Source of the DNA: Nitrosopumilaceae archaeon
Lineage (GTDB): Archaea; Thermoproteota; Nitrososphaeria; Nitrososphaerales; Nitrosopumilaceae
Length of the DNA stretch: 64,000 nucleotides
Assembly: GCA_965207375.1 (NCBI GenBank)
Contig: OZ242274.1
Location: forward strand, 448,001 to 512,000
Direction: 5' to 3'
The notes beneath the pieces are model-generated. The model did no database searches. It was not told the origin of the DNA and was given only the letters and a program-made list of their open reading frames with translations. Positions 1-64,000 of this stretch are shown here, in pieces (the stretch's first letter is position 1; every line of letters begins with the position of its first letter). Position numbers and translations under genes: made by a program.

Positions 1-1163
1 ATGATTTTGTTGTCTTTGTCATATAGATGATATGCATACATTGCGTTTCTGATGGGTTTTCCATTTTCGTCTAGAAAGGCAATGCTAAATGGAATTTCAT
101 CCATAGCGGCGTAATTGCTATCCCAAGAAATATCCACGGTGGAACCTACCTTGGCACCTGTTTCAGGATTTACAAGGTAAAATTGTTGGGTATTTTTAAT
201 TGTGTTACTTTGAGGTACAAGCTTGAAGTTCATTTTTGTAGAGTCATGATTTGAAGGGCCCAAGACCTGGTTTATGCGTTCTAGTTCTTCTTTAAGCACT
301 GAAAAGTGAATAACATTGTAATCACCATAAGTAAACGGATCTAAAACAAGAGTCCTGTCAGTCACCTCTACGTCGTTTACATAGCCCCTAAAGTCGCTGA
401 TATCGTATGGTTTGAAACTTTTTGGAACACGAATTTCTTGGTGGACAAGCTCTACCTGTGTAATGTAATCAGGAGACCAATCAAAGGGCATATCAAATGT
501 TAAAGAGTCATCGACAGTAGAATAATCAAGTGATATAATATCGTCATAGTATGTCTTTATGACAAGGGGGATTTCCTGTGCATGGGCAGATTGAATGAGA
601 AATTCTTGTTTCTGTGCCACACTAACAAAGGTTTCAAAGCTTAATACTTCTAGAACCTGGGTTTTAGGAGTTTCTGCACCCTCAATGTCAACTCGAATGT
701 TGTACAATCCGCCCTTGTCAAATATCAACCCTTGAATAACTGGGAGGCTTTCGCCTCTGGCAAACAAGCCTCCGGCAATCGTATGTTTCTCTCCATAGTA
801 CTTTGCACATTTATGCAGTTCTACTTCAGAGCATGAATAGATGGGTCGAACCTCCACATCAAGCCAGCCATCAGTATCATAAAATAGATTTCTGGCAAGC
901 AGGTCACCACTACGCCAGATTTCAATTCTGTACAGCACATTATCAAGAGAAGAATTAGTTATAGTATCAAAGAATCGTACTCCTATATTTGCGTCATTAA
1001 TCTCACCTACGGTAATATCTGCAGGAGTCATTTCTGTACGTACGGTAACATTCATTCCTTCAAAGCTTATTGGTTCGGCCTGATCTGCACCGCCACCGTG
1101 ACCAAAAGCATCACCTACAAATGGAACAGCAATTAATCCCATCAATGAAAACAAAAGAGCCAT
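1..1163 (-). CDS. Secreted thaumarchaeal protein, paralogue of the PEFG-CTERM protein at 7294-8661 (3' end runs off the window)
   Basis: Manual translation from ATG 1163: MALLFSLMGLIAVPFVGDAFG|HGGGADQAEPISFEGMNVTVRTE...; shares GGLY.., K[ST]Y[YF]D, F.MPFDWS and H.E motifs with the 7294 ORF. Confidence 0.8.
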   Translation of the reverse strand, partial: MALLFSLMGLIAVPFVGDAFGHGGGADQAEPISFEGMNVTVRTEMTPADITVGEINDANIGVRFFDTITNSSLDNVLYRIEIWRSGDLLARNLFYDTDGWLDVEVRPIYSCSEVELHKCAKYYGEKHTIAGGLFARGESLPVIQGLIFDKGGLYNIRVDIEGAETPKTQVLEVLSFETFVSVAQKQEFLIQSAHAQEIPLVIKTYYDDIISLDYSTVDDSLTFDMPFDWSPDYITQVELVHQEIRVPKSFKPYDISDFRGYVNDVEVTDRTLVLDPFTYGDYNVIHFSVLKEELERINQVLGPSNHDSTKMNFKLVPQSNTIKNTQQFYLVNPETGAKVGSTVDISWDSNYAAMDEIPFSIAFLDENGKPIRNAMYAYHLYDKDNKI

Positions 1164-1288
1164 CTTGTACAAGTATGATAAATGTATGTTTTTCCTTATT
1201 TAAATATACGATTAAATTCCTGCCTGCGAATTTATCTAGTCGTGTAAATTTTCAAAATTTTTATTACCTGCATAAAAAAATAAAAAGT

Positions 1289-2092
1289 GTGAAATTTCTA
1301 TCGGTTTTGTTGCTGGTTCCACTCTTTATGTCACCAGCATTTGGAGCCGTTGCACCAACTGATGGCGGTTCATTAGATGTTGATTTTTCTTATCCAGACA
1401 AAGTAATGGCAGGAGAAGAGATCAAAATGGATATTGATTTTATAAATCCGACCACGCAGAAAACACAAATCCATATTGATTATTTCGTGACGGTTTTAGA
1501 GGAGGGCAGTGAAATATTTGGACCGACAAACAGAATCCACACTTCAGAAGGCAAAATAAGCGTTCCAATTCAATTTCAACGAGACGGGCAATATGAAGTA
1601 AAAATTGACATTGATGGCATACTGTTTAACGCAATTCCAACTGAAACTGTTTCATTTCCGTTAATTGTAGGCGATGTAGCTGCAAGTCAGGATCCACTGC
1701 AAACAAACACAGATGATAACGGATGCCTCATTGCAACTGCGGCATTTGGAACAGAATTATCAGAGGAGGTGCAGATGTTAAGGGAAATTAGAGACAATTC
1801 GTTGCTTGCAACAGAATCAGGTTCTGCATTTATGAATTCGTTTAATCAGTTTTATTATTTGTTTTCTCCTACAATAGCTGATTGGCAAAGACAAAATCCT
1901 GCATTTAATGAGGCTGTAAAAATCACCATTACTCCATTGCTCTCAACGTTGGCTATATTGAACTATGCAGGTATGGATTCTGAAGAAAAAGTATTAGGAT
2001 ACGGAATCGGAGTCATTGCTCTTAATTTGGGAATATATCTTGGATTGCCGGTAGCAGGTATTCTAAAATTGTACCAGATCCGCAGGAATTAA
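1289..2092 (+). CDS. Secreted protein with CFI-box-CTERM sorting domain
   Basis: Signal peptide after GTG 1289 (ORF track start 1070 overlaps the opposite gene); GCLIATAAFGTELS..VQMLREIRD motif; C-terminal TM plus basic tail. Confidence 0.85.
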   Translation: MKFLSVLLLVPLFMSPAFGAVAPTDGGSLDVDFSYPDKVMAGEEIKMDIDFINPTTQKTQIHIDYFVTVLEEGSEIFGPTNRIHTSEGKISVPIQFQRDGQYEVKIDIDGILFNAIPTETVSFPLIVGDVAASQDPLQTNTDDNGCLIATAAFGTELSEEVQMLREIRDNSLLATESGSAFMNSFNQFYYLFSPTIADWQRQNPAFNEAVKITITPLLSTLAILNYAGMDSEEKVLGYGIGVIALNLGIYLGLPVAGILKLYQIRRN

Positions 2093-2152
2093 TTCCATTC
2101 TTGTTGAAAATGCAAGAGAGGTTTTTATTTAACCGAGAGAGGAATTAGATTA

Positions 2153-3010
2153 ATGAAGATACTAGCAATAGGATCTCTATTTGTTCTATTTGCAATAGTA
2201 GCAGGCATTAATGCAGCTCCAGCATTTGCTGATCATGGAAAAGCAACAGTTGACATGCCAGAAGGTACGGGAGTACCAGGCTGTGAAGTTGACAACACAT
2301 GCTTTGTACCATACGAGGTTACAGTTGATGTGGGCGGCGAGGTGACATGGACAAACAGCGACACAACAATACACTTTGTCAGTACAGGAGACTTGAGTAC
2401 AGATCCAAACATGGTAGGAACTGATTACCCAAATGGATTTGACAGTGGTATTGTAAATCTAGGTACTGAATTCTCACACAAGTTTGAAGAGGCAGGTACA
2501 TATCCGTACTTTTGTGGAGTGCACCCTTGGATGAAAGGCATAGTCTACGTTGAAGCAACAGGCGGCGACAAGATGGATGGCATGATGCAACCAAAATCAA
2601 TCGACGACATTATGGCAACCATTACATCTGAAGATGCAATGCAAAACAGTCCACTTTCTATCGATGTGGCAATCACTGACCTAAAAGGCGGCGCACTTGA
2701 ACACGTCAATTTTAAAATTACTGCATCACAAGGTGATAAAGTAATTTTAGAAGAGTCAGTACATACTCATGACGGTATGGCCACAACAATGACTGCACCT
2801 GTACCGATGGAGGTATCTGAAGACATGCCAGTAAACATAACAGTCGAACTAGAAGGATTCGGCGTTGATGAAGTAACTGGACCCTCAGGCCAATTAGCTA
2901 CCAAGCAAGTAGTTCCAGAGTTTGGAACAATCGCAATGATGATTCTTGGCATATCCATCATAAGCATTATTGCAATAACTGCAAAATCTAGAGTAATTCC
3001 AAGAATCTAG
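2153..3010 (+). CDS. Blue (type 1) copper plastocyanin/azurin-like protein with PEFG-CTERM anchor
   Basis: Signal peptide, WTNSD..IH, YPYFCGVHPWM copper ligands, VVPEFG + TM tail. Confidence 0.92.
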   Translation: MKILAIGSLFVLFAIVAGINAAPAFADHGKATVDMPEGTGVPGCEVDNTCFVPYEVTVDVGGEVTWTNSDTTIHFVSTGDLSTDPNMVGTDYPNGFDSGIVNLGTEFSHKFEEAGTYPYFCGVHPWMKGIVYVEATGGDKMDGMMQPKSIDDIMATITSEDAMQNSPLSIDVAITDLKGGALEHVNFKITASQGDKVILEESVHTHDGMATTMTAPVPMEVSEDMPVNITVELEGFGVDEVTGPSGQLATKQVVPEFGTIAMMILGISIISIIAITAKSRVIPRI

Positions 3011-3021
3011 GGAATCTCTTT

Positions 3022-3648
3022 CTATTTTCTTTTTAGCATAGATACAATCGCCAAGATTACACCTGCTGCACCTAATGACAGTCCAAATATTGCAAAGTCA
3101 TATGCTGCACCGCTATCTGTACCAGACGAAACGCCATTTTCTTTGAGGTCTGCAACATCACGCTGTAGCTGAGACAGCGCTTGCTTGAGTGGGCCAATAT
3201 CATCAGAGCCACTAGAAGATTTTGGTGGAAAATCAAGAATTGCCGTGCTTTCCACATCCTCTATTGGAATGTCAACTGAGACTGCAACACCTTCAAGCTC
3301 TCCTGTTATTTCTACAGAATAGGTGCCAGTTTTTGTAGGAATAATATCTGCAAAGTAATGTCCCGGCCTAGGATCAGAGCCCACATCTAGCTGCTTGCTT
3401 GTGCCTCCAAATTTAATTACGGCATCAAGATTTGTAAATGCATTTTTTATGCCTGATGTGACGCCTGCAGATTCTCCACGCTCAGATATATCAAAGACAA
3501 TCAGGTTGCGATAGGATACAACCGGAGGCTCAATTCCCCAACCTACCTCAATTGAATATTGCTCCACCTCCACGGTAGTATGAGCATAGACCGAAGAGAT
3601 TGAACCAGAAACTAGCAAAAATACAAAAAGTGCAAGGATGTTCCTCAT
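3022..3648 (-). CDS. Conserved secreted/membrane-anchored protein of the copper cluster
   Basis: Signal peptide MRNILALF...AYA|HTT, GWGIEPP motif, C-terminal TM; start moved to ATG 3648. Confidence 0.75.
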   Translation of the reverse strand: MRNILALFVFLLVSGSISSVYAHTTVEVEQYSIEVGWGIEPPVVSYRNLIVFDISERGESAGVTSGIKNAFTNLDAVIKFGGTSKQLDVGSDPRPGHYFADIIPTKTGTYSVEITGELEGVAVSVDIPIEDVESTAILDFPPKSSSGSDDIGPLKQALSQLQRDVADLKENGVSSGTDSGAAYDFAIFGLSLGAAGVILAIVSMLKRK

Positions 3649-3748
3649 TGATTCAGATGTAAAATTCCAGATGATTTTAACATTGCTAGATTGGTACATG
3701 TATCAAATTATTAAACTGTTTAAATTATCAGCAAACGCGATATACAAT

Positions 3749-6502
3749 ATGAAAAAAACCATGCCGATTTTATTTATAATTCTAGTATCACTTGTTCCAT
3801 TTGCTAGCGCTCATCCATTTACACTAGATACGATTCCTGCACAGTCATCTAATGCACCAGCAGGTACATCTCAGGTAATAATATTTTATTCTGAGGAGCT
3901 AGAGATCGAGTTTAGTTCGCTCAAGGTGTTTGACAATAATGGAAATCAGATTGATAACAGAGATACCAGCTATTATGAAGATGAAAAATCCCTGATAGTT
4001 ACAACTGCTCCACTAGAAGAAGGCATATACACAGTAGCAAGCAAGGTACTATCCAAAGTAGACGGACATCTAGTTCCCAGCGCATTTGTTTTTGGAATAG
4101 GAGATGTGACAGTATCAGATATCGATGTTGACAATTCGGAATTGATATTTTATCCAGAAGCAGGTGCAAGGTTTCCAGGACTGGTGGGTCAGACGATTAT
4201 ACTAGGTGCTGCAATTGCATCAATTGTAATTTGGGGAACACAAAGAAAAGATTTCATAAAAACAGAATTGGGTAATCTAGAGGCAGCGTATAAGAGTAAA
4301 TTTTTTGCCATAATTGGAATTGGAGCCATAACGGTTCTTGCATCAAATATTTTAATGCTAATAATACAGACGTTACGGCTAGAAACCTCTGCCATTGAAA
4401 CATTGCAAACATCCTTTGGAATGACGTGGAGTGTGAGGATGGGGATTACGATTTCATTACTAGTTGCATGGTTTGTCCTTGAAAGGAGAAAAAAACTAGC
4501 CATAAAGTCACAGATTCTGATTCTTGCCATATCTTTGATACTTGTTGCAACCACTACGATGATCGGTCATGGTGCTGCAAGCGAGCAAATAGGCGCAATA
4601 ATCCTAGATTATGTACATAATGTAGTGGCAGCTGCGTGGATAGGAGGGGTTATTTTCTTTGCATTTGCGTTGCTACCGATTTTATCAGGATTAAAGGAAG
4701 AGTATTGCGAAAAAATGTCTTTGCTGCTTTTGCCGAAATTTTCAATTATGATAGTAATTGCACTAGGAATTGTAATTATTTCAGGACCTATTCTGATGTG
4801 GTTCCTAGAAAGCAATGTAAGTACAATAGTAGAATCAACATATGGAAAGCTGATCATTGCAAAGATCATCATTGCTGCAATAATGATAGGAATAGGAGGA
4901 TATCACCAGTTTGGCACACAAAGAAGGGCAGAACGCAATTTGGGCTCAAAGATACGTGTTCATAAAAAACTAAGACGTACACTAAAGGCAGAAGTGGTTC
5001 TTGGAATAGCGCTACTAGGAGTGGTTGCGCTGTTGACTAATGGAACATTGCCTGCAGGTGAGATACAAAGTGCCGATGCTGGAGGTACAGATTATGGGTT
5101 GGTCACAGTTGAATTTGCAGAGTCTACGAAATTTTATGTAGACATATTCCCATTTACAAGTGGCGTAAATTCAATCAAGGTCATGGCAACTGATTTGCAA
5201 GACGGTCCAATTTCAGATTTAGACGGTATAAAGGTCAAAATTTCAAATCCTGAAAAAAACATCACACCAATTGAAATTGAAATGACACAAAGCGAAACAG
5301 GAATATTTGATGGAGAGACGACATTTGGATTTTCAGGCAACTGGCTAGTTGAAATTGAGGCGCAAAAAACCGAGTCAATCAGCGAGGCAATAGCACTAAA
5401 TCTGTTGGTAAAGCCGCGCCTAGAAAATCTACAAACTGATATCACACAGTATGCGTTACCAGAACAGGCAAGACCGCTTTATCTGATTTTTGACGGCAAG
5501 GAGGCAATTTGGATCAGCGACAAGCTGCGGCCAGCATTGTGGAGGTTTGACATTGAGGAGGAAAAATTTGAAAAAATCGACCTTGCAGGACAGTCAACGC
5601 AGGCGTTGGCAATTGACCATGATGGAAAAATATGGTTTACAGATATTGCAGAAGAAAAAATAGGATACTATGATCCGGCAAATAGACACATAGAAATTTT
5701 TGCATTTCCACAAATGGTACCGTACACGGTAAAATCCACACCCATTGGATTAGAGGTGGACAAAGACAATGACATTTGGGTATCTATCATAACAAAGGGG
5801 GTTTTGCTAGAATATGATCAAAAAGCCGGTAATTTTGAGGAATATAAATTAGAAAACCAGCAGGGTGCCCCATTTGACATAATTGAAGACAAAGATGGAA
5901 CGATACTATACACAGAATCTGCTACAGGGAAAATAGGAACGATCAATCCAGATACAAAGGAGAATGAGTATTTGCCTTTGGAATATCTGATGGCAAGTCC
6001 AGAGGCATTTGTGTTTGACAAATCAGGGAATTTGTGGATTACAGAACATTCTGGAGCTGCAATTTCAAAATATAATCCTATTTTGCAGACACTGGAAAAA
6101 ATACCAGTGATTAATTCTGACTCGCTACCGTTTGGAATGGCATTTGACAGATATGACAACATCTGGTTTGCAGAGCATCAGATTGATTCAATTGGAGTCT
6201 ACGATCCTCACAACAATGACATGAAATCAATCCCGGTCCCATCACAGGCGTCATTTGTACAGTACATCACATCTGATAATAATGGAAATATCTGGTTTGC
6301 AGAAGAAGGGACAGGCAAAATAGGAATAATAAAGATCACAGAAATTCCTGCAACAGTTACGCAAAGACAGACAGAAACGAAAATACTATACACCGAATTG
6401 GCATCACCGTTGATGGCATTAGGAATTGTTGCAACCTCGCTGTTTTTTGTCAAAAGCATACAAGACAAACGCCGTCTAAATGAAAAGGTACCTAACGCTT
6501 GA
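3749..6502 (+). CDS. CopC-CopD copper uptake/resistance fusion with C-terminal Vgb-like beta-propeller
   Basis: ASA|HP..., S.VDGH CopC motif, multi-TM CopD region (GH, H....AAWIGG, YG), repeated G.IWF propeller blades; start MKKT at 3749. Confidence 0.9.
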   Translation: MKKTMPILFIILVSLVPFASAHPFTLDTIPAQSSNAPAGTSQVIIFYSEELEIEFSSLKVFDNNGNQIDNRDTSYYEDEKSLIVTTAPLEEGIYTVASKVLSKVDGHLVPSAFVFGIGDVTVSDIDVDNSELIFYPEAGARFPGLVGQTIILGAAIASIVIWGTQRKDFIKTELGNLEAAYKSKFFAIIGIGAITVLASNILMLIIQTLRLETSAIETLQTSFGMTWSVRMGITISLLVAWFVLERRKKLAIKSQILILAISLILVATTTMIGHGAASEQIGAIILDYVHNVVAAAWIGGVIFFAFALLPILSGLKEEYCEKMSLLLLPKFSIMIVIALGIVIISGPILMWFLESNVSTIVESTYGKLIIAKIIIAAIMIGIGGYHQFGTQRRAERNLGSKIRVHKKLRRTLKAEVVLGIALLGVVALLTNGTLPAGEIQSADAGGTDYGLVTVEFAESTKFYVDIFPFTSGVNSIKVMATDLQDGPISDLDGIKVKISNPEKNITPIEIEMTQSETGIFDGETTFGFSGNWLVEIEAQKTESISEAIALNLLVKPRLENLQTDITQYALPEQARPLYLIFDGKEAIWISDKLRPALWRFDIEEEKFEKIDLAGQSTQALAIDHDGKIWFTDIAEEKIGYYDPANRHIEIFAFPQMVPYTVKSTPIGLEVDKDNDIWVSIITKGVLLEYDQKAGNFEEYKLENQQGAPFDIIEDKDGTILYTESATGKIGTINPDTKENEYLPLEYLMASPEAFVFDKSGNLWITEHSGAAISKYNPILQTLEKIPVINSDSLPFGMAFDRYDNIWFAEHQIDSIGVYDPHNNDMKSIPVPSQASFVQYITSDNNGNIWFAEEGTGKIGIIKITEIPATVTQRQTETKILYTELASPLMALGIVATSLFFVKSIQDKRRLNEKVPNA

Positions 6503-6637
6503 TCAGATTAAGGCGTTTGGAACTGTAGATATTACAATTGAAATCAGTACGATGATTCCAGATGGCGTTATATCAAAGATGTAAGAAATGAATCCAGAGA
6601 CAACAGATGTTACACCGAATCCTATCGAAATAAGCAT
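6503..6637 (-). pseudogene. C-terminal remnant of a ZnuB/ABC-3 family metal ABC transporter permease
   Basis: Manual translation MLISIGFGVTSVVSGFISYIFDITPSGIIVLISIV...; resembles the last two TMs of ZnuB-type permeases; upstream part replaced by MITEs. Confidence 0.6.
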
Positions 6638-6647
6638 TTGGTATTTT

Positions 6648-6720
6648 GTACTTTTTACCTCGTACCTAATTTTTCAATTATACCATCTGAGCACAACTTA
6701 ACTCTTACGTGAACAAATAC
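6648..6720. mobile_element. MITE family B, degenerate copy
   Basis: Aligns by eye to 36241-36335 (acctcgt.cctaatttttcaat...accatctg...ttaactct..tacgtgaacaa.tac); flanks ggtatttt/ggaatttc resemble a decayed 8-bp TSD. Confidence 0.7.
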
Positions 6721-6746
6721 GGAATTTCTAAATCCTTGGTAATACT

Positions 6747-6842
6747 CAGCTAAGCAAAATGTGAGTAAAATAGGTCAATCTACCCCAAAATGCAGAGAAC
6801 GATATTGGTGGAAAATAATTTGGATCACATTTCGCTTAGCTG
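6747..6842. mobile_element. MITE family A (ISH3-like ends)
   Basis: 18-bp TIRs cagctaagcaaaatgtga / tcacatttcgcttagctg (1 mismatch); interior similar to the reverse complement of 34867-34966. Confidence 0.8.
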
Positions 6843-6933
6843 TCATACCCAAAAATATTACAAGCTATTAATAAATGTATAAAAAATTAATAATTGTATC
6901 CATTAATTAATAAGAAATTTAATAATATCAAAC

Positions 6934-7308
6934 ATGACAATAGTCTCAATCTCATTAAACGATGAGATACTCTGAGTTGGATAAACTATAGTCATCAATG
7001 GGATTTACGGGTAGATCAGAGACAATCAGAGCAGGCATTAGAAGCTTTATTGCCGAAGAAAAACAAAAGGCAGAAACTAGAGGGAAATGTTCATGCAATT
7101 TTGCTTGTAGTACACAATGACGAATATGATGATATTGTGTCGCATCTAAAGCACGATTTTGAGGATCTAATTACAACACATCTTCATAGCAAAATTGAAG
7201 GAGAAAAATGCATGGAGTTGTTTGTAATAGACGGAGAATCTTCAAAAGTACAATTATTAGGGATTTTCAAACAAAAAGATGGACACGGTAAAACTAGTAA
7301 CTATGTAG
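6934..7308 (+). pseudogene. NikR/CopG-family ribbon-helix-helix metalloregulator, pseudogene
   Basis: MTIVSISLNDEIL / ELDKL*SSMGFTGRSETIRAGIR / ...H...HLHSKI...CMELFV / MDTVKLV; several frameshifts and one in-frame TAG. Confidence 0.85.
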
Positions 7309-8661
7309 TTGCTTTCGTCCAAAGATAACCACCGATGTCATTGCAGCCATCAAAACTAGAGATGCAATCAATCCAAACTCGGGAGCAACAACTATTCCAA
7401 ACTCGGTGGACTGTCCGGAACCACGAATATTTTCAAATCTGATTACGGTGGGCCCTGTTTGATCCTCTGAGAACGTATAATCAACAAAATCTCCACCTAC
7501 CTGTGCATTACCTGACTGCCTGTGAATTTCCTGGCCGCCTTGCAATACTACAAAATCAAAGCTTGAATTTCGCAAGGGTTCAGCTGTGGCACCGTCCCTA
7601 ATTGTAAAAACAAATTTTGTTTTTTGTTCTGGCAGAATCTCTAACGGATCCCAAAATAGATCTACTTGAAATGATTCATCACGAGTCCACGCCGAAATTG
7701 GAAATTCGACCTCAGAATCAGTCTCTAGTGTAAAGATCATTTTGTCCTGTATCGGCTGATCTGATTGCTTTAGTTGATTTTTCAAATGTTTTAGATGATC
7801 CTGAAGCAATACAAAATGCACAATGCGCTCAGATTCCTCAGTATAATCATCAATGGTAATTGATGACTTGAACAGCTCAACGCCATTTACCGTACCTGAA
7901 TAACTAGGAGTAAAAAAATCTGCAAAGTCCTTTGGGAAATGAACCTCCTCATGTATTACAGGAATATGGGAAATTCGCTTTTCACTCCAATCAAAGGGCA
8001 TCTCAAATGTCACCACCCTTTTTACAGGATCATAATGAAACGAATCAATGGAATCAAAGTATGATTTGGTCCTAAATTTTACGTCATTGTCTGCCTCATC
8101 TTGCTCGATAAATTCAGAGATTTCGACAATTGTTACATCTGCAGTGTACACGCCTGAATCCTCGATAACATTTGTTGGCTGCTCAATTGTGCGAAGCTCA
8201 ATTTCAAACGTGTACAGACCTCCTGATTCAAAAACAGGCCCTGTAATCTCTAGGGGCTGCTCAGATGTGGCGTGCCAGGCCCCCAAAAGCGAATCCTGTT
8301 GCCCATGAATCCGAACTTCATCTTCGTCTGTGTGTTTGACATTAATTAAGAGATTTCCAGTATCTGTAAAAAAGTAATTTCTAAAGATCATTTGCCCGTC
8401 AGAAAATAATCCAATCAGATATGTCACATTTGGAACGTTTTCGTTGGTTTGCTTGTCAACTGTAGTAATTACGACCTGTCGCTGATTGGTGTCATCATAG
8501 TATGACGGAATCTCCACAGTAACTGAGACTTCCTTGTCATCTATTATAATTGAGGATATGGTATCTAATCCGAGTCCGTGGCCTGATGCTGTAGGCATGT
8601 ACATTACACACAATGCTGCTACAAAGAAAACAAATGCTGTGCTATATTTCATAAATTTCAT
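7294..8661 (-). CDS. Secreted PEFG-CTERM sorting domain protein
   Basis: Signal peptide ending ASG|HGLG, VAPEFG + TM + basic tail; start MKFMKY at 8661. Confidence 0.85.
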   Translation of the reverse strand: MKFMKYSTAFVFFVAALCVMYMPTASGHGLGLDTISSIIIDDKEVSVTVEIPSYYDDTNQRQVVITTVDKQTNENVPNVTYLIGLFSDGQMIFRNYFFTDTGNLLINVKHTDEDEVRIHGQQDSLLGAWHATSEQPLEITGPVFESGGLYTFEIELRTIEQPTNVIEDSGVYTADVTIVEISEFIEQDEADNDVKFRTKSYFDSIDSFHYDPVKRVVTFEMPFDWSEKRISHIPVIHEEVHFPKDFADFFTPSYSGTVNGVELFKSSITIDDYTEESERIVHFVLLQDHLKHLKNQLKQSDQPIQDKMIFTLETDSEVEFPISAWTRDESFQVDLFWDPLEILPEQKTKFVFTIRDGATAEPLRNSSFDFVVLQGGQEIHRQSGNAQVGGDFVDYTFSEDQTGPTVIRFENIRGSGQSTEFGIVVAPEFGLIASLVLMAAMTSVVIFGRKQLHSY

Positions 8662-8683
8662 TTTTGGAATCACCGTTATAAGC

Positions 8684-9622
8684 CTAAAATCCGCGCTCAT
8701 CAAATGTCAACCCTAATAGTGCAGCACGCGTATATTTTCCGTATTCGGCCTGTTGAAAATATTTTGCATTGGGAGTAGAATCGACTTCTGGAGATATCTC
8801 GTCTAATCTTGGAAGCGGATGTAAAATTATTGCATCCTGTTTCATTTTCTGTAACAGGTCAAGGCCTATGACATAGCTTCCCCTTACCTTCATGTACTCC
8901 TCCTCGTCTGGAAATCTTTCCTTTTGAATTCGTGTCACGTAAATGACATCAAGCTCATCGATGTAATCCTCAATATTTGTAGATTCTGTAAAAGAAATTC
9001 GTTGCTTGATATCATATGTGGAATCTGGTCTAATTTTTAGAGACTCGGGGGAAATCAAATGTATGTCGACATTGTAGTTGCCTAGTCCGTACAAAAGAGA
9101 GTAGACGGTTCGTCCGTATTTTAAATCACCTACGATTCCGATTTTCAGTCCGTCAATTTTGTGTTTTTCCTTTTTAATTGTAAACAAATCCTGTATTGCC
9201 TGTGTGGGATGCTCCTCGGTACCTGAGCCTGCATTAATTACGGGCTTTGATGATACCTCTGCTGCAAATCTGCTAGAACCATCTAGAGAATGTCGCAGTA
9301 CCAAAACATCAGAATATATCGACATTATTTTTATCGTATCTGACAGGCTCTCACCTTTTTGCGTAGATGATGATTTGATATCAGCAATTCCCAAGGATGT
9401 TCCCCCAATTGATGCCATCGCAGATTCAAAGCTTAGGCGGGTTCTAGTACTTGGCTCAAAGAAAAGATATCCCAAGGTCTTGCCGCGTCCAATCTCTCTT
9501 CTTTGGACAGGGCTCATACTCATGATCTTCTCTGTGGCATCAAAGATGTGTTCAAGCTTTGGCCTGTCAAAATCCTTTATGGATATTACGTCTCTGCCAA
9601 AGAATTCATTCATGTCTTTCAA
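8684..9622 (-). CDS. pyrB: Aspartate carbamoyltransferase catalytic subunit
   Basis: FFEPSTRTRLSF, HPTQ, GDLKYGRT, RIQKER, HPLP motifs. Confidence 0.97.
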   Translation of the reverse strand: MKDMNEFFGRDVISIKDFDRPKLEHIFDATEKIMSMSPVQRREIGRGKTLGYLFFEPSTRTRLSFESAMASIGGTSLGIADIKSSSTQKGESLSDTIKIMSIYSDVLVLRHSLDGSSRFAAEVSSKPVINAGSGTEEHPTQAIQDLFTIKKEKHKIDGLKIGIVGDLKYGRTVYSLLYGLGNYNVDIHLISPESLKIRPDSTYDIKQRISFTESTNIEDYIDELDVIYVTRIQKERFPDEEEYMKVRGSYVIGLDLLQKMKQDAIILHPLPRLDEISPEVDSTPNAKYFQQAEYGKYTRAALLGLTFDERGF

Positions 9623-9655
9623 TCATATATACGGGTGCATATACAAAGTATTCTG

Positions 9656-10120
9656 ATGCAAGAGTCAGAGCTTATCGTGAGGAGAATCAAGGAGGGTACA
9701 GTTATTGACCATATTGATGAGGGAAAGGGCCTACCTGTACTAAATGCGCTCAGAATAGATGGCAGTGACGGCAGCCTAATCACGCTTGCACTAAATGTTC
9801 CAAGCGGCAAATTCAAGAAAAAAGACATCATCAAGGTCGAAAACAAGTTTCTAAGGGATGATGACACAAGCAAGCTTGCAGTTATTGCCCCCAAGGCCAC
9901 AGTAAACATAATCAAAGATTACAAGCTTGCAGAAAAGAGAAGAATATCTCTGCCAAATGAGATTGACAAGATATTTCGTTGTTCAAATCCAGAATGTATA
10001 ACCAACAGTTCAGAACATATCGAGTCGGTCATGGACGTAGTTGACAAGGACAAATTGATTCTAAAATGTCGCTATTGTAGCCGAATACTTGACGTAAACA
10101 GTCTAAACTATAACGCATAA
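9656..10120 (+). CDS. pyrI: Aspartate carbamoyltransferase regulatory subunit
   Basis: GTVIDHI, KDIIK, CSNPECIT...CRYC zinc site; divergent from pyrB; start MQESEL at 9656. Confidence 0.95.
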   Translation: MQESELIVRRIKEGTVIDHIDEGKGLPVLNALRIDGSDGSLITLALNVPSGKFKKKDIIKVENKFLRDDDTSKLAVIAPKATVNIIKDYKLAEKRRISLPNEIDKIFRCSNPECITNSSEHIESVMDVVDKDKLILKCRYCSRILDVNSLNYNA

Positions 10121-10146
10121 AAATCTAAAAAGATTAACGACTGGGT

Positions 10147-10458
10147 TTATTGTCCCAGGATGATAAACATCATTACGATACCGTAGATTGCAATTGATTC
10201 TACCATACCTACGAAGATGAATACTTTTGACTGTAATGCCGGATTCTCACTGATAACTGCAAGTCCTGCTGCACCCACTTGGCCTAGACCAATTCCTGCG
10301 CCGCCTGCTGCAATTCCAAATGCCAAACCTGCACCGAGGAGTTTCATAGAGTCTGCTTGGCTCATTTCACCATCACCTTCGGCTGCATAAGCTAGTCCAG
10401 TCAAACCTGTAAATGAGATTACAAGTGTTGCCAAAAGTAACAAGACTATAGGTTTCAT
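10147..10458 (-). CDS. atpK: A-type ATP synthase proteolipid subunit K (c)
   Basis: GAGLAFGIAAGGAGIG hairpin and conserved Glu in VESIAIYG. Confidence 0.95.
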   Translation of the reverse strand: MKPIVLLLLATLVISFTGLTGLAYAAEGDGEMSQADSMKLLGAGLAFGIAAGGAGIGLGQVGAAGLAVISENPALQSKVFIFVGMVESIAIYGIVMMFIILGQ

Positions 10459-10510
10459 TGATATCCTCGCTCTCTAAACTCCATATTTAAATCATGATAA
10501 TTTTTTATGA

Positions 10511-10642
10511 TCAGATTTTGGCGATCGTTGATTCCTTTAGGCCGTTAATTTCATCTTTGATGGATCTGACAGAGTCATCAAATTCCTGTGCAACAGAATT
10601 TTTTGAATCCTCTACAAGTTTTTTGATTTGTTGTTTTGCCAT
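10511..10642 (-). CDS. Small 43-aa charged helical protein inside the ATP synthase operon
   Basis: MAKQQIKKLVEDSKNSVAQEFDDSVRSIKDEINGLKESTIAKI*; ATG overlaps atpD stop (TAATG). Confidence 0.65.
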   Translation of the reverse strand: MAKQQIKKLVEDSKNSVAQEFDDSVRSIKDEINGLKESTIAKI

Positions 10643-11274
10643 TACTTTCTATTCTCCATGGCAGCCTTGACTTTTTTTAACTTTGCGAATTCCTCTCTTT
10701 CTCGTTCCTCAAGTGTGGCTAGAATAAACTTGATTCTTTGCTGGTATTGTGGAATAATGACATTTTCTAGTGCGTTTAGAAGCTTTTGGGTTTTTTCCAG
10801 CGCCTTGGCAAGACTGAAAATAGAGTTTTCGTATTCTGCTGCCTTGCATATTTGTGGCAGCAATACCTTGATCTGTTTTGCTGCCCTGTCAATTGAGGAG
10901 TTGGTATCTGCAAATCCGTATGGCATGGATTTGGTGTCTTTTTCTGTCACGTTTAGTGTGGGGATTTTTACATCGACGATTCTTCTGATATTGACATCTA
11001 CCTCCATGACAGGCGGGGTGGATTCGGCAACAGAGTCAACGGTGCTAGTTCCTAGCGCAAGATATGCCTCATTGACTGAGGTATAGATGTCCTGCAAAGG
11101 ATCCCAGATGCCGCCCCGTGCTTTTGAGGCCTCGTCAATCATTTCTTCAATGTTTTTCAGCAAAACTTTGCGCTTATCATCAAGAATTTTTTGAACCATC
11201 GAAGCTACTTGACTAGAACGCTTGTACTTTAAAAGCTCAATTTTGGTTGCAGCTACGTTTTGTCCAAATGACAT
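10642..11274 (-). CDS. atpD: A-type ATP synthase subunit D
   Basis: ATKIEL, LNALENVIIP, LEEREREEF motifs. Confidence 0.95.
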   Translation of the reverse strand: MSFGQNVAATKIELLKYKRSSQVASMVQKILDDKRKVLLKNIEEMIDEASKARGGIWDPLQDIYTSVNEAYLALGTSTVDSVAESTPPVMEVDVNIRRIVDVKIPTLNVTEKDTKSMPYGFADTNSSIDRAAKQIKVLLPQICKAAEYENSIFSLAKALEKTQKLLNALENVIIPQYQQRIKFILATLEEREREEFAKLKKVKAAMENRK

Positions 11275-11278
11275 TTGA

Positions 11279-12664
11279 CTACTTTTCCTGATAATATTGG
11301 TCTACGAACTTGTCTTTGACCTTTGTTAACTCGTTTTTTGGTAGATTGGAGACTACCTTCCACAGTATCCCTAATGTCTCTTCTATGTTTCTATTTTCAT
11401 CTATTGCCTGTGACAGAAATTCCTTTTCAAATGTGTCTCCTACATCCATGTATTTCAAATCGATATCTGTTAATCCTGCCTTGCCTACTATACCTGCAAG
11501 TGCTCTGACCTCTTGGGCTCGTGAATATGCATCATAGTTTTGGTTTGAAATTTCACCGTGGTCCTCACGGGTACTGCCCTTGCCTATGCCGTCCTTCATA
11601 AGTCTGCTAAGACTCATCAGGATGTTTACCGGCGGATAGATGCCTTGGCGGAACAGATCCCGGCCAAGTACAATTTGTCCTTCGGTGATATATCCGGTAA
11701 GATCTGGAATCGGATGTGTAATATCATCAGAGGGCATTGATAAAATCGGAACCTGTGTAACACTTCCCTTTCTACCTACAAGCTTTCCTGCCCTTTCATA
11801 AATTGTTGAAAGGTCGGTGTAAAGATATCCTGGATAGCCCTTTCGTCCGGGAACCTCTTCTCTTGCTGCACTGATCTCTCTGAGTGCCTCAGCATAGTTT
11901 GTCATGTCTGTTAATATAACCAAAACGTGCATTCCAAGATCAAATGCAAGATATTCTGCAGTAGTTAGGGCCACACGTGGTGTGATAATTCTCTCAATTG
12001 CAGGATCGTCTGCTAGATTCAAAAACAGGACACTTCTTTTGAGTGCTCCAGATTCTTGAAGACTCTTTTTGAAATATTCTGCCTCACTGTACTGCACGCC
12101 AATTGCTGCAAATACGACAGCAAAGTCGTCACCGGTACCAATTACTGATGCCTGTCTTGCAATTTGTGCGGCCAATATATTGTGAGACATGCCAGAACCT
12201 GAAAAGATTGGAAGCTTTTGGCCTCTGACTAGTGTAATCATGCCGTCAATTACAGATACGCCTGTCTGAATGAAATCCTTGGGATATTCCCTTTGCTCTG
12301 GGTTCATCGGTTCGCCGTTGATGTCAATGAACTTGTCGGCAATTGGATCTGGTAGACCATCCTTTGGTCTTCCCAATCCGTCAAAAACTCTGCCAAGTAC
12401 CTCCTTTGATACAGGCATGTCCATTACTTTGCCTACAAACTTTGCCTTGGTTCCTGCCACAGATAATCCGGTTGTTCCCTCAAAGACCTGAACGATTGCC
12501 TGTCCATTTCCAACCTCTAATACCTTGCCTAGTCTTCTTTCACCTGCAGTGGTTTCAATCTCAACTAGTTCGTCAAATGCTGCACTTTCTACCTCGTCAA
12601 CTATAACTAGAGGTCCCTTGATTTCTGCAATCTTACTATATTGGATGCCGCCTTGTGATGTCAA
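11279..12664 (-). CDS. atpB: A-type ATP synthase subunit B
   Basis: [42 protein letters not shown]. Confidence 0.97.
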
Positions 12665-14439
12665 TTGCTTACCTTCACTCCCACAACATTTTTGAACTGT
12701 TCATCCATATCAGTTGCCAATTTATCCAGTTTTGGCATTTCGTCATCTCTGACCTCCATTCTTGCTTTGAGAAGAGATGAAATAACTGGCATTGCACGTA
12801 TGTCGGCAAGGTCGGCACCCTCCTTGAGTGCCTGATTTCCGCGTTTGTAAAAGTCTACTAGCAGTTTTAACAATTTGAATTGTTTTTCTGTGCTACAATA
12901 TGTGTCTACATCATCAAATGAATTTTGTTGTAAGAGGGCAATCTTTACCATTCTTGCAACCTCAAGAATTAGTTTTTCCTCATCGGGAAGTGCTTCAGGA
13001 CCTAAGAGTCTGACAATTTCCTTTAGTGTGTCCTCTCTTTGCAAGACACTGTATGCCTCGCTTCTTAAACCAAACCATTCCTGACTGACATTTTCTCCCC
13101 ACCATTTTGCAATGTCTGCCAAGTATCCAGAATAGCTGTTCATCCAGTTAATTGACGGATAGTGTCTAGAGTATGCAAGTTTTGCATCTAGGGCCCAAAA
13201 TGTTTTGATAAATCTCATTGTATGAGTTGTTACAGGTTCTGTAAAGTCACCGCCAGATGGCGATACTGCGCCGACTAGTGTTACAGAGCCGTCCCTGTCG
13301 GGGCTTCCTGATGCGCGAACGCGTCCTGCTCGTTCATAAAATTCTGCCAATCGTGATGCCAAATATGACGGATATCCTTCCTCTGCAGGCATCTCCTCAA
13401 GACGTCCACTCATTTCTCTGAGTGCTTCGGCCCATCTAGATGTAGAGTCTGCCACCAAGACTACGTCTTTGCCCATGTCCCGGTAATATTCGGCAATGGT
13501 TACACCTGTGTATATGCTTGCCTCCCTAGCTGCTACGGGCATGTTGCTTGTGTTTGCTACAAGAACAGTTCTGTCCATGAGTGGTTTGCCGGTTCTTGGA
13601 TCTTTGAGTTCTGGGAATTCAACAAGTACCTCCGTCATTTCGTTTCCGCGTTCGCCACAGCCGATATAGACTACCACCTGAGAGTCTGCCCACTTGGCGA
13701 TTTGGTGCAGCGTTACGGTTTTGCCTGTACCAAAGGCTCCAGGAATGGAACCGGTGCCTCCCTTGGCGATTGGAAAGAACGTATCAATGACGCGCTGTCC
13801 TGTAATTAATGGAACCGTTGCATCGTATCGTGTTTTGTATGGACGTGGTTTTCTGACGGGCCATTTTTGATACATTTTGATCGTAGAGCTTTGTCCGTCT
13901 TTTTCAGTTGTTGCCAAATCAGTTTCTAAATCATAATCTCCTTCTGAAACAATGTTTGTGATTTTGCCGCCTGGATGATCGGGGGATACCATAATACTGT
14001 GATCAATTAAATCAGTTTCCTGTACTACACCTATGACATTTCCTGCCTCGACGGTATCACCTACACTTACACTTGGGACAAAGTGATACTTTTTGGTCAT
14101 ATCAATTGGTGTGGTAGTAATTCCCCTTCCGATAAAGGAGCCAGATGCCTTTGATAGTTCCTTGAGCGGCCTTTGAATTCCATCATAAATTTGGCCTATA
14201 ATTCCAGGCCCTAAAATTACACTTAATGGATTACCTGTGCCGATTACAGGCTCTCCCGGTTTTAGACCGCTAGTTGATTCGTAAACCTGGATAAAGGCAA
14301 CATCGCCGGTAAGTCTGATTACCTCACCGATTAACTTTGAATCTCCCACAACGACGGTTTCATACATTTTGGCCTCAGACATGCCGTCTGCCTTTACTGC
14401 AGGACCACTAACCCAAACAATTCTGCCTTGCGCCGTCAT
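12661..14439 (-). CDS. atpA: A-type ATP synthase subunit A
   Basis: PGAFGTGKT Walker [22 protein letters not shown]; no intein. Confidence 0.97.
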
Positions 14440-14440
14440 C

Positions 14441-15037
14441 TTAGTTACCTAATCCGAATTTGGTTGCAATTTCTTTCCTTATTAAAGGCTTCAAACGTTC
14501 TAGTCTAGCATCGACAGTATTATCAAATGTCATCGATCCATCTTTTGAGATTGCCTTGATGCCGCCCATGCAGTCAATAGTTTCAGATGCTAGATTAGCT
14601 CCTGTGTATCGTGGTAAAAGTGATTGTACCATTGATTGGTCAGAATCATTTGTGTAAATTGTGATTTCAGAGGTTCCCAAGATATTTGTCGATTCGTCTA
14701 AAAGTGTGTTAATAAATTTGGAATAATTTTCATTTCTTTCTGTATTTTTGATTTTTTCAATGGCTTTTTCAAAAACTTTGTCGACTGATTCTTCTACGAG
14801 AAGCAGTTGCTTGTTTCTTGCCTCTAGATCTGCTCCGCCCACTATTTGCTTTTCTATCTTGTCTGCCTCCTTGTTTCCATCAGATATGATTTTGTCATAT
14901 TCTGTTTCCAAGGATGTTACAGAGTCATCTAGTGTGGAGTTGGCATCAGTCATGGTAGATTTCAACTTTGATAAAATATCGGCCTCTGTTTGATCCAATA
15001 TTTTATCTACAGTACGTTTTAGAGCAACATCTGCCAA
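14441..15037 (-). CDS. atpE: A-type ATP synthase subunit E
   Basis: Coiled-coil N-terminus, GGI...DG....DNT..ARL; probable TTG start 15037. Confidence 0.9.
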
Positions 15038-15131
15038 TATTTCCTCGAAATGGATAATGGATTTTAATGTTTGGGAGTTTGCAAAAAGCTTTGGAAAGAT
15101 ATTAAAATCAAAGAAAAACCCAAGGAGTGAC

Positions 15132-17234
15132 TTGGTAGTAGCAGATCTGAAGATTGGAAGCATAGTTTTACCAAGAAGTGAGTCTCCTGAGGCCGTTTCT
15201 AGACTAGCAGAGTTTGAATGGTTTCACAAAATTGACTCAGAAAGTGACATTGTAACTCCAGAAATTGACGATCTGTTATTGAGGGCGCAGCAAACGTTTC
15301 AATCAATTGATGATGTTGTCAAAGGACTAGGAGTTCCGCTCTCAATTGGAATCATGGAGATCATGTTCAAGGGAACTAGCATCAAGAAAAAAGACTATGA
15401 GGTTGATGAGATTAAAAACATGATTGCAGACTTGGAGAAAAAAGCTCCAGATATCATAGATGAGCCTGCAAAAATATTAGAAGAAGAGACTGCAACAAAG
15501 CGCTCACTTGAAGAATATACTGCTTTACAAGATACGCTAGAGATTGCCAAGAAACTAAAGCTGGATCTTGGCGGCTTTGGACTCATGAAATACTTTTACA
15601 CAAATCTGTTTGTAATTGACACCTCTGACTATGAGGAAATCAACAGATCACTTGAAAATGCAACAGTCTACAAGTTTGACTTGGAAAACAAGGCAAAGTC
15701 TGCCTTGCTGATTATATCAGGTGTACAGTATTCAGATACTGTACTCAAAGTAATGCGGAGTTTTAATGCAAATCCGTTTGTAATTCCTGAAGGTATGCCC
15801 CAAATACCAAGTGAGGCATTTGCACTTGCAGAATCAAAGATCAAGGAGCTGACTCTAAAACAAAAGAAATTGCAAAAGCAAAAGGCCTCAATTACGAAAT
15901 CCATAAGAAGAGACATAATGTCAATTCACGAAACTGCCATGGTTGCAAAAGACGTACTAGAAACTGTTAGAAAGCCGGGTGGAACTAGGAATTTTGCAGT
16001 CATTCAAGGATACATTCCAAAATCAATGGAGACAAAATTCAAGAAAATTACTAGTAGATGGACTAGCATAGTAGAAGACATTACAGACCCCAAATTGGAA
16101 AAAGACGCACCCACTCTGTTTGATAATAAAAAATTCATTAGGACCTTTGAGGTAATTACCCACAGCCAAGGCATTCCAAAGAAGGGAGAGGCAGACCCTA
16201 CCCCCATGATTGCCATGATGTGGCCAATCTTTTATGGAATCATGTTTGCCGATTTGGGTCACGGACTGTTGCTTATGGGACTAGGACTGTTGTTCAAGGT
16301 AAAAGGACAGGGTGTCCTGTCAAGATGGGGAATGCTAATTGCAATCTCTGGTGCAGCAGCAGCAATAGCAGGGGTTGGCGCAGGCGAAGCGTTTGGTTAT
16401 CATATTGATCATCTAGGGCCGTTTACTGATTTGTTGGCCCCCGGTGGTGCATTGCATTCGGTAAGCTGGATTGTAGGCATTCTCAGTGTGGCGGAACTAT
16501 CATTTGATCAGGTAATTGACATTCTCAAGGTTTCATTGTTCTTGGGAATTATACACCTAGTGTGGGCCATGATTTTGAGAATGAGGGTACTAGCACAAAA
16601 GGGAGAAAAGATGGTACTGTACCTAGAGGCGATTCCAAATCTTACACTTTATGGTGGAATCGTAGTTATCATGATGTGTGCAATTGGTTCACAGTATGAT
16701 GTCATGAACATGTATTCAAAGGTTCACACAGAATCGATTCCATGGGTGACAGTCTTTTTGGGAGAATGGGCTCAAGTCTGGATTGTCACTAGAATTGCAG
16801 TAGTTATCGTAATTGCATCGATGGTTCTGATGATGATAGGTGGAATCATGCATGCCAAAAAGCATCCCGATGCAGGAGGGGATCCTGCCAGTGTTGTAAT
16901 GGAGGTATTTTTGGGCAAGACCATTGAGGCACTTGCCCACACAATCAGCTATGCCAGACTCGGCATCATGCTGCTAGTGCATGCAGCGCTGTTGCTGACG
17001 GTAAACAATGCATATGCCTCACTTGGCGGAATAGAATCGCCTGGTGCCTTGGCAATGATCATTGGGGGAAACTTGGGAATCATGATGATTGAGGGGTTAA
17101 TTGTGTACATCCAGTCTCTCAGACTGCATCTGTACGAGTTCTTTACAAAGTGGTACGATGGCGGCGCACAGCCATTTAGACAAATTCGTCCAGAATTAAT
17201 TTACAACCAGTTTAAATGGAAGCCAAAAAACTAG
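15132..17234 (+). CDS. atpI: A-type ATP synthase subunit I (a)
   Basis: DPTP, FYGIMFADLGHG, HTISYARL, QSLRLHLYEFF; probable TTG start 15132 after GGAG. Confidence 0.95.
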   Translation: MVVADLKIGSIVLPRSESPEAVSRLAEFEWFHKIDSESDIVTPEIDDLLLRAQQTFQSIDDVVKGLGVPLSIGIMEIMFKGTSIKKKDYEVDEIKNMIADLEKKAPDIIDEPAKILEEETATKRSLEEYTALQDTLEIAKKLKLDLGGFGLMKYFYTNLFVIDTSDYEEINRSLENATVYKFDLENKAKSALLIISGVQYSDTVLKVMRSFNANPFVIPEGMPQIPSEAFALAESKIKELTLKQKKLQKQKASITKSIRRDIMSIHETAMVAKDVLETVRKPGGTRNFAVIQGYIPKSMETKFKKITSRWTSIVEDITDPKLEKDAPTLFDNKKFIRTFEVITHSQGIPKKGEADPTPMIAMMWPIFYGIMFADLGHGLLLMGLGLLFKVKGQGVLSRWGMLIAISGAAAAIAGVGAGEAFGYHIDHLGPFTDLLAPGGALHSVSWIVGILSVAELSFDQVIDILKVSLFLGIIHLVWAMILRMRVLAQKGEKMVLYLEAIPNLTLYGGIVVIMMCAIGSQYDVMNMYSKVHTESIPWVTVFLGEWAQVWIVTRIAVVIVIASMVLMMIGGIMHAKKHPDAGGDPASVVMEVFLGKTIEALAHTISYARLGIMLLVHAALLLTVNNAYASLGGIESPGALAMIIGGNLGIMMIEGLIVYIQSLRLHLYEFFTKWYDGGAQPFRQIRPELIYNQFKWKPKN

Positions 17235-17327
17235 GCTGTCAAATAATCTGCGGTACAAAACAACTCTAAATTATTAACAGTTTCAAATTTGCAGTGAAAT
17301 AGAGAAACATCTTATTATGTTACTATT

Positions 17328-18182
17328 ATGATTTGCAATATGCATCACAATCAGGTTTATGGCAATTTGTTGTCATACAAATTCTATACTAGGCCTACAG
17401 CACGCAGGACATACGGATATACACATGTAACCAAGGTAAAGCACCAAAAAAATGTCCACGAGTTGTTAAATATACTGTTTATGCACGGAACAAGCTCAAC
17501 GTGGGAGATGGCGCAAACTAAATACTCCAAGGTGACTGCCATAAGAAATCAGGAAAAAATCTACAGACGGTTGCTAGTTGGCAGGACAGACAGAAACAAG
17601 TACTCTAGAGGCATATTAGACATAGGTCTTGTGCTAAAAGAGGGCTCTACACGCTATACAAAGTATAGGCTGTCACTGTATGGAATACTGTATTGTTTGG
17701 ACACACAAGAGCTTGACAAAAAAAGCATCAACAATATGGCAAAAAAATACGCCTTTTTGCTTCCAAACGTATTTGGCAAGTGGAACAGAATAAAATCCGT
17801 TTTGGGCTCTGATGTGTACAATCTAGAGATACTAGCAAAAGGTGTTTTGTTAAACAACACAAAGTTTGCACATAATGACAATCCGCTATATGAGCTAATG
17901 TCGTATCTTCACATAAAGTACAGGCGAAACTTTGAGTCCATATACGAACACCGACTAGCCGAGCAAATATCATACTGGTTTTACACCTATCTGCTGTATA
18001 CAAATCCTCAAAAGCTTAGCAGAGTACTAGCAAAGGATTCGGAATTGCAACAGTGGTATGTGGATTTTTTCAACGAGGCACGAAACTATTATGCACAGAG
18101 ATTGCTAGCAGTCAAAAATTTTAATGTCTTGGGAAATAATTCAAGATCAAACAAATTGAAAAAAACCATTACTAGAACATGA
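17328..18182 (+). CDS. Thaumarchaeal hypothetical protein, probable winged-helix regulator
   Basis: 284-aa ORF, T.WEMA...GL..IGLV...Y.LS.YG wHTH-like pattern. Confidence 0.65.
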   Translation: MICNMHHNQVYGNLLSYKFYTRPTARRTYGYTHVTKVKHQKNVHELLNILFMHGTSSTWEMAQTKYSKVTAIRNQEKIYRRLLVGRTDRNKYSRGILDIGLVLKEGSTRYTKYRLSLYGILYCLDTQELDKKSINNMAKKYAFLLPNVFGKWNRIKSVLGSDVYNLEILAKGVLLNNTKFAHNDNPLYELMSYLHIKYRRNFESIYEHRLAEQISYWFYTYLLYTNPQKLSRVLAKDSELQQWYVDFFNEARNYYAQRLLAVKNFNVLGNNSRSNKLKKTITRT

Positions 18183-18198
18183 AGAGATGCGCATGTAT

Positions 18199-18567
18199 CT
18201 ATTTTGCATGTTTTTGGATCATTTTACGTATGGCAGGCAGTTCCATTGGTTTGTTGATTAGGCCTGCAAGGTTTTTTGCAAGTGCTATTTGATACTTTGC
18301 ATCATCAAGTACATAGCTTGATGTAAATACTATTCTTGCATCGGTGTCAAGGTTTTTTATGCGCAAAAATGTCTCATGACCGTCAATTCCTGGCATCTTC
18401 ATATCTAAAAATACAATGTCTGGCTTGAGTTGAGTATATTTGGTTACGGCATCATATCCGTTAGTTACAGTATATGTATAATGTCCTTCGTGGATTAGTA
18501 ACAGCTCAAAGGATTCTAAAAAGTCGTAATCGTCATCTATGAGAAGTATTTTTTTGGGTACCATCAC
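18199..18567 (-). CDS. Single-domain response regulator (CheY-like receiver)
   Basis: ILLIDDD, PDIVFLDMKMPGIDG, T and KP motifs. Confidence 0.93.
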   Translation of the reverse strand: MMVPKKILLIDDDYDFLESFELLLIHEGHYTYTVTNGYDAVTKYTQLKPDIVFLDMKMPGIDGHETFLRIKNLDTDARIVFTSSYVLDDAKYQIALAKNLAGLINKPMELPAIRKMIQKHAK

Positions 18568-18737
18568 ACAACTGTCCTCGGTAAAGGAATATGATCATTG
18601 TCTGCAAGAGTATCGTGCTGATTCATATTTGCAAGTCTTGTGTAGATGCTTTGCAATTTTGTTGTAAATAATAATTTTAATTGTGAGACGTATGTTGAAA
18701 TTCCGATTCTAGAGGGTTCAATCATATCTGATTTCAT
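18564..18737 (-). CDS. Small hypothetical protein (57 aa) overlapping the receiver gene start
   Basis: ATG 18737 open to TGA 18564; TGATG overlap with next gene. Confidence 0.35.
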   Translation of the reverse strand: MKSDMIEPSRIGISTYVSQLKLLFTTKLQSIYTRLANMNQHDTLADNDHIPLPRTVV

Positions 18738-19079
18738 GTATATTTTTACTGCTATATATCCACTAATATCATTTATCCATATGCATTCAAGTTATCTATA
18801 CAATTAGTTGAAATAATTTTAAAAAAAACGGTACAAAACTAGGCCAGAATCCTTTGATCCTGTCGTACTACCACCATATTGTGTGGTTGAATCAGAAAAC
18901 GTGATTCTAAAGAATCAGATGTTGCATGATTATATCAAAGTGAACCTCATGCAAATGGAAACTATACACACTGTGTCAGGATTGCAAGAAAAATCTAGTG
19001 AAAAATACATTGTATTTGCAAGCAATTCAAATGAGATGTATATTGATTTAGAATATAATCAAGATAAACAGAATCCCAA

Positions 19080-19172
19080 GTGTTAACGTCATGGCCTGAA
19101 TTATATTCTATCTTTTGACGGCAAAGTAATTTCATGTCTAAAATTACTATAAATTCAAAACAACGTTAACAG
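19080..19172. mobile_element. MITE family C
   Basis: Ends gtgttaac / gttaacag; near-identical right half (atgtctaaaattac.ataaattcaaaacaacgttaacagata) to 61319-61413. Confidence 0.75.
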
Positions 19173-19280
19173 ATAAACAGAATCTAGAGTGTTGATGGCT
19201 ACAAAACTCTAAAAAATTAGAGTTAGAAGCATGCCGCAAATCATTATCAAGGGTTATATAACAAAGGGATCATAGTGATA

Positions 19281-19350
19281 TCATATGTAGAATGCCATAC
19301 ATATGACCTCCTCAATTGATAATTAGGGCAAACGGCCCTAATTATTTTTT
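19281..19350 (+). ncRNA. Candidate small RNA (two hairpins around ACCUCCU, U-tract)
   Basis: TTATATAA at 19254-19261; 9-bp stem 19281-19306; 11-bp stem 19319-19345 followed by T run. Confidence 0.4.
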
Positions 19351-19516
19351 ATTATGTAAACACAAGATAACTATGTAATTATCTTGGTGAGCCAATCTTA
19401 GATTATGCGAGTACGCCACTTGAGTAATCTAAGCTTTTGCGTAATTGGACTTGTCCTGAACATATCTGTGCATAAAAAATTCTGGACCTGTGATTTTTAC
19501 ATAGTCACGTCTAAAT

Positions 19517-20287
19517 TTAATCTCTTACAACGGGAAGATCTATTTTATTTCCCCACTCTCCCCAAGAGCCAAGATACACCCTGACATTTGTAAATCCAAT
19601 TTTTTTAAGAGTCAAAAATGAATTAGCTGCCCTGTATGCACCCTGACAGTAAGTTACAATGTCAGAGTCTTTTGGAATATCATATAATTTCTCTAATTCT
19701 GCACCGTCTTTGATGGTTCCTGTGTCATTGATGTTTTTGTTCCAGTCAATGTTGACTGCATTAGGAATGTGTCCAGAGTTTGCAGCCCTGATTATAGTTC
19801 CATCGTATTCGCCTTTGGAGCGAGCATCAATTATGGTCAGCTTTTCTAAATTATCCACAATGTACTGGTACCCAGATATTACATCTGGATTGATTTTTCC
19901 AGAAAATTGAGATGGTGAAAATCCGCAAAGCGTAGTCTCAATGGAATACTGCCAGTTGGATATTCCGCCATCTAACATTGATACATCCGGATGTGAAAAG
20001 TACATCAGCATCCAAACTCCTCTGGCTGCAAGCATGCCAGACACATCATCATAAAACACAACCTTTTTTGTAGAATCAACACCTGCAAAAGATAACAGTT
20101 GTCTGGCTTGTTCATTAAATGTTTCAATTCCTTTCTTTGTAGTATCAAACCAGTGAAATGCAAACAGATCCAAGTTGACGGCCCCCGGAATGTGTCCTTT
20201 GCAGTATTTTTGAAAAGAGCGACAGTCAACTAGTACCAGATTTGGGTCTGCCAAAAGCCTTTCAAGTTGTGCTGCGGCAATGAACAT
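19517..20287 (-). CDS. Two-domain rhodanese / thiosulfate sulfurtransferase
   Basis: GHIPGA, LDGG, DAR...EY.G, YCQGAYRA, YLGSWGEW. Confidence 0.93.
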   Translation of the reverse strand: MFIAAAQLERLLADPNLVLVDCRSFQKYCKGHIPGAVNLDLFAFHWFDTTKKGIETFNEQARQLLSFAGVDSTKKVVFYDDVSGMLAARGVWMLMYFSHPDVSMLDGGISNWQYSIETTLCGFSPSQFSGKINPDVISGYQYIVDNLEKLTIIDARSKGEYDGTIIRAANSGHIPNAVNIDWNKNINDTGTIKDGAELEKLYDIPKDSDIVTYCQGAYRAANSFLTLKKIGFTNVRVYLGSWGEWGNKIDLPVVRD

Positions 20288-20355
20288 GTTTTAGGTAAAA
20301 ATTCAATCCCTATAAACTCGTTTGAAGATAAAAAGGAAAAAGAAAAGGAATTTTT

Positions 20356-21918
20356 CTATTCATTGACGTATGCTCTTTCACCGTGTTGTGCAAGATCGAG
20401 ACCAATCTCCTCTTCTTTAGGAGTGACTCTTATTCCACCAGGCCAGACAGCGTCCATCACTTTGAGTATTACAACAGTAACACCAAATGCATAGCCTATT
20501 GAGATTGCAGCACCAATGATGCTGATAGCTTGTTGTTCGTATCCTTCCGGAGTACCAGTCCATGCACCAATACCGTCACCGGTATCCCAAACATGCGGAC
20601 TTGCCAATGTACCAGTCAAAATTGCACCTGTGAGACCACCCATTCCATGTACTCCCCATACATCGAGTGCATCGTCCCATTTGCGAGCGTTTTTGAATGC
20701 CACACAAGCGTAACAAACTGTTCCTGCTGCGATACCCATGATAATAGCGGCCATTGGTCCAACCCAACCAGAAGCTGGTGTGATTGTAACAAGTCCCGCT
20801 ACTGCACCGGTTGCAGCGCCGACTATACTTGGTTTACCTGTATGAGCCCAGCTCATCAATACCCAAGTAACTGTAGCCATACCAGTAGCTATGTTAGTAA
20901 CTACCCAAGCACTAACTGTGATTCCGTCTACCATTACTTCACTTCCTGCGTTAAAGCCGAACCAACCAAACCATAGAATGGATGCACCAAGTACAACCAT
21001 TGGAACGTTGTGTGGTTCCATTGGAACTTTTCCATAACCGAGTCTTCGGCCAAGGATTAAAGCTCCTGCCAATGCAGAGAATCCTGAAGATATGTGTACG
21101 ACAGTACCGCCAGCAAAGTCAAGTGCAAAGCTTGGTGACAGATCTGGATCTAGATCTATGGCACCTCCTCCGATGTATCCACCACCCCATACCCAGTGGG
21201 CAATTGGATCGTAGACAAATGTTCCCCATAAGAGGACAAAGATAACTAGTGCACTGAATTTTATTCTGTCAATTAGACCACCAACAATTAGTGCTGGGGT
21301 GATAATTGCGAATGTGCCTTGGAATGCCATGAATAGTTGATGTGGAACAGTTCCAGGCCAACCCTGACTACAAATTTCATCTTCATGGAATACCTGCATC
21401 TGATAGGCTGCAGACCACGTATCAGTACAAGGTCCTGCTTCACCTAAAGGTGCATAAGCTGAAACTTGATTGAGTCCAGCATAATCAAAGCTACCCATGA
21501 ATAGGTTTGCGTCATTATCGATTGGTCCGAAAGCTAGTGTATATCCAACGACAGTCCATTGTACTGCCATTAGACCCATGATGACAAAGGTCATACCAAT
21601 AACGTTTACTGCGTTCTTTGATCTGGCCAAACCACCATAGAAGAATGCTACACCAGGGGTCATAAATAAGACCAATGATGATGCAACCAGCATAAATGAT
21701 GTATCTCCTGTATCAATTCTACAGGGCAACATATTGCCTTCGCCATCATCAAACCAACACTCGTTTGGATTGCCTGTGTAAATTCCACTAGTTCCCATAA
21801 CATATCCGTCCATTCCATCGCTAACTTGTTGTGCAAATGCCTGAGACATTGCACCAGTTGCGGTAATGGCTACGGCTGCCACAAGTAATAGAGCATACTT
21901 GTGGTTCCTAGAATTCAT
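20356..21918 (-). CDS. amt: Ammonium transporter (Amt family)
   Basis: FMTPGVAFFYGG, FQGTFAIIT, DFAGGTVVH, WFGWFGFN, DDALDVWGVHG, EEEIGLDLAQHGE. Confidence 0.97.
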   Translation of the reverse strand: MNSRNHKYALLLVAAVAITATGAMSQAFAQQVSDGMDGYVMGTSGIYTGNPNECWFDDGEGNMLPCRIDTGDTSFMLVASSLVLFMTPGVAFFYGGLARSKNAVNVIGMTFVIMGLMAVQWTVVGYTLAFGPIDNDANLFMGSFDYAGLNQVSAYAPLGEAGPCTDTWSAAYQMQVFHEDEICSQGWPGTVPHQLFMAFQGTFAIITPALIVGGLIDRIKFSALVIFVLLWGTFVYDPIAHWVWGGGYIGGGAIDLDPDLSPSFALDFAGGTVVHISSGFSALAGALILGRRLGYGKVPMEPHNVPMVVLGASILWFGWFGFNAGSEVMVDGITVSAWVVTNIATGMATVTWVLMSWAHTGKPSIVGAATGAVAGLVTITPASGWVGPMAAIIMGIAAGTVCYACVAFKNARKWDDALDVWGVHGMGGLTGAILTGTLASPHVWDTGDGIGAWTGTPEGYEQQAISIIGAAISIGYAFGVTVVILKVMDAVWPGGIRVTPKEEEIGLDLAQHGERAYVNE

Positions 21919-22051
21919 TGATCAAAAAAAATTTTAAAATTATATAAGCATAGAGATTTTAAAATTAAAAAAAAAGTAAATAGTTATATTTTACTATACC
22001 ATGATAGTATCATAAATTGAAGAAATTATGTTACTATATAGAGGCAATACC

Positions 22052-22726
22052 ATGACAAAATCAGACAGACTGGCCATATTTGATACGTTTAAGACAAAAC
22101 CGAATCAATTAACAGGTGAGGCTAGACGGCAGAGGGCCATAATCACAATTCTTGCACAGAGTATGACTCCAACTGAAAACACAAGAACCTCCATTGCACA
22201 AAATATCGCACAAATCAACAAAGTTCCATGGAAGAATATCTATTCGGGTATTTTCAGAGATTTTGATAAAATTCTCATACCGCTAAAGCTAGTAAGCGAG
22301 GAAGGCAGACTACCCCTAAAGCGCGGTCCAAAGGCACTGCAAGAGGAGGGGGTCCCGTTTTACAGATTGACAGAGACGGGCAAAATAGTAGCGTTATCAT
22401 TTGACTCTATAGTCAGGGACAAGGTTTTAAAGAAATTCTTCAAGGATGTCAAATCCAATGATCAAATCGGCATGATTTCAGAATTAAGCAAGACTGCCCC
22501 AAGGTTGGTATATTCAATATTTGAAGACTATGTACGCGGATATTGTGATGGAAAAATTACAGAACTTGTGCCCATTTCATCAGAGAAAATAATGCAGACG
22601 CAGGGGGAATTTTTGCCAATGTGTATAGAACTGTTAGATACGTTTATGAAATTATCAAAATCAGACAAGGAAAAGATGTCTGGTTTCTTAGATTCCATAT
22701 CTAGGCGTGAATCTGCCAAACATTAA
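22052..22726 (+). CDS. Thaumarchaeal winged-helix-like hypothetical regulator divergent from amt
   Basis: TRTSIA..IA...WKNIYSGIFRD...LV.EEG..P..RGPK...Y.LT..G; start MTKSD 22052 (alternative 22028). Confidence 0.7.
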   Translation: MTKSDRLAIFDTFKTKPNQLTGEARRQRAIITILAQSMTPTENTRTSIAQNIAQINKVPWKNIYSGIFRDFDKILIPLKLVSEEGRLPLKRGPKALQEEGVPFYRLTETGKIVALSFDSIVRDKVLKKFFKDVKSNDQIGMISELSKTAPRLVYSIFEDYVRGYCDGKITELVPISSEKIMQTQGEFLPMCIELLDTFMKLSKSDKEKMSGFLDSISRRESAKH

Positions 22727-22751
22727 AATCAGTTACTAATTCAGACGGCAC

Positions 22752-23795
22752 ATGGGTCAGGGCTCTAAAAACGTCTATGCTTCAGTAAAGTCATACAGTC
22801 TTAGAGGCAAGCTGCTCTCAAGAGGAGATCTGCAGACATTGGCAGAATCTAGGGACTTGGAGGAGCTCATTACAAGAATAAAAAATACAGTTTATGCCGA
22901 ATCCGTTTCAGGACTCTCAAAGCCATACTCTGCACAGTCCATAGAAAATGCATTAAGAAGTCATCTTGCAGATGTTCATTATTCTATCGCAAAGACGTCT
23001 GGCGGCTCGGGAGTACTAGATGCATATTATCTTAAATTCATAATTACAAATCTAAAGTTAATTCTAAAGGGCAAGGCATTGGGAAAATCACAAGAAGAGA
23101 TAGAGCCGCACATCAACCTTCATGCAGAGGAGTTGATCAAAAAAAGAGATGTAATTATCAAGGCACTTGTTGCAAAAGATCTTGAAGAGGCAGTAGCAAG
23201 CCTCAACTCTGTAAGGATGAGCGAAGACATTGCAAAGGCTGCAGTCCTGTATGCAGATAAAAAGCAACTCCAGATTTTTGATACATATTTTGACAAGATT
23301 CTGTATTCTCACCTAGGACGCTCAAGACAGGGTGCAGGAGACAGCGAGGCAGTCAGGCTTGTTGGAACAGATATCGACTTTTACAATATTCTAAGTACAT
23401 TAAGAGCAAAGTTTTGGGGTCTAGATGAATCGCAGGTACAGGACCTAATTGTATCTGCTACTCCGGGTGCCCCAAGGGATCTTTTGACTAGGATGTCGGC
23501 AGCTGCAACCCTAAGGGACGCATTTGGAGAGCTGTCAGCTACGCGTTACAAGAATCTGATTCCGCAGACCGAAAACGACCTAGATGCACTAGCCGAATTT
23601 GAAAGGGCCTTTGAGATCTACATGTACGAGGCAGCTAACAGGGCATTTAACAAAATGTTTAGTTTTGGTACAGTCATAGGGATTACAAAGCTGACCTCAT
23701 ATGAGGTTAGAAACCTAGCAGCCATAGCATTTGCAGTAGAGCAAAAGATTCCAACTGCAACTACAATGTCAAAACTCATTGTAAAAGAGGAATAA
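22752..23795 (+). CDS. atpC: A/V-type ATP synthase subunit C (AC39/d family)
   Basis: YASVK..S..GKLL, NLKLILKGK, IDFYNI, EVRNL motifs. Confidence 0.9.
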   Translation: MGQGSKNVYASVKSYSLRGKLLSRGDLQTLAESRDLEELITRIKNTVYAESVSGLSKPYSAQSIENALRSHLADVHYSIAKTSGGSGVLDAYYLKFIITNLKLILKGKALGKSQEEIEPHINLHAEELIKKRDVIIKALVAKDLEEAVASLNSVRMSEDIAKAAVLYADKKQLQIFDTYFDKILYSHLGRSRQGAGDSEAVRLVGTDIDFYNILSTLRAKFWGLDESQVQDLIVSATPGAPRDLLTRMSAAATLRDAFGELSATRYKNLIPQTENDLDALAEFERAFEIYMYEAANRAFNKMFSFGTVIGITKLTSYEVRNLAAIAFAVEQKIPTATTMSKLIVKEE

Positions 23796-23806
23796 TCTAG
23801 GTTCCA

Positions 23807-24043
23807 ATGATTAGATTTCCAGGCAAGAAAAACGGCGTTTCATCTGAGGTACTCATCAAAATGATATGGGTCAGTAGCTTTTTGGCCATGATTTTTACGT
23901 TGCCAGCATTGGGAATCTTTTTGGGAATTTACTATACCACAGGAAATTTAATTGTGGGTGCTGTCTTGGGTTTTGGAGTACACTTTGTGACTCTGGCCTT
24001 TTCTGCAAAAATATCAAGGCGTCTGACCAGACTAATCAGCTAA
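23807..24043 (+). CDS. Small two-TM membrane protein
   Basis: 78-aa hydrophobic ORF directly after atpC. Confidence 0.7.
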   Translation: MIRFPGKKNGVSSEVLIKMIWVSSFLAMIFTLPALGIFLGIYYTTGNLIVGAVLGFGVHFVTLAFSAKISRRLTRLIS

Positions 24044-24076
24044 CCTATAAGGATCTATTTTGTACGGTACACTATC

Positions 24077-24727
24077 ATGATGGGAGACAGAGACTTTAGA
24101 AGAGTAATCAAAAGTGCAGTAGATTCGATAGGAAAGGAGCTGGACATACAGATTGATGTCAAAGATAATAAAACAATACATCTTCACGAAACGGTACGAT
24201 GTCTTAGACGTGCATATTATGACAGAGTTGATCCGCTTGAGGTTAAGCGTGGCGGATTCAACGAGTTGCTTGGCGGCCTGTTGCAAAAATACGGTTATGG
24301 TAGCAAGCCTGCGACATTTGACATCGATGAGATAAAGCTAAGGGGGCAGGCAGACATGATTGTAGATGACGCAATAATATTGTTTAGATCAGCAGCTGTG
24401 ACGCCAGATAATCCACACGCATCTGATGTATTGTTTCTAAATGCGTGTTTATGGATATACAACAAGTTTGACGGGGTTGTGGTGTATATTTCAGGGGACA
24501 GGCAGGAGGCATCATTTTCTGTTACACGCAACAAAAAGATGTTTGAGGAGGTCATCAGAAGGGTTAGGGTTCTTGGCAATCTGCTTGATGAGGGAAAAAC
24601 TCCTATTTTAGAGCCATCTGCACAGTGTGATGACTGCCAGTACTATGAGAGATGTTACATGAAGGAACGTGTAGGCAAATCGTTTAATCTCAAAGAGTTA
24701 ATCGGCATTGACACTAGTGACAAATAG
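24077..24727 (+). CDS. Solo Cas4-like (PD-(D/E)XK, Fe-S) protein
   Basis: C.RRAYY and C..C.Y...C four-Cys staple, G..D motif; no CRISPR array nearby. Confidence 0.8.
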   Translation: MMGDRDFRRVIKSAVDSIGKELDIQIDVKDNKTIHLHETVRCLRRAYYDRVDPLEVKRGGFNELLGGLLQKYGYGSKPATFDIDEIKLRGQADMIVDDAIILFRSAAVTPDNPHASDVLFLNACLWIYNKFDGVVVYISGDRQEASFSVTRNKKMFEEVIRRVRVLGNLLDEGKTPILEPSAQCDDCQYYERCYMKERVGKSFNLKELIGIDTSDK

Positions 24728-24752
24728 AAAAATATTGAAGGAGTAATTCCTT

Positions 24753-24863
24753 TTAATCTAGTGGTTCTGGATGTCCCTTGCCACGCAGTGCAAAGCAGAC
24801 TACTGCAAGTGCAATTGAGACACCTATTGCTGAGCCAAATGCGGCCATTGATGCTTCTGCCAT
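24753..24863 (-). CDS. Small single-TM peptide (36 aa)
   Basis: MAEASMAAFGSAIGVSIALAVVCFALRGKGHPEPLD*; TATA-like AT run upstream. Confidence 0.55.
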   Translation of the reverse strand: MAEASMAAFGSAIGVSIALAVVCFALRGKGHPEPLD

Positions 24864-24956
24864 AGAAAATTTTGGCAGGATTAGATCATATATAATTATG
24901 TTAAATTTTTTTTATTTAAAATAAATAATCATAATATTAGAATTTTATGATACTAT

Positions 24957-25511
24957 CTATTTTTCAAGTTCAAACTTGACACTATTTTCTCCTCCGGCAG
25001 TCATTGAACTCAGATTGAAAAATGCCTCACCTGTAACTCTCCAATCGCCACTGTCTGCATACAATATACTCCAGAGTTCTGGGGTATCTCCCGTGTTTCT
25101 CAAGGTGATTGTATCAGACAAGGATGTATGCGAGCCGCTCAAGACGGTGTAAAAGTTAGAGCCTTCAACAAAGCCTTCAAATCTGTCCCCTATTTGTCCT
25201 GCATGAATCCTCAAATCACCTTCAAAAACCTGATACGTTACAAACTGCAAAATAACAGATCTCTGGTTGGGGTTGGATATTTTGAATTTAACGTCAATTA
25301 CAGCATACTCGTCATTGATTTCGACTGTTTGGAGTTTTTCTAGTTGTACATCCAAAGACAGGACAGGAGACGGCGGATTCTGTGGAGACGTCAAAAGTCC
25401 CCTATCAGAGGTGTCATCAATGATACTTTGGCCAGAAAATGCAATTGCTGCAATTACTACAACAGTTGCTGCAATTGCTGCGCCCACAAAGATCTTGGGA
25501 TTCATGATCAC
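24957..25511 (-). CDS. Membrane-anchored LEA_2-like beta-sandwich protein
   Basis: N-terminal TM, F.ISNPN...Y motif; similar to 59473-59967. Confidence 0.7.
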   Translation of the reverse strand: MIMNPKIFVGAAIAATVVVIAAIAFSGQSIIDDTSDRGLLTSPQNPPSPVLSLDVQLEKLQTVEINDEYAVIDVKFKISNPNQRSVILQFVTYQVFEGDLRIHAGQIGDRFEGFVEGSNFYTVLSGSHTSLSDTITLRNTGDTPELWSILYADSGDWRVTGEAFFNLSSMTAGGENSVKFELEK

Positions 25512-25574
25512 ACGTTAATGTGCCGATGTCTTAAATGTTTAAGATAATTATAGTGATGGGATCAGAGATGATAT

Positions 25575-25925
25575 GTGCAGTATTTTCAGGCAGTACAGAC
25601 AGGAAAGCGGCGGGCAGCAAAATCACAGATGAAGCTGTTTGAGGTTGCAGGATTTGCCATGCTGACACTTACTACAAAAAAGATAAACGGAAAGTTTGAG
25701 CCCGTCGGAGAAAAAGACTACGCAGCAATTATTCAAAATCAGGATGGATTCATAACACTGCTTGCAGATACTGATGGATTTACAAAGGCGCAGACAAAGG
25801 CGTTATTAAAAGAGGAGGCACTTGCAATATACAAAAAATTAAGGACAGATACTGATGAGTTTACAGGTAAATCAATTGAGATCTGGACTGAGAGTTTTCC
25901 AACTATCCAGAAGACCTTAGAATGA
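25575..25925 (+). CDS. Conserved hypothetical protein
   Basis: 116-aa ORF filling the gap before pyrH. Confidence 0.7.
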
Positions 25926-26592
25926 TTTCGGTTCCAGGTGTTGCAGTACCACGAATCGCCTTTTCTAAAAGCTTGAGATCTGCCTTCATGATACGCGTCT
26001 TAATTTTTGAGCGCTCGATAATTTTGAGGGCAACTATATCCATGAGGTCATAGCCGCCTGCAACAGAGTCCTCATGTATCAGCATGCCTCGGAGCTGTTT
26101 CATTTCTATGCGCTTGAATTTTTTGGCCTTTTTGTATATGTTTGGATCCATGTCGTATACGCCGTCAACATCGGTAGCATTGATGAACTGTTCTGCTCTG
26201 ATTTTTTCTGCAATCAATGCAGCAGTGCCGTTGGTGCTTTGTCCGGGATGCAATCCTCCGGTAACGACAATCAATCCGCTGTTTACTGCATGTTTTGTTT
26301 CCTGTAAAGTAACAGGAGGATGCGAATACGCCTTGTTTTTTAAGGCATAAATTAGCAGCTTTGCGTTAAGCCGGGAAATTTCAATTCCTAGCTCGTCTAG
26401 TGTTGATTCATCTGCACCTGACGACCGTGCATGTGATATGTAGTGGCGAGCAATGGTGCCTCCGCCTGCAACTATTACAGGCTGGCAAAATTTGCTAATT
26501 TTTACAAAAAAGGCCGCATAGTCTTTGAGTGCTTTTACATTATCAATGCCAAACACGCGGCCTGAAATTTTAATGACTATTGGCTTTTTCAT
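25903..26592 (-). CDS. pyrH: UMP kinase
   Basis: [32 protein letters not shown]. Confidence 0.95.
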
Positions 26593-27818
26593 CTAGTATC
26601 ACCTAGAATGCGGCGCGCTGCAATTTCAACTTTTTTTCTGTTTTTCTGGCTGGTATAAATTCTGAGAATATTCATAAAGCCAGACATTGCAGATACTAGC
26701 GGAATCTCAGATATGGGTAGACGTTGGGCACAAGACTTTACATTTTCATGAGATATCAAAATGATATACTGGGATTCTTGCTTTGAGGGTGATAACGGAA
26801 TAGACGGGGTGACTGAGCTGTCAACAAAGACATCAGATGGTACAATACGGGATTCTTTGGCAATTTTTGCCCGGATGTCTGCGTGGCTAGAGGTATAGGA
26901 CTTTTTGGAAAGTTGCTCATAGACACATTTGAAGAGTTTACGATTTTGATAGTTGTGGGCTAGATGACGGGCCCTTTGCAATTGCGGATTTTTAGATTTT
27001 ATTGACAACAATCTAGACATGATGATATCATCAGTCAGTGTGACATAATCCTCTAGTGTAAGAGAATCCAATCCGATTTCTTTGTATGCAAGTTTGATTG
27101 ATTCAAGCAGCATAACCTCCACAGATCGCACCGTCTTGTGAAAATAAACTGCTTTGAACATCTGATATCTAGAATGCATCATTGATTCAAACGAGTACAG
27201 GGCAGATTTTTCCAATGCAAGACTGTTTTTGTAGACGTCAAGTGAGTGGATCATTCTGATGTGATCGATTTTTGCATGTTCTGCTCCTGTATAATAGCCG
27301 TCCCGTAGCAGATAATCCATCATATCAGCACTTAGCGCGCCTGAAATTATCTCATTCATGAATTGCAGTTTGGATTTGCCAAATGCAAGCTTTGCAATAA
27401 ATTTTTTGTCAAATCCCAGACTAGATAAAATGTCGCCAATCTCGGTTTTGGTGATAATTTTTCTGCCCATATCTTCATGGGAGGTATTGTTCTGTAATGC
27501 CTCCTCAAACATGTGAGAGAATGGTCCGTGTCCAATATCATGCAAGAGGCCTGCGATTCGAAGATTTGCAACATCTTCTTGTTGTATAATATCTTTTTCA
27601 AGCAAGGCTGCCCCTGCAAGGCCTGCAATGTGCATGACGCCCAAAGAGTGCTCAAATCTAGTATGTTGTGCCCCAGGATAGGTAAGATGGGCACCTGATA
27701 GCTGCCTAATGCGTCTTAATCTTTGAAATATTGGACTGTCTATAATTTTTAATTCAGAGTCATACACGCGGATAAAATCATGAATGGGATCAATGATGTC
27801 TAGGTGGTTTTTTTTCAT
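26589..27818 (-). CDS. HD-domain phosphohydrolase (SAMHD1/dNTPase-like)
   Basis: [44 protein letters not shown]. Confidence 0.92.
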
Positions 27819-28396
27819 ATCCCTATCTTTTTGGCAAATATGCCCATTACATCCTGGTGAACCTGTTGCTGTGTTCTAGATGCATTGACTAGCTTCCAGC
27901 CCTTTTTCTTTGCTATTTTGCGATACGTTACTGTGATTTTTTTGAGGAACTTTTTGTCTTTTTCAAACCTGTCGCGGTTTGATTTTTTACGGTCAAAGGA
28001 TTGGCCCAGAGTTACATCAAGCAGTATTACAAGATCTGCCTTGGGCAATCCTGATTCAAGATTTTCCAGCCAATCCTGTTTTAGGCCGTTGACTAGTCCG
28101 TATACGATATTGGATTGATAGTATCGATTCATAATAAGAACAGAATTTTTTTTGTGTGCCTTGGAAATTGCCTCTAGGTTTTCCCACCTGTTTGCAGCAA
28201 GCAGGCAGTGAATTACCTGGGGCGGAAATTTTCTTTTTCCATCCAGATATTTTCTGATCTCTTTTCCCATGGGAGTCGTATAATCAGGAAAGCTAAAGGT
28301 TTTGGTTTTAATTTTATTTTTTTTAAGGGCCTTTTCTAGCAGGGCAGTCTGTGTTTTTTTGCCTGCCTGGTCTACACCTTCAATTACTACAATCAA
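27815..28396 (-). CDS. tmk: Thymidylate kinase
   Basis: IEGVDQAGKKTQ P-loop, FPDY, ANRWE, NRY..S. Confidence 0.93.
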   Translation of the reverse strand: MIVVIEGVDQAGKKTQTALLEKALKKNKIKTKTFSFPDYTTPMGKEIRKYLDGKRKFPPQVIHCLLAANRWENLEAISKAHKKNSVLIMNRYYQSNIVYGLVNGLKQDWLENLESGLPKADLVILLDVTLGQSFDRKKSNRDRFEKDKKFLKKITVTYRKIAKKKGWKLVNASRTQQQVHQDVMGIFAKKIGI

Positions 28397-28475
28397 GACG
28401 GTTTTGATTGGAATTAATTAATTAAAAATGCATGGATTGATTGTGTATTTTTGGCAGTATTTTCAGGCATGGAGT

Positions 28476-29144
28476 TTAATCTGTTTGGGCCTGTGCTTCT
28501 TTTTGCAATGCAAAGATCAGCATTTTATCTTGGGTGACTAGTTTGACATCATCTAGCGCTAAAGACATGCAAAGCAGGATGCAGTCAGTTTCTGAAAGTT
28601 CCTTTCCAAAGCTATCGACATATTTTTTGGACTCGTATAGCTCTCTTGCATTAATTACGGGTTCTTTTGCATGATCAAGCTGTATCTTATCAACTGTTCC
28701 AATCGTTTCTAATCTGTCAATTATTTGCTGGGTGGTAACTGATATGTCGTATTTGTGTTTTTCCATGTGCTGTGTTTCAATCAGTATCCTGTCTAGTACA
28801 ACCAACCTTATGGGATCGTAAATGTCTTTGACAAATTCGTGTATTGGTTTGCCGTTGATTAGATGATGAATTATTACAGTATCAAGCAAGAGTCCGATGG
28901 TTTTAAGGGATTGTTGGTCAGAGATAATGGAGATTTCAGGCAATTCATCTAGCATTGAATCAATCTTGCCAAATAGGGCCGCCTTGCCGCCGGTGGGCTT
29001 TGCCAATAAATTTCCGCAGAATTTACAGTTAACGGTGCTTTTTGCCATGGTAAAGACGATACTTGCAGAGCTGCACGATTGGCATTTGATTTTTACAAAT
29101 CTGCTATCTGGCACAGGCATCTTATCGTAAATTGTCAATACCAT
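28476..29144 (-). CDS. Fusion of ribosomal protein eS27-like Zn ribbon and PIN-domain ribonuclease
   Basis: P.SRFVKIKC..C.....VF..A...V.C..CG..LA.PTGGKA (eS27 signature), then LLDT...E...LSETD..LL...LVTQDKML (PIN acidic residues). Confidence 0.8.
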   Translation of the reverse strand: MVLTIYDKMPVPDSRFVKIKCQSCSSASIVFTMAKSTVNCKFCGNLLAKPTGGKAALFGKIDSMLDELPEISIISDQQSLKTIGLLLDTVIIHHLINGKPIHEFVKDIYDPIRLVVLDRILIETQHMEKHKYDISVTTQQIIDRLETIGTVDKIQLDHAKEPVINARELYESKKYVDSFGKELSETDCILLCMSLALDDVKLVTQDKMLIFALQKEAQAQTD

Positions 29145-29254
29145 GTATTGTAACGTAAAGTAATATGCTTTTATGATGCCTAGGCCAAAGTGTCTAAATC
29201 CGGCAGGCACTGTACCAGGCTGTGCGGTAAAGCATCTCAAGTGTATTGTAGAAT

Positions 29255-30085
29255 TTAGCAGGAAATTTTTTTGTTTATCTCGCCAAGTATGGTTCTCAGC
29301 ATCTGACCAAGGTCACTTTTTTCTGTATAATCGGGGGAATATAGTCCATAGTTTGTTCTTCTCCCACGTGCAAGCTCGTATGCCTTTTTGGATTTTTGTT
29401 TGTCCATAATACCTATACAATGTCCGCCGTTGCTTCGTACTGCAGAAAAACATGGAATGTCAGTGGGTCCATCTCCGATGTAGATCATGTTCTCAAATGG
29501 AATTCTGCGCTGTTGATTTTTTATCGAATTGTTGACCAAATACGGATATTTTCGCAGATTTTTTCCTGCAATACCCTTGTTAATTGCATAAAGAAATTTT
29601 GTTTTTTCTGTAAATGTTACCGTCGATTTGACAGAATTATATCTGCCGGTTGCAGGATCCACGTCATAGTTTCCTGCAAAAACATCTGTGAACTGTTTTA
29701 CAAATGTGCAGCCTCTGACCAAATCCTCTATGCCGCCTGAAATTATGTATCCCTCTATGTTGATTCCTGACTTTATAAACTCTGAATCATTTGACACCCA
29801 ATGCTGTAATTCTTTTATGAAGGTCTCAGCGCCCTTAAACGGTTTGATGGCAGTAGCTAGCTGTTTTAGTTTTTGGGGTGTATTTTGTTTGATTTTGCCT
29901 TGTTTCATAAGACGTAAGATCTCTCCAAGGTATGCCTGCGGTGGATCCCAGCCTTTTTGTACAAATTTCTCATCAATGTTCTTCCAAAATTGTTCCGTGG
30001 GTATCTTGTTTTGCTCTAGCAAAAAATTTGTCGTATCTGCTGTCAGGGTTCCATCACAATCACAGATTATGGCAACAGTGGGCAT
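29255..30085 (-). CDS. HAD-superfamily hydrolase
   Basis: DCDGTL motif I, ISGG motif II, KT motif III, YIGDGPTD motif IV. Confidence 0.9.
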   Translation of the reverse strand: MPTVAIICDCDGTLTADTTNFLLEQNKIPTEQFWKNIDEKFVQKGWDPPQAYLGEILRLMKQGKIKQNTPQKLKQLATAIKPFKGAETFIKELQHWVSNDSEFIKSGINIEGYIISGGIEDLVRGCTFVKQFTDVFAGNYDVDPATGRYNSVKSTVTFTEKTKFLYAINKGIAGKNLRKYPYLVNNSIKNQQRRIPFENMIYIGDGPTDIPCFSAVRSNGGHCIGIMDKQKSKKAYELARGRRTNYGLYSPDYTEKSDLGQMLRTILGEINKKISC

Positions 30086-30304
30086 TGTTGCCTCTATGAT
30101 TCATTATAATAAAAAAGGATCCCAAAAAACTAATCGAGTATACGCAAATGAAGGCAGAAAAATTCATCATATATTTCACAGTTTAGTGGAGTTGAAAAGA
30201 GGCTAGGTTCACTGTTCCTGTATATTCAATTCTATACACGATTTACGTAAACTTGTCACGTTAGACCTAAGCTTACATTTTCCCAAATCGCAACATTTTT
30301 AGAA

Positions 30305-30315
30305 CCCCCCCCCCC
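30305..30315 (+). repeat. Poly-C homopolymer (about C11) in promoter of secreted repeat protein
   Basis: Run of C between TTTTTAGAA and the GTG at 30325 in an AT-rich genome. Confidence 0.85.
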
Positions 30316-30324
30316 GTTAATTTT

Positions 30325-32349
30325 GTGAAAACATTATACTTTGTAGTTATTATGGCAGTTTCAGTATCATTATTGCTTGGTGTTCAAACACCAGAGGCGT
30401 TCTCAGAGCATGAGTTATGTTGGGACATTAGTTCCCAATCACTGACTAACAAATTCTGTCACCAAGAGGATTCATCCGTTACAATGTCCCCTCAATTTTA
30501 TACAGATGATAAGGAGATTAACAAAGCTCAAGTCACACTAAACAATCCAGCTCACGGCGACCCCTTTACAGTAACTGTAACTCTAGATGAGCCAGCAAAT
30601 GGAACAATAGAATTTAATGTCCAAGTAGATGACTGTCATGCCACTCACGGTAATATCAAGAAAAGTGCAATAAACCTATGCAGTAATACCAATCATGCCA
30701 CAATAGGCGGTAGCACTACCAGTGATTTTGAATATCACACAGTTTACAATAGTGAAACAGATCGTGATGCAACACCTCCAAAAGATCCAATTTACCTTAC
30801 ACTCAAAACCCAAAAGATAACCATCAATAAAGACGCTACATCAGGTACTGCCACATGGAACACATGTACATTATGTGGCCCTACTTCAGGTGAATCATTC
30901 CTAGTCATGGTTTCACCAATAGTACAACGCACTATAGATAACCCATACCTCTATGATTGGATACATCCTGGTACACCACGTGACACAACGTATGGTAGTC
31001 AATCCTATTGGGAAGCGCATCTTGGCAGGGATGTTCCTACAATACGGCTTATTGATGCTAGCGCCCTTAGTGTTGTAGAAGGTTCCCAAATAGGAGTAAT
31101 TTTCGCCTTTAACCCGACAAACACACCAAGTACACTAATTAGATACAGTATTAGTCAAAGCGGGAATTTTCTAGATGCTGTGTCTCCGCCAGGTGTGTAC
31201 AGTACAACAGCTACTCATGGCGTTCCTCATTATGAAAATACTCATGATGATAGTGTACCCGAAGACGATGGCAGTGTCACATTTTCATTACTTCCAAGCA
31301 GTGATTATAATTTAGGTACCCCTCATAGTTTAACATTTACCGTAACTGATAATGACAGGGGCGGTGACATGCTCCAAAGTGGCGTTCCAATACCAGATAG
31401 TCCAATACCTGAAATTGATCCTGCAGTAATAGACGGTGCAAGGCTAATGGCAGAACAAACTCATCTTGGTGCAGATCACGTTGACAGATGGAATAGGGTC
31501 TTGGCAGCATTTGGAGTGACACAACATGATAATCCTATGACAGCAGATGAGGCTCTGGCCAATGTATCAAAATACAATAATGCATTTTGGCAGTTGGTAG
31601 CCGCAGAAATAAAGAAATTAGAGACTTACTTTGATACGGTCTCACAGCAGCCACAGCAGCAAAATGCAACACAAAATACACCACAGCAACCACAGGAAAT
31701 ACACGTACCACAGATTAATCACACATCAAATATCGCACAAGATACACCGATAATTGTACCAGAATCTATACCAATACCTACAGCTGACCCAGAACTAATT
31801 GAAGATATAAAGTACCTAGCAAGTCAAGTACATCACGGTCACCAACATGTTGACAGATGGAATAGAGCACTTGCAGCATTTGGAGTGATACAACATGATA
31901 ATCCACTTACTGCAGCAGAGGCTCAGGCAAATACAAAGAAATATTCTAGTCCATTATGGGTCAAGATTGCAAATATCTTACAAGAGCGTGAGGCTGCAAT
32001 TGAACAACAACAGCAACAACAACAGCAAAAAGCAACACAAAATACACCACAGCCGCCACAGGAAATACATGTACCACAGATTAATCACACATCAAATATT
32101 GCTCAAGATTCACCACAGGTAGAACCAATAGAACCAACACCTGAACCACCATATACGGTAAATGCAACTTTAATTGAAGCTGTAAAAGAACAAGCTGGTT
32201 TATGGAATAGAACACTTGCAGCATTTAACATTACAGAACATGATAATCCTATGACTACAGCCGAAGCCCAAAACAACACCCAAAAATATTCTAATCCACT
32301 ATGGGCACAGATTGCTGAAACTTTGAAGAAATTAGAGGCGGCAAATTAA
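30325..32349 (+). CDS. Secreted surface protein with Calx-beta-like domain, three helical repeats and Q/P-rich linkers
   Basis: Signal peptide; SVVEG...T.DDSVPEDDGSVT..L.....Y......VTDND; 3x WNR.LAAF....HDNP.TA.EA..N..KY....W..IA. Confidence 0.8.
   Translation: MKTLYFVVIMAVSVSLLLGVQTPEAFSEHELCWDISSQSLTNKFCHQEDSSVTMSPQFYTDDKEINKAQVTLNNPAHGDPFTVTVTLDEPANGTIEFNVQVDDCHATHGNIKKSAINLCSNTNHATIGGSTTSDFEYHTVYNSETDRDATPPKDPIYLTLKTQKITINKDATSGTATWNTCTLCGPTSGESFLVMVSPIVQRTIDNPYLYDWIHPGTPRDTTYGSQSYWEAHLGRDVPTIRLIDASALSVVEGSQIGVIFAFNPTNTPSTLIRYSISQSGNFLDAVSPPGVYSTTATHGVPHYENTHDDSVPEDDGSVTFSLLPSSDYNLGTPHSLTFTVTDNDRGGDMLQSGVPIPDSPIPEIDPAVIDGARLMAEQTHLGADHVDRWNRVLAAFGVTQHDNPMTADEALANVSKYNNAFWQLVAAEIKKLETYFDTVSQQPQQQNATQNTPQQPQEIHVPQINHTSNIAQDTPIIVPESIPIPTADPELIEDIKYLASQVHHGHQHVDRWNRALAAFGVIQHDNPLTAAEAQANTKKYSSPLWVKIANILQEREAAIEQQQQQQQQKATQNTPQPPQEIHVPQINHTSNIAQDSPQVEPIEPTPEPPYTVNATLIEAVKEQAGLWNRTLAAFNITEHDNPMTTAEAQNNTQKYSNPLWAQIAETLKKLEAAN
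31666..32099 (+). repeat. Near-identical ~68-bp direct repeats (31666-31733, 32032-32099) and CAA/CAG poly-Q tract (32005-32028)
   Basis: gcaacacaaaatacaccacagc..ccacaggaaataca.gtaccacagattaatcacacatcaaatat twice. Confidence 0.85.
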
Positions 32350-32538
32350 ACATCGTGTAATGTCTTTTAATCTGGAATGTTTTGCCTGCATTTTCATTAA
32401 ATACAAATCATGCTGTTTGGATTTTGTAGGTGACGACCTGACATAATTTTTGGCAGAATTTGCAGGTGACGAATTCTAGTATAACATTTTCAGATTGTAC
32501 TTATATGACGAATTAATTCTAGTATAATAGTAAATTCA

Positions 32539-32895
32539 ATGACTGTAGTAAAAGATGTTGGAAACAAGTCCAAAGAATTCTATGAATTTGTATTGCCGCC
32601 AATTGACATGCATATTGAAGAGAATCGATTGATAGTCATCATCGATTTGCCAGGATTTGACAAAAAAGATCTAAAGATACACCTTGATGCAAATATTTTG
32701 TGCATAAATGCAGAAAAACCAAAGATAAAGGAAAATCCAATATACAAGCAAAGACCAGACATTATAGATAAGAAAATCAAATTGCCTGTACACATCAAAG
32801 AAGGTGAGGAAAAAGTCGAGGCCGTACAGTTTTCTCAGGGCGTTTTACGTATAACAATACCATTCAAGTCAGAAAAAGACATTACAATAAAATGA
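32539..32895 (+). CDS. Small heat-shock protein (Hsp20/alpha-crystallin)
   Basis: PPIDM, DLPGFDK, I.LP, GVL.I.IP. Confidence 0.92.
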   Translation: MTVVKDVGNKSKEFYEFVLPPIDMHIEENRLIVIIDLPGFDKKDLKIHLDANILCINAEKPKIKENPIYKQRPDIIDKKIKLPVHIKEGEEKVEAVQFSQGVLRITIPFKSEKDITIK

Positions 32896-34428
32896 TTATC
32901 TCTTTCTAAATGCAGTAAATATTCCCATGATTACCAGTGAGCAAATCATTCCAGATATTGCCAGAGATTCATTTGACGAATACAATAAAGAGGAGCCGAT
33001 AAAAATAGCAGCAGACAGAATGCTTCCAGATAATAAGATGTTTGATTTGGGCTTTTTGTTCAATTGCAATGATCTGTTATCATCAAGATATCGCTTTAAT
33101 TCAGGGGCAATTGAGATGGTAGCATCAATTGATTTTGCAAATTTTGTAAAAGAGTATTTTAGTTCCTCAATGTAGGCGTTTTTGATGAGGTCTTCCTCTT
33201 GCAGAATTTCCTTCAATACCTTGACAAACTTGAAATCAACTTCATGTGTCTTGTAGATACCCTCAATTATTGATGCCATTCTCATGTATAATGCCAAATG
33301 TTTGGGCAGCACAAACGGGAATTTGCTCATAGTTTTATTTGCAATCTCCATCAAACTGTTAACCTCCATTTCAGATGGTTTGCGGCCATGTAGTGCATCA
33401 ACGGTAAGCCCTATTGCCTGTTCAATTACTGAATGGTTAAAGTTGGCAGTAAGCATCCCCAATTCGCTCATTGCATTTACCGTACGTGGTGGATCTTTTT
33501 CTACAAGTGCTAGATACAGTCTAACTAGTTTTTTACGACTGTCATCATCTAGTTTGCCAACCATGCCATAGTCATAAAGAATCAGCCTACCCTCATCGGT
33601 AACTGAGACATTTCCAGGATGAGGATCTGCATGAAAAATAGAATGGCGTAACAACATTGTAAAGAAAACCTTGTGAACATCAATTACTAGTTTTGTTCGG
33701 TCAATATTTTTGGCATCTAATGCTTCAATATCAGTTACTTTGATTCCAGGAATGTATTCCATAACAAGTATGTTTTCAGAACAATATTGAGGATACACAT
33801 TAGGGATAAGCACAGAAGAGTTGCTCATGTTTGATTTGATTTGTTTGAGATTAGAATATTCTATTCTATAGTCAAGTTCCTCATGGACTGTTTCAATAAA
33901 TTGAGACAGCATGGCCTTTGCTGAGAATCTAAGATTGGGATCAACTAAGCGCAGGCCCAGAGGAAGTATTTTTTTGAGAACACGCAAATCATCTTCTACT
34001 ATTTTCTCAATTCCCGGACGCTTGACCTTGACGATTATTTGCTGATCTTTTAGTTTGGCTCGGTACACCTGTCCTAATGATGCGCCAGACAGTGCAGTAG
34101 ACTCAAAATCATCAAAGGTAGAATCAATGGGACCAAATTCCTTTTCTATGATAGGCTTTACCTGCTCAAATGGTGCCACAGGAACATCATCTTGAAGTTT
34201 TGCAAGTTCTTGCATGTATGGCTGTGGCAGTATGTCTGCACGTGAGGAAAGCCACTGTCCCAGTTTGATGTATACCGGTCCCAAGTCAACAAACGTATCT
34301 AGTGCCTTTGCGGCATTTTTACGATATTTTTGTGAATTAGTGTTTTTGCTGTTTGACCATTGCTTTCTGTCCTTGCGAAGTGCCAAAGCAAAGGGAAGAA
34401 GCTTGAATAAGACTTGAAGTGTTCGCAC
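32896..34428 (-). CDS. ABC1/AarF/UbiB family atypical kinase
   Basis: LGPVYIKLGQ, ASLGQVY, VKVKRPG, HADPHPGN, DYGMVG. Confidence 0.95.
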   Translation of the reverse strand: MRTLQVLFKLLPFALALRKDRKQWSNSKNTNSQKYRKNAAKALDTFVDLGPVYIKLGQWLSSRADILPQPYMQELAKLQDDVPVAPFEQVKPIIEKEFGPIDSTFDDFESTALSGASLGQVYRAKLKDQQIIVKVKRPGIEKIVEDDLRVLKKILPLGLRLVDPNLRFSAKAMLSQFIETVHEELDYRIEYSNLKQIKSNMSNSSVLIPNVYPQYCSENILVMEYIPGIKVTDIEALDAKNIDRTKLVIDVHKVFFTMLLRHSIFHADPHPGNVSVTDEGRLILYDYGMVGKLDDDSRKKLVRLYLALVEKDPPRTVNAMSELGMLTANFNHSVIEQAIGLTVDALHGRKPSEMEVNSLMEIANKTMSKFPFVLPKHLALYMRMASIIEGIYKTHEVDFKFVKVLKEILQEEDLIKNAYIEELKYSFTKFAKSIDATISIAPELKRYLDDNRSLQLNKKPKSNILLSGSILSAAIFIGSSLLYSSNESLAISGMICSLVIMGIFTAFRKR

Positions 34429-34435
34429 AGTACAA

Positions 34436-34822
34436 TCACTCCAAATTCTTTTTGATGGTTTTGGTGATATAGTATCCTACATATCCCAAAGGAACAGCAC
34501 CAATTAATCCGGCAAATAATGCAAGCTTGTCAGAATTAGAGTTTTGAGATATTGCATCTGCGATCTTTTTGCCGCCAAATATTGCACAAGCCAATCCTAC
34601 AAGAAATTCAGGTGCATCATGTATCAAATGGCCCAAAGGGTCTCGGCGCGGATCCACCTTATCAGTATGAACCAAATATTTGTCATCATATTCTCTAATG
34701 TGTAAATTTCCATAACGATACTGTTTTTTTGCACCGTTTTTTTGGCCCAGATTGGATTCGGCAGCACCAGTTATCATAAATTGGCGTATTTCCTTTGGAA
34801 CCTCGATTTCGTTTCTTGACAC
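34436..34822 (-). CDS. Conserved archaeal membrane protein
   Basis: LGQ..GA..QYR...LHIREY....VH.D.VDP..DPLGHL..DAPE plus TM segments. Confidence 0.75.
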   Translation of the reverse strand: MSRNEIEVPKEIRQFMITGAAESNLGQKNGAKKQYRYGNLHIREYDDKYLVHTDKVDPRRDPLGHLIHDAPEFLVGLACAIFGGKKIADAISQNSNSDKLALFAGLIGAVPLGYVGYYITKTIKKNLE

Positions 34823-34866
34823 GATCGCAAGATCGAGTAATTGCTTATAATCTTAGCCCATAATGG

Positions 34867-34966
34867 CAGCTAAGCGAAATGTGACCCAAATTCTTGCCCC
34901 CATCTCTGTCACTCTGCTTGCATTTCTGGGCAGATTTTGGCCTATTGCCTACATTTCGTTTAGCTG
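34867..34966. mobile_element. MITE family A (ISH3-like ends)
   Basis: TIRs cagctaagcgaaatgt / acatttcgtttagctg (1 mismatch); inverted relative to 6747-6842. Confidence 0.8.
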
Positions 34967-35011
34967 CTTAACACTTACTATTTTTATAATACTTTGTTAT
35001 ACTGTAATTGT

Positions 35012-35070
35012 CTATACTTGAATCCTTAGTGTGAGCAGTTTGCTGGCGACTAAGGCTCATGTGAGTATAG
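35012..35070 (-). ncRNA. Candidate structured RNA immediately 3' of DUF3800-like gene
   Basis: Minus strand CUAUACU-caca-UGAG-CCUUAGU-cgcc-AGCA-aac-UGCU-cac-ACUAAGG-a-UUCA-AGUAUAG nested stems. Confidence 0.55.
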
Positions 35071-35075
35071 GCTTT

Positions 35076-35648
35076 TCATTTAAAATCATGTAATAGTTTA
35101 GATTTTACATCATTTCTAATATCTAGTGTTACTACACCTTTTGGTTCTAACCCGTGATTATTACACCATGCAACAACATCTGACAAATCATATGCTGAGC
35201 CCTTGTAAGAATATTTCAGATTAACATCTTTTGCAAATCTTATACAATCACCATCACATTGAAAGATTACATCTTCCAAGCTTTGACCATGTTCTAATAC
35301 AAACCGTTGGAGTCTTTCTATAATGTATCTTGACACAGCTAAATTACATGCATAAAAAATTTTTTCGTTTAAGATATTTTTTTTCTTAATGCGTCTCATA
35401 TTTCGGATTTTATTTGTAATAATATTTCTGTCAATTCTAATACAAAATGCAATATTGTTTTTGCCGTCAAATCTTAATTTAGATATGATTGCATTTTGTT
35501 TATCGCTATGTATGTTTCGCATGTGTATATGATCATATCCCATGGTATTAAAAATTGCAGATATACTTTCCTCGGTTCCAATTACAATTGCGATAAATTT
35601 ATCATAAGAATCATTATTTCCTGAAAAGTCCATTCCACCAACAAGCAT
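35076..35648 (-). CDS. DUF3800-like (RNase H-fold) protein
   Basis: MLVGGMDFSG N-terminal strand with D.SG, IHM, central CD, C-terminal LSDVVAW (cf. QLAD.vA); AT-rich; alternative start GTG 35660. Confidence 0.65.
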   Translation of the reverse strand: MLVGGMDFSGNNDSYDKFIAIVIGTEESISAIFNTMGYDHIHMRNIHSDKQNAIISKLRFDGKNNIAFCIRIDRNIITNKIRNMRRIKKKNILNEKIFYACNLAVSRYIIERLQRFVLEHGQSLEDVIFQCDGDCIRFAKDVNLKYSYKGSAYDLSDVVAWCNNHGLEPKGVVTLDIRNDVKSKLLHDFK

Positions 35649-35779
35649 TATTGACCTCACCTAATATCAAACGATTTTGGATTTGAAAACGTAAACAAAA
35701 TCTCGATAACTATCATTTCAAATTCTCCATAATTGCAGCTTTCTTTTCCCGTATAAATTCTACTACACAACCTGTCTTG

Positions 35780-36163
35780 CTATATGTGATTGGAAAACGT
35801 CCTGTACTGATTCCTGTATAATTCCATTGATTGCAGATACATACCACCGGTCAGATGATACATTGCTGTTTTTTGTTTTACCGCATTTGCACATTCTCCT
35901 ACGGAGGAATCCATGATGGCAGGCCTCAACATTCCGGTGCTAAGATCATCAACTCCACATATTGCATTGTCCTTGACTGAGCAAGTAGCACATGCAAGCA
36001 TGTTTTTGGCACCACATGTGGCATCTTGATATAATCGTGAATTATTTAATAGTTTACGGCTCTGGGTTTTTGTCTTGACAACAAAAATCATCTAGAGCTG
36101 CTCTAGTGTTCTCTGTATTTTTGGGCGGATTTTGGTCTCTTTTGCCCATATTTCACTTAGCTA
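35780..36163 (-). mobile_element. Decayed ISH3-like IS left end with truncated transposase N-terminus
   Basis: End tagctaagtgaaatatg matches the MITE-A TIR and about 55 bp of subterminal sequence; ORF 36091-35780 has NA...DD...L..A..D.SV...T.MYHL, reminiscent of ISH3 transposases. Confidence 0.6.
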
Positions 36164-36240
36164 CAATGTATAACCAGTTGCGAGTCTGCCTTGACGACAT
36201 TTGAATTTTTTATGGTTCCGGTGTAAGATATTGTTAAAAT

Positions 36241-36335
36241 GTACTTGTTCACCTCGTGCCTAATTTTTCAATCATTATATCACCATCTGGGCATCTATGT
36301 TAACCACAAATTAACTCTATTACGTGAACAAGTAC
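36241..36335. mobile_element. MITE family B, intact copy
   Basis: Perfect 12-bp TIR gtacttgttcac / gtgaacaagtac flanked by perfect 8-bp direct repeat GTTAAAAT. Confidence 0.88.
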
Positions 36336-36414
36336 GTTAAAATTATCTGTTATATCAAAGGCATACCGCAAGTCAATATCAATTGATATATAACAAGGGC
36401 ACATAGGGGTAATA

Positions 36415-37671
36415 ATGAACACAACGACGGCAAAAATTATTCTTGCAACAGTATTTACATTGGGACTAGCACTATCTGCAATGCAATCATCATATGCTGA
36501 AAGCATTGAAGAGTCATTTGAGAAGAAATTTTTCAAAATGATGGATGAAAAGAAAAACCTCCTAGTAAAAGAACTTGAAAACAATTCTACAAATATTGAG
36601 AAAATAAAAACACTTCAAACTGAATACTGGCAGGTAAATGAGATGCTAAACACGATGATTTATGTTGAGCCAAAAAGAGATTTTCTTGCAGAATGGGAAG
36701 CAAAAGAAAAACAAATTAAATTACTTGAAGAGAGTTTGCAACAATCTAATAAATTTGATGAATTCGATTTTATGGAACCTATACTTGAGAAAAAGATTCA
36801 AGCCATTAATGACGAAATATTTGTTTTAGAAGAACAGAGTATTGCCTCTATGATTCTAGATGAAAAAACAAAAAAACATCTAGAAACAATTGAAACGGAA
36901 ATCTTCACATCTTATCCTGATATATATGATATAGGAATTGATTCTGAGCAAAAAAAAGTCTTGGTTTTAGTAGATTATGAAAATCCTGATCATGTAAAAA
37001 GTGCCCAAAGCATACTTGAGCAATTTGGTACAAATAATGTCATAATCACACCTACAACACCTACAGCATGTGCATCAACAACTTCTAATTGTGATCCACT
37101 TTTGGGAGGACTTGCAATTAAAAGAGCCAATGAACCATCTAATAGAGGATATAGTGGTTCCATAGGATACAAAGCCAAAGATACAAACAACAACATTGGT
37201 TTTGTAACTGCAGGTCACGTAGTAGAAAAAAATGGGGTAGACATAATGTTGTATGATGGAACAAGTATCGGAGTGTCTTCTAATTACCATGAAAAAACTA
37301 AAGATGGGGGATATGACGTAGCCTTTGTAAAAACCACAAAAATAAGCGATGATATATTCAAATCATCTAACAGAACACTTGACATCAGTTCTTATGCTAC
37401 AAGTAACAGCTCTCACAATGCAGGCAATTTTATCTACTTTAGTGGAGCAACCTCAAACGGTGAGGAAAGAAGTAAGATCAAACTATACACCAGATCAGGA
37501 GTGGTATTATTTACTGACAATTATCCTACTTTTGGAGATAGTGGAGGTACAGTTTATGATAAAGATCGACGTGGAAAAATCAAACTCATGGGACATATAA
37601 CTAACAATAACATATACGTTCCAGTGCATGTAATAAAAAACAGTTACAATATAACTCCGCAATTGAGGTAA
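36415..37671 (+). CDS. Secreted S1 (chymotrypsin/alpha-lytic-like) serine protease with coiled-coil pro-region
   Basis: Signal peptide; FVTAGH, DVAFV, GDSGG catalytic triad motifs. Confidence 0.88.
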   Translation: MNTTTAKIILATVFTLGLALSAMQSSYAESIEESFEKKFFKMMDEKKNLLVKELENNSTNIEKIKTLQTEYWQVNEMLNTMIYVEPKRDFLAEWEAKEKQIKLLEESLQQSNKFDEFDFMEPILEKKIQAINDEIFVLEEQSIASMILDEKTKKHLETIETEIFTSYPDIYDIGIDSEQKKVLVLVDYENPDHVKSAQSILEQFGTNNVIITPTTPTACASTTSNCDPLLGGLAIKRANEPSNRGYSGSIGYKAKDTNNNIGFVTAGHVVEKNGVDIMLYDGTSIGVSSNYHEKTKDGGYDVAFVKTTKISDDIFKSSNRTLDISSYATSNSSHNAGNFIYFSGATSNGEERSKIKLYTRSGVVLFTDNYPTFGDSGGTVYDKDRRGKIKLMGHITNNNIYVPVHVIKNSYNITPQLR

Positions 37672-37732
37672 ATTCTCTTTTTTTATAATCATGAAAAATA
37701 ATACAATGTGTTTGTTTGATAAATCTAACAAT

Positions 37733-38245
37733 ATGAAAATATTCTTACTTTTTTTTACTACAGTTGCTTTATCATTTCTAATGCCTGCCTTTGGTTCTTC
37801 AGAAATGGAAACGTGGATAAATATACGAGGAGAAGAGGTAAGGGTGTTTTCTTCATCTGTTGAGGGACTGCTCACACGTGGATATTTTGAACAAAAAACA
37901 ATAGAACACATAACGTATTCTGCACAGTTTGATATAAGGGACGTATATTTTGCTGACAGATGGACTATAGCATTGCAGCTGCCGCAACTAGATAAAAAAT
38001 CATTGCTGTCAATTACGATACCTCGAAATGTTCTTGATTCCACACATGGTTACAATTCAGAAAAAGAAAATTACAATCTCTCTGAATACATCGTAATAGT
38101 TGATGATACAATAGAAATCGACCACATTGAGCTTGTGCCTTCCAAGACACATAGAACCATTCTAGTTAGTCTGGAACCAGGTGCTTTCATCATTGAGATT
38201 GTTGGGACATGCATTACAGAGCAATGTCATAAAGACTTGACATGA
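37733..38245 (+). CDS. Secreted protein with thaumarchaeal surface-protein beta domain
   Basis: Signal peptide; TIPRNVLDS...VIVD...RTI......IEIVGT as in PEFG-CTERM protein C-domains, without a TM anchor. Confidence 0.7.
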   Translation: MKIFLLFFTTVALSFLMPAFGSSEMETWINIRGEEVRVFSSSVEGLLTRGYFEQKTIEHITYSAQFDIRDVYFADRWTIALQLPQLDKKSLLSITIPRNVLDSTHGYNSEKENYNLSEYIVIVDDTIEIDHIELVPSKTHRTILVSLEPGAFIIEIVGTCITEQCHKDLT

Positions 38246-38339
38246 CTTATTTGGTGTGTTTTGCATTCCGTACAAGTTAACCTAAAAAATAAAGGCATTG
38301 ATTTAGATTACTGTTTTGCAGATTTTCAAAATTGATAAA

Positions 38340-39629
38340 TTATACAACAGTTTGCCTTTTTTTACGCATACGCATGTAAAAGAAGATTCCAATTCCAATT
38401 ATAATTGGGATAATAATCAGTCCAGTTTGATCAGGATCTGTAGCTGCTAGATTCGGATCCTCAACTGTTACGGCAGTCTCATATGTAAGAAATTGTTCGT
38501 CACGTAGTGTATCTTTGTACCTTACGGTAATTTTGATGTCGTGTTTACCGTATCGTGGCTCTCCGTCAAATTCAACGGGAATGTTAAACGGTACTGGAGA
38601 ATCTGTCTCAATTTCGTCGATGAATTGCTTGGTTTGCTTTAGGTTAGAGTCGCCCATCGGAGTCATCGTCACAAATCCAAACAAAGCCTCCTCGTTGCCC
38701 TCATTGATGATATTTCCAATGATTAGCTGTCTGTCACCAAGATTTCGTGTCTGGACATCATATATTGTCAAATCAATTAATCCCTTTACAAAAAAATCAA
38801 CCACCCTGTTAATTGTATGAGTGTCACCATGCGCGTTGAAATAAGTTACCTGCATTGGAGTTCTCAGCGACTCGGCTCTAAGGGACTCTGGTACATATAT
38901 CAGAAATTCCAGGAATTTGGACTCTCCGGGCCCGATGTGGCCTACCTCCCAGTTACTATCAAGTATGACAACATTTTCCACATTCGTAACTGATGTTGAT
39001 GTGCTAGATATTGCAGTCTGAGTATTTTGTAACTCTAGTTCCACATCAGATACTGGTGCGGAGCCATCATTGGTGATCTCAATTATGACCTTGTTTTCCT
39101 GAAGCGATGTAAGGAATGGGTTTACTGCACGCATGTTGATGATGCTGTCTCCAGTTAATTTGAAATCAAAATCAAAAAAGGCAGTTCTCGTTCCAGATTC
39201 GCGCAATCTAGAAAAATCCACCTTGACTGTTCCAGGATACTGTTGTAACTGTGCATGTTCATCCACATTTACAAAAAATGTCAGTGCAAAGTTTTCACCG
39301 GCAAGAGAATTTGAATCAGCATCTGCATATACTAGCGAGCCGGGGCCGTCTGCAGAAGAGAATTGGTTGGGCAGTCCAAGCTGGCCGCGGATTCCTGTAA
39401 TATCCTGAGTGCCCACATTTGCCAAAATTACAGTAAGTGGGGTGTTTTTGTCGCCGGGTCCGACCTCAATCTTCTCATCCACAGTACCAAAATACGCATC
39501 AAGGAACTTTACATCGCCGAATTCGCGCTCAAATGGAGAATTTCCAAAACCCTGAACCTGCTGGGCAAATGCATCAGAAATCACTACGCTGCACAATACA
39601 GTAAATGAAATCAGGAGAACAGTCTTCAT
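38340..39629 (-). CDS. COG1361-type S-layer/Ig-like domain protein partnered with an ABC exporter
   Basis: Signal peptide, repeated N.G...I.PGES Ig-like domains, C-terminal TM + basic tail. Confidence 0.8.
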   Translation of the reverse strand: MKTVLLISFTVLCSVVISDAFAQQVQGFGNSPFEREFGDVKFLDAYFGTVDEKIEVGPGDKNTPLTVILANVGTQDITGIRGQLGLPNQFSSADGPGSLVYADADSNSLAGENFALTFFVNVDEHAQLQQYPGTVKVDFSRLRESGTRTAFFDFDFKLTGDSIINMRAVNPFLTSLQENKVIIEITNDGSAPVSDVELELQNTQTAISSTSTSVTNVENVVILDSNWEVGHIGPGESKFLEFLIYVPESLRAESLRTPMQVTYFNAHGDTHTINRVVDFFVKGLIDLTIYDVQTRNLGDRQLIIGNIINEGNEEALFGFVTMTPMGDSNLKQTKQFIDEIETDSPVPFNIPVEFDGEPRYGKHDIKITVRYKDTLRDEQFLTYETAVTVEDPNLAATDPDQTGLIIIPIIIGIGIFFYMRMRKKRQTVV

Positions 39630-40330
39630 GATACAGTAACCTCCATAGTTGCAGCTTCTCCCTCAAATGCCCTGCCATCTTTTATTGTGATGACCCTGTC
39701 TACATCTCCGAATTGATGGCGATCATGTGTCACGATAATAAAGGTCTGGCCTAATTTTTTTGCCATGGATTTCATAAGATCAACAATTGTCTCTGCGGTA
39801 ACTGAATCAAGATTGCCTGTAGGCTCATCGGCTAAAACAACAGAGGGTCTGTTTACCAACCCGCGGGCAATGGCTGCTCTTTGTGCTTGACCCCCCGATA
39901 TCTGGTTGGCACGTTTGTGCATTTGATTTTCTAGGCCTACTGCTCGAAGCAAGTTTTTTGCCTCCTCCATAGAATTACCGTCGCTGTTTTGAATTTCACG
40001 TGGCAGCATGACATTTTCTAATACCGTCAAATCTGGAAGCAGATTTGAGAATTGGAAAATAAACCCTAGTTTTGAATTTCTAAAGGCAGATATCTCATTG
40101 TCGTTTAGAGAGGTGGTTTCGGTACCATCAATTAGGACTGTACCAACTGTAGGCTTGTCAAGCAGTCCAATCATGTTTAGTAATGTGGATTTGCCAGAAC
40201 CAGAGCTTCCCACAATTAACAAAATTTCTCCTTTTTTTACTGAAAATGAGACATCATATAGTGCATGAACCTCGGTGTCGCCTTGACCGTAGATTTTGGA
40301 TAGATTTTTTGTCTCTAGTACCTCAGACAG
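39626..40330 (-). CDS. ABC transporter ATP-binding protein (LolD/MacB type), probable CTG start
   Basis: GSSGSGKST, ISGGQ.QR, LADEPTGNLD, VTHD; frame stays open upstream through (L)SEVLETKNLSKIYG to CTG 40330. Confidence 0.9.
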   Translation of the reverse strand: MSEVLETKNLSKIYGQGDTEVHALYDVSFSVKKGEILLIVGSSGSGKSTLLNMIGLLDKPTVGTVLIDGTETTSLNDNEISAFRNSKLGFIFQFSNLLPDLTVLENVMLPREIQNSDGNSMEEAKNLLRAVGLENQMHKRANQISGGQAQRAAIARGLVNRPSVVLADEPTGNLDSVTAETIVDLMKSMAKKLGQTFIIVTHDRHQFGDVDRVITIKDGRAFEGEAATMEVTVS

Positions 40331-41510
40331 ATCTCATCGCCTCCACAGGCTGAAGTTTGGTGGCTCTGTACGCAGGATATATCGAGGCAATAATTGCAAG
40401 AATAAACGCAGTTAGTGCGGTTTGTATTACTTTTTCCCAGTCATAAGAGACCTCCAATTCAATGCTGCCGTCAAATGACATGTTAGTTTCTTTGGCATAG
40501 GCAGTATATCCTAACCCTATTGCCGTGCCCACACCTGCACCGATTGTGCCTATAATCATGCCTTGGACGATAAACAAAATCAGAATGTCTCTGCGTTTGG
40601 CACCTATTGCACGCATGACTCCGATTTCCCGGGTCTTGCTAGTTACTAGCATCATTTGAATTGTTACAATGGCAAATGCAGAAGACATCATGCCAAACAT
40701 CCCAATCATGTTAATCATTGCAATGCCTGAACGGAATCCCCGTAGGGCCTCCTCTGCTGATTCCTCTATTGTCTCTGCCTTGAAATCATCAGCAGGAAAT
40801 GATTCTAAAAACATATCCCGAATTTGTCCGGCCTTGGTTGGATCGTCAAGTTTTACAAGAACGGAGCCAATTTGGCCGTCCCTGTCCAGCATATCACGCA
40901 ATGTGTCTATGTGAATTATTATGCTGGTGTCTAATCCTTGGCCACCAGGAGAGTTTGAAATTCCAGAAACTAGAAATCTTTCAACCTGATTCACTCCCCA
41001 ACGATCAACAATTTTAATCTGTAAACTGTCACCTACCTGTACGCCTCCAAGATCTCTTGCAACAATTGAGCCTACCACCATCGAGCTTCGTGAGAATACA
41101 TACTGACCGTCATCAACGGTAGAGTGTATAGTAGAAGCTTGAACATCAGTTATAGGGTCTACTCCCACAACCGGAATGCGAAATTCCTCTATCCTTTCTC
41201 CAAACGATGTTGCATTAATTGCAGCAGACGCCGAAAGCCGCGGCGTAGCCGCCTCAACAAAGGGCATTCTTGTAAACCAGTTTATCAAGGTGATATCAGA
41301 TTTATCGATAAAATCCTCCTTGTCAGTTACATAGATATCTCCAAATCTATAGTCAGACATGTCACGTACAATTGCGTCAAAAAGTCCCTGAAATATTACA
41401 AAATTAACATGAATTACCAAAATTCCAATGGATACTGCTAATACTGCGCCCATCAGACTACCTTTTTTATTAAAAAGCATTCGTTTGGCTAAATTTACAC
41501 GATAATCCAT
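40323..41510 (-). CDS. ABC transporter permease (LolC/E, FtsX-like)
   Basis: TM-periplasmic-3TM topology, KTREIGVMRAIGA, YPAYRA.KL.PVEAMR. Confidence 0.92.
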   Translation of the reverse strand: MDYRVNLAKRMLFNKKGSLMGAVLAVSIGILVIHVNFVIFQGLFDAIVRDMSDYRFGDIYVTDKEDFIDKSDITLINWFTRMPFVEAATPRLSASAAINATSFGERIEEFRIPVVGVDPITDVQASTIHSTVDDGQYVFSRSSMVVGSIVARDLGGVQVGDSLQIKIVDRWGVNQVERFLVSGISNSPGGQGLDTSIIIHIDTLRDMLDRDGQIGSVLVKLDDPTKAGQIRDMFLESFPADDFKAETIEESAEEALRGFRSGIAMINMIGMFGMMSSAFAIVTIQMMLVTSKTREIGVMRAIGAKRRDILILFIVQGMIIGTIGAGVGTAIGLGYTAYAKETNMSFDGSIELEVSYDWEKVIQTALTAFILAIIASIYPAYRATKLQPVEAMRSV

Positions 41511-41625
41511 GGGATTTCTAGAATAGTCTACTATATAATGTATAATGTACCTAGTGCTAATAAACCAGACAATTTTTTCTATTTCAGTAAATAATTAATA
41601 GTCAATATACGATAAACTTAGCAAA

Positions 41626-42528
41626 ATGGACAAAATAGACATGCAGGTTTTGAGTCATTTAATGAATAATTGTAGAGAATCTGACAGGCAGATTGGTAGA
41701 GAAATTGGAATTTCAGGAAACGCAGTAAATTCACGAATAAAAAAATTGGAAAAATCAGCAGTCATTGAGGGATATACAATCAAGATAGAGCCACCTGCAT
41801 TAGGATATGGTATTTTCTATATTGTAGTAACGGGAATCCAGGTGGATGAAAAATTAGAACAGATCAAATTAATTGGTGATCTGTTTTTCACGGTTCCATG
41901 TGTCGGAGGTATAACCGTTTGTGGCATTGTGGTAAAAGATGATGTACAAAAAAAGATAGAGGTTGCAAAAAATTTGATGAGAGATGTCAGGGTATTGACA
42001 ATCTTTGAGGCAAAGACTGACATTGAAAATTCAAATCTGACAAAGACGGACTTGGAGATTATTGAAAAATTACTGAAAAATCCCAGAAGAAAGATTGAAG
42101 AGGTTGCAACAGAAACTAGATTATCAACTAAAACAATTACAAGATCACTTGAGAAACTGTACAAAAATGAATCGATTCAATTTACAACAATGTATAATCC
42201 CTCAAAATTAGACAACTATATCCCGTATGTGGTACTGACATGGATTAATGGAGACATGAAAAAGATCAAAGAACAGCTAGATGAGCAGTTTGGCGACAGA
42301 TACATGCAGATTCCGTTTTTGACACAGAATCAGATTGTTTTGTTCTTGTATAGCGACAATATTTTCAAAATGGATGAGATCACTCAGAAAATCCGGGAGG
42401 TTGAAGGAGTTGATTTTACAGATATTTTTATTCCCAAAAAGATTACATTTCCAAATGCATGGGTAAAAAATGCAATAAAGGTGGCAAAAAAATCACCCAC
42501 TCTGCACCTGACATATCAAACAAATTAA
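41626..42528 (+). CDS. AsnC/Lrp-family regulator with two wHTH modules
   Basis: MDKID..VL..L....R....IG..IGIS...V..RI; second LTKTDL.II..L..NPR. Confidence 0.88.
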   Translation: MDKIDMQVLSHLMNNCRESDRQIGREIGISGNAVNSRIKKLEKSAVIEGYTIKIEPPALGYGIFYIVVTGIQVDEKLEQIKLIGDLFFTVPCVGGITVCGIVVKDDVQKKIEVAKNLMRDVRVLTIFEAKTDIENSNLTKTDLEIIEKLLKNPRRKIEEVATETRLSTKTITRSLEKLYKNESIQFTTMYNPSKLDNYIPYVVLTWINGDMKKIKEQLDEQFGDRYMQIPFLTQNQIVLFLYSDNIFKMDEITQKIREVEGVDFTDIFIPKKITFPNAWVKNAIKVAKKSPTLHLTYQTN

Positions 42529-42553
42529 ATAATAAACATACAGTTTCCCACTA

Positions 42554-43060
42554 GTGAAAAAGACAAAAATCTACAAAGGCAAAATTTTAGGGCTAAATTT
42601 GTATGATGGTATAATTGAGGGGCGAAAAGTAAGGCGAGAGATAATAGAGCATCCTGGTGCTGCTGCCATGCTTGCCTTTGATGAAAATAACAAGCTAATT
42701 TTAGTAAAGCAGCACAGATTCCCCCACGGATATGTCTTGGAGATTCCGGCAGGAACGCTGGAAAAAAACGAGGATCCAAAGGAATGTGCATTTCGAGAGT
42801 TGAGAGAAGAGACAGGCTATACTGCAAAGGAAATGACGCATTTACTGACATTTTACCCTTCAATTGGCTACAACACAGAGGCAATTCACTGCTATGTTGC
42901 CTCGAGTACAGAGAAGACTGGCACATTGCAATTAGATGAGGACGAGATTTTATCAGTTGAAAAAATAGAGCTAAACGAGGTGATACAGATGATTCGTTGT
43001 GGAAAAATTCAGGATGCAAAGACAATTTGTGCCGTAATGACCTTTGTATCAAATCACTAA
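42554..43060 (+). CDS. NUDIX hydrolase (ADP-ribose pyrophosphatase-like)
   Basis: EIPAG..E..E.P..CA.REL.EETG Nudix box; IQDAKTI. Confidence 0.93.
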   Translation: MKKTKIYKGKILGLNLYDGIIEGRKVRREIIEHPGAAAMLAFDENNKLILVKQHRFPHGYVLEIPAGTLEKNEDPKECAFRELREETGYTAKEMTHLLTFYPSIGYNTEAIHCYVASSTEKTGTLQLDEDEILSVEKIELNEVIQMIRCGKIQDAKTICAVMTFVSNH

Positions 43061-44040
43061 GATTCTGCATAGATTGGTTTTACCAAATCTACAATGTCCT
43101 CCCAGCATTTGCCTACGCGCTCAAACATGTAGATCAAATCTAAAAAGCTAATTGACAGTTCTTTTTTATTTTTAATAGATGTGCGCATCTGAGACAAAGA
43201 GTACCTGTACTGTTTATGCAGTGAAATGGCCTCAATGGCTAGCAGTCTGTCATGGTTTACAAAAGAATCAATTGACTTTGCTGATATGTCTTCAAAGTTT
43301 TTTACCGCATTGTATAATTTTTTGAGTTCCTTGGGAGAGTTTACGTTATTATATATGGCATCGCCAAGTTCTACAATGGTGTCACCGCCGTTTTCTAGCA
43401 AATTGGCAGCAATTCTATAATCTAAGATATCTATATTTTCTAAATTAAACATGTTGGCAAGCTTGGTGTCAACAAAGGTACTGCGAATTAGTCGAACTAG
43501 AAGAAAGTATTGTCTATTTACTTCTAGGTCACGATTCTGTAGTGTTTTAAGATTGGATTTATCATCAGATATTAAACTTGTCAAGACGTCACTGAACATG
43601 CCAAGTGCAATTGAACTGATTCTTTTTAGAATTTTGTCCGGGCTGATGGTTCCGGCATCCAACAAAAATTGCATTTGAATATTTGATGCATCTTCTTCGA
43701 TAATCTCCATGCCGACTAGGCGTCTCATTGAACCTCGCACCTTTTCTCGATCCTCACTTGGAATTGTTTTCTCGGATTTTATTGTAATGGCATCATAGCC
43801 TAAAAGATATCCACCCAGAATATCGGCAACAATGTTTTCCTCAGTTGGCAACGGATAGGATATGACTAGTTGTTTTGTGGGCCTGTATTGTTTAGGGGCA
43901 GAAATTGAAATGCTACTGTGACCTGTTTCAATCTCTACCTGGCTGCCTTTTTTCAGATTATTTGCATCAACCCATTCTTTGGGCAAAGATACCAAAATGC
44001 TGCTGCCAATCCTTTGCAGGCGTCTAACAAATTTAGTCAA
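43057..44040 (-). CDS. Archaeal phosphate uptake regulator (AbrB + PhoU)
   Basis: RRLQRIGSSILVSLPKEW AbrB domain, D.EVNRQYFL, ERVG...DI. Confidence 0.88.
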   Translation of the reverse strand: MTKFVRRLQRIGSSILVSLPKEWVDANNLKKGSQVEIETGHSSISISAPKQYRPTKQLVISYPLPTEENIVADILGGYLLGYDAITIKSEKTIPSEDREKVRGSMRRLVGMEIIEEDASNIQMQFLLDAGTISPDKILKRISSIALGMFSDVLTSLISDDKSNLKTLQNRDLEVNRQYFLLVRLIRSTFVDTKLANMFNLENIDILDYRIAANLLENGGDTIVELGDAIYNNVNSPKELKKLYNAVKNFEDISAKSIDSFVNHDRLLAIEAISLHKQYRYSLSQMRTSIKNKKELSISFLDLIYMFERVGKCWEDIVDLVKPIYAES

Positions 44041-44104
44041 TTTATACTAGTTTAATTAATTTAAGCCATATTCTTATATTTTTTGTAAAATTTAAACTTA
44101 GATC

Positions 44105-44998
44105 ATGAGAGGTCAAGCATTTTGTCCTGCACATGTAACTGGTTTTTTCAAGGCAGAACTAGAGAACCAGAGCCTTGATGGTGCAGGCTCTCTTGGGGCA
44201 GGATTTTCAATTAAAGACGGCGTTACTACTTTAGTACGGGTTTTAGAGAGGGCTGACGCGCTATACAAAATATCAACAAAAGGATATCAGACAGATGATA
44301 CCAGAGTATCAGAATTTGTAATAAAACAATTCCTAAATCTGGGAGATTACAAAAACTATTGTTTTGATATCAAACATGAAATAGCAGTACCTGTAGGCTT
44401 TGGCCTAGGTTGTAGTGGAGCAGTAGCACTCTCATTGGCATATGCACTTGACCAAGCACTAGGTACGCAGCTAAAACGAAACGATATAGGAAGAATAGCA
44501 CACATTGCAGAGGTCTCATGCAAAACAGGATTAGGGGATGTCTTGGCATCATATCACGGAGGCTTTGAAATCAGGACGCTTGCAGGAGCACCCGGAATAG
44601 GCAAGGTGGAAAAAATCAAAACAGATGGATTATCTGTTATAATGATTTGTTTTGCTCCTATTTCGACTATGAACTTTCTCAGAGACAGACTGTCTGAAAT
44701 TAACGGATTGGGTGGAAGGATGGTTGAGAAATTAAAAGAGACTAAAAGCTGGGAACAGTTTCTGGACATGTCCCTAGAATTTGCTGATTACGTCAAGGTC
44801 ATGACTCCAAGAATGCAAAGGGTAGTTGATGATTTGCGATACAATGGAATAAAATGTGGAATTGCATTATTTGGTGAGACGGTTTTTTCTTTGGTGTATA
44901 ATGAAAAGTTACAAGAGGCACTAGACATTGTGTCAAAGTATCAGGATGCAATTATAATTAATTCAGAAATTGATCAGCGGGGCGCAAGAATAATCTAA
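44105..44998 (+). CDS. Pantoate kinase (GHMP family)
   Basis: FCPAHVTGFF, GSLGAG, PVGFGLGCSGA, AH.AEV...TGLGDV. Confidence 0.92.
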   Translation: MRGQAFCPAHVTGFFKAELENQSLDGAGSLGAGFSIKDGVTTLVRVLERADALYKISTKGYQTDDTRVSEFVIKQFLNLGDYKNYCFDIKHEIAVPVGFGLGCSGAVALSLAYALDQALGTQLKRNDIGRIAHIAEVSCKTGLGDVLASYHGGFEIRTLAGAPGIGKVEKIKTDGLSVIMICFAPISTMNFLRDRLSEINGLGGRMVEKLKETKSWEQFLDMSLEFADYVKVMTPRMQRVVDDLRYNGIKCGIALFGETVFSLVYNEKLQEALDIVSKYQDAIIINSEIDQRGARII

Positions 44999-45003
44999 AA
45001 GCG

Positions 45004-45768
45004 ATGGCAAAAATTCCAAAGTCACATCCACGTGCAGAATCATTATACATAAGAGAAAAATTAGTTGCAGGATTTGAGAGGGGTCTAGTGGCCAAGGAGG
45101 GATTATTGGCACACGGTAGAGGCGAGGCATTTGACTATCTTATGGGCGAAAAGACTACAAGACAGGCAAAATCTGCCATAAGGGCAGCAGCTGCACAATT
45201 ACTGCTTGCAAAAAATCCGGTTATTTCAGTCAATGGAAACTTTGCTGCATTGTGTCCAAAAGAAATTGTTTGCTTGTCTGAAATTGCTAATGCAAAGATC
45301 GAAGTAAATATCTTCTATGCCAACGGTACCCGCAAACAAAAAATCATCGCAGAACTGCAAAAAAATTATACCAAACAGGTTTTGGGCAACAGAAAAAAAC
45401 ATACTGTAAAATTGTCAGGATTTGATTCTGCAAGAAGAGAGGTAGATGTAGATGGAATTTATTCTGCCGACGTTGTACTAGTGCCGCTAGAAGATGGAGA
45501 TAGAACCGAGGCCCTTATCAAACATGGTACGGCAGTGGTGACATTTGACTTGAATCCACTGTCAAGAACCGCACAAAAAGCCACAATTACAATTGTCGAC
45601 AATGTTGTGCGCGGAATAATCCTGCTAGAAAAGCAGCTAGAAAAACTATCAAAATATTCAGAAAATCAGCTACAAAAGATAGTAAATAACTTTGACAATA
45701 AGAAAAACCTTGCCACATGCATTAATGAAATAAAAAATAACCTTGCAAGGAGGGCAAAAATTGCATAA
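45004..45768 (+). CDS. Phosphopantothenate synthetase (4-phosphopantoate--beta-alanine ligase)
   Basis: IP.SHPR..SL..RE, AHGRGEAFDY, VPLEDGDR, DLNPLSRT. Confidence 0.93.
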   Translation: MAKIPKSHPRAESLYIREKLVAGFERGLVAKEGLLAHGRGEAFDYLMGEKTTRQAKSAIRAAAAQLLLAKNPVISVNGNFAALCPKEIVCLSEIANAKIEVNIFYANGTRKQKIIAELQKNYTKQVLGNRKKHTVKLSGFDSARREVDVDGIYSADVVLVPLEDGDRTEALIKHGTAVVTFDLNPLSRTAQKATITIVDNVVRGIILLEKQLEKLSKYSENQLQKIVNNFDNKKNLATCINEIKNNLARRAKIA

Positions 45769-46600
45769 AACGGTAAAGGACATAATTGAAATGAAAAGGC
45801 AAAAGGAGAAAATTTCTGTAATTACTGCATATGACTATACAATGGCCACGCTGTGTGACAGGGCAGATGTAGACATTATGCTAGTAGGAGACAGTGCAGG
45901 CATGGTGGTCTTGGGTTATGACAGCACGATACCTGTCACCATACAGCACATGTGTTTTTTTACCAATGCAGTAAGCCGAGCTAGAAAGAGTGCGCTCATA
46001 GTAGCGGATCTTCCGTTTATGTCTTATCAGGCAAGTGTTTCAGATGCAATAAGGAATTCAGGAAAGCTGATAAAGGCAGGAGCAGATGCTGTAAAGCTTG
46101 AAGGCGGTACAGAGATGGCTCAAACAATTAATGCCATAATACAGGTAGGAATTCCCGTCATGGGCCACATCGGATTGCAGCCTCAGACTACAATGCTCTC
46201 AGATGGCTATAAGGTACAGGGAAAAACTGTAGAATCTGCACAAAAATTGATTGCAGATGCAATATCTTTAGAAAAGGCAGGCGTCTTTAGTATTACACTA
46301 GAAATGGTAAGTCATCAGGTGGCAGAGATAATTTCAAATACAGTATCTGTCCCAACAATTGGAATTGGTTCAGGGGCAGATTGCGACGGTCAGGTTCTAG
46401 TTGCACATGATCTGTTGGGCATGTATGACAAAATTAATCCAAAGTTTGTAAAAAAATACGATACACTTTCGCAAAGCATCACAAATTCTGTAAAAAATTA
46501 TGTAAATGACATTAAATCAAAGAGGTTTCCAAGTGAGGAAAATTGCTTTGCAATGGATGCAGAAACGCTGAGAGAGTTAAATGAAAAGTTACAAAAATGA
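45761..46600 (+). CDS. panB: 3-methyl-2-oxobutanoate hydroxymethyltransferase
   Basis: TAYD, LVGDS, DLPFMSY, VKLEGG, GHIGL.PQ, GIGSG..CDGQVLV. Confidence 0.95.
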   Translation: MHKTVKDIIEMKRQKEKISVITAYDYTMATLCDRADVDIMLVGDSAGMVVLGYDSTIPVTIQHMCFFTNAVSRARKSALIVADLPFMSYQASVSDAIRNSGKLIKAGADAVKLEGGTEMAQTINAIIQVGIPVMGHIGLQPQTTMLSDGYKVQGKTVESAQKLIADAISLEKAGVFSITLEMVSHQVAEIISNTVSVPTIGIGSGADCDGQVLVAHDLLGMYDKINPKFVKKYDTLSQSITNSVKNYVNDIKSKRFPSEENCFAMDAETLRELNEKLQK

Positions 46601-47819
46601 TCATCCTTCATTGGATATTGTAGAAACAGACGGCGCAGAGCTTGCAGGCAAAAAAGTTGTCCTGTGTGTGGCAGGAAGTGTTGCAGCATACAAGGCAATT
46701 GAATTGGCGCGCCTGTTAATGAGACATGGCGCATCGGTGACGTGTGTTGCAAGTAACGCAGTTACAAAACTAATCCGGCCAGACTATTTCAGGTGGGCAA
46801 CCGGAAACAAGGTAATTACAAAATTGACCGGAGATCTAGAACACATAAAGCTAGCAGATTACAAACGGTCAGACATGATTATAGTGTATCCGGCAACTGC
46901 CAATACATTGGGAAAGCTGGCAAATGGCATTGATGATACGCCAATTTCGACCGTATTGACTGTAGGATTTGGATCAAAGATTCCCATTGTTTTGTCGCTA
47001 GCAATGCACAAAGCAATGTATGAAAACCCCTCAGTCAAAAAAAATATCGCATTTTTAAAAAATAAAATTGATTTTATTGCACCGCAGATAACTGAATCAA
47101 AGGCAAAGGCTGCCGAACCCGGATTTATTTTGCAACATGTGTTAAGAAAATTTGGAATCTCATCAAAGCTTTACAAAAAAAGGGTTTTGATTGCGGTAGG
47201 GCCCACCGTAGAGTATATAGATCCAGTCAGGGTAATTACGAATCTCAGCAGTGGTAAAACAGGCGTGCTTTTGGCCTCGGAAATGATTGCATCAGGGGCA
47301 AGTGTAACTATAGTATATGGTGCAGGAATCCATGTGCCTCCAAATGGTGCTAAAATTATACATGTTAGTACCACACAGGAGATGGCATCAGCAATAAAAA
47401 AAGAGCTTTTAAAAAAATATGACATTGTAATTATGGCAGCAGCTGTTGCAGATTATACGCCTGCAAAGCCGTCAAAGACTAAGATCAAAAGTAGCAAAAA
47501 AGAGATAACAATCAGATTAGAGCAGGTTCCAAAGATTCTTGACCAAATAAGGCAACAGCAAAAAGGCGTATTTCTGGTCGGATTCAAGGCAGAAACTGGT
47601 ATATCAAAAAGAGAGTTGCACAAACGGGGTAGACGCAGACTAGAAGAGGCTGGTGCAGATATGATTATAGCAAATGACATAGCAAGTCCAAAGTACAAAA
47701 AGAATCCAGACTATAACGATGTGCTAATTGTGGATAGAAAAAAGGCAAAATCAACAGGATGGCACAAAAAGGAAAAAATTGCAGGCATTATCAGAAAAGA
47801 GATTGAAAGACGAATCTAG
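46581..47819 (+). CDS. coaBC: Phosphopantothenoylcysteine decarboxylase/ligase
   Basis: GSVAAYK, PATANT.GK.A.GI.D, IDPVR.ITN.SSG, AAVADY, GFKAE. Confidence 0.95.
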   Translation: MKSYKNDHPSLDIVETDGAELAGKKVVLCVAGSVAAYKAIELARLLMRHGASVTCVASNAVTKLIRPDYFRWATGNKVITKLTGDLEHIKLADYKRSDMIIVYPATANTLGKLANGIDDTPISTVLTVGFGSKIPIVLSLAMHKAMYENPSVKKNIAFLKNKIDFIAPQITESKAKAAEPGFILQHVLRKFGISSKLYKKRVLIAVGPTVEYIDPVRVITNLSSGKTGVLLASEMIASGASVTIVYGAGIHVPPNGAKIIHVSTTQEMASAIKKELLKKYDIVIMAAAVADYTPAKPSKTKIKSSKKEITIRLEQVPKILDQIRQQQKGVFLVGFKAETGISKRELHKRGRRRLEEAGADMIIANDIASPKYKKNPDYNDVLIVDRKKAKSTGWHKKEKIAGIIRKEIERRI

Positions 47820-47821
47820 AA

Positions 47822-48661
47822 ATGTCAAGTAATGTAAAATACAAAAAGGAAAACATCAAGATTTGGAATGAGCTTGCGCCAAGATATCATAAGAGGTGGG
47901 CTAGCCTAAATAGTGGGCCGTGGAAAAGTACCGAAAAACTGGTGGAATTGGCAGGAATTAAAAGAGGAGACTGCGTCTTGGACCTTGCCTGTGGTACAGG
48001 AGTCGTGACCAAAAAGATTGCAAGCAAGGTTGGAGGTAGGGGCAAAGTGATAGGTGTTGACACCTCACTGAATGCCATAAAAATAGCTAAAAGGTGGAAT
48101 GCGGCAAGACCCAACTTGGATTTTGTAAACTGTGATGCAGAAAAATTTTATCTGCACGAAAAATTTGATGCAGTAACGTGCCAATATGCATTATTTTTCT
48201 TTCCAGACTCTGTAAAGGCGTTAAAAAATGCAGTCAAAATTCTAAAAAAATCTGGAATACTGGCAATATCAGTACATGGAAACAATACGCCGTATTATTC
48301 AAGTATAATAGATGTTGTAACTGAATTTATTCCAGACTATCTTCCTACCGGTTCTGCAAGACTAGACAGGTTTGGATGCGCACCTGCATTAAAAAAAGAA
48401 ATTCGGGCGGGTGGATTTACAAATGTGTCTGTCAAGGAATTTGTTTTTTCATACAGTCCCGGAACATTTGAGCAGTATTGGGGAAATTACCGCAGATATG
48501 TGGCAAAGTCCATCAGAGAAAAATTAAACAGCCTAAGCAGGGTAAAACAGCTAGAGATTAAAAGACAGGTAAAACAAAAGACTGTTCCATTTACAGGGAA
48601 AAATGGCAGAATCATATTCCCATGGCAAGTTTTAATTTCAACTGCGACACCACACAGATAG
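47822..48661 (+). CDS. Class I SAM-dependent methyltransferase (UbiE-like)
   Basis: VLDLACGTG, GVD, DAE, FDAV, LK..G. Confidence 0.9.
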   Translation: MSSNVKYKKENIKIWNELAPRYHKRWASLNSGPWKSTEKLVELAGIKRGDCVLDLACGTGVVTKKIASKVGGRGKVIGVDTSLNAIKIAKRWNAARPNLDFVNCDAEKFYLHEKFDAVTCQYALFFFPDSVKALKNAVKILKKSGILAISVHGNNTPYYSSIIDVVTEFIPDYLPTGSARLDRFGCAPALKKEIRAGGFTNVSVKEFVFSYSPGTFEQYWGNYRRYVAKSIREKLNSLSRVKQLEIKRQVKQKTVPFTGKNGRIIFPWQVLISTATPHR

Positions 48662-48668
48662 AGACGCA

Positions 48669-49142
48669 ATGAGCAAAGATAGTACTGAAAAACCCAAAAA
48701 AAACAGTTTTTCTAACTTTTTAAAAAAAAGGGCCCCAATTTACCTAGGTTTGACAGGATTATTTGTGATATTTGCAGTTCCAGGACTAACTAGTACAAGT
48801 CTTGAAAGTCTTTTTCCCGAATTAACAGAAGATGAAAAACAAATTCTAGATACTATAATGGAATACAATGGTCCAGACGGTGACGGATTTACAATTTTGC
48901 AGGCAATAGATGAGGACATAAAAGAAGAGTTTGAGGATGACAGAATTTACAGTGACCGGTTAGCTCAAGTTGCAATAGATATTACAACGGACCATGACAC
49001 AAAACACATCATGGCATTTACATTTGCTGCAGATCAAAAGGAGGTACAGTATGTGTGGGGCGTAGATGTTCAAACCGGCCAAATTGAAGGTCAAAATGAC
49101 AATGCAAAAAACATGGTCAATTTGGTGGATTTTTACGACTAG
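48669..49142 (+). CDS. Hypothetical membrane-anchored protein
   Basis: Single N-terminal TM, acidic C-domain. Confidence 0.7.
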   Translation: MSKDSTEKPKKNSFSNFLKKRAPIYLGLTGLFVIFAVPGLTSTSLESLFPELTEDEKQILDTIMEYNGPDGDGFTILQAIDEDIKEEFEDDRIYSDRLAQVAIDITTDHDTKHIMAFTFAADQKEVQYVWGVDVQTGQIEGQNDNAKNMVNLVDFYD

Positions 49143-50203
49143 AGTGAAATCAGATCCTTGGTAAATCTGTGCAGTACAGCAGGTCTGTCTTTTACTATAA
49201 GTGAGTCCTCGATTCTTATGCCGAATTTGTTTGGCACATATATTCCGGGCTCTACTGTAATTGCCATGTTTTTCTGCAATTTGTTTTTGCTAGTATACGA
49301 TACGGCAGGCGGCTCGTGTACCTCCAAGCCGATGCCGTGGCCGGTTGAATGAATAAAGTATCTACCGAAATTTTGTTTGACAATGTAGCTTCTACAGGCC
49401 AAATCAACGATACTACAATCTATATTTGGCTTTACAGATTTTAATCCGAGTCTTTGGGATTCTTTGACGGTGTCGTATGCGTCTTTTGCCTGCTGTTTAA
49501 TCTGCCCTATTGCAAATGTACGAGTTGCATCTGAAACGTATCCCTTGTAACGTAGAGTGAGATCGACTGTTATTAATTCGCCTGCTTTGAATTTTCGAGT
49601 TGAGACCTGTGCGTGTGGTAGTGCGCCGTTGGGCCCGCTTGCAATAATTAACGGATTAAGAGTTGATTTGTAACCAGTATCAAACATTTGTTGCTGTATG
49701 GCATACGACATTAATATTGCCTGTAGTTCAGCTTCGCGCATGCCTGTGCGGATTTTCTTTGTACACAGCTCAAACATCTCGTCTATTATTTTTGATGCTT
49801 TTTTGAGAATTTTGATCTCCATTTCATCTTTGATCATGCGCGCATTGTAAAACGGTTGGGTAGTTGCCTTAATTTTGGGAACCGATTTTTTCATAAAGGC
49901 AAGCCTTTGATAGTCCTGGCAGTCGGTGCAGGCCTTTTTGTTTTTAATTTTATCTACAAGCGAGGAGAGCAGCGAGGTGCCTCGTTCTGAAGAAATTACA
50001 TCACAGTTTTCAGACTCAGTTTTTGCTCGTGCTGCCTCTAGCTGGGGGGCAATAATTGTGGTTTTTGTGCCTGACTCTAGTATTCCGATTGCCTCTCCCC
50101 AAAAACCGGTCATGTAAAAGAGATTTTCAGGTTCAAATGATATCAGTGTGTCACAGTTGATTTTTTGCGCATGTTTTAGCAGATCTTGCCTTCGCTGTTT
50201 CAC
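49139..50203 (-). CDS. Xaa-Pro aminopeptidase (M24)
   Basis: PH, D...Y.SD.TRT, HSTGHGIGLEVHE, EPGIY, GIRIED. Confidence 0.93.
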   Translation of the reverse strand: MKQRRQDLLKHAQKINCDTLISFEPENLFYMTGFWGEAIGILESGTKTTIIAPQLEAARAKTESENCDVISSERGTSLLSSLVDKIKNKKACTDCQDYQRLAFMKKSVPKIKATTQPFYNARMIKDEMEIKILKKASKIIDEMFELCTKKIRTGMREAELQAILMSYAIQQQMFDTGYKSTLNPLIIASGPNGALPHAQVSTRKFKAGELITVDLTLRYKGYVSDATRTFAIGQIKQQAKDAYDTVKESQRLGLKSVKPNIDCSIVDLACRSYIVKQNFGRYFIHSTGHGIGLEVHEPPAVSYTSKNKLQKNMAITVEPGIYVPNKFGIRIEDSLIVKDRPAVLHRFTKDLISL

Positions 50204-50278
50204 ATCCTAGTATAGGCATTTTTGTTAATTTATGTATGATGTAAAGTTTGTATATCCGTGCAAAATCACGATAATATT

Positions 50279-51286
50279 GTGACTGAGCCAAAGAAGGTAG
50301 TAGCACTGTTATCAGGAGGATTAGACAGCCAGCTTGCAGTACGGATGATGCAAAAGCAGGGATTTGATGTTTCAGCAGTTGCGATCAAAACACCGTTTTG
50401 TGATTTTGATTGCGGCAGGGGATGCGGTTTTGAAATTAGAGAAAGGGCAGACGACCTTGGTGTAAAGCTCAAGACAGTTTATCTAGGTGATGAGTATATT
50501 GAGATGTTAAAGGATCCAAAATACGGACGTGGTGCAGGATTCAATCCGTGTATAGACTGTAGATCCATGATGTTTGATGCGGCAAAAAAACACATGGAGG
50601 AGATTGGCGCAGAATTTGTAATATCAGGCGAGGTCCTAGGCCAAAGACCGATGAGTCAGCACGGACCTGCACTGCACACAATTGAAAAGGAATCAAATTT
50701 GAAAGGAAAGATAGTAAGACCGTTATCTGGTGCACTGTTGCCTGCATCTGATGCAGAAAAGCAGGGCCTGATAAAAAGAGAAAATCTTGGCATGATAAGG
50801 GGCCGCTCTAGACAAATGCAGTTAGAGATGGCAAAGCAATACGGAATTGAAGATCCTCCAAATGCAGGAGGCGGATGCCTGCTTACTGATCCATCCTTTG
50901 GACTGCGGGCAAAAGATCTTTTCAAACATACTCAGACACCTACCATAAATGACATTGATCTGTTAAAGGTTGGAAGGCAGTTTAGGTTTGATGAATTTTG
51001 CAAAATAGTCATTGGACGGGATCAAAATGAAAACATGATTATCAGATCACTTTGCATGCAGCAGGATATTTTACTAGAGGCCCGCGATCATATGGGACCT
51101 ACATCTATAATCAGAGGAGCAGTTTCAGATGACAAGCTGAAACTTGGAGCAGCTATGACACTGAGATATTCAGATGCACCAAAGGAGACAGAGTCAGTTG
51201 TAACAGTTGAGAGAAATGGAAAAAAATCAGAGATTTCTGTCAGACCGGTAGAAGAGTCGTCATATCTTTCATTGAGAATTTACTAG
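50279..51286 (+). CDS. ThiI/MnmA-like PP-loop tRNA thiouridylase (DUF814-associated type)
   Basis: LLSGGLDS, NPCIDCR, GEVLGQRPMSQ, AGGGCLLTD; start 50279 or 50258. Confidence 0.85.
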   Translation: MTEPKKVVALLSGGLDSQLAVRMMQKQGFDVSAVAIKTPFCDFDCGRGCGFEIRERADDLGVKLKTVYLGDEYIEMLKDPKYGRGAGFNPCIDCRSMMFDAAKKHMEEIGAEFVISGEVLGQRPMSQHGPALHTIEKESNLKGKIVRPLSGALLPASDAEKQGLIKRENLGMIRGRSRQMQLEMAKQYGIEDPPNAGGGCLLTDPSFGLRAKDLFKHTQTPTINDIDLLKVGRQFRFDEFCKIVIGRDQNENMIIRSLCMQQDILLEARDHMGPTSIIRGAVSDDKLKLGAAMTLRYSDAPKETESVVTVERNGKKSEISVRPVEESSYLSLRIY

Positions 51287-51347
51287 TCTGAAATTTACGC
51301 GTGAAATTTACGAAGAGTTTTTGTTATAGTAGATCGCATCTCAAATT

Positions 51348-51626
51348 ATGCAAAAGCAAGAGAATCCCACGTATCTAAAGGCAATTACGATACGAGATTC
51401 AAGTGACATTCATTCCATAAAGGAAGACATCAAAAAAGGAATGATTTTGATATTGCGCGTAACGCCTCTTGCACAAAAGGATGTAGAGCAGCTAAGAAAG
51501 TTGGTGGAGGAGCTGTATTCTGTTGCCAAATCCTCGGATGCAGAAATTGCAAGACTAGGCGAGGAAAGAATCATTGTAACACCGTCTGGTGTGAAAATCT
51601 GGAAGCCAGATTACGAATTAAAATAA
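51348..51626 (+). CDS. sepF: Archaeal SepF-like protein
   Basis: IK.DI..G.ILI.....L......L...V.EL......IARLGEERIIVTP. Confidence 0.75.
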   Translation: MQKQENPTYLKAITIRDSSDIHSIKEDIKKGMILILRVTPLAQKDVEQLRKLVEELYSVAKSSDAEIARLGEERIIVTPSGVKIWKPDYELK

Positions 51627-53555
51627 TTTTATGGCCTCTTGAATTTGTGGATAGTGTGCAGGAACTCTGTACATTCTGCGCATGTTCATTGCAAGGTTTT
51701 CGGATTTTCTTCGCTCACCGTGATTGATCAAGATGCGTCGCAGTTTTGGCCGCAGTCTTTGTACAAATGACATTAGCTGGTTATAGTCACTGTGACCGCT
51801 AAAGCCATCTAATTTTTCCACGCCGCAATTTATGGTTACAACCTCAATCTTTCCCTCCTTGCCCAACATAGAGACCTGACGAGCACCATCTAAGACTCGC
51901 CTGCCAAGAGTTCCATTGACCTGATAGGAGACAAAGAGTACCTTGTTTTTGTCGTCAGGTGCAATATTTTTAAAGTATTCCAAAACAGGGCCTCCCTCTA
52001 GCATTCCAGATGTTGCCAAAACTATACAGGGTGAATCCTCACGTAATGGTTCCTCTCTGGCATCTGCATGTTCTATATTTGTAAAGTATTCAGAATCAAA
52101 TGGATTGTCATCAGTTTCCAAGATTTTCTTGCGCAGCTCCCTTTCGAGATATTCCGGATATGCCTCATGAATTGCAGATGCCTCAGATATCATGCCTTCG
52201 GTAAATACGGGGGCCTCTACCATTTCACCAGATTTCATGTAATGATCAATTACCATCATGATCTCTTGAGCTCGGCCTACTGCAGGAATCGGGATAAGAA
52301 CCTTGCCGCCGTCAGCAAGGGTGTTATTTACTGCATTAATGAATGCAGATTCTACCTCCTGACGGGTGGGTTGAATGTCCTCTTTGGCACCATATGTACT
52401 CTCAATTAACAGCGTTTCGGCCCGTGGGAAATTCCAGCTTGCTGCCTCAAAGAGGATGCTTTTGCCGAATTTGATATCTCCAGAATAGACAAAATTATGA
52501 TCACCGTTTCCAATATGAAAATGGCACAGGGCAGAGCCTAAAATGTGCCCGGCATTGGCCAAAACAAGTTTGATGTCAGGAGATATGTCAGTTACGGTTC
52601 CATACGGTAGCGTAATTGCCTGTCGCATGATTGATTTGACGTCTCTTTCAGAGTATAGGGGTGTTCTTCCCTGGGCTACAGCTACCTTGATTGCGTCTAG
52701 CTGAATAAGATTCATCATGGGAAGTGTTGGTTCTGTGCAGTAGATTGGTCCCTTGTATCCATACTTGCACAGGGTTGGTAAAAATCCGGTATGATCCAAA
52801 TGAGCATGTCCTATTACAACTGCATCAATATCATCTAGTGTAACATTTACAGAGTCTAGTCTCGGATAAGCATCCATTGGATGTCTTGCTCCAGGATTAA
52901 CACCGCAGTCAATTAGGATTTTGCTTTCAGGAGTAGACAGCAGCATGCTTGATCTGCCTACCTGGCCGAATCCGCCAAGTGTAAACAGGGAAACCTCTGA
53001 CCGGTGTGCCAGACATGGTCTAAATATTTCATCTCCAATCTGCCGTAGTTGCTTGCTGCGCTCTGCAGATGAAATTTTAAGATTATAGTTTATGGTTTGA
53101 ATGGTACTAGAGGGAACCGTTGTGGCCTTTCGAATTCTCAGCCTCCAGCCGATTTTTTCGGTAACATCAACGTGATTGAACTCTTTGGCGTTTCTTTGTA
53201 ACAGCCAAGGCCGTTTGGCTTCAATTGAGACCTCGCCTGTGGCAGTATCAAAGAATGTCCCTTCTAGTTTGGCCTCAGCAGGTACTTCGGAGTCTAGGAT
53301 TTTGCGTGCGTCCTGCTCTGGTTTGCGGATGGATTCGTCGGTTCGGACGACAATTCTTTTCTTGATTACATTTACCAAGGTTGAAATGATGTTGTTGTGT
53401 TCCATCAAAAATCTGGGGGCGTTTGTGTACAGTGCGATTCTTGGTCCCTCATATTCAATTTTAGTGACCTTGGCCTCTTTAGGAATACTTTGCAGTATGG
53501 TTGCCATTACATTTTGGACTGTAGGTATTTCTTTAGATGGTTGTTTTTTTTGCAT
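51618..53555 (-). CDS. fttA: Beta-CASP ribonuclease aCPSF1 / transcription termination factor
   Basis: N-terminal KH domains, LGGFGQVGRS, HAHLDH, AGHILGS, FSGHSD. Confidence 0.95.
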   Translation of the reverse strand: MQKKQPSKEIPTVQNVMATILQSIPKEAKVTKIEYEGPRIALYTNAPRFLMEHNNIISTLVNVIKKRIVVRTDESIRKPEQDARKILDSEVPAEAKLEGTFFDTATGEVSIEAKRPWLLQRNAKEFNHVDVTEKIGWRLRIRKATTVPSSTIQTINYNLKISSAERSKQLRQIGDEIFRPCLAHRSEVSLFTLGGFGQVGRSSMLLSTPESKILIDCGVNPGARHPMDAYPRLDSVNVTLDDIDAVVIGHAHLDHTGFLPTLCKYGYKGPIYCTEPTLPMMNLIQLDAIKVAVAQGRTPLYSERDVKSIMRQAITLPYGTVTDISPDIKLVLANAGHILGSALCHFHIGNGDHNFVYSGDIKFGKSILFEAASWNFPRAETLLIESTYGAKEDIQPTRQEVESAFINAVNNTLADGGKVLIPIPAVGRAQEIMMVIDHYMKSGEMVEAPVFTEGMISEASAIHEAYPEYLERELRKKILETDDNPFDSEYFTNIEHADAREEPLREDSPCIVLATSGMLEGGPVLEYFKNIAPDDKNKVLFVSYQVNGTLGRRVLDGARQVSMLGKEGKIEVVTINCGVEKLDGFSGHSDYNQLMSFVQRLRPKLRRILINHGERRKSENLAMNMRRMYRVPAHYPQIQEAIKLF

Positions 53556-53562
53556 TAAATCA

Positions 53563-54195
53563 CTATAGTTTTATGATTGCTTTTTTCTGTTCATCTGTTA
53601 AAAGACGGAATCCATTTTTGTCAATTATTGCGACGTTAATTCCATCGCCTGTGCCAATGTTTCTTACTATGGCTGCTTTGACTGCACGTAGTGCAATATT
53701 TTTGGCCTCAGCAACTGTCAGATCTTTTTTGTATTCTTCTTCTAAAAGACCATATGCCACAGGGGATCCGCTACCAGTTGTCACGTATGATTTTTCTTCA
53801 ACAGAGCCAAACATGTCAATATTGTACAAGGCAGGACCGCCAAGATCATAGCCTCCAACTAAGATATCTGCAATAAAGGGATATCCCCTGTTTTGATGAA
53901 ATATCAAGGAGGTAAGTCTAGTTAATGATCTAATTGGAATGGGTTCCTGTCTTTGAACGCGATGCAGGTTTGCGTGATACCGTAGTATGTCGGTAATGTT
54001 TTGGGCGTCTGCAACGCCGCCTGCAAGGGTCAGACCCGCATGTAGATCTAGTTTTTGGATTTTCATGGTATTGTTGTTTGCAATAAAATAGCCTGCGCTA
54101 GCCCTCATGTCGGCACACAAGACAACACCGTCAGTTGCCTTGATACCTACCGTAGTGGTCCCGTGAAGTATTTTCTCTTGTACGTTATTTGACAA
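53563..54195 (-). CDS. psmB: Proteasome beta subunit
   Basis: Propeptide HG|TTTVG, ADMRAS, GSGS, TGDG. Confidence 0.95.
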   Translation of the reverse strand: MSNNVQEKILHGTTTVGIKATDGVVLCADMRASAGYFIANNNTMKIQKLDLHAGLTLAGGVADAQNITDILRYHANLHRVQRQEPIPIRSLTRLTSLIFHQNRGYPFIADILVGGYDLGGPALYNIDMFGSVEEKSYVTTGSGSPVAYGLLEEEYKKDLTVAEAKNIALRAVKAAIVRNIGTGDGINVAIIDKNGFRLLTDEQKKAIIKL

Positions 54196-54291
54196 AAATT
54201 ACACCTATAAAGATAATTCAGGTGTAAAAGACCCTTTTAAATAACTTGTGTCTGGGAATCGATAAATAGTGACAAAAAAAATTATGAACGC

Positions 54292-55335
54292 ATGAAATCG
54301 CATACAATGGAGCTTCCACGTCTGATTGTAATAGGAGACAAGTCGTTGATTGATTTTGGCACATTTTTAAAAAAATTAGACAATTCAAAACGCATCTCAC
54401 TTGTGACAGGAGGACATGTCAAAAAAATTGTCCAAAAAAAGATAGAGTCATCACTGCAAAGGTCAAAGATAAAATGCAATTGGCATCTGGCTGGAAAAAA
54501 CGAGGCAGAATCAATTAAGATGGTACAGGGGGCAGTAAAAAAAGACAAAAGTGACACAATAATTGGAATTGGTGGCGGAAGAGCAGTAGATGTTGCAAAA
54601 ATTATTGCATTTAATTTGAAAAAACCATTTGTAAGTGTGCCAACTGCTGCTTCCCATGATGGAATATCTAGTCCATTTGTTTCAGTAAAGGGAGACAAAC
54701 CACACTCCATTGTAGCATCGTCGCCTCACGGTGTGTTTGTAGATATTGATATTATCAAAAAGGCGCCAAGGCATCTGCTGGCAAGCGGTTGCGGAGATTT
54801 GATTGCAAATATTACTGCAGTAAAAGATTGGGAGCTTGGACATAAAAAAACTGGAGAATATTACGGTAGGTATTCTGCAAATCTTGCGTTAATGAGTGCG
54901 GATATGATTTTGGAAAATGCGGACGCATTTACAAGACAGGGAATAGATTCAAGGATTGTAGTTGAGGCGCTAATCAGTGCAGGTGTGGCATCCTGTATTG
55001 CAGGTAGTAGCAGGCCATGTTCTGGATCAGAACATTTGTTTTCGCATGCACTAGACAAAATTGCACCCGGAAAAGGATTGCATGGTGAAAAATGTGGGAT
55101 TGGAGCAATAATGATGGCCAAACTGCACAATCAGGATTGGAAAAAAATTTCTAAAACTTTGAAATGCGTGGGGGCACCAACTGCTGCAAAAGAGATTGGA
55201 TTAAACAAGCAAGAAATTACAGACGCCCTAGTAATGGCACAGCAGCTGAGGCCAGAAAGATACACGATTTTACAGGAGATAAAAATGACGCAAGAAACAG
55301 CTACAAAATTGGCAAGAGAGACGAAAATTATTTAA
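54292..55335 (+). CDS. egsA: sn-glycerol-1-phosphate dehydrogenase
   Basis: GGGRAVDVAK, PTAASHDG, SSRPCSGSEH..SHALD, LHGE. Confidence 0.95.
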   Translation: MKSHTMELPRLIVIGDKSLIDFGTFLKKLDNSKRISLVTGGHVKKIVQKKIESSLQRSKIKCNWHLAGKNEAESIKMVQGAVKKDKSDTIIGIGGGRAVDVAKIIAFNLKKPFVSVPTAASHDGISSPFVSVKGDKPHSIVASSPHGVFVDIDIIKKAPRHLLASGCGDLIANITAVKDWELGHKKTGEYYGRYSANLALMSADMILENADAFTRQGIDSRIVVEALISAGVASCIAGSSRPCSGSEHLFSHALDKIAPGKGLHGEKCGIGAIMMAKLHNQDWKKISKTLKCVGAPTAAKEIGLNKQEITDALVMAQQLRPERYTILQEIKMTQETATKLARETKII

Positions 55336-56120
55336 ATTTGCGTCTCTGTATTTTTTGTTTGATATAAGGACTGCTCTGGTTTAGGCGGTGCGTATTGTGA
55401 CTTTTCTGTATCTTGGATAATCGGCGTATCTTTTTTGTTCTTGTTTTCATGAGTTTCTATGAAACTGATGCTAGATAACGTGGGAATAAATTTGAACAGA
55501 TCCTGCTGGGTAAAGTTTTTAGTTGTTTGTAATCCGTCTGCGTTGAATAGTTGTGTTGGAATAAAGACGTCTAGTTTGTCATCAGTAACTTGGAATTTCA
55601 ATGCCTGGTCATCTATAGGAATATGGTTTTTAAGAATGGCTGAAATTTTGTCGTCATCTGATTTTAGTGCCTTTATAACGGTAACATCATAAAGAATGGT
55701 TTTTCCGGCAAATTTGTGATTAAAATCAATTTGAACTCTTCCTGATCCTATATAACGAATAATCCCTCTTTTGTTGTCTATTTCGACTGAATCACCGATT
55801 GAGACCTTTTCGGCGTCATCGCCTAATTTTCTGAGAGGAATCATTCTGACCTTGCCGGAGTCTCGTTGGCCAAAGCCCTTCTCCGGAGTGACCTCGACGG
55901 TAAGTCTGTCACCTTCACTGGTTTTAGCTAGAGCATCATCTAGTCCTTCAAGAACCCATGATTCTCCTACAGAAACTAGTTTTGATTGGTACTTTATGCT
56001 AGGATCATGAATGGAGTGTTGCATGGCATCTGCCTGAATTGTTGATTCAAACACTTCTTCGGTGTCTTTGATTTTAGCTGTATAATCAATTAGAACAAGT
56101 GAGCCCTTCTCAAAAGTCAT
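55332..56120 (-). CDS. FKBP-type peptidyl-prolyl isomerase (long archaeal SlyD type)
   Basis: IDYT, FEST, GLD.AL, PEKGFG.R, DFNH.FAGK. Confidence 0.92.
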   Translation of the reverse strand: MTFEKGSLVLIDYTAKIKDTEEVFESTIQADAMQHSIHDPSIKYQSKLVSVGESWVLEGLDDALAKTSEGDRLTVEVTPEKGFGQRDSGKVRMIPLRKLGDDAEKVSIGDSVEIDNKRGIIRYIGSGRVQIDFNHKFAGKTILYDVTVIKALKSDDDKISAILKNHIPIDDQALKFQVTDDKLDVFIPTQLFNADGLQTTKNFTQQDLFKFIPTLSSISFIETHENKNKKDTPIIQDTEKSQYAPPKPEQSLYQTKNTETQI

Positions 56121-56156
56121 TGTGATCGGTCTCGAATTTCCTAATATTAAGTTATT

Positions 56157-57302
56157 TTAGAGTGCTTTGAGTTTTTCTTGTGCAGTTTTTAATCCTGCCT
56201 GTGCATCCACATCATATCCCATCATTGACAGAGTAGCCGAAATTGCAGACATTGTTCTCATTACATGATAAGGACCTACCTCTCCCATACAGCCGACACG
56301 GAACACCTTGCCTTTTAGATTTCCAAATCCTCCCGCTACTAAAACCTTGAATTTGTCAGCAAGCGTATTTCGAAACGTTTTGTCTTCAAGGCCGTCTAGA
56401 TAATTTAGCGCAACAATTGAAATTGAACGATCTTCTGGTTTTGCAAATGGAGAAAGGCCCATTGCAGACAGTCCAGAGTATAATGCGTCTGAGCAGACTC
56501 TGTGTCTTTTGAATACATTTTGTAATCCTTCTTCTAATATTATGGATAATGCCTCCCTGTATGCGTACAGTAACGGAAGTGCGGGCGTAAATGGTGTGTG
56601 TTTTTCCTCGTCATAGTATTTGAAGTACCTTGCTAAATTGAAATACATTGTTGCAGGTGGGTTTTGTACCATATGTTTTTTGGCTTTAGCACTGACAGAG
56701 ATTGGTGAAATTCCAGGTGGTGCAGCAATTGCTTTTTGAGCTCCGGTCATGCACACATCTATATTCCACTTGTCCACGCAAAGCTCAGCTCCTCCTAGCA
56801 ACGATACAGAATCTACTACATAAAACGCGTCATTTCTAGACGTCAAATCAGACACACGGTCAAGATAATTTACCATTGTTCCAGTGGAGGTTTCGTTGTG
56901 TACTACATAAAATGCCTTGACGTCTGCATTATTGTCAAATGCCTCCTTTATTTGATCAAAGCTTGCATTCTGTCCCGGAGGAGTCTCGAGTCTAACAATA
57001 TTGGCTCCCTGTCCCTCTATCAGCTGAGCTAGTCTATTACTAAATTCGCCATTTACAGGAATGATTACCTTATCATCCTTTTTGACTATGTTGACAACTC
57101 CTGCCTCTACTGCACCTGTACCTGATGCAGATAGTGCCACAATATCATTTTGTGTTTCAAATACCTGCTGGGTTTTTGCAACAACATCTGTGTACAGTTT
57201 TACAAAATCATCACTTCGGTGATTAATTATTGGGGCAAGCATTGCACGCATTACCCTGTTTGGTACGTTTGTTGGTCCGGGAAGCATTGAGAGATATTCC
57301 AT
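56157..57302 (-). CDS. Class V PLP aminotransferase (serine-pyruvate/alanine-glyoxylate type)
   Basis: PGPT, SGTGA.E, HNETSTG, DSVS, GAQKA..APPG. Confidence 0.92.
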   Translation of the reverse strand: MEYLSMLPGPTNVPNRVMRAMLAPIINHRSDDFVKLYTDVVAKTQQVFETQNDIVALSASGTGAVEAGVVNIVKKDDKVIIPVNGEFSNRLAQLIEGQGANIVRLETPPGQNASFDQIKEAFDNNADVKAFYVVHNETSTGTMVNYLDRVSDLTSRNDAFYVVDSVSLLGGAELCVDKWNIDVCMTGAQKAIAAPPGISPISVSAKAKKHMVQNPPATMYFNLARYFKYYDEEKHTPFTPALPLLYAYREALSIILEEGLQNVFKRHRVCSDALYSGLSAMGLSPFAKPEDRSISIVALNYLDGLEDKTFRNTLADKFKVLVAGGFGNLKGKVFRVGCMGEVGPYHVMRTMSAISATLSMMGYDVDAQAGLKTAQEKLKAL

Positions 57303-57342
57303 CAGTATCTAGCACTGATGTGATCTTTGGGTTTATTTATAA

Positions 57343-57837
57343 TTACAGACCTTTGATGTGATCTTTGGCATCTAGTTTTGCAAGGATATTTTTGGTGCCC
57401 TCAGGCAGGCATTGCTGCCAATCTTGGTCTTTGCTCAATTTTTGGCGGATGCAGGTACCAGATAAGAGATCTCTGTCTTTGAACGGTATTGGAGATACTG
57501 TTATTCCCTGGGTACAATAGATGTGAGCCGTCATTTTGTCATTAGTAAAGACAATATCAAACTTGGGAACTAGAGTTTTGATGTTTTGTGCCCATTTTTT
57601 GTGATCGTTTAGATCTGGAATTTCAAAGATCTTAATTTTTTTCAGTGATTCGTCATCTAGGGAGGACAGGATCATTTGGCGGCGCAGGCTTGCAGAAAAT
57701 GGGTTTTGTTTTTGCATGGCTTTATTAGAGCTGCCTATTCCTATCCACAGGTTATCAACCTTGGATAGTGCAAAATGTACTGCATGTACGTGTCCCAAAT
57801 GAAATGGTTGAAATCTACCAATTAACAGTCCATCCAT
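57343..57837 (-). CDS. Nicotinamide-nucleotide adenylyltransferase (NadM type)
   Basis: GRFQPFHLGH, IGS, NPF, SGT.IR. Confidence 0.9.
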   Translation of the reverse strand: MDGLLIGRFQPFHLGHVHAVHFALSKVDNLWIGIGSSNKAMQKQNPFSASLRRQMILSSLDDESLKKIKIFEIPDLNDHKKWAQNIKTLVPKFDIVFTNDKMTAHIYCTQGITVSPIPFKDRDLLSGTCIRQKLSKDQDWQQCLPEGTKNILAKLDAKDHIKGL

Positions 57838-57886
57838 GATTTAATCATGATTTAGAATTATTAAAAACCATTACAATGAAAAATAT

Positions 57887-58903
57887 ATGGAATTTTCAAG
57901 TATTGATGGTTCTCGTGGAGAAGGAGGTGGGCAGATACTTCGCAGTGCAATTACACTGTCGTGCATAACAAAGACTCCAATTAAGGTTAAAAATATCAGG
58001 CAGAAAAGAAGGTACCCCGGATTGGCAGCAGGGCATCTAGCTGCAGTAAAAATTCTTGCAAAAATTTGCAATGCAAGGGTTTCAGGATTGAAGGTGGGCT
58101 CTACAGAAATTGAATTTGTGCCAAATGATGTGCAAAATTTGTCACTTACACAAGATGTTGGCACTGCGGCAAGTATTTCGCTAATTTTGCAGGTCTTAAT
58201 TTATGCTGTTTCGCTTTCAAAGAAAAAATTAGAGATTACCATACGGGGAGGAACAGATGTGTCATGGAGTCCTACAATAGACTATACAAGATTTGTTTTG
58301 TCTGAAGCACTATCAAAATTTGGGATAAGGTACGGAATAGATGTCAAAAAACGCGGCTATTATCCAAGGGGAGGAGGAATCGCTGATGTGAAGATTTTTC
58401 CCTGCAAGAGGATCAATCCTGTTTCATTTACCAAAAGTGAGGCAGGCAGTGTCAGTTTGTGTTGCACGTATTCGAAAATCAGAGAGCAAAAGGTTCAGCA
58501 AGCATTTTGGACGGTAAAACAGAATTTACAAAAAAATGGTTTTGATGTGGATTCGAAAATTACCCGCGAGGACAGTCTAGATTGCGGGGCATCAATTCTA
58601 GCATACAGAAAAAGTGAAAGGTCAGTACTAGGATCAGATGGTCTGTGGGATGTACAAAAAGAAAAATTCAGAGTGGATTGTTTTGGGAAATTTGCTTGCA
58701 ATAGTTTGGGCGTAGATGAAAATCTTGCAGACATGATAGTGATTCCGGCAAGTCTGAGCAATGAGACCTCAATTTTTCAGGTTCCTAGAATCACTACACA
58801 TCTAGAAACAAATCTGTATGTGACCTCAAAGCTGACCGGTTGTAAATATGGGATTGGTCGACTTGCAGATGGTTATGAGGTACGCATTAAAGGAAATCTA
58901 TAA
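57887..58903 (+). CDS. rtcA: RNA 3'-terminal phosphate cyclase
   Basis: IDGS.GEGGGQILR, R..PGL...H, GGTDV.WSP, RGYYPRGGG, THLETN. Confidence 0.93.
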   Translation: MEFSSIDGSRGEGGGQILRSAITLSCITKTPIKVKNIRQKRRYPGLAAGHLAAVKILAKICNARVSGLKVGSTEIEFVPNDVQNLSLTQDVGTAASISLILQVLIYAVSLSKKKLEITIRGGTDVSWSPTIDYTRFVLSEALSKFGIRYGIDVKKRGYYPRGGGIADVKIFPCKRINPVSFTKSEAGSVSLCCTYSKIREQKVQQAFWTVKQNLQKNGFDVDSKITREDSLDCGASILAYRKSERSVLGSDGLWDVQKEKFRVDCFGKFACNSLGVDENLADMIVIPASLSNETSIFQVPRITTHLETNLYVTSKLTGCKYGIGRLADGYEVRIKGNL

Positions 58904-59392
58904 TCCAGAATCCAAGGCTGCTGCAAAAAACAGTATTGCAACAGAAATGACCACAGTGACCTCGCCTAAAATAATGATTTTTTTGCGCAGTACCTGCAAC
59001 TGTTGTTGCGACATTTGTTTTGACATGATTCGATCTTCTACATCTTTTCTAATTATTCTTACATGTACCAAAAATACTATAATCAGTGAAATGACAAGTA
59101 AGGTCTTTACAATCAGGTACAAGCCGTAATCAGTTGAGAGTAAGAATTCAGAATCAGAGAAAACAAATCTAGAATTGTATATTCCGGTTGCAATTAAAAT
59201 TAAAAGCGACGGCACCGCTATTTTGTTAAATCGTCTGCCGACTTTGATCATTATTTGTATGCGCTGTTCATGGGAGCTGTACATTGTTTTTAGGATGGGA
59301 GCTAAAACTACTCCAAGAAAGATTGAACCACCCACCCAAATTGATGCAGAAATAAGATGAATCCATGTAATTAGGGTTTGATCTAGTGCCAT
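58898..59392 (-). CDS. CopD-like four-TM membrane protein
   Basis: WIHL..ASIWVGG, F...A...L.....TG, YG..L..K; start uncertain (59392 or 59407). Confidence 0.75.
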   Translation of the reverse strand: MALDQTLITWIHLISASIWVGGSIFLGVVLAPILKTMYSSHEQRIQIMIKVGRRFNKIAVPSLLILIATGIYNSRFVFSDSEFLLSTDYGLYLIVKTLLVISLIIVFLVHVRIIRKDVEDRIMSKQMSQQQLQVLRKKIIILGEVTVVISVAILFFAAALDSGL

Positions 59393-59472
59393 TACAGTTG
59401 TTCTCAATTAACAAATATTATGTATTTGGTACTGACAACGTTTTTTAGTTGTAGGGTAAGGTAAGGATTAGT

Positions 59473-59967
59473 TTGCAGCTACAGAGTAAAATGATAGTTT
59501 ACGTTGCAATTGCAGCGATGTTAGCCATGATGGGTGGAATTGTACTGTATGCGGGTCAGGATAATCCAGAATTAGAATTAGCAGAAATAAATTTGGTCGG
59601 AGTGGACGTAGTTTCAATAGACAAAATTTCAGGCAAGCTAAAGATAGAGACTACATTTTTGATTTCAAATCAAGGAGAGAAGACATTTACGGTTCCACTA
59701 ATTAGCTATGACATATTTGCAGACGGAGTGCGTCTTGCATCGGGCCAATATTCTACAGAAGATATTGCAATGCCTGGAAGGGCGGCCTTTTATCCTGATG
59801 CAAAAATTGCGTTAAAGAGTACAACATCTATTGCCAAAGAAGATGTTGATTCGCAATTATACAATGCACTAGTGGATGGAGAATTTAGAAAATATAGCGC
59901 ACAAGGCATCTTGACTGTAGAATCTGCCTGGAGTGTCGTTGAAAAGGAATTTCAGACTAGTATGTAA
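59473..59967 (+). CDS. Membrane-anchored LEA_2-like protein
   Basis: N-terminal TM, F.ISN......SY.IF.DG; similar to 24957-25511. Confidence 0.7.
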   Translation: MQLQSKMIVYVAIAAMLAMMGGIVLYAGQDNPELELAEINLVGVDVVSIDKISGKLKIETTFLISNQGEKTFTVPLISYDIFADGVRLASGQYSTEDIAMPGRAAFYPDAKIALKSTTSIAKEDVDSQLYNALVDGEFRKYSAQGILTVESAWSVVEKEFQTSM

Positions 59968-59973
59968 AAAAAG

Positions 59974-60047
59974 TGGGCCGAGAGAGATTCGAACTCACGA
60001 TCACCGCCGTGTCGAGGCGGTATCCTAACCAGCTAGACTACCGGCCC
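59974..60047 (-). tRNA. tRNA-Val(GAC)
   Basis: GGGCCGG acceptor, anticodon arm CCGCC-tcGACac-GGCGG, GTTCGAA T-loop; CCA not encoded. Confidence 0.95.
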
Positions 60048-60129
60048 AATATCGTTGAGGTCTGTATTACGACGTATTAACGTTTAACAGATCAAAAGAC
60101 GAATAAAACAAGTGCCCAAATGATAACTG

Positions 60130-60828
60130 ATGGATAAGGATTTCACACCTGCACAAAAGGATGGGCTGTATAAGGCAATATTCACAAGAAGAGATGTAAG
60201 ATCTCATTTTATCAAAAAGCCTATAGATGATGAAATTATTGCAAGAATTCTCAATGCGGCTCATCACGCACCATCGGTGGGATTTTCTCAGCCGTGGAAT
60301 TTTATCCTGATAAAAAAGGATGGCACCAAACAAAGGATCAAAGATAGTTTTGATAAAGAGATCAAGCGCTCATCTGCCCTTGTGGACGAACCAAAGAGAA
60401 CAAAATATTTATCATTAAAGTTGGAGGGAATAAAAGAATCGCCGGTAAATCTTTGTGTGACTTATGATCCTACGCGTTTTGGGCCCTTTGTGATTGGCAG
60501 ATCAAGCATTCCAGAAACTGGAATATACAGCGTATGTTGTGCAGTACAAAATCTTTGGTTGGCCGCACGGACTGAGGGGATAGGAGTAGGATGGGTGAGT
60601 ATTTTATCCAATGACACATTAAAAGAAATTCTGGAGCTGCCTGAACATGTGGTTCCTGTGGCGTATCTGTGTCTGGGATATGTTGAGGAATTTGCGGCAA
60701 AACCAGATCTTGAAACTTCAGGATGGCTTCCAAGATTGGATCTAAATGAGGTTGTTAATTTTGAAAAATGGAATCAAAAGGAGGATGTAACAAATAGCAA
60801 GATTAAAGAATTGATCAGTAAGACTTGA
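60130..60828 (+). CDS. bluB: 5,6-dimethylbenzimidazole synthase
   Basis: RRDVR.F, AHHAPSVG.SQPW.F, LKLEGI, CAVQNLWLAAR.EG.GVGWVS. Confidence 0.93.
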   Translation: MDKDFTPAQKDGLYKAIFTRRDVRSHFIKKPIDDEIIARILNAAHHAPSVGFSQPWNFILIKKDGTKQRIKDSFDKEIKRSSALVDEPKRTKYLSLKLEGIKESPVNLCVTYDPTRFGPFVIGRSSIPETGIYSVCCAVQNLWLAARTEGIGVGWVSILSNDTLKEILELPEHVVPVAYLCLGYVEEFAAKPDLETSGWLPRLDLNEVVNFEKWNQKEDVTNSKIKELISKT

Positions 60829-60862
60829 TTACGCTTAAATAATTACATACATGTTTTTTGAT

Positions 60863-60954
60863 GGGCTTGTGGCGCAGAGTCAAATGACGCGAAATATGGA
60901 TAGCGTGGTAGCCTCCTAAGTTACAGGTCGAGGGATCGAAGCCCTCCAAGCCCG
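60863..60954 (+). tRNA. tRNA-Arg(CCT) with ~17-nt non-canonical D-loop intron (60878-60894)
   Basis: GGGCTTG/CAAGCCC acceptor, GTAGC-ctCCTaa-GTTAC anticodon arm; removing the insert restores D-loop AGTATGGATA. Confidence 0.88.
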
Positions 60955-61058
60955 CTTCGTTTTTCAAAAAGCAAAAAACGAAAGATTCGCAATAAAAGAG
61001 TACTATAGATCAATTCAAAATCAAACCGCAAAATCAAAGATAAATTTGTTGATTTGCG

Positions 61059-61319
61059 GTGCTTGGAAAAGCCAGGATCAAGGGACATGCCACAAAGGAC
61101 ACTAAAGAGACAGTGCCAAATCAGGTGAATTGCCGCAAAAATCCGAAAGATAAAAATGTGGGAAAATACAGTACTCCTAGGAGCTGGAATCACATAGCAT
61201 CAAAACCACCAAAATACATTGTTGAGACAAATCAGGATGTGCGCAGATGGTATGAGAACATAAAGCGTTCAAGCATACTAAACGTAGATGAAGACTGCAC
61301 AGGCTCAACCTGTTTGTAA
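61059..61319 (+). pseudogene. N-terminal remnant of an archaeal tyrosine integrase
   Basis: N.DVRRWYEN..RSS....D then shifted-frame RLHRLNLF, like N-termini of archaeal integrases; next to a tRNA 3' end; truncated by a MITE. Confidence 0.6.
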
Positions 61320-61413
61320 CTGTTAACATCATGTCTAGATTTTTGTTCCATTTTTTGATAACAAAATAATCTTATGTCTAAAATTACCATAAATTCAAAA
61401 CAACGTTAACAGA
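61319..61413. mobile_element. MITE family C
   Basis: Ends ctgttaac / gttaacag, flanked by TA on both sides; second copy at 19080-19172. Confidence 0.78.
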
Positions 61414-61477
61414 TACAATTCTAGTATTTGAAAAATTCTAATTTGTACACGTATGTTTGATAATTTTGTATTATGTG

Positions 61478-61714
61478 TTATCTTACAATTCCATTATTGT
61501 AGTCATAAACAAACTCTTCTCTGCTTATATCTGCATATGACAATATTTTGTGTTGTGTTCCTATTGGCAGTATCTTGTTTCCTAGGGGAACTATTGTTAT
61601 TGTCTCACTATTTTTTAATGTGGCATGACTTCCTTTTCTCTGGGTTATGACAAACCCTTTTCTTTGCAGATACCTAACCATCACATTTCCTGAAATTTTT
61701 GGAACTTTGGACAT
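61478..61714 (-). CDS. hicA: HicA-family mRNA interferase toxin
   Basis: L...GF....KGSH..L.......VP........GT...IL. Confidence 0.88.
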   Translation of the reverse strand: MSKVPKISGNVMVRYLQRKGFVITQRKGSHATLKNSETITIVPLGNKILPIGTQHKILSYADISREEFVYDYNNGIVR

Positions 61715-61926
61715 TATTGTTCTGTTATAAGCATGTTAAATTCGGTGTCTCTACCAAATTCTGTTACTGCAAGATCCATTGCCTCTTTCATATTTGCAAC
61801 TATCTCACCAAATGTGTCACCATAGGAGGTTGCATGTAGATCATCACACCAACCTACGAATCTCCCATCTTCCTTATCAGTTGTTATTACTACAGTGTAT
61901 GTTCTTTTTTGGATTGTAGAGCTCAT
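61714..61926 (-). CDS. hicB: HicB-family antitoxin (short, no DNA-binding domain)
   Basis: YTVVI...EDG.F...C.DL...S.GDT..E...NMKEA; TAATG overlap with hicA; start MSST at 61926. Confidence 0.85.
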   Translation of the reverse strand: MSSTIQKRTYTVVITTDKEDGRFVGWCDDLHATSYGDTFGEIVANMKEAMDLAVTEFGRDTEFNMLITEQ

Positions 61927-62175
61927 GATATAACTAGCATGTTTAACATTAAAAATATTATGGACTTTATACGCATTAGTATCTGAACATGGCATCTTAA
62001 TGCATCAACTCCTGACAGGATTGATGCAATCTTTTGTTGTTCTGGCAAATTGCGAGTGTGGGGAAGTTGTATTTTTGCAATTTCATCCCTATTTATGGCA
62101 CCATAGGTAGTTCATGCAATAGAAAAGATTCTAGTCTATTTTCAACTTAAATAAAGCAATACAAGATTATCAAAC

Positions 62176-62700
62176 ATGAAGATTGTAATTATAGCAGGCA
62201 GTCCACGAAAAACCGGAAACACACAAACCATGATGAATTTTGTGTATGAATATGCAAAGACCAAAGACCACGAAATAAAATACATCAATTTGGCATCTGG
62301 TCAAATACAATGTTACAAGGGTCCTGAAGAGCAATACAATGATGCGACACAAAAGGCAGCTGCTGCCATTACAGATGCAGATGTGTGGTTAATAGGAACG
62401 CCAGTCTATAACTCGTTTTTTAGCTCAGCAATCAAAAATTTGTTTGAATACATCAACTATAAAGAGACTGTAGGCAAGACCGCAGGCATGGCAATCTTAG
62501 GTGCAGGACAGATTGCATTTATAGACGTTCAGACAGTCTTGACGCAGTTGATGTCTTATTTTAGGGTAATAACAAACCCAAAGGCAGTCTTTATGACCAC
62601 CGAATCAATTAAAGACGGCCAAGTAATCGGAGACGATGCTAAAAACAGGTTGAAAGAATTGGTGGATGAAACGCTATCGTTGGCATCTAAACTACACTGA
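62176..62700 (+). CDS. NAD(P)H-dependent FMN reductase (flavodoxin-like)
   Basis: GSPR..GNT, AD.....TPVYN......KN. Confidence 0.92.
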   Translation: MKIVIIAGSPRKTGNTQTMMNFVYEYAKTKDHEIKYINLASGQIQCYKGPEEQYNDATQKAAAAITDADVWLIGTPVYNSFFSSAIKNLFEYINYKETVGKTAGMAILGAGQIAFIDVQTVLTQLMSYFRVITNPKAVFMTTESIKDGQVIGDDAKNRLKELVDETLSLASKLH

Positions 62701-63100
62701 GATTGTCATCAAGGTATACCGTTTTGAATATTTTTACAGTATAATCTCCTGCAAAGATGTTGATTGTAGAATATTCATTTGTTTCTGTCACCCTGAATTT
62801 ATACTCGTAACTTCCATCTTGATTTACATTAGTTTGTGCAAACAAAACGGCATCGCCTTGTGAATCATAAATCTGAATAATTACAGGATGATCAGGTACT
62901 GCGTTATCTACTGTGCCTTCGATATAGGCCCATGGCATTGAATTGTTTTCTGGAATTGAAAATTCTATTGCGGATTTTGAAATTCCCATGTCTGTTCCAA
63001 TTGGAGTGATATAGTCAGTCTGCATTTGTGCAGTAGCTACTCCAGAGAGGGCAGGAACCAGTACAATTGATGCCAATAGAAACATTAATGATTTGTTCAT
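62687..63100 (-). CDS. Secreted hypothetical protein (beta-sandwich)
   Basis: Signal peptide; G.V.....PV.IQI......FAQ..V..DGSYEYKF. Confidence 0.75.
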   Translation of the reverse strand: MNKSLMFLLASIVLVPALSGVATAQMQTDYITPIGTDMGISKSAIEFSIPENNSMPWAYIEGTVDNAVPDHPVIIQIYDSQGDAVLFAQTNVNQDGSYEYKFRVTETNEYSTINIFAGDYTVKIFKTVYLDDNLSVV

Positions 63101-63219
63101 CTAGTAGTTTCTTTGTATAGTTGGTTTTAAAAGTTTATTCCAAATGTAGCAAGGAGGATTCATGACGGCACAATAGAAATTAAAAAAGGTCAAATTATAC
63201 GATGATATACAGATATGTC

Positions 63220-63330
63220 ATGGATTTGACCGAATTGTGTTCTTGTAAATGTCATTTTGGGGGAGCCGTTAGTTGTCCCGGTTGCAAAGCAAATCATGAT
63301 ACAATACAATGCGAGCATTGCAAAAAGTAA
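63220..63330 (+). CDS. Cys/His-rich metallothionein-like small protein (36 aa)
   Basis: MDLTELCSCKCHFGGAVSCPGCKANHDTIQCEHCKK*; 7 Cys + 3 His; AATTATA about 20 nt upstream. Confidence 0.65.
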   Translation: MDLTELCSCKCHFGGAVSCPGCKANHDTIQCEHCKK

Positions 63331-63333
63331 CGC

Positions 63334-63810
63334 CTATTTTTTAGATGCAAGCATCTTCAAGTTTGCCAATTCGGTCTTTAAGGATTCAATTTGAACCAAG
63401 GTTTCAAGATTGGAAATTTCCTGCTTTAATCTATCAATTTCGGTGTCTTTGATCTTTACTGTATCGCGCAGTGTATTTAGTTCGTCGGTTAACTCAGTTT
63501 TGGCCTCTTTTAGTTCACCTGCAGTCACCTGTTTGCCATCAGATGAATAAACTAGGGATTGTGTGACACTAGAGCTTTTTTTTTCAATGTGTTGATTTTG
63601 GGATGACGCCTGTTTGTGGGCATAATCGGTACTTTTTTGTGAAAGCCAGCACATCAGTGTCAAAAACCAGGTGATCGGAACTGCCATTATAAATACAAAG
63701 TTGAGTATGGTCGCACCCAAGTCATTTACAAACCAAGGCCACAATCCAGTAAGTACTGCTGCAAAGGCACCAGTCGTAACTGTGGCCAGATGATTTCTCA
63801 AATAACCCAT
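63334..63810 (-). CDS. Two-TM protein with C-terminal coiled coil
   Basis: N-terminal hydrophobic hairpin, heptad-rich tail. Confidence 0.75.
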   Translation of the reverse strand: MGYLRNHLATVTTGAFAAVLTGLWPWFVNDLGATILNFVFIMAVPITWFLTLMCWLSQKSTDYAHKQASSQNQHIEKKSSSVTQSLVYSSDGKQVTAGELKEAKTELTDELNTLRDTVKIKDTEIDRLKQEISNLETLVQIESLKTELANLKMLASKK

Positions 63811-63890
63811 GTTTTATCTGAAAAATTTGTAGTTTATAACAGTAATGCTAGCAATAAATACCAAAAGTGAGTAAAAAGAAAAAAGAATTG

Positions 63891-64000
63891 TTATTCTTCT
63901 TTTTCTATGACTGTTGCTTTTTGTGTATCTGATTGTAAAATCTGAATCTTTTCTACAAGTTCGTTTCTCAGATCTCGTGCAACTCTGCGAACTGTTGGTC
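63891..64000 (-). CDS. C-terminal end of a gene entering from beyond the window
   Basis: ...PTVRRVARDLRNELVEKIQILQSDTQKATVIEKEE* open to the window edge. Confidence 0.55.
   Translation of the reverse strand, partial: PTVRRVARDLRNELVEKIQILQSDTQKATVIEKEE

Follow-up and report, generated by a model that had tools for sequence, protein, structure and literature searches.

Ubiquitin-eS31 and ubiquitin-eL40 are natural ribosomal-protein fusions from which the ubiquitin is cleaved off, and bacterial ribosomal proteins have zinc-free paralogues that can replace the standard copy. Cutting of RNA on the ribosome is known from RelE and Cue2/NONU-1/SmrB, separate endonucleases that act in trans after recruitment to the A site or to ribosomes that have collided. 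The site of Nob1, the endonuclease that generates the 3′ end of small-subunit rRNA, lies on the small-subunit platform, and there are reports of extraribosomal nucleic-acid binding by eukaryotic eS27. A review gives the 3′ end of 18S rRNA as the place where Nob1 cuts, and the title of a PDB entry (5wzf) states that VapC20 cuts the sarcin-ricin loop of rRNA. In part of the text of one source eS27 is located with the central-domain platform helices h20, h22 and h23 and with eS1, uS11 and uS15 (PMC12095548), and a portion of another has its zinc knuckle contacted by eIF3c and eIF3d beside h22 (PMC7780240). The classical position of rps27e is beside rpl44e in the LSIN cluster, as given in sections of Berthon et al. 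(2008; PMC2643942) that also mention DNA binding.

In a 64,000-nucleotide stretch of the genome of a Nitrosopumilaceae archaeon (hereafter the window), one gene encodes an eS27 domain that continues in frame, through a short linker, into a PIN domain (Table 1). The protein shares with eS27 (PF01667) a fold that extends over all 57 residues, a C4 zinc ribbon and the PTGGKA motif, but it is about 150 residues longer, with the PIN domain at its C-terminus, has Met for a conserved His, forms a branch of its own apart from the canonical copies, is patchily distributed and is not encoded beside rpl44e. Like the VapC-type toxins PAE0151, AF1683 and VapC20, its best structural matches, it has a PIN fold with four acidic residues; unlike them, it has no VapB gene, is covalently linked to a ribosomal protein, represents the sole eS27 detected in one genome and has a PIN domain without a sequence-level match in the PDB. 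With Nob1 it has in common a PIN nuclease, a zinc ribbon and, by analogy, an expected action on the small-subunit platform. It differs from Nob1 in the order of the modules (ribbon then PIN, a reversal already pointed out in the first-pass annotation of this DNA), in its PIN subfamily, in the bona fide eS27 nature of its ribbon and in its rarity, Nob1 being universal. As in the ribosomal-protein fusions and paralogues mentioned above, a ribosomal protein occurs as a fusion or as a second copy able to replace the standard one, but the partner here is a nuclease domain, whereas the partners in those fusions are not RNA-acting enzymes. The idea of mRNA or rRNA being cut on the ribosome is shared with RelE and Cue2/NONU-1/SmrB, with the difference that the nuclease would be part of a platform-side ribosomal protein. 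The first-pass annotation knew of no described fusion of this kind, and full-text literature searches likewise yielded no description of an S27e-PIN fusion; the main text of a classification of the PIN superfamily (PMC5499597) contains neither "S27" nor "ribosomal protein", although its supplementary tables could list such an architecture.

Residues are numbered throughout in the 214-aa form (P0002), which begins at the downstream one of two in-frame ATGs; the upstream one was the start used in the first-pass annotation. Either ATG is possible as the start, because homologues have 5–12 residues ahead of the P-x-P motif. The longest frame reaches a TTG at 29240, and the stop codon is TAA (28476–28478, minus strand). 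A TATA-like A+T-rich stretch, ATAAAAGCATATTA, lies about 20–33 bp ahead of the upstream ATG, inside the spacer, and is a putative promoter as read from the sequence only.

Table 1. The fusion gene, its parts and its neighbours (positions in the window).
Feature	Position	Strand	Remarks
eS27-PIN fusion CDS	28476–29144	minus	222 aa from ATG 29144, or 214 aa from ATG 29120
eS27 domain	28950–29120	minus	residues 1–57; C4 zinc ribbon; PTGGKA at 42–47
Linker	28896–28949	minus	residues 58–75; sequence variable, length conserved in the family (about 17–20 aa)
VapC-like PIN domain	28479–28895	minus	residues 76–214
PIN acidic codon, Asp80	28881–28883	minus	
PIN acidic codon, Glu115	28776–28778	minus	
PIN acidic codon, Asp179	28584–28586	minus	
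PIN acidic codon, Asp198	28527–28529	minus	
Upstream spacer	29145–29254	minus	110 bp
Insertion, about 4.1 kb	28400–32540		between tmk and Hsp20 gene, relative to same-genus genome G249 (tblastn synteny)
HAD-like gene	29255–30085	minus	in the insertion; adjoins the fusion
674-aa repeat protein	30325–32349	plus	in the insertion

The N-terminal domain is a complete eS27, as had been proposed from its signature. The Pfam family Ribosomal_S27e (PF01667) matches residues 4–55 of P0002 over profile positions 1–52 of 55 with 60.2 bits (cut-off 24.5), and the next zinc-ribbon families score at most 13.5 bits (E 0.06–0.08), which marks the N-terminus as eS27 specifically rather than some generic ribbon. 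Residues 1–60 match 56 PDB chains at E ≤ 1e-3, every one of them eS27, with an alignment that runs end to end (residues 1–57 against 6–62 of a 63-aa eS27 chain), and Foldseek places the domain with chains of archaeal ribosome structures (TM 0.73–0.81, target-normalised; 57 aligned columns; 38–43% identity). The domain has a pLDDT of 77–95 in the AlphaFold2 model of the fusion. The cut-off of the NCBIfam S27e equivalog (PRK00415) was missed, with 66.9 bits against 70. The fused domain scores against the S27e family model no worse than genuine ribosomal copies: in a six-frame search of the window genome the fusion scored 63 bits and the canonical copy 56.7, and in other genomes fusions reached 53.5–63.9 bits and canonical copies 58.5–68.2.

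The zinc ligands are Cys13, Cys16, Cys32 and Cys35, of which the latter two are invariant in the 11 aligned family members and the former two are present in all six rows that extend that far (the remaining five are called from Met25); all four are retained in each of the 13 fused rows of an alignment of S27e domains. Fused domains also keep the PTGGKA motif, which canonical copies of the family have lost, and 12 of the 13 have Met instead of the His of [FY]SH[AV], which all 25 canonical Nitrososphaeria sequences have. Mean pairwise identity among 11 fusions (55 pairs) is 63% in the eS27 domain, compared to 52% in the PIN domain and 34% in the linker, and the fused and canonical S27e copies of the window genome are 38% identical over 53 residues. 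A tree of 33 distinct S27e domains, weakly resolved given its 52 columns, separates the 12 fused from the 21 canonical Nitrososphaeria sequences (support 91/94); this is compatible with a single old fusion kept under selection, a single origin not being proven by it. A word-indexed search with the eS27 part (residues 1–60) among shorter proteins gave no candidates, which has no bearing on the origin of the domain.

The C-terminal domain has a complete PIN fold, as had also been proposed, and is predicted to be an active-looking VapC-type endoribonuclease. Its Pfam match (PIN, PF01850; residues 78–200 of P0002) is marginal, at 23.7 bits only 0.1 bit above the cut-off of 23.6, and 14 of 31 family members match this model at E ≤ 0.01. 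The PIN part has no match among PDB sequences at E ≤ 1, and Foldseek aligns its predicted fold with the VapC-type PINs AF1683 (1w8i), PAE0151 (2fe1) and VapC20 (5wzf). The acidic residues that had been picked out by eye, Asp80 (in LLDT), Glu115, Asp179 (in SETD) and Asp198 (in TQD), do not vary among the 11 aligned family members; across a broader set of 31 sequences no change is seen at Glu115 or Asp179, and Asp80 and Asp198 are each retained in at least 90%. The AlphaFold2 model, built on an alignment of these 31 sequences, has two compact domains (mean pLDDT 92.1), with values below 50 at linker residues 64–68. Searches of the ESM Atlas with the PIN part returned generic PIN clusters alone (0.89–0.92) and no lead on function, and a complex prediction for two copies of residues 70–214 scored 0.00, which speaks neither for nor against dimerisation.

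The fusion is an eS27 paralogue. In the window genome two S27e matches exceed the cut-off, one being the fusion and the other a separate canonical rps27e of 65 aa that overlaps the stop of rpl44e. The canonical copy thus holds the rpl44e slot, and the fusion gene lies between tmk and the HAD-like gene. The fusion is also a rare, accessory gene with a patchy distribution, carried by a small number of marine ammonia-oxidizing archaea. Whole-genome searches detected it at full length in G000, G098, G159, G148 and G151, and further in G301 and G302, which makes seven genomes. As a query, the whole protein has a match in 291 of 301 genomes of the class, a tally that includes three unpublished genomes with a canonical-type match only (G230, G282 and G131), which contribute to no other result, and the fusion is present at full length in five of the 301. 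None of three other genomes of the same genus has the fusion by this query, and none of four same-genus genomes has a PIN-family match when the PIN part is the query. The PIN part matched 12 of 401 genomes of the family at E ≤ 1e-5: these comprise five full-length fusions, two close relatives without an eS27 domain (G257 and G494), four distant relatives and a close relative that is cut at a contig start, so that its N-terminus is not visible (G505).

Both the fusion and a canonical rps27e occur in six of the seven fusion genomes, the exception being G148, a single contig of 2.05 Mb that is 99% complete. Here the fusion alone exceeds the PF01667 cut-off (56.9 bits; the next match, in a 382-aa frame, has 19.4 bits), and a canonical S27e query matches the fusion only (E 3e-13); in three congeneric genomes this query recovers canonical genes, with E values of 1e-21 to 1e-24. 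At seven of eight loci compared, the genes run in the order cobS-like, mobA-like, rps27e, rpl44e; in G148, the eighth, the mobA-like and rpl44e matches are about 10 bp apart (by ORF call the two genes overlap convergently) and the rps27e slot is empty. Loss of eS27 from G148 without a substitute is unlikely, because 260 of 261 genomes of the class that are at least 90% complete have an S27e-type match. Most simply read, these sequences mean that the fusion serves as eS27 in G148, although the absence is that of one assembly, from which a gene can be missing without having been lost; eS27 might also be dispensable in this organism. G148 provides indirect support for ribosome docking of the fusion, which here retains the PIN motifs LLLDT, DRILTE, HME, LSMTD and VTQD. 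An NCBI protein 100% identical to the G148 fusion is named simply "ribosomal protein S27E". In G148 the gene is followed after 28 bp by ABCE1 in the same orientation; what precedes ABCE1 in this genome is not common to three same-genus genomes or to the window genome, and the adjacency was given no weight as evidence.

We favor, with somewhat better than even confidence, the reading in which the fusion is an eS27 variant in the small subunit that tethers an RNase near the mRNA exit. As the eS27 domain is the best conserved part of the protein and scores like ribosomal copies, and as the known task of such a 57-residue protein is to occupy a place on rRNA, it probably binds the same rRNA site, that is, the normal eS27 site on the solvent side of the central (platform) domain, beside h22 and near the mRNA exit. 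The fused domain would compete there with stand-alone eS27 or, in one genome, replace it. The PIN domain would be held on the ribosome surface, at most one linker length (about 18 residues) from the eS27 site, where it might cut ribosome-associated RNA, either mRNA as it emerges from the exit channel or 16S rRNA in its 3′ region. In most carriers this would be an optional, horizontally scattered gene that gives rise to a sub-population of nuclease-bearing ribosomes, most likely used in defense or stress-linked RNA decay; an optional role of this kind (antiviral or stress-linked RNA decay) is suggested by the defense-like surroundings in the window and by the patchy spread. The first-pass annotation had proposed that the ribosomal domain delivers an RNase to the 30S subunit in dormancy, defense or quality control, an interpretation that our results support in part, with these three roles as possible uses.

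In a stronger form, which we put forward tentatively and think somewhat doubtful, a stoichiometric eS27-PIN protein would be a built-in endonuclease of the small subunit, obligatory where plain eS27 has been lost and optional elsewhere, and the ribosome itself would cleave freshly translated mRNA or the 3′ end of its own 16S rRNA. We know of no other structural ribosomal protein with a catalytic nuclease domain, and the literature searches brought none to light. If the fusion is in the ribosome, RNA cleavage would be intrinsic to a natural ribosome and not the job of a recruited factor, and the fusion would represent a new kind of ribosomal protein made of two domains that each belong to known families. 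This would matter for the decay of mRNA during translation, for ribosome heterogeneity and for the antiviral shut-off of translation in archaea, about all of which little is known, and the coexisting copies would amount to natural specialized ribosomes defined by one swappable protein. Organisms that have the plain copy, the fused copy or both, including one genome with apparently the fused copy only, constitute a natural test case.

The surroundings of the gene bear on another possibility, already implied by the label "toxin" in the first-pass annotation: the protein could be a conditional toxin or abortive-infection effector, i.e., a free VapC-like RNase, distinct from a structural ribosomal protein, whose eS27 mimic docks transiently on small subunits and shuts down translation upon infection or stress. 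The accessory patch beside tmk that had been remarked upon is an insertion (Table 1), bordered by an Hsp20 gene identified by Pfam (HSP20), and in G109 the tmk–Hsp20 gap holds different genes. The insertion has a G+C content of 0.392 compared to 0.395 for the window and thus no composition signal. Within it, the HAD-like gene directly beside the fusion matches the PADLOC candidate defense family PDC-S34 (185.7 bits), and at several other loci transposase-like ORFs flank the fusion, as judged by eye. These neighbors would suit a toxin, as would the scattered occurrence of the fusion (five of 301 class genomes) and of its whole PIN family (12 of 401 family genomes), and a fold nearest to VapC-type PINs that include the rRNA-cutting VapC20. 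However, the fusion itself has no significant match in PADLOC-DB 2.0 (best 13.3 bits, E 0.0075, to the zinc ribbon only), and no copy of it was found in viral contigs, where an 11-sequence alignment gave 20 pattern matches and no relatives. Nor is there a VapB-like partner, since no neighbor is common to 10 loci (apart from the antisense shadow ORF of the fusion) and neither the 110-bp nor the 80-bp spacer flanking the gene has room for a free same-strand ORF of at least 20 aa; this agrees with what had been read from the window at first. Another objection comes from G148, where the only eS27 found has an intact PIN site that must be tolerated constantly, which argues against a lethal toxin. 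The toxin label is not supported, and we regard this explanation as unlikely.

The ribosome may not be the target at all. Because a normal rps27e is present in six of the seven fusion genomes, the fusion need not enter ribosomes, and it could be a PIN RNase with a borrowed zinc ribbon that binds other RNA or DNA. An exhaustive search of 1.84 billion representatives with the PIN part brought up just 24 relatives (E ≤ 1e-3), some of which have Lys-rich N-terminal tails, while three carry a C-terminal CxxC...CxxC ribbon (P0017, P0024 and P0030); among metagenome contigs, 125 pattern matches yielded two relatives, both with the PIN part only and on contigs of 1.6–2.3 kb, and no new full-length fusion or context. 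Such sister PINs, with their unrelated basic tails or other ribbons in place of eS27, would also fit a generic RNA-binding module, and the replacement of the canonical His by Met and the nucleic-acid binding of eukaryotic eS27 outside the ribosome point the same way. A borrowed ribbon would hardly be expected, however, to comprise a full-length eS27 that scores like the ribosomal copies and is better conserved than any other part of the protein, and no other eS27 was found in G148. We judge this reading to be improbable, more so than a toxin.

To a Nob1-like nuclease acting in biogenesis or quality control we attach less weight again. Such a protein would bind pre-30S particles or damaged 30S subunits with an empty eS27 site and would either trim 16S rRNA at its 3′ end or degrade the particle. 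It would be built, as Nob1 is, from a PIN domain and a zinc ribbon, three of the PIN relatives mentioned above have their ribbon in the Nob1 order, and eS27 is on the platform domain, where Nob1 also has its site. Yet a core biogenesis factor should not be confined to five of 301 genomes or reside in an insertion. Moreover, the window genome has its own, separate Nob1 (C1:20845-21105; PIN_6, 66.4 bits), whereas the fusion has no PIN_6 match at E ≤ 1 and has its domains in reverse order.

The same build recurs well beyond the window. A word-indexed search of 5.8 billion proteins returned 10 homologues with this architecture at 50–66% identity, and the titled records among the fusion genomes all read "MAG: Nitrosopumilus sp."; in the seven genomes the fusion is found at 50–55% identity with both domains conserved, and more examples are present among metagenome proteins. 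Contigs from two sequencing runs of one study, which may be the source of the assembly, cover positions 28300–29400 in one piece with no differences, and two short contigs from a run of another study, about 95–97% alike, cover 28300–28961. The frame is open from start to stop, and the junction is not misassembled, because six other genomes have the same fusion. An artifact (faulty assembly at the junction, a pseudogene in decay or two genes mistaken for one), to which only the Met25 starts annotated in half of the database homologues might point, is thus barely credible and is ruled out, as far as sequence data allow, by the open frame, the recurrence and the unchanged stretch in the contigs of two runs. 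The five of 10 homologues annotated from Met25 lack half of the eS27 domain, and for two of them, those of G098 and G159, the genomic ORF continues upstream through the whole domain, so that these starts are start-calling errors. With half of the homologues called from an internal Met, public annotation masks the fusion architecture.

The PIN domain of the eS27-PIN fusion is not always joined to an eS27 domain. Among its relatives, some (P0017, P0024, P0030 and a protein at locus L093) carry either a C-terminal CxxC...CxxC ribbon, the order found in Nob1, or extended N-terminal tails that are rich in Lys and contain Pro/Glu spacers. The Lys-rich-tailed proteins were found in small-genome members of the family, and in some tailed relatives the last catalytic Asp is replaced by Asn. 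In two close relatives, encoded in genomes G257 (locus L043) and G303 (locus L051), the PIN part is ~51% identical to that of the fusion, and a Lys/Arg-rich N-terminus of ~55 residues occupies the place of the eS27 domain. This replacement shows that, within Nitrosopumilus, the ribbon was either swapped or lost.

For five homologues (P0005, P0009, P0011, P0012, and P0013), public gene calls begin at the internal Met25, which halves the eS27 domain; judging from the open reading frame in the single-contig genome G148, GTG or TTG may be the true starts. The G148 fusion protein (P0042) is annotated solely as ribosomal protein S27E.

The window's fusion lies between tmk and the Hsp20 gene, in a gap (compared at loci L055, L056, and L057) that varies within the genus. 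This gap is empty in G249, a genome of the same genus, is rearranged in G202, and in G109 holds a putative prolyl-tRNA synthetase-like ORF and a putative FGE/EgtB-like ORF, both named by eye. Within the window's insertion, the HAD-like gene matched PDC-S34, a PADLOC candidate single-gene defence family (185.7 bits, E 2.8e-55), and every Pfam HAD match fell under its cut-off. The 674-aa ORF matched nothing in Pfam or PADLOC; its N-terminus is hydrophobic, and a ~50-residue repeat (HVDRWNRxLAAFG...HDNPxTAxEA) occurs in it three times, with spacers rich in Gln and Pro between the copies.

Coordinates of genes and regions discussed in the text
Feature	Location	Strand	Context	Match
HAD-like phosphatase gene	window 29255-30085	(-)	directly upstream of fusion	
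674-aa ORF	window 30325-32349	(+)	same insertion as fusion	
tmk-Hsp20 gene gap	window 28400-32540			
139-aa PIN protein, separate	L040 8994-9413 (G159)		just downstream of fusion	Pfam 29 bits
Fusion and ABCE1	L041 7906-10392 (G148)	same strand	28 bp apart, ABCE1 downstream	
PIN relative	L043 9733-10320 (G257)			
PIN relative	L093 1456-2142			
Partial ABCE1-like match	G000:C1:564108-564452		outside window, which spans G000:C1:448001-512000; same contig	residues 41-155

The fusion of G148 is followed by the gene for ABCE1, a ribosome recycling factor; this adjacency is absent from three same-genus genomes and from the window genome. In G159, another full-length fusion carrier, repeated transposase-like ORFs surround the 139-aa PIN protein near the contig end. 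The window genome also contains a second, partial ABCE1-like match with one internal TAA, which may be a gene fragment.
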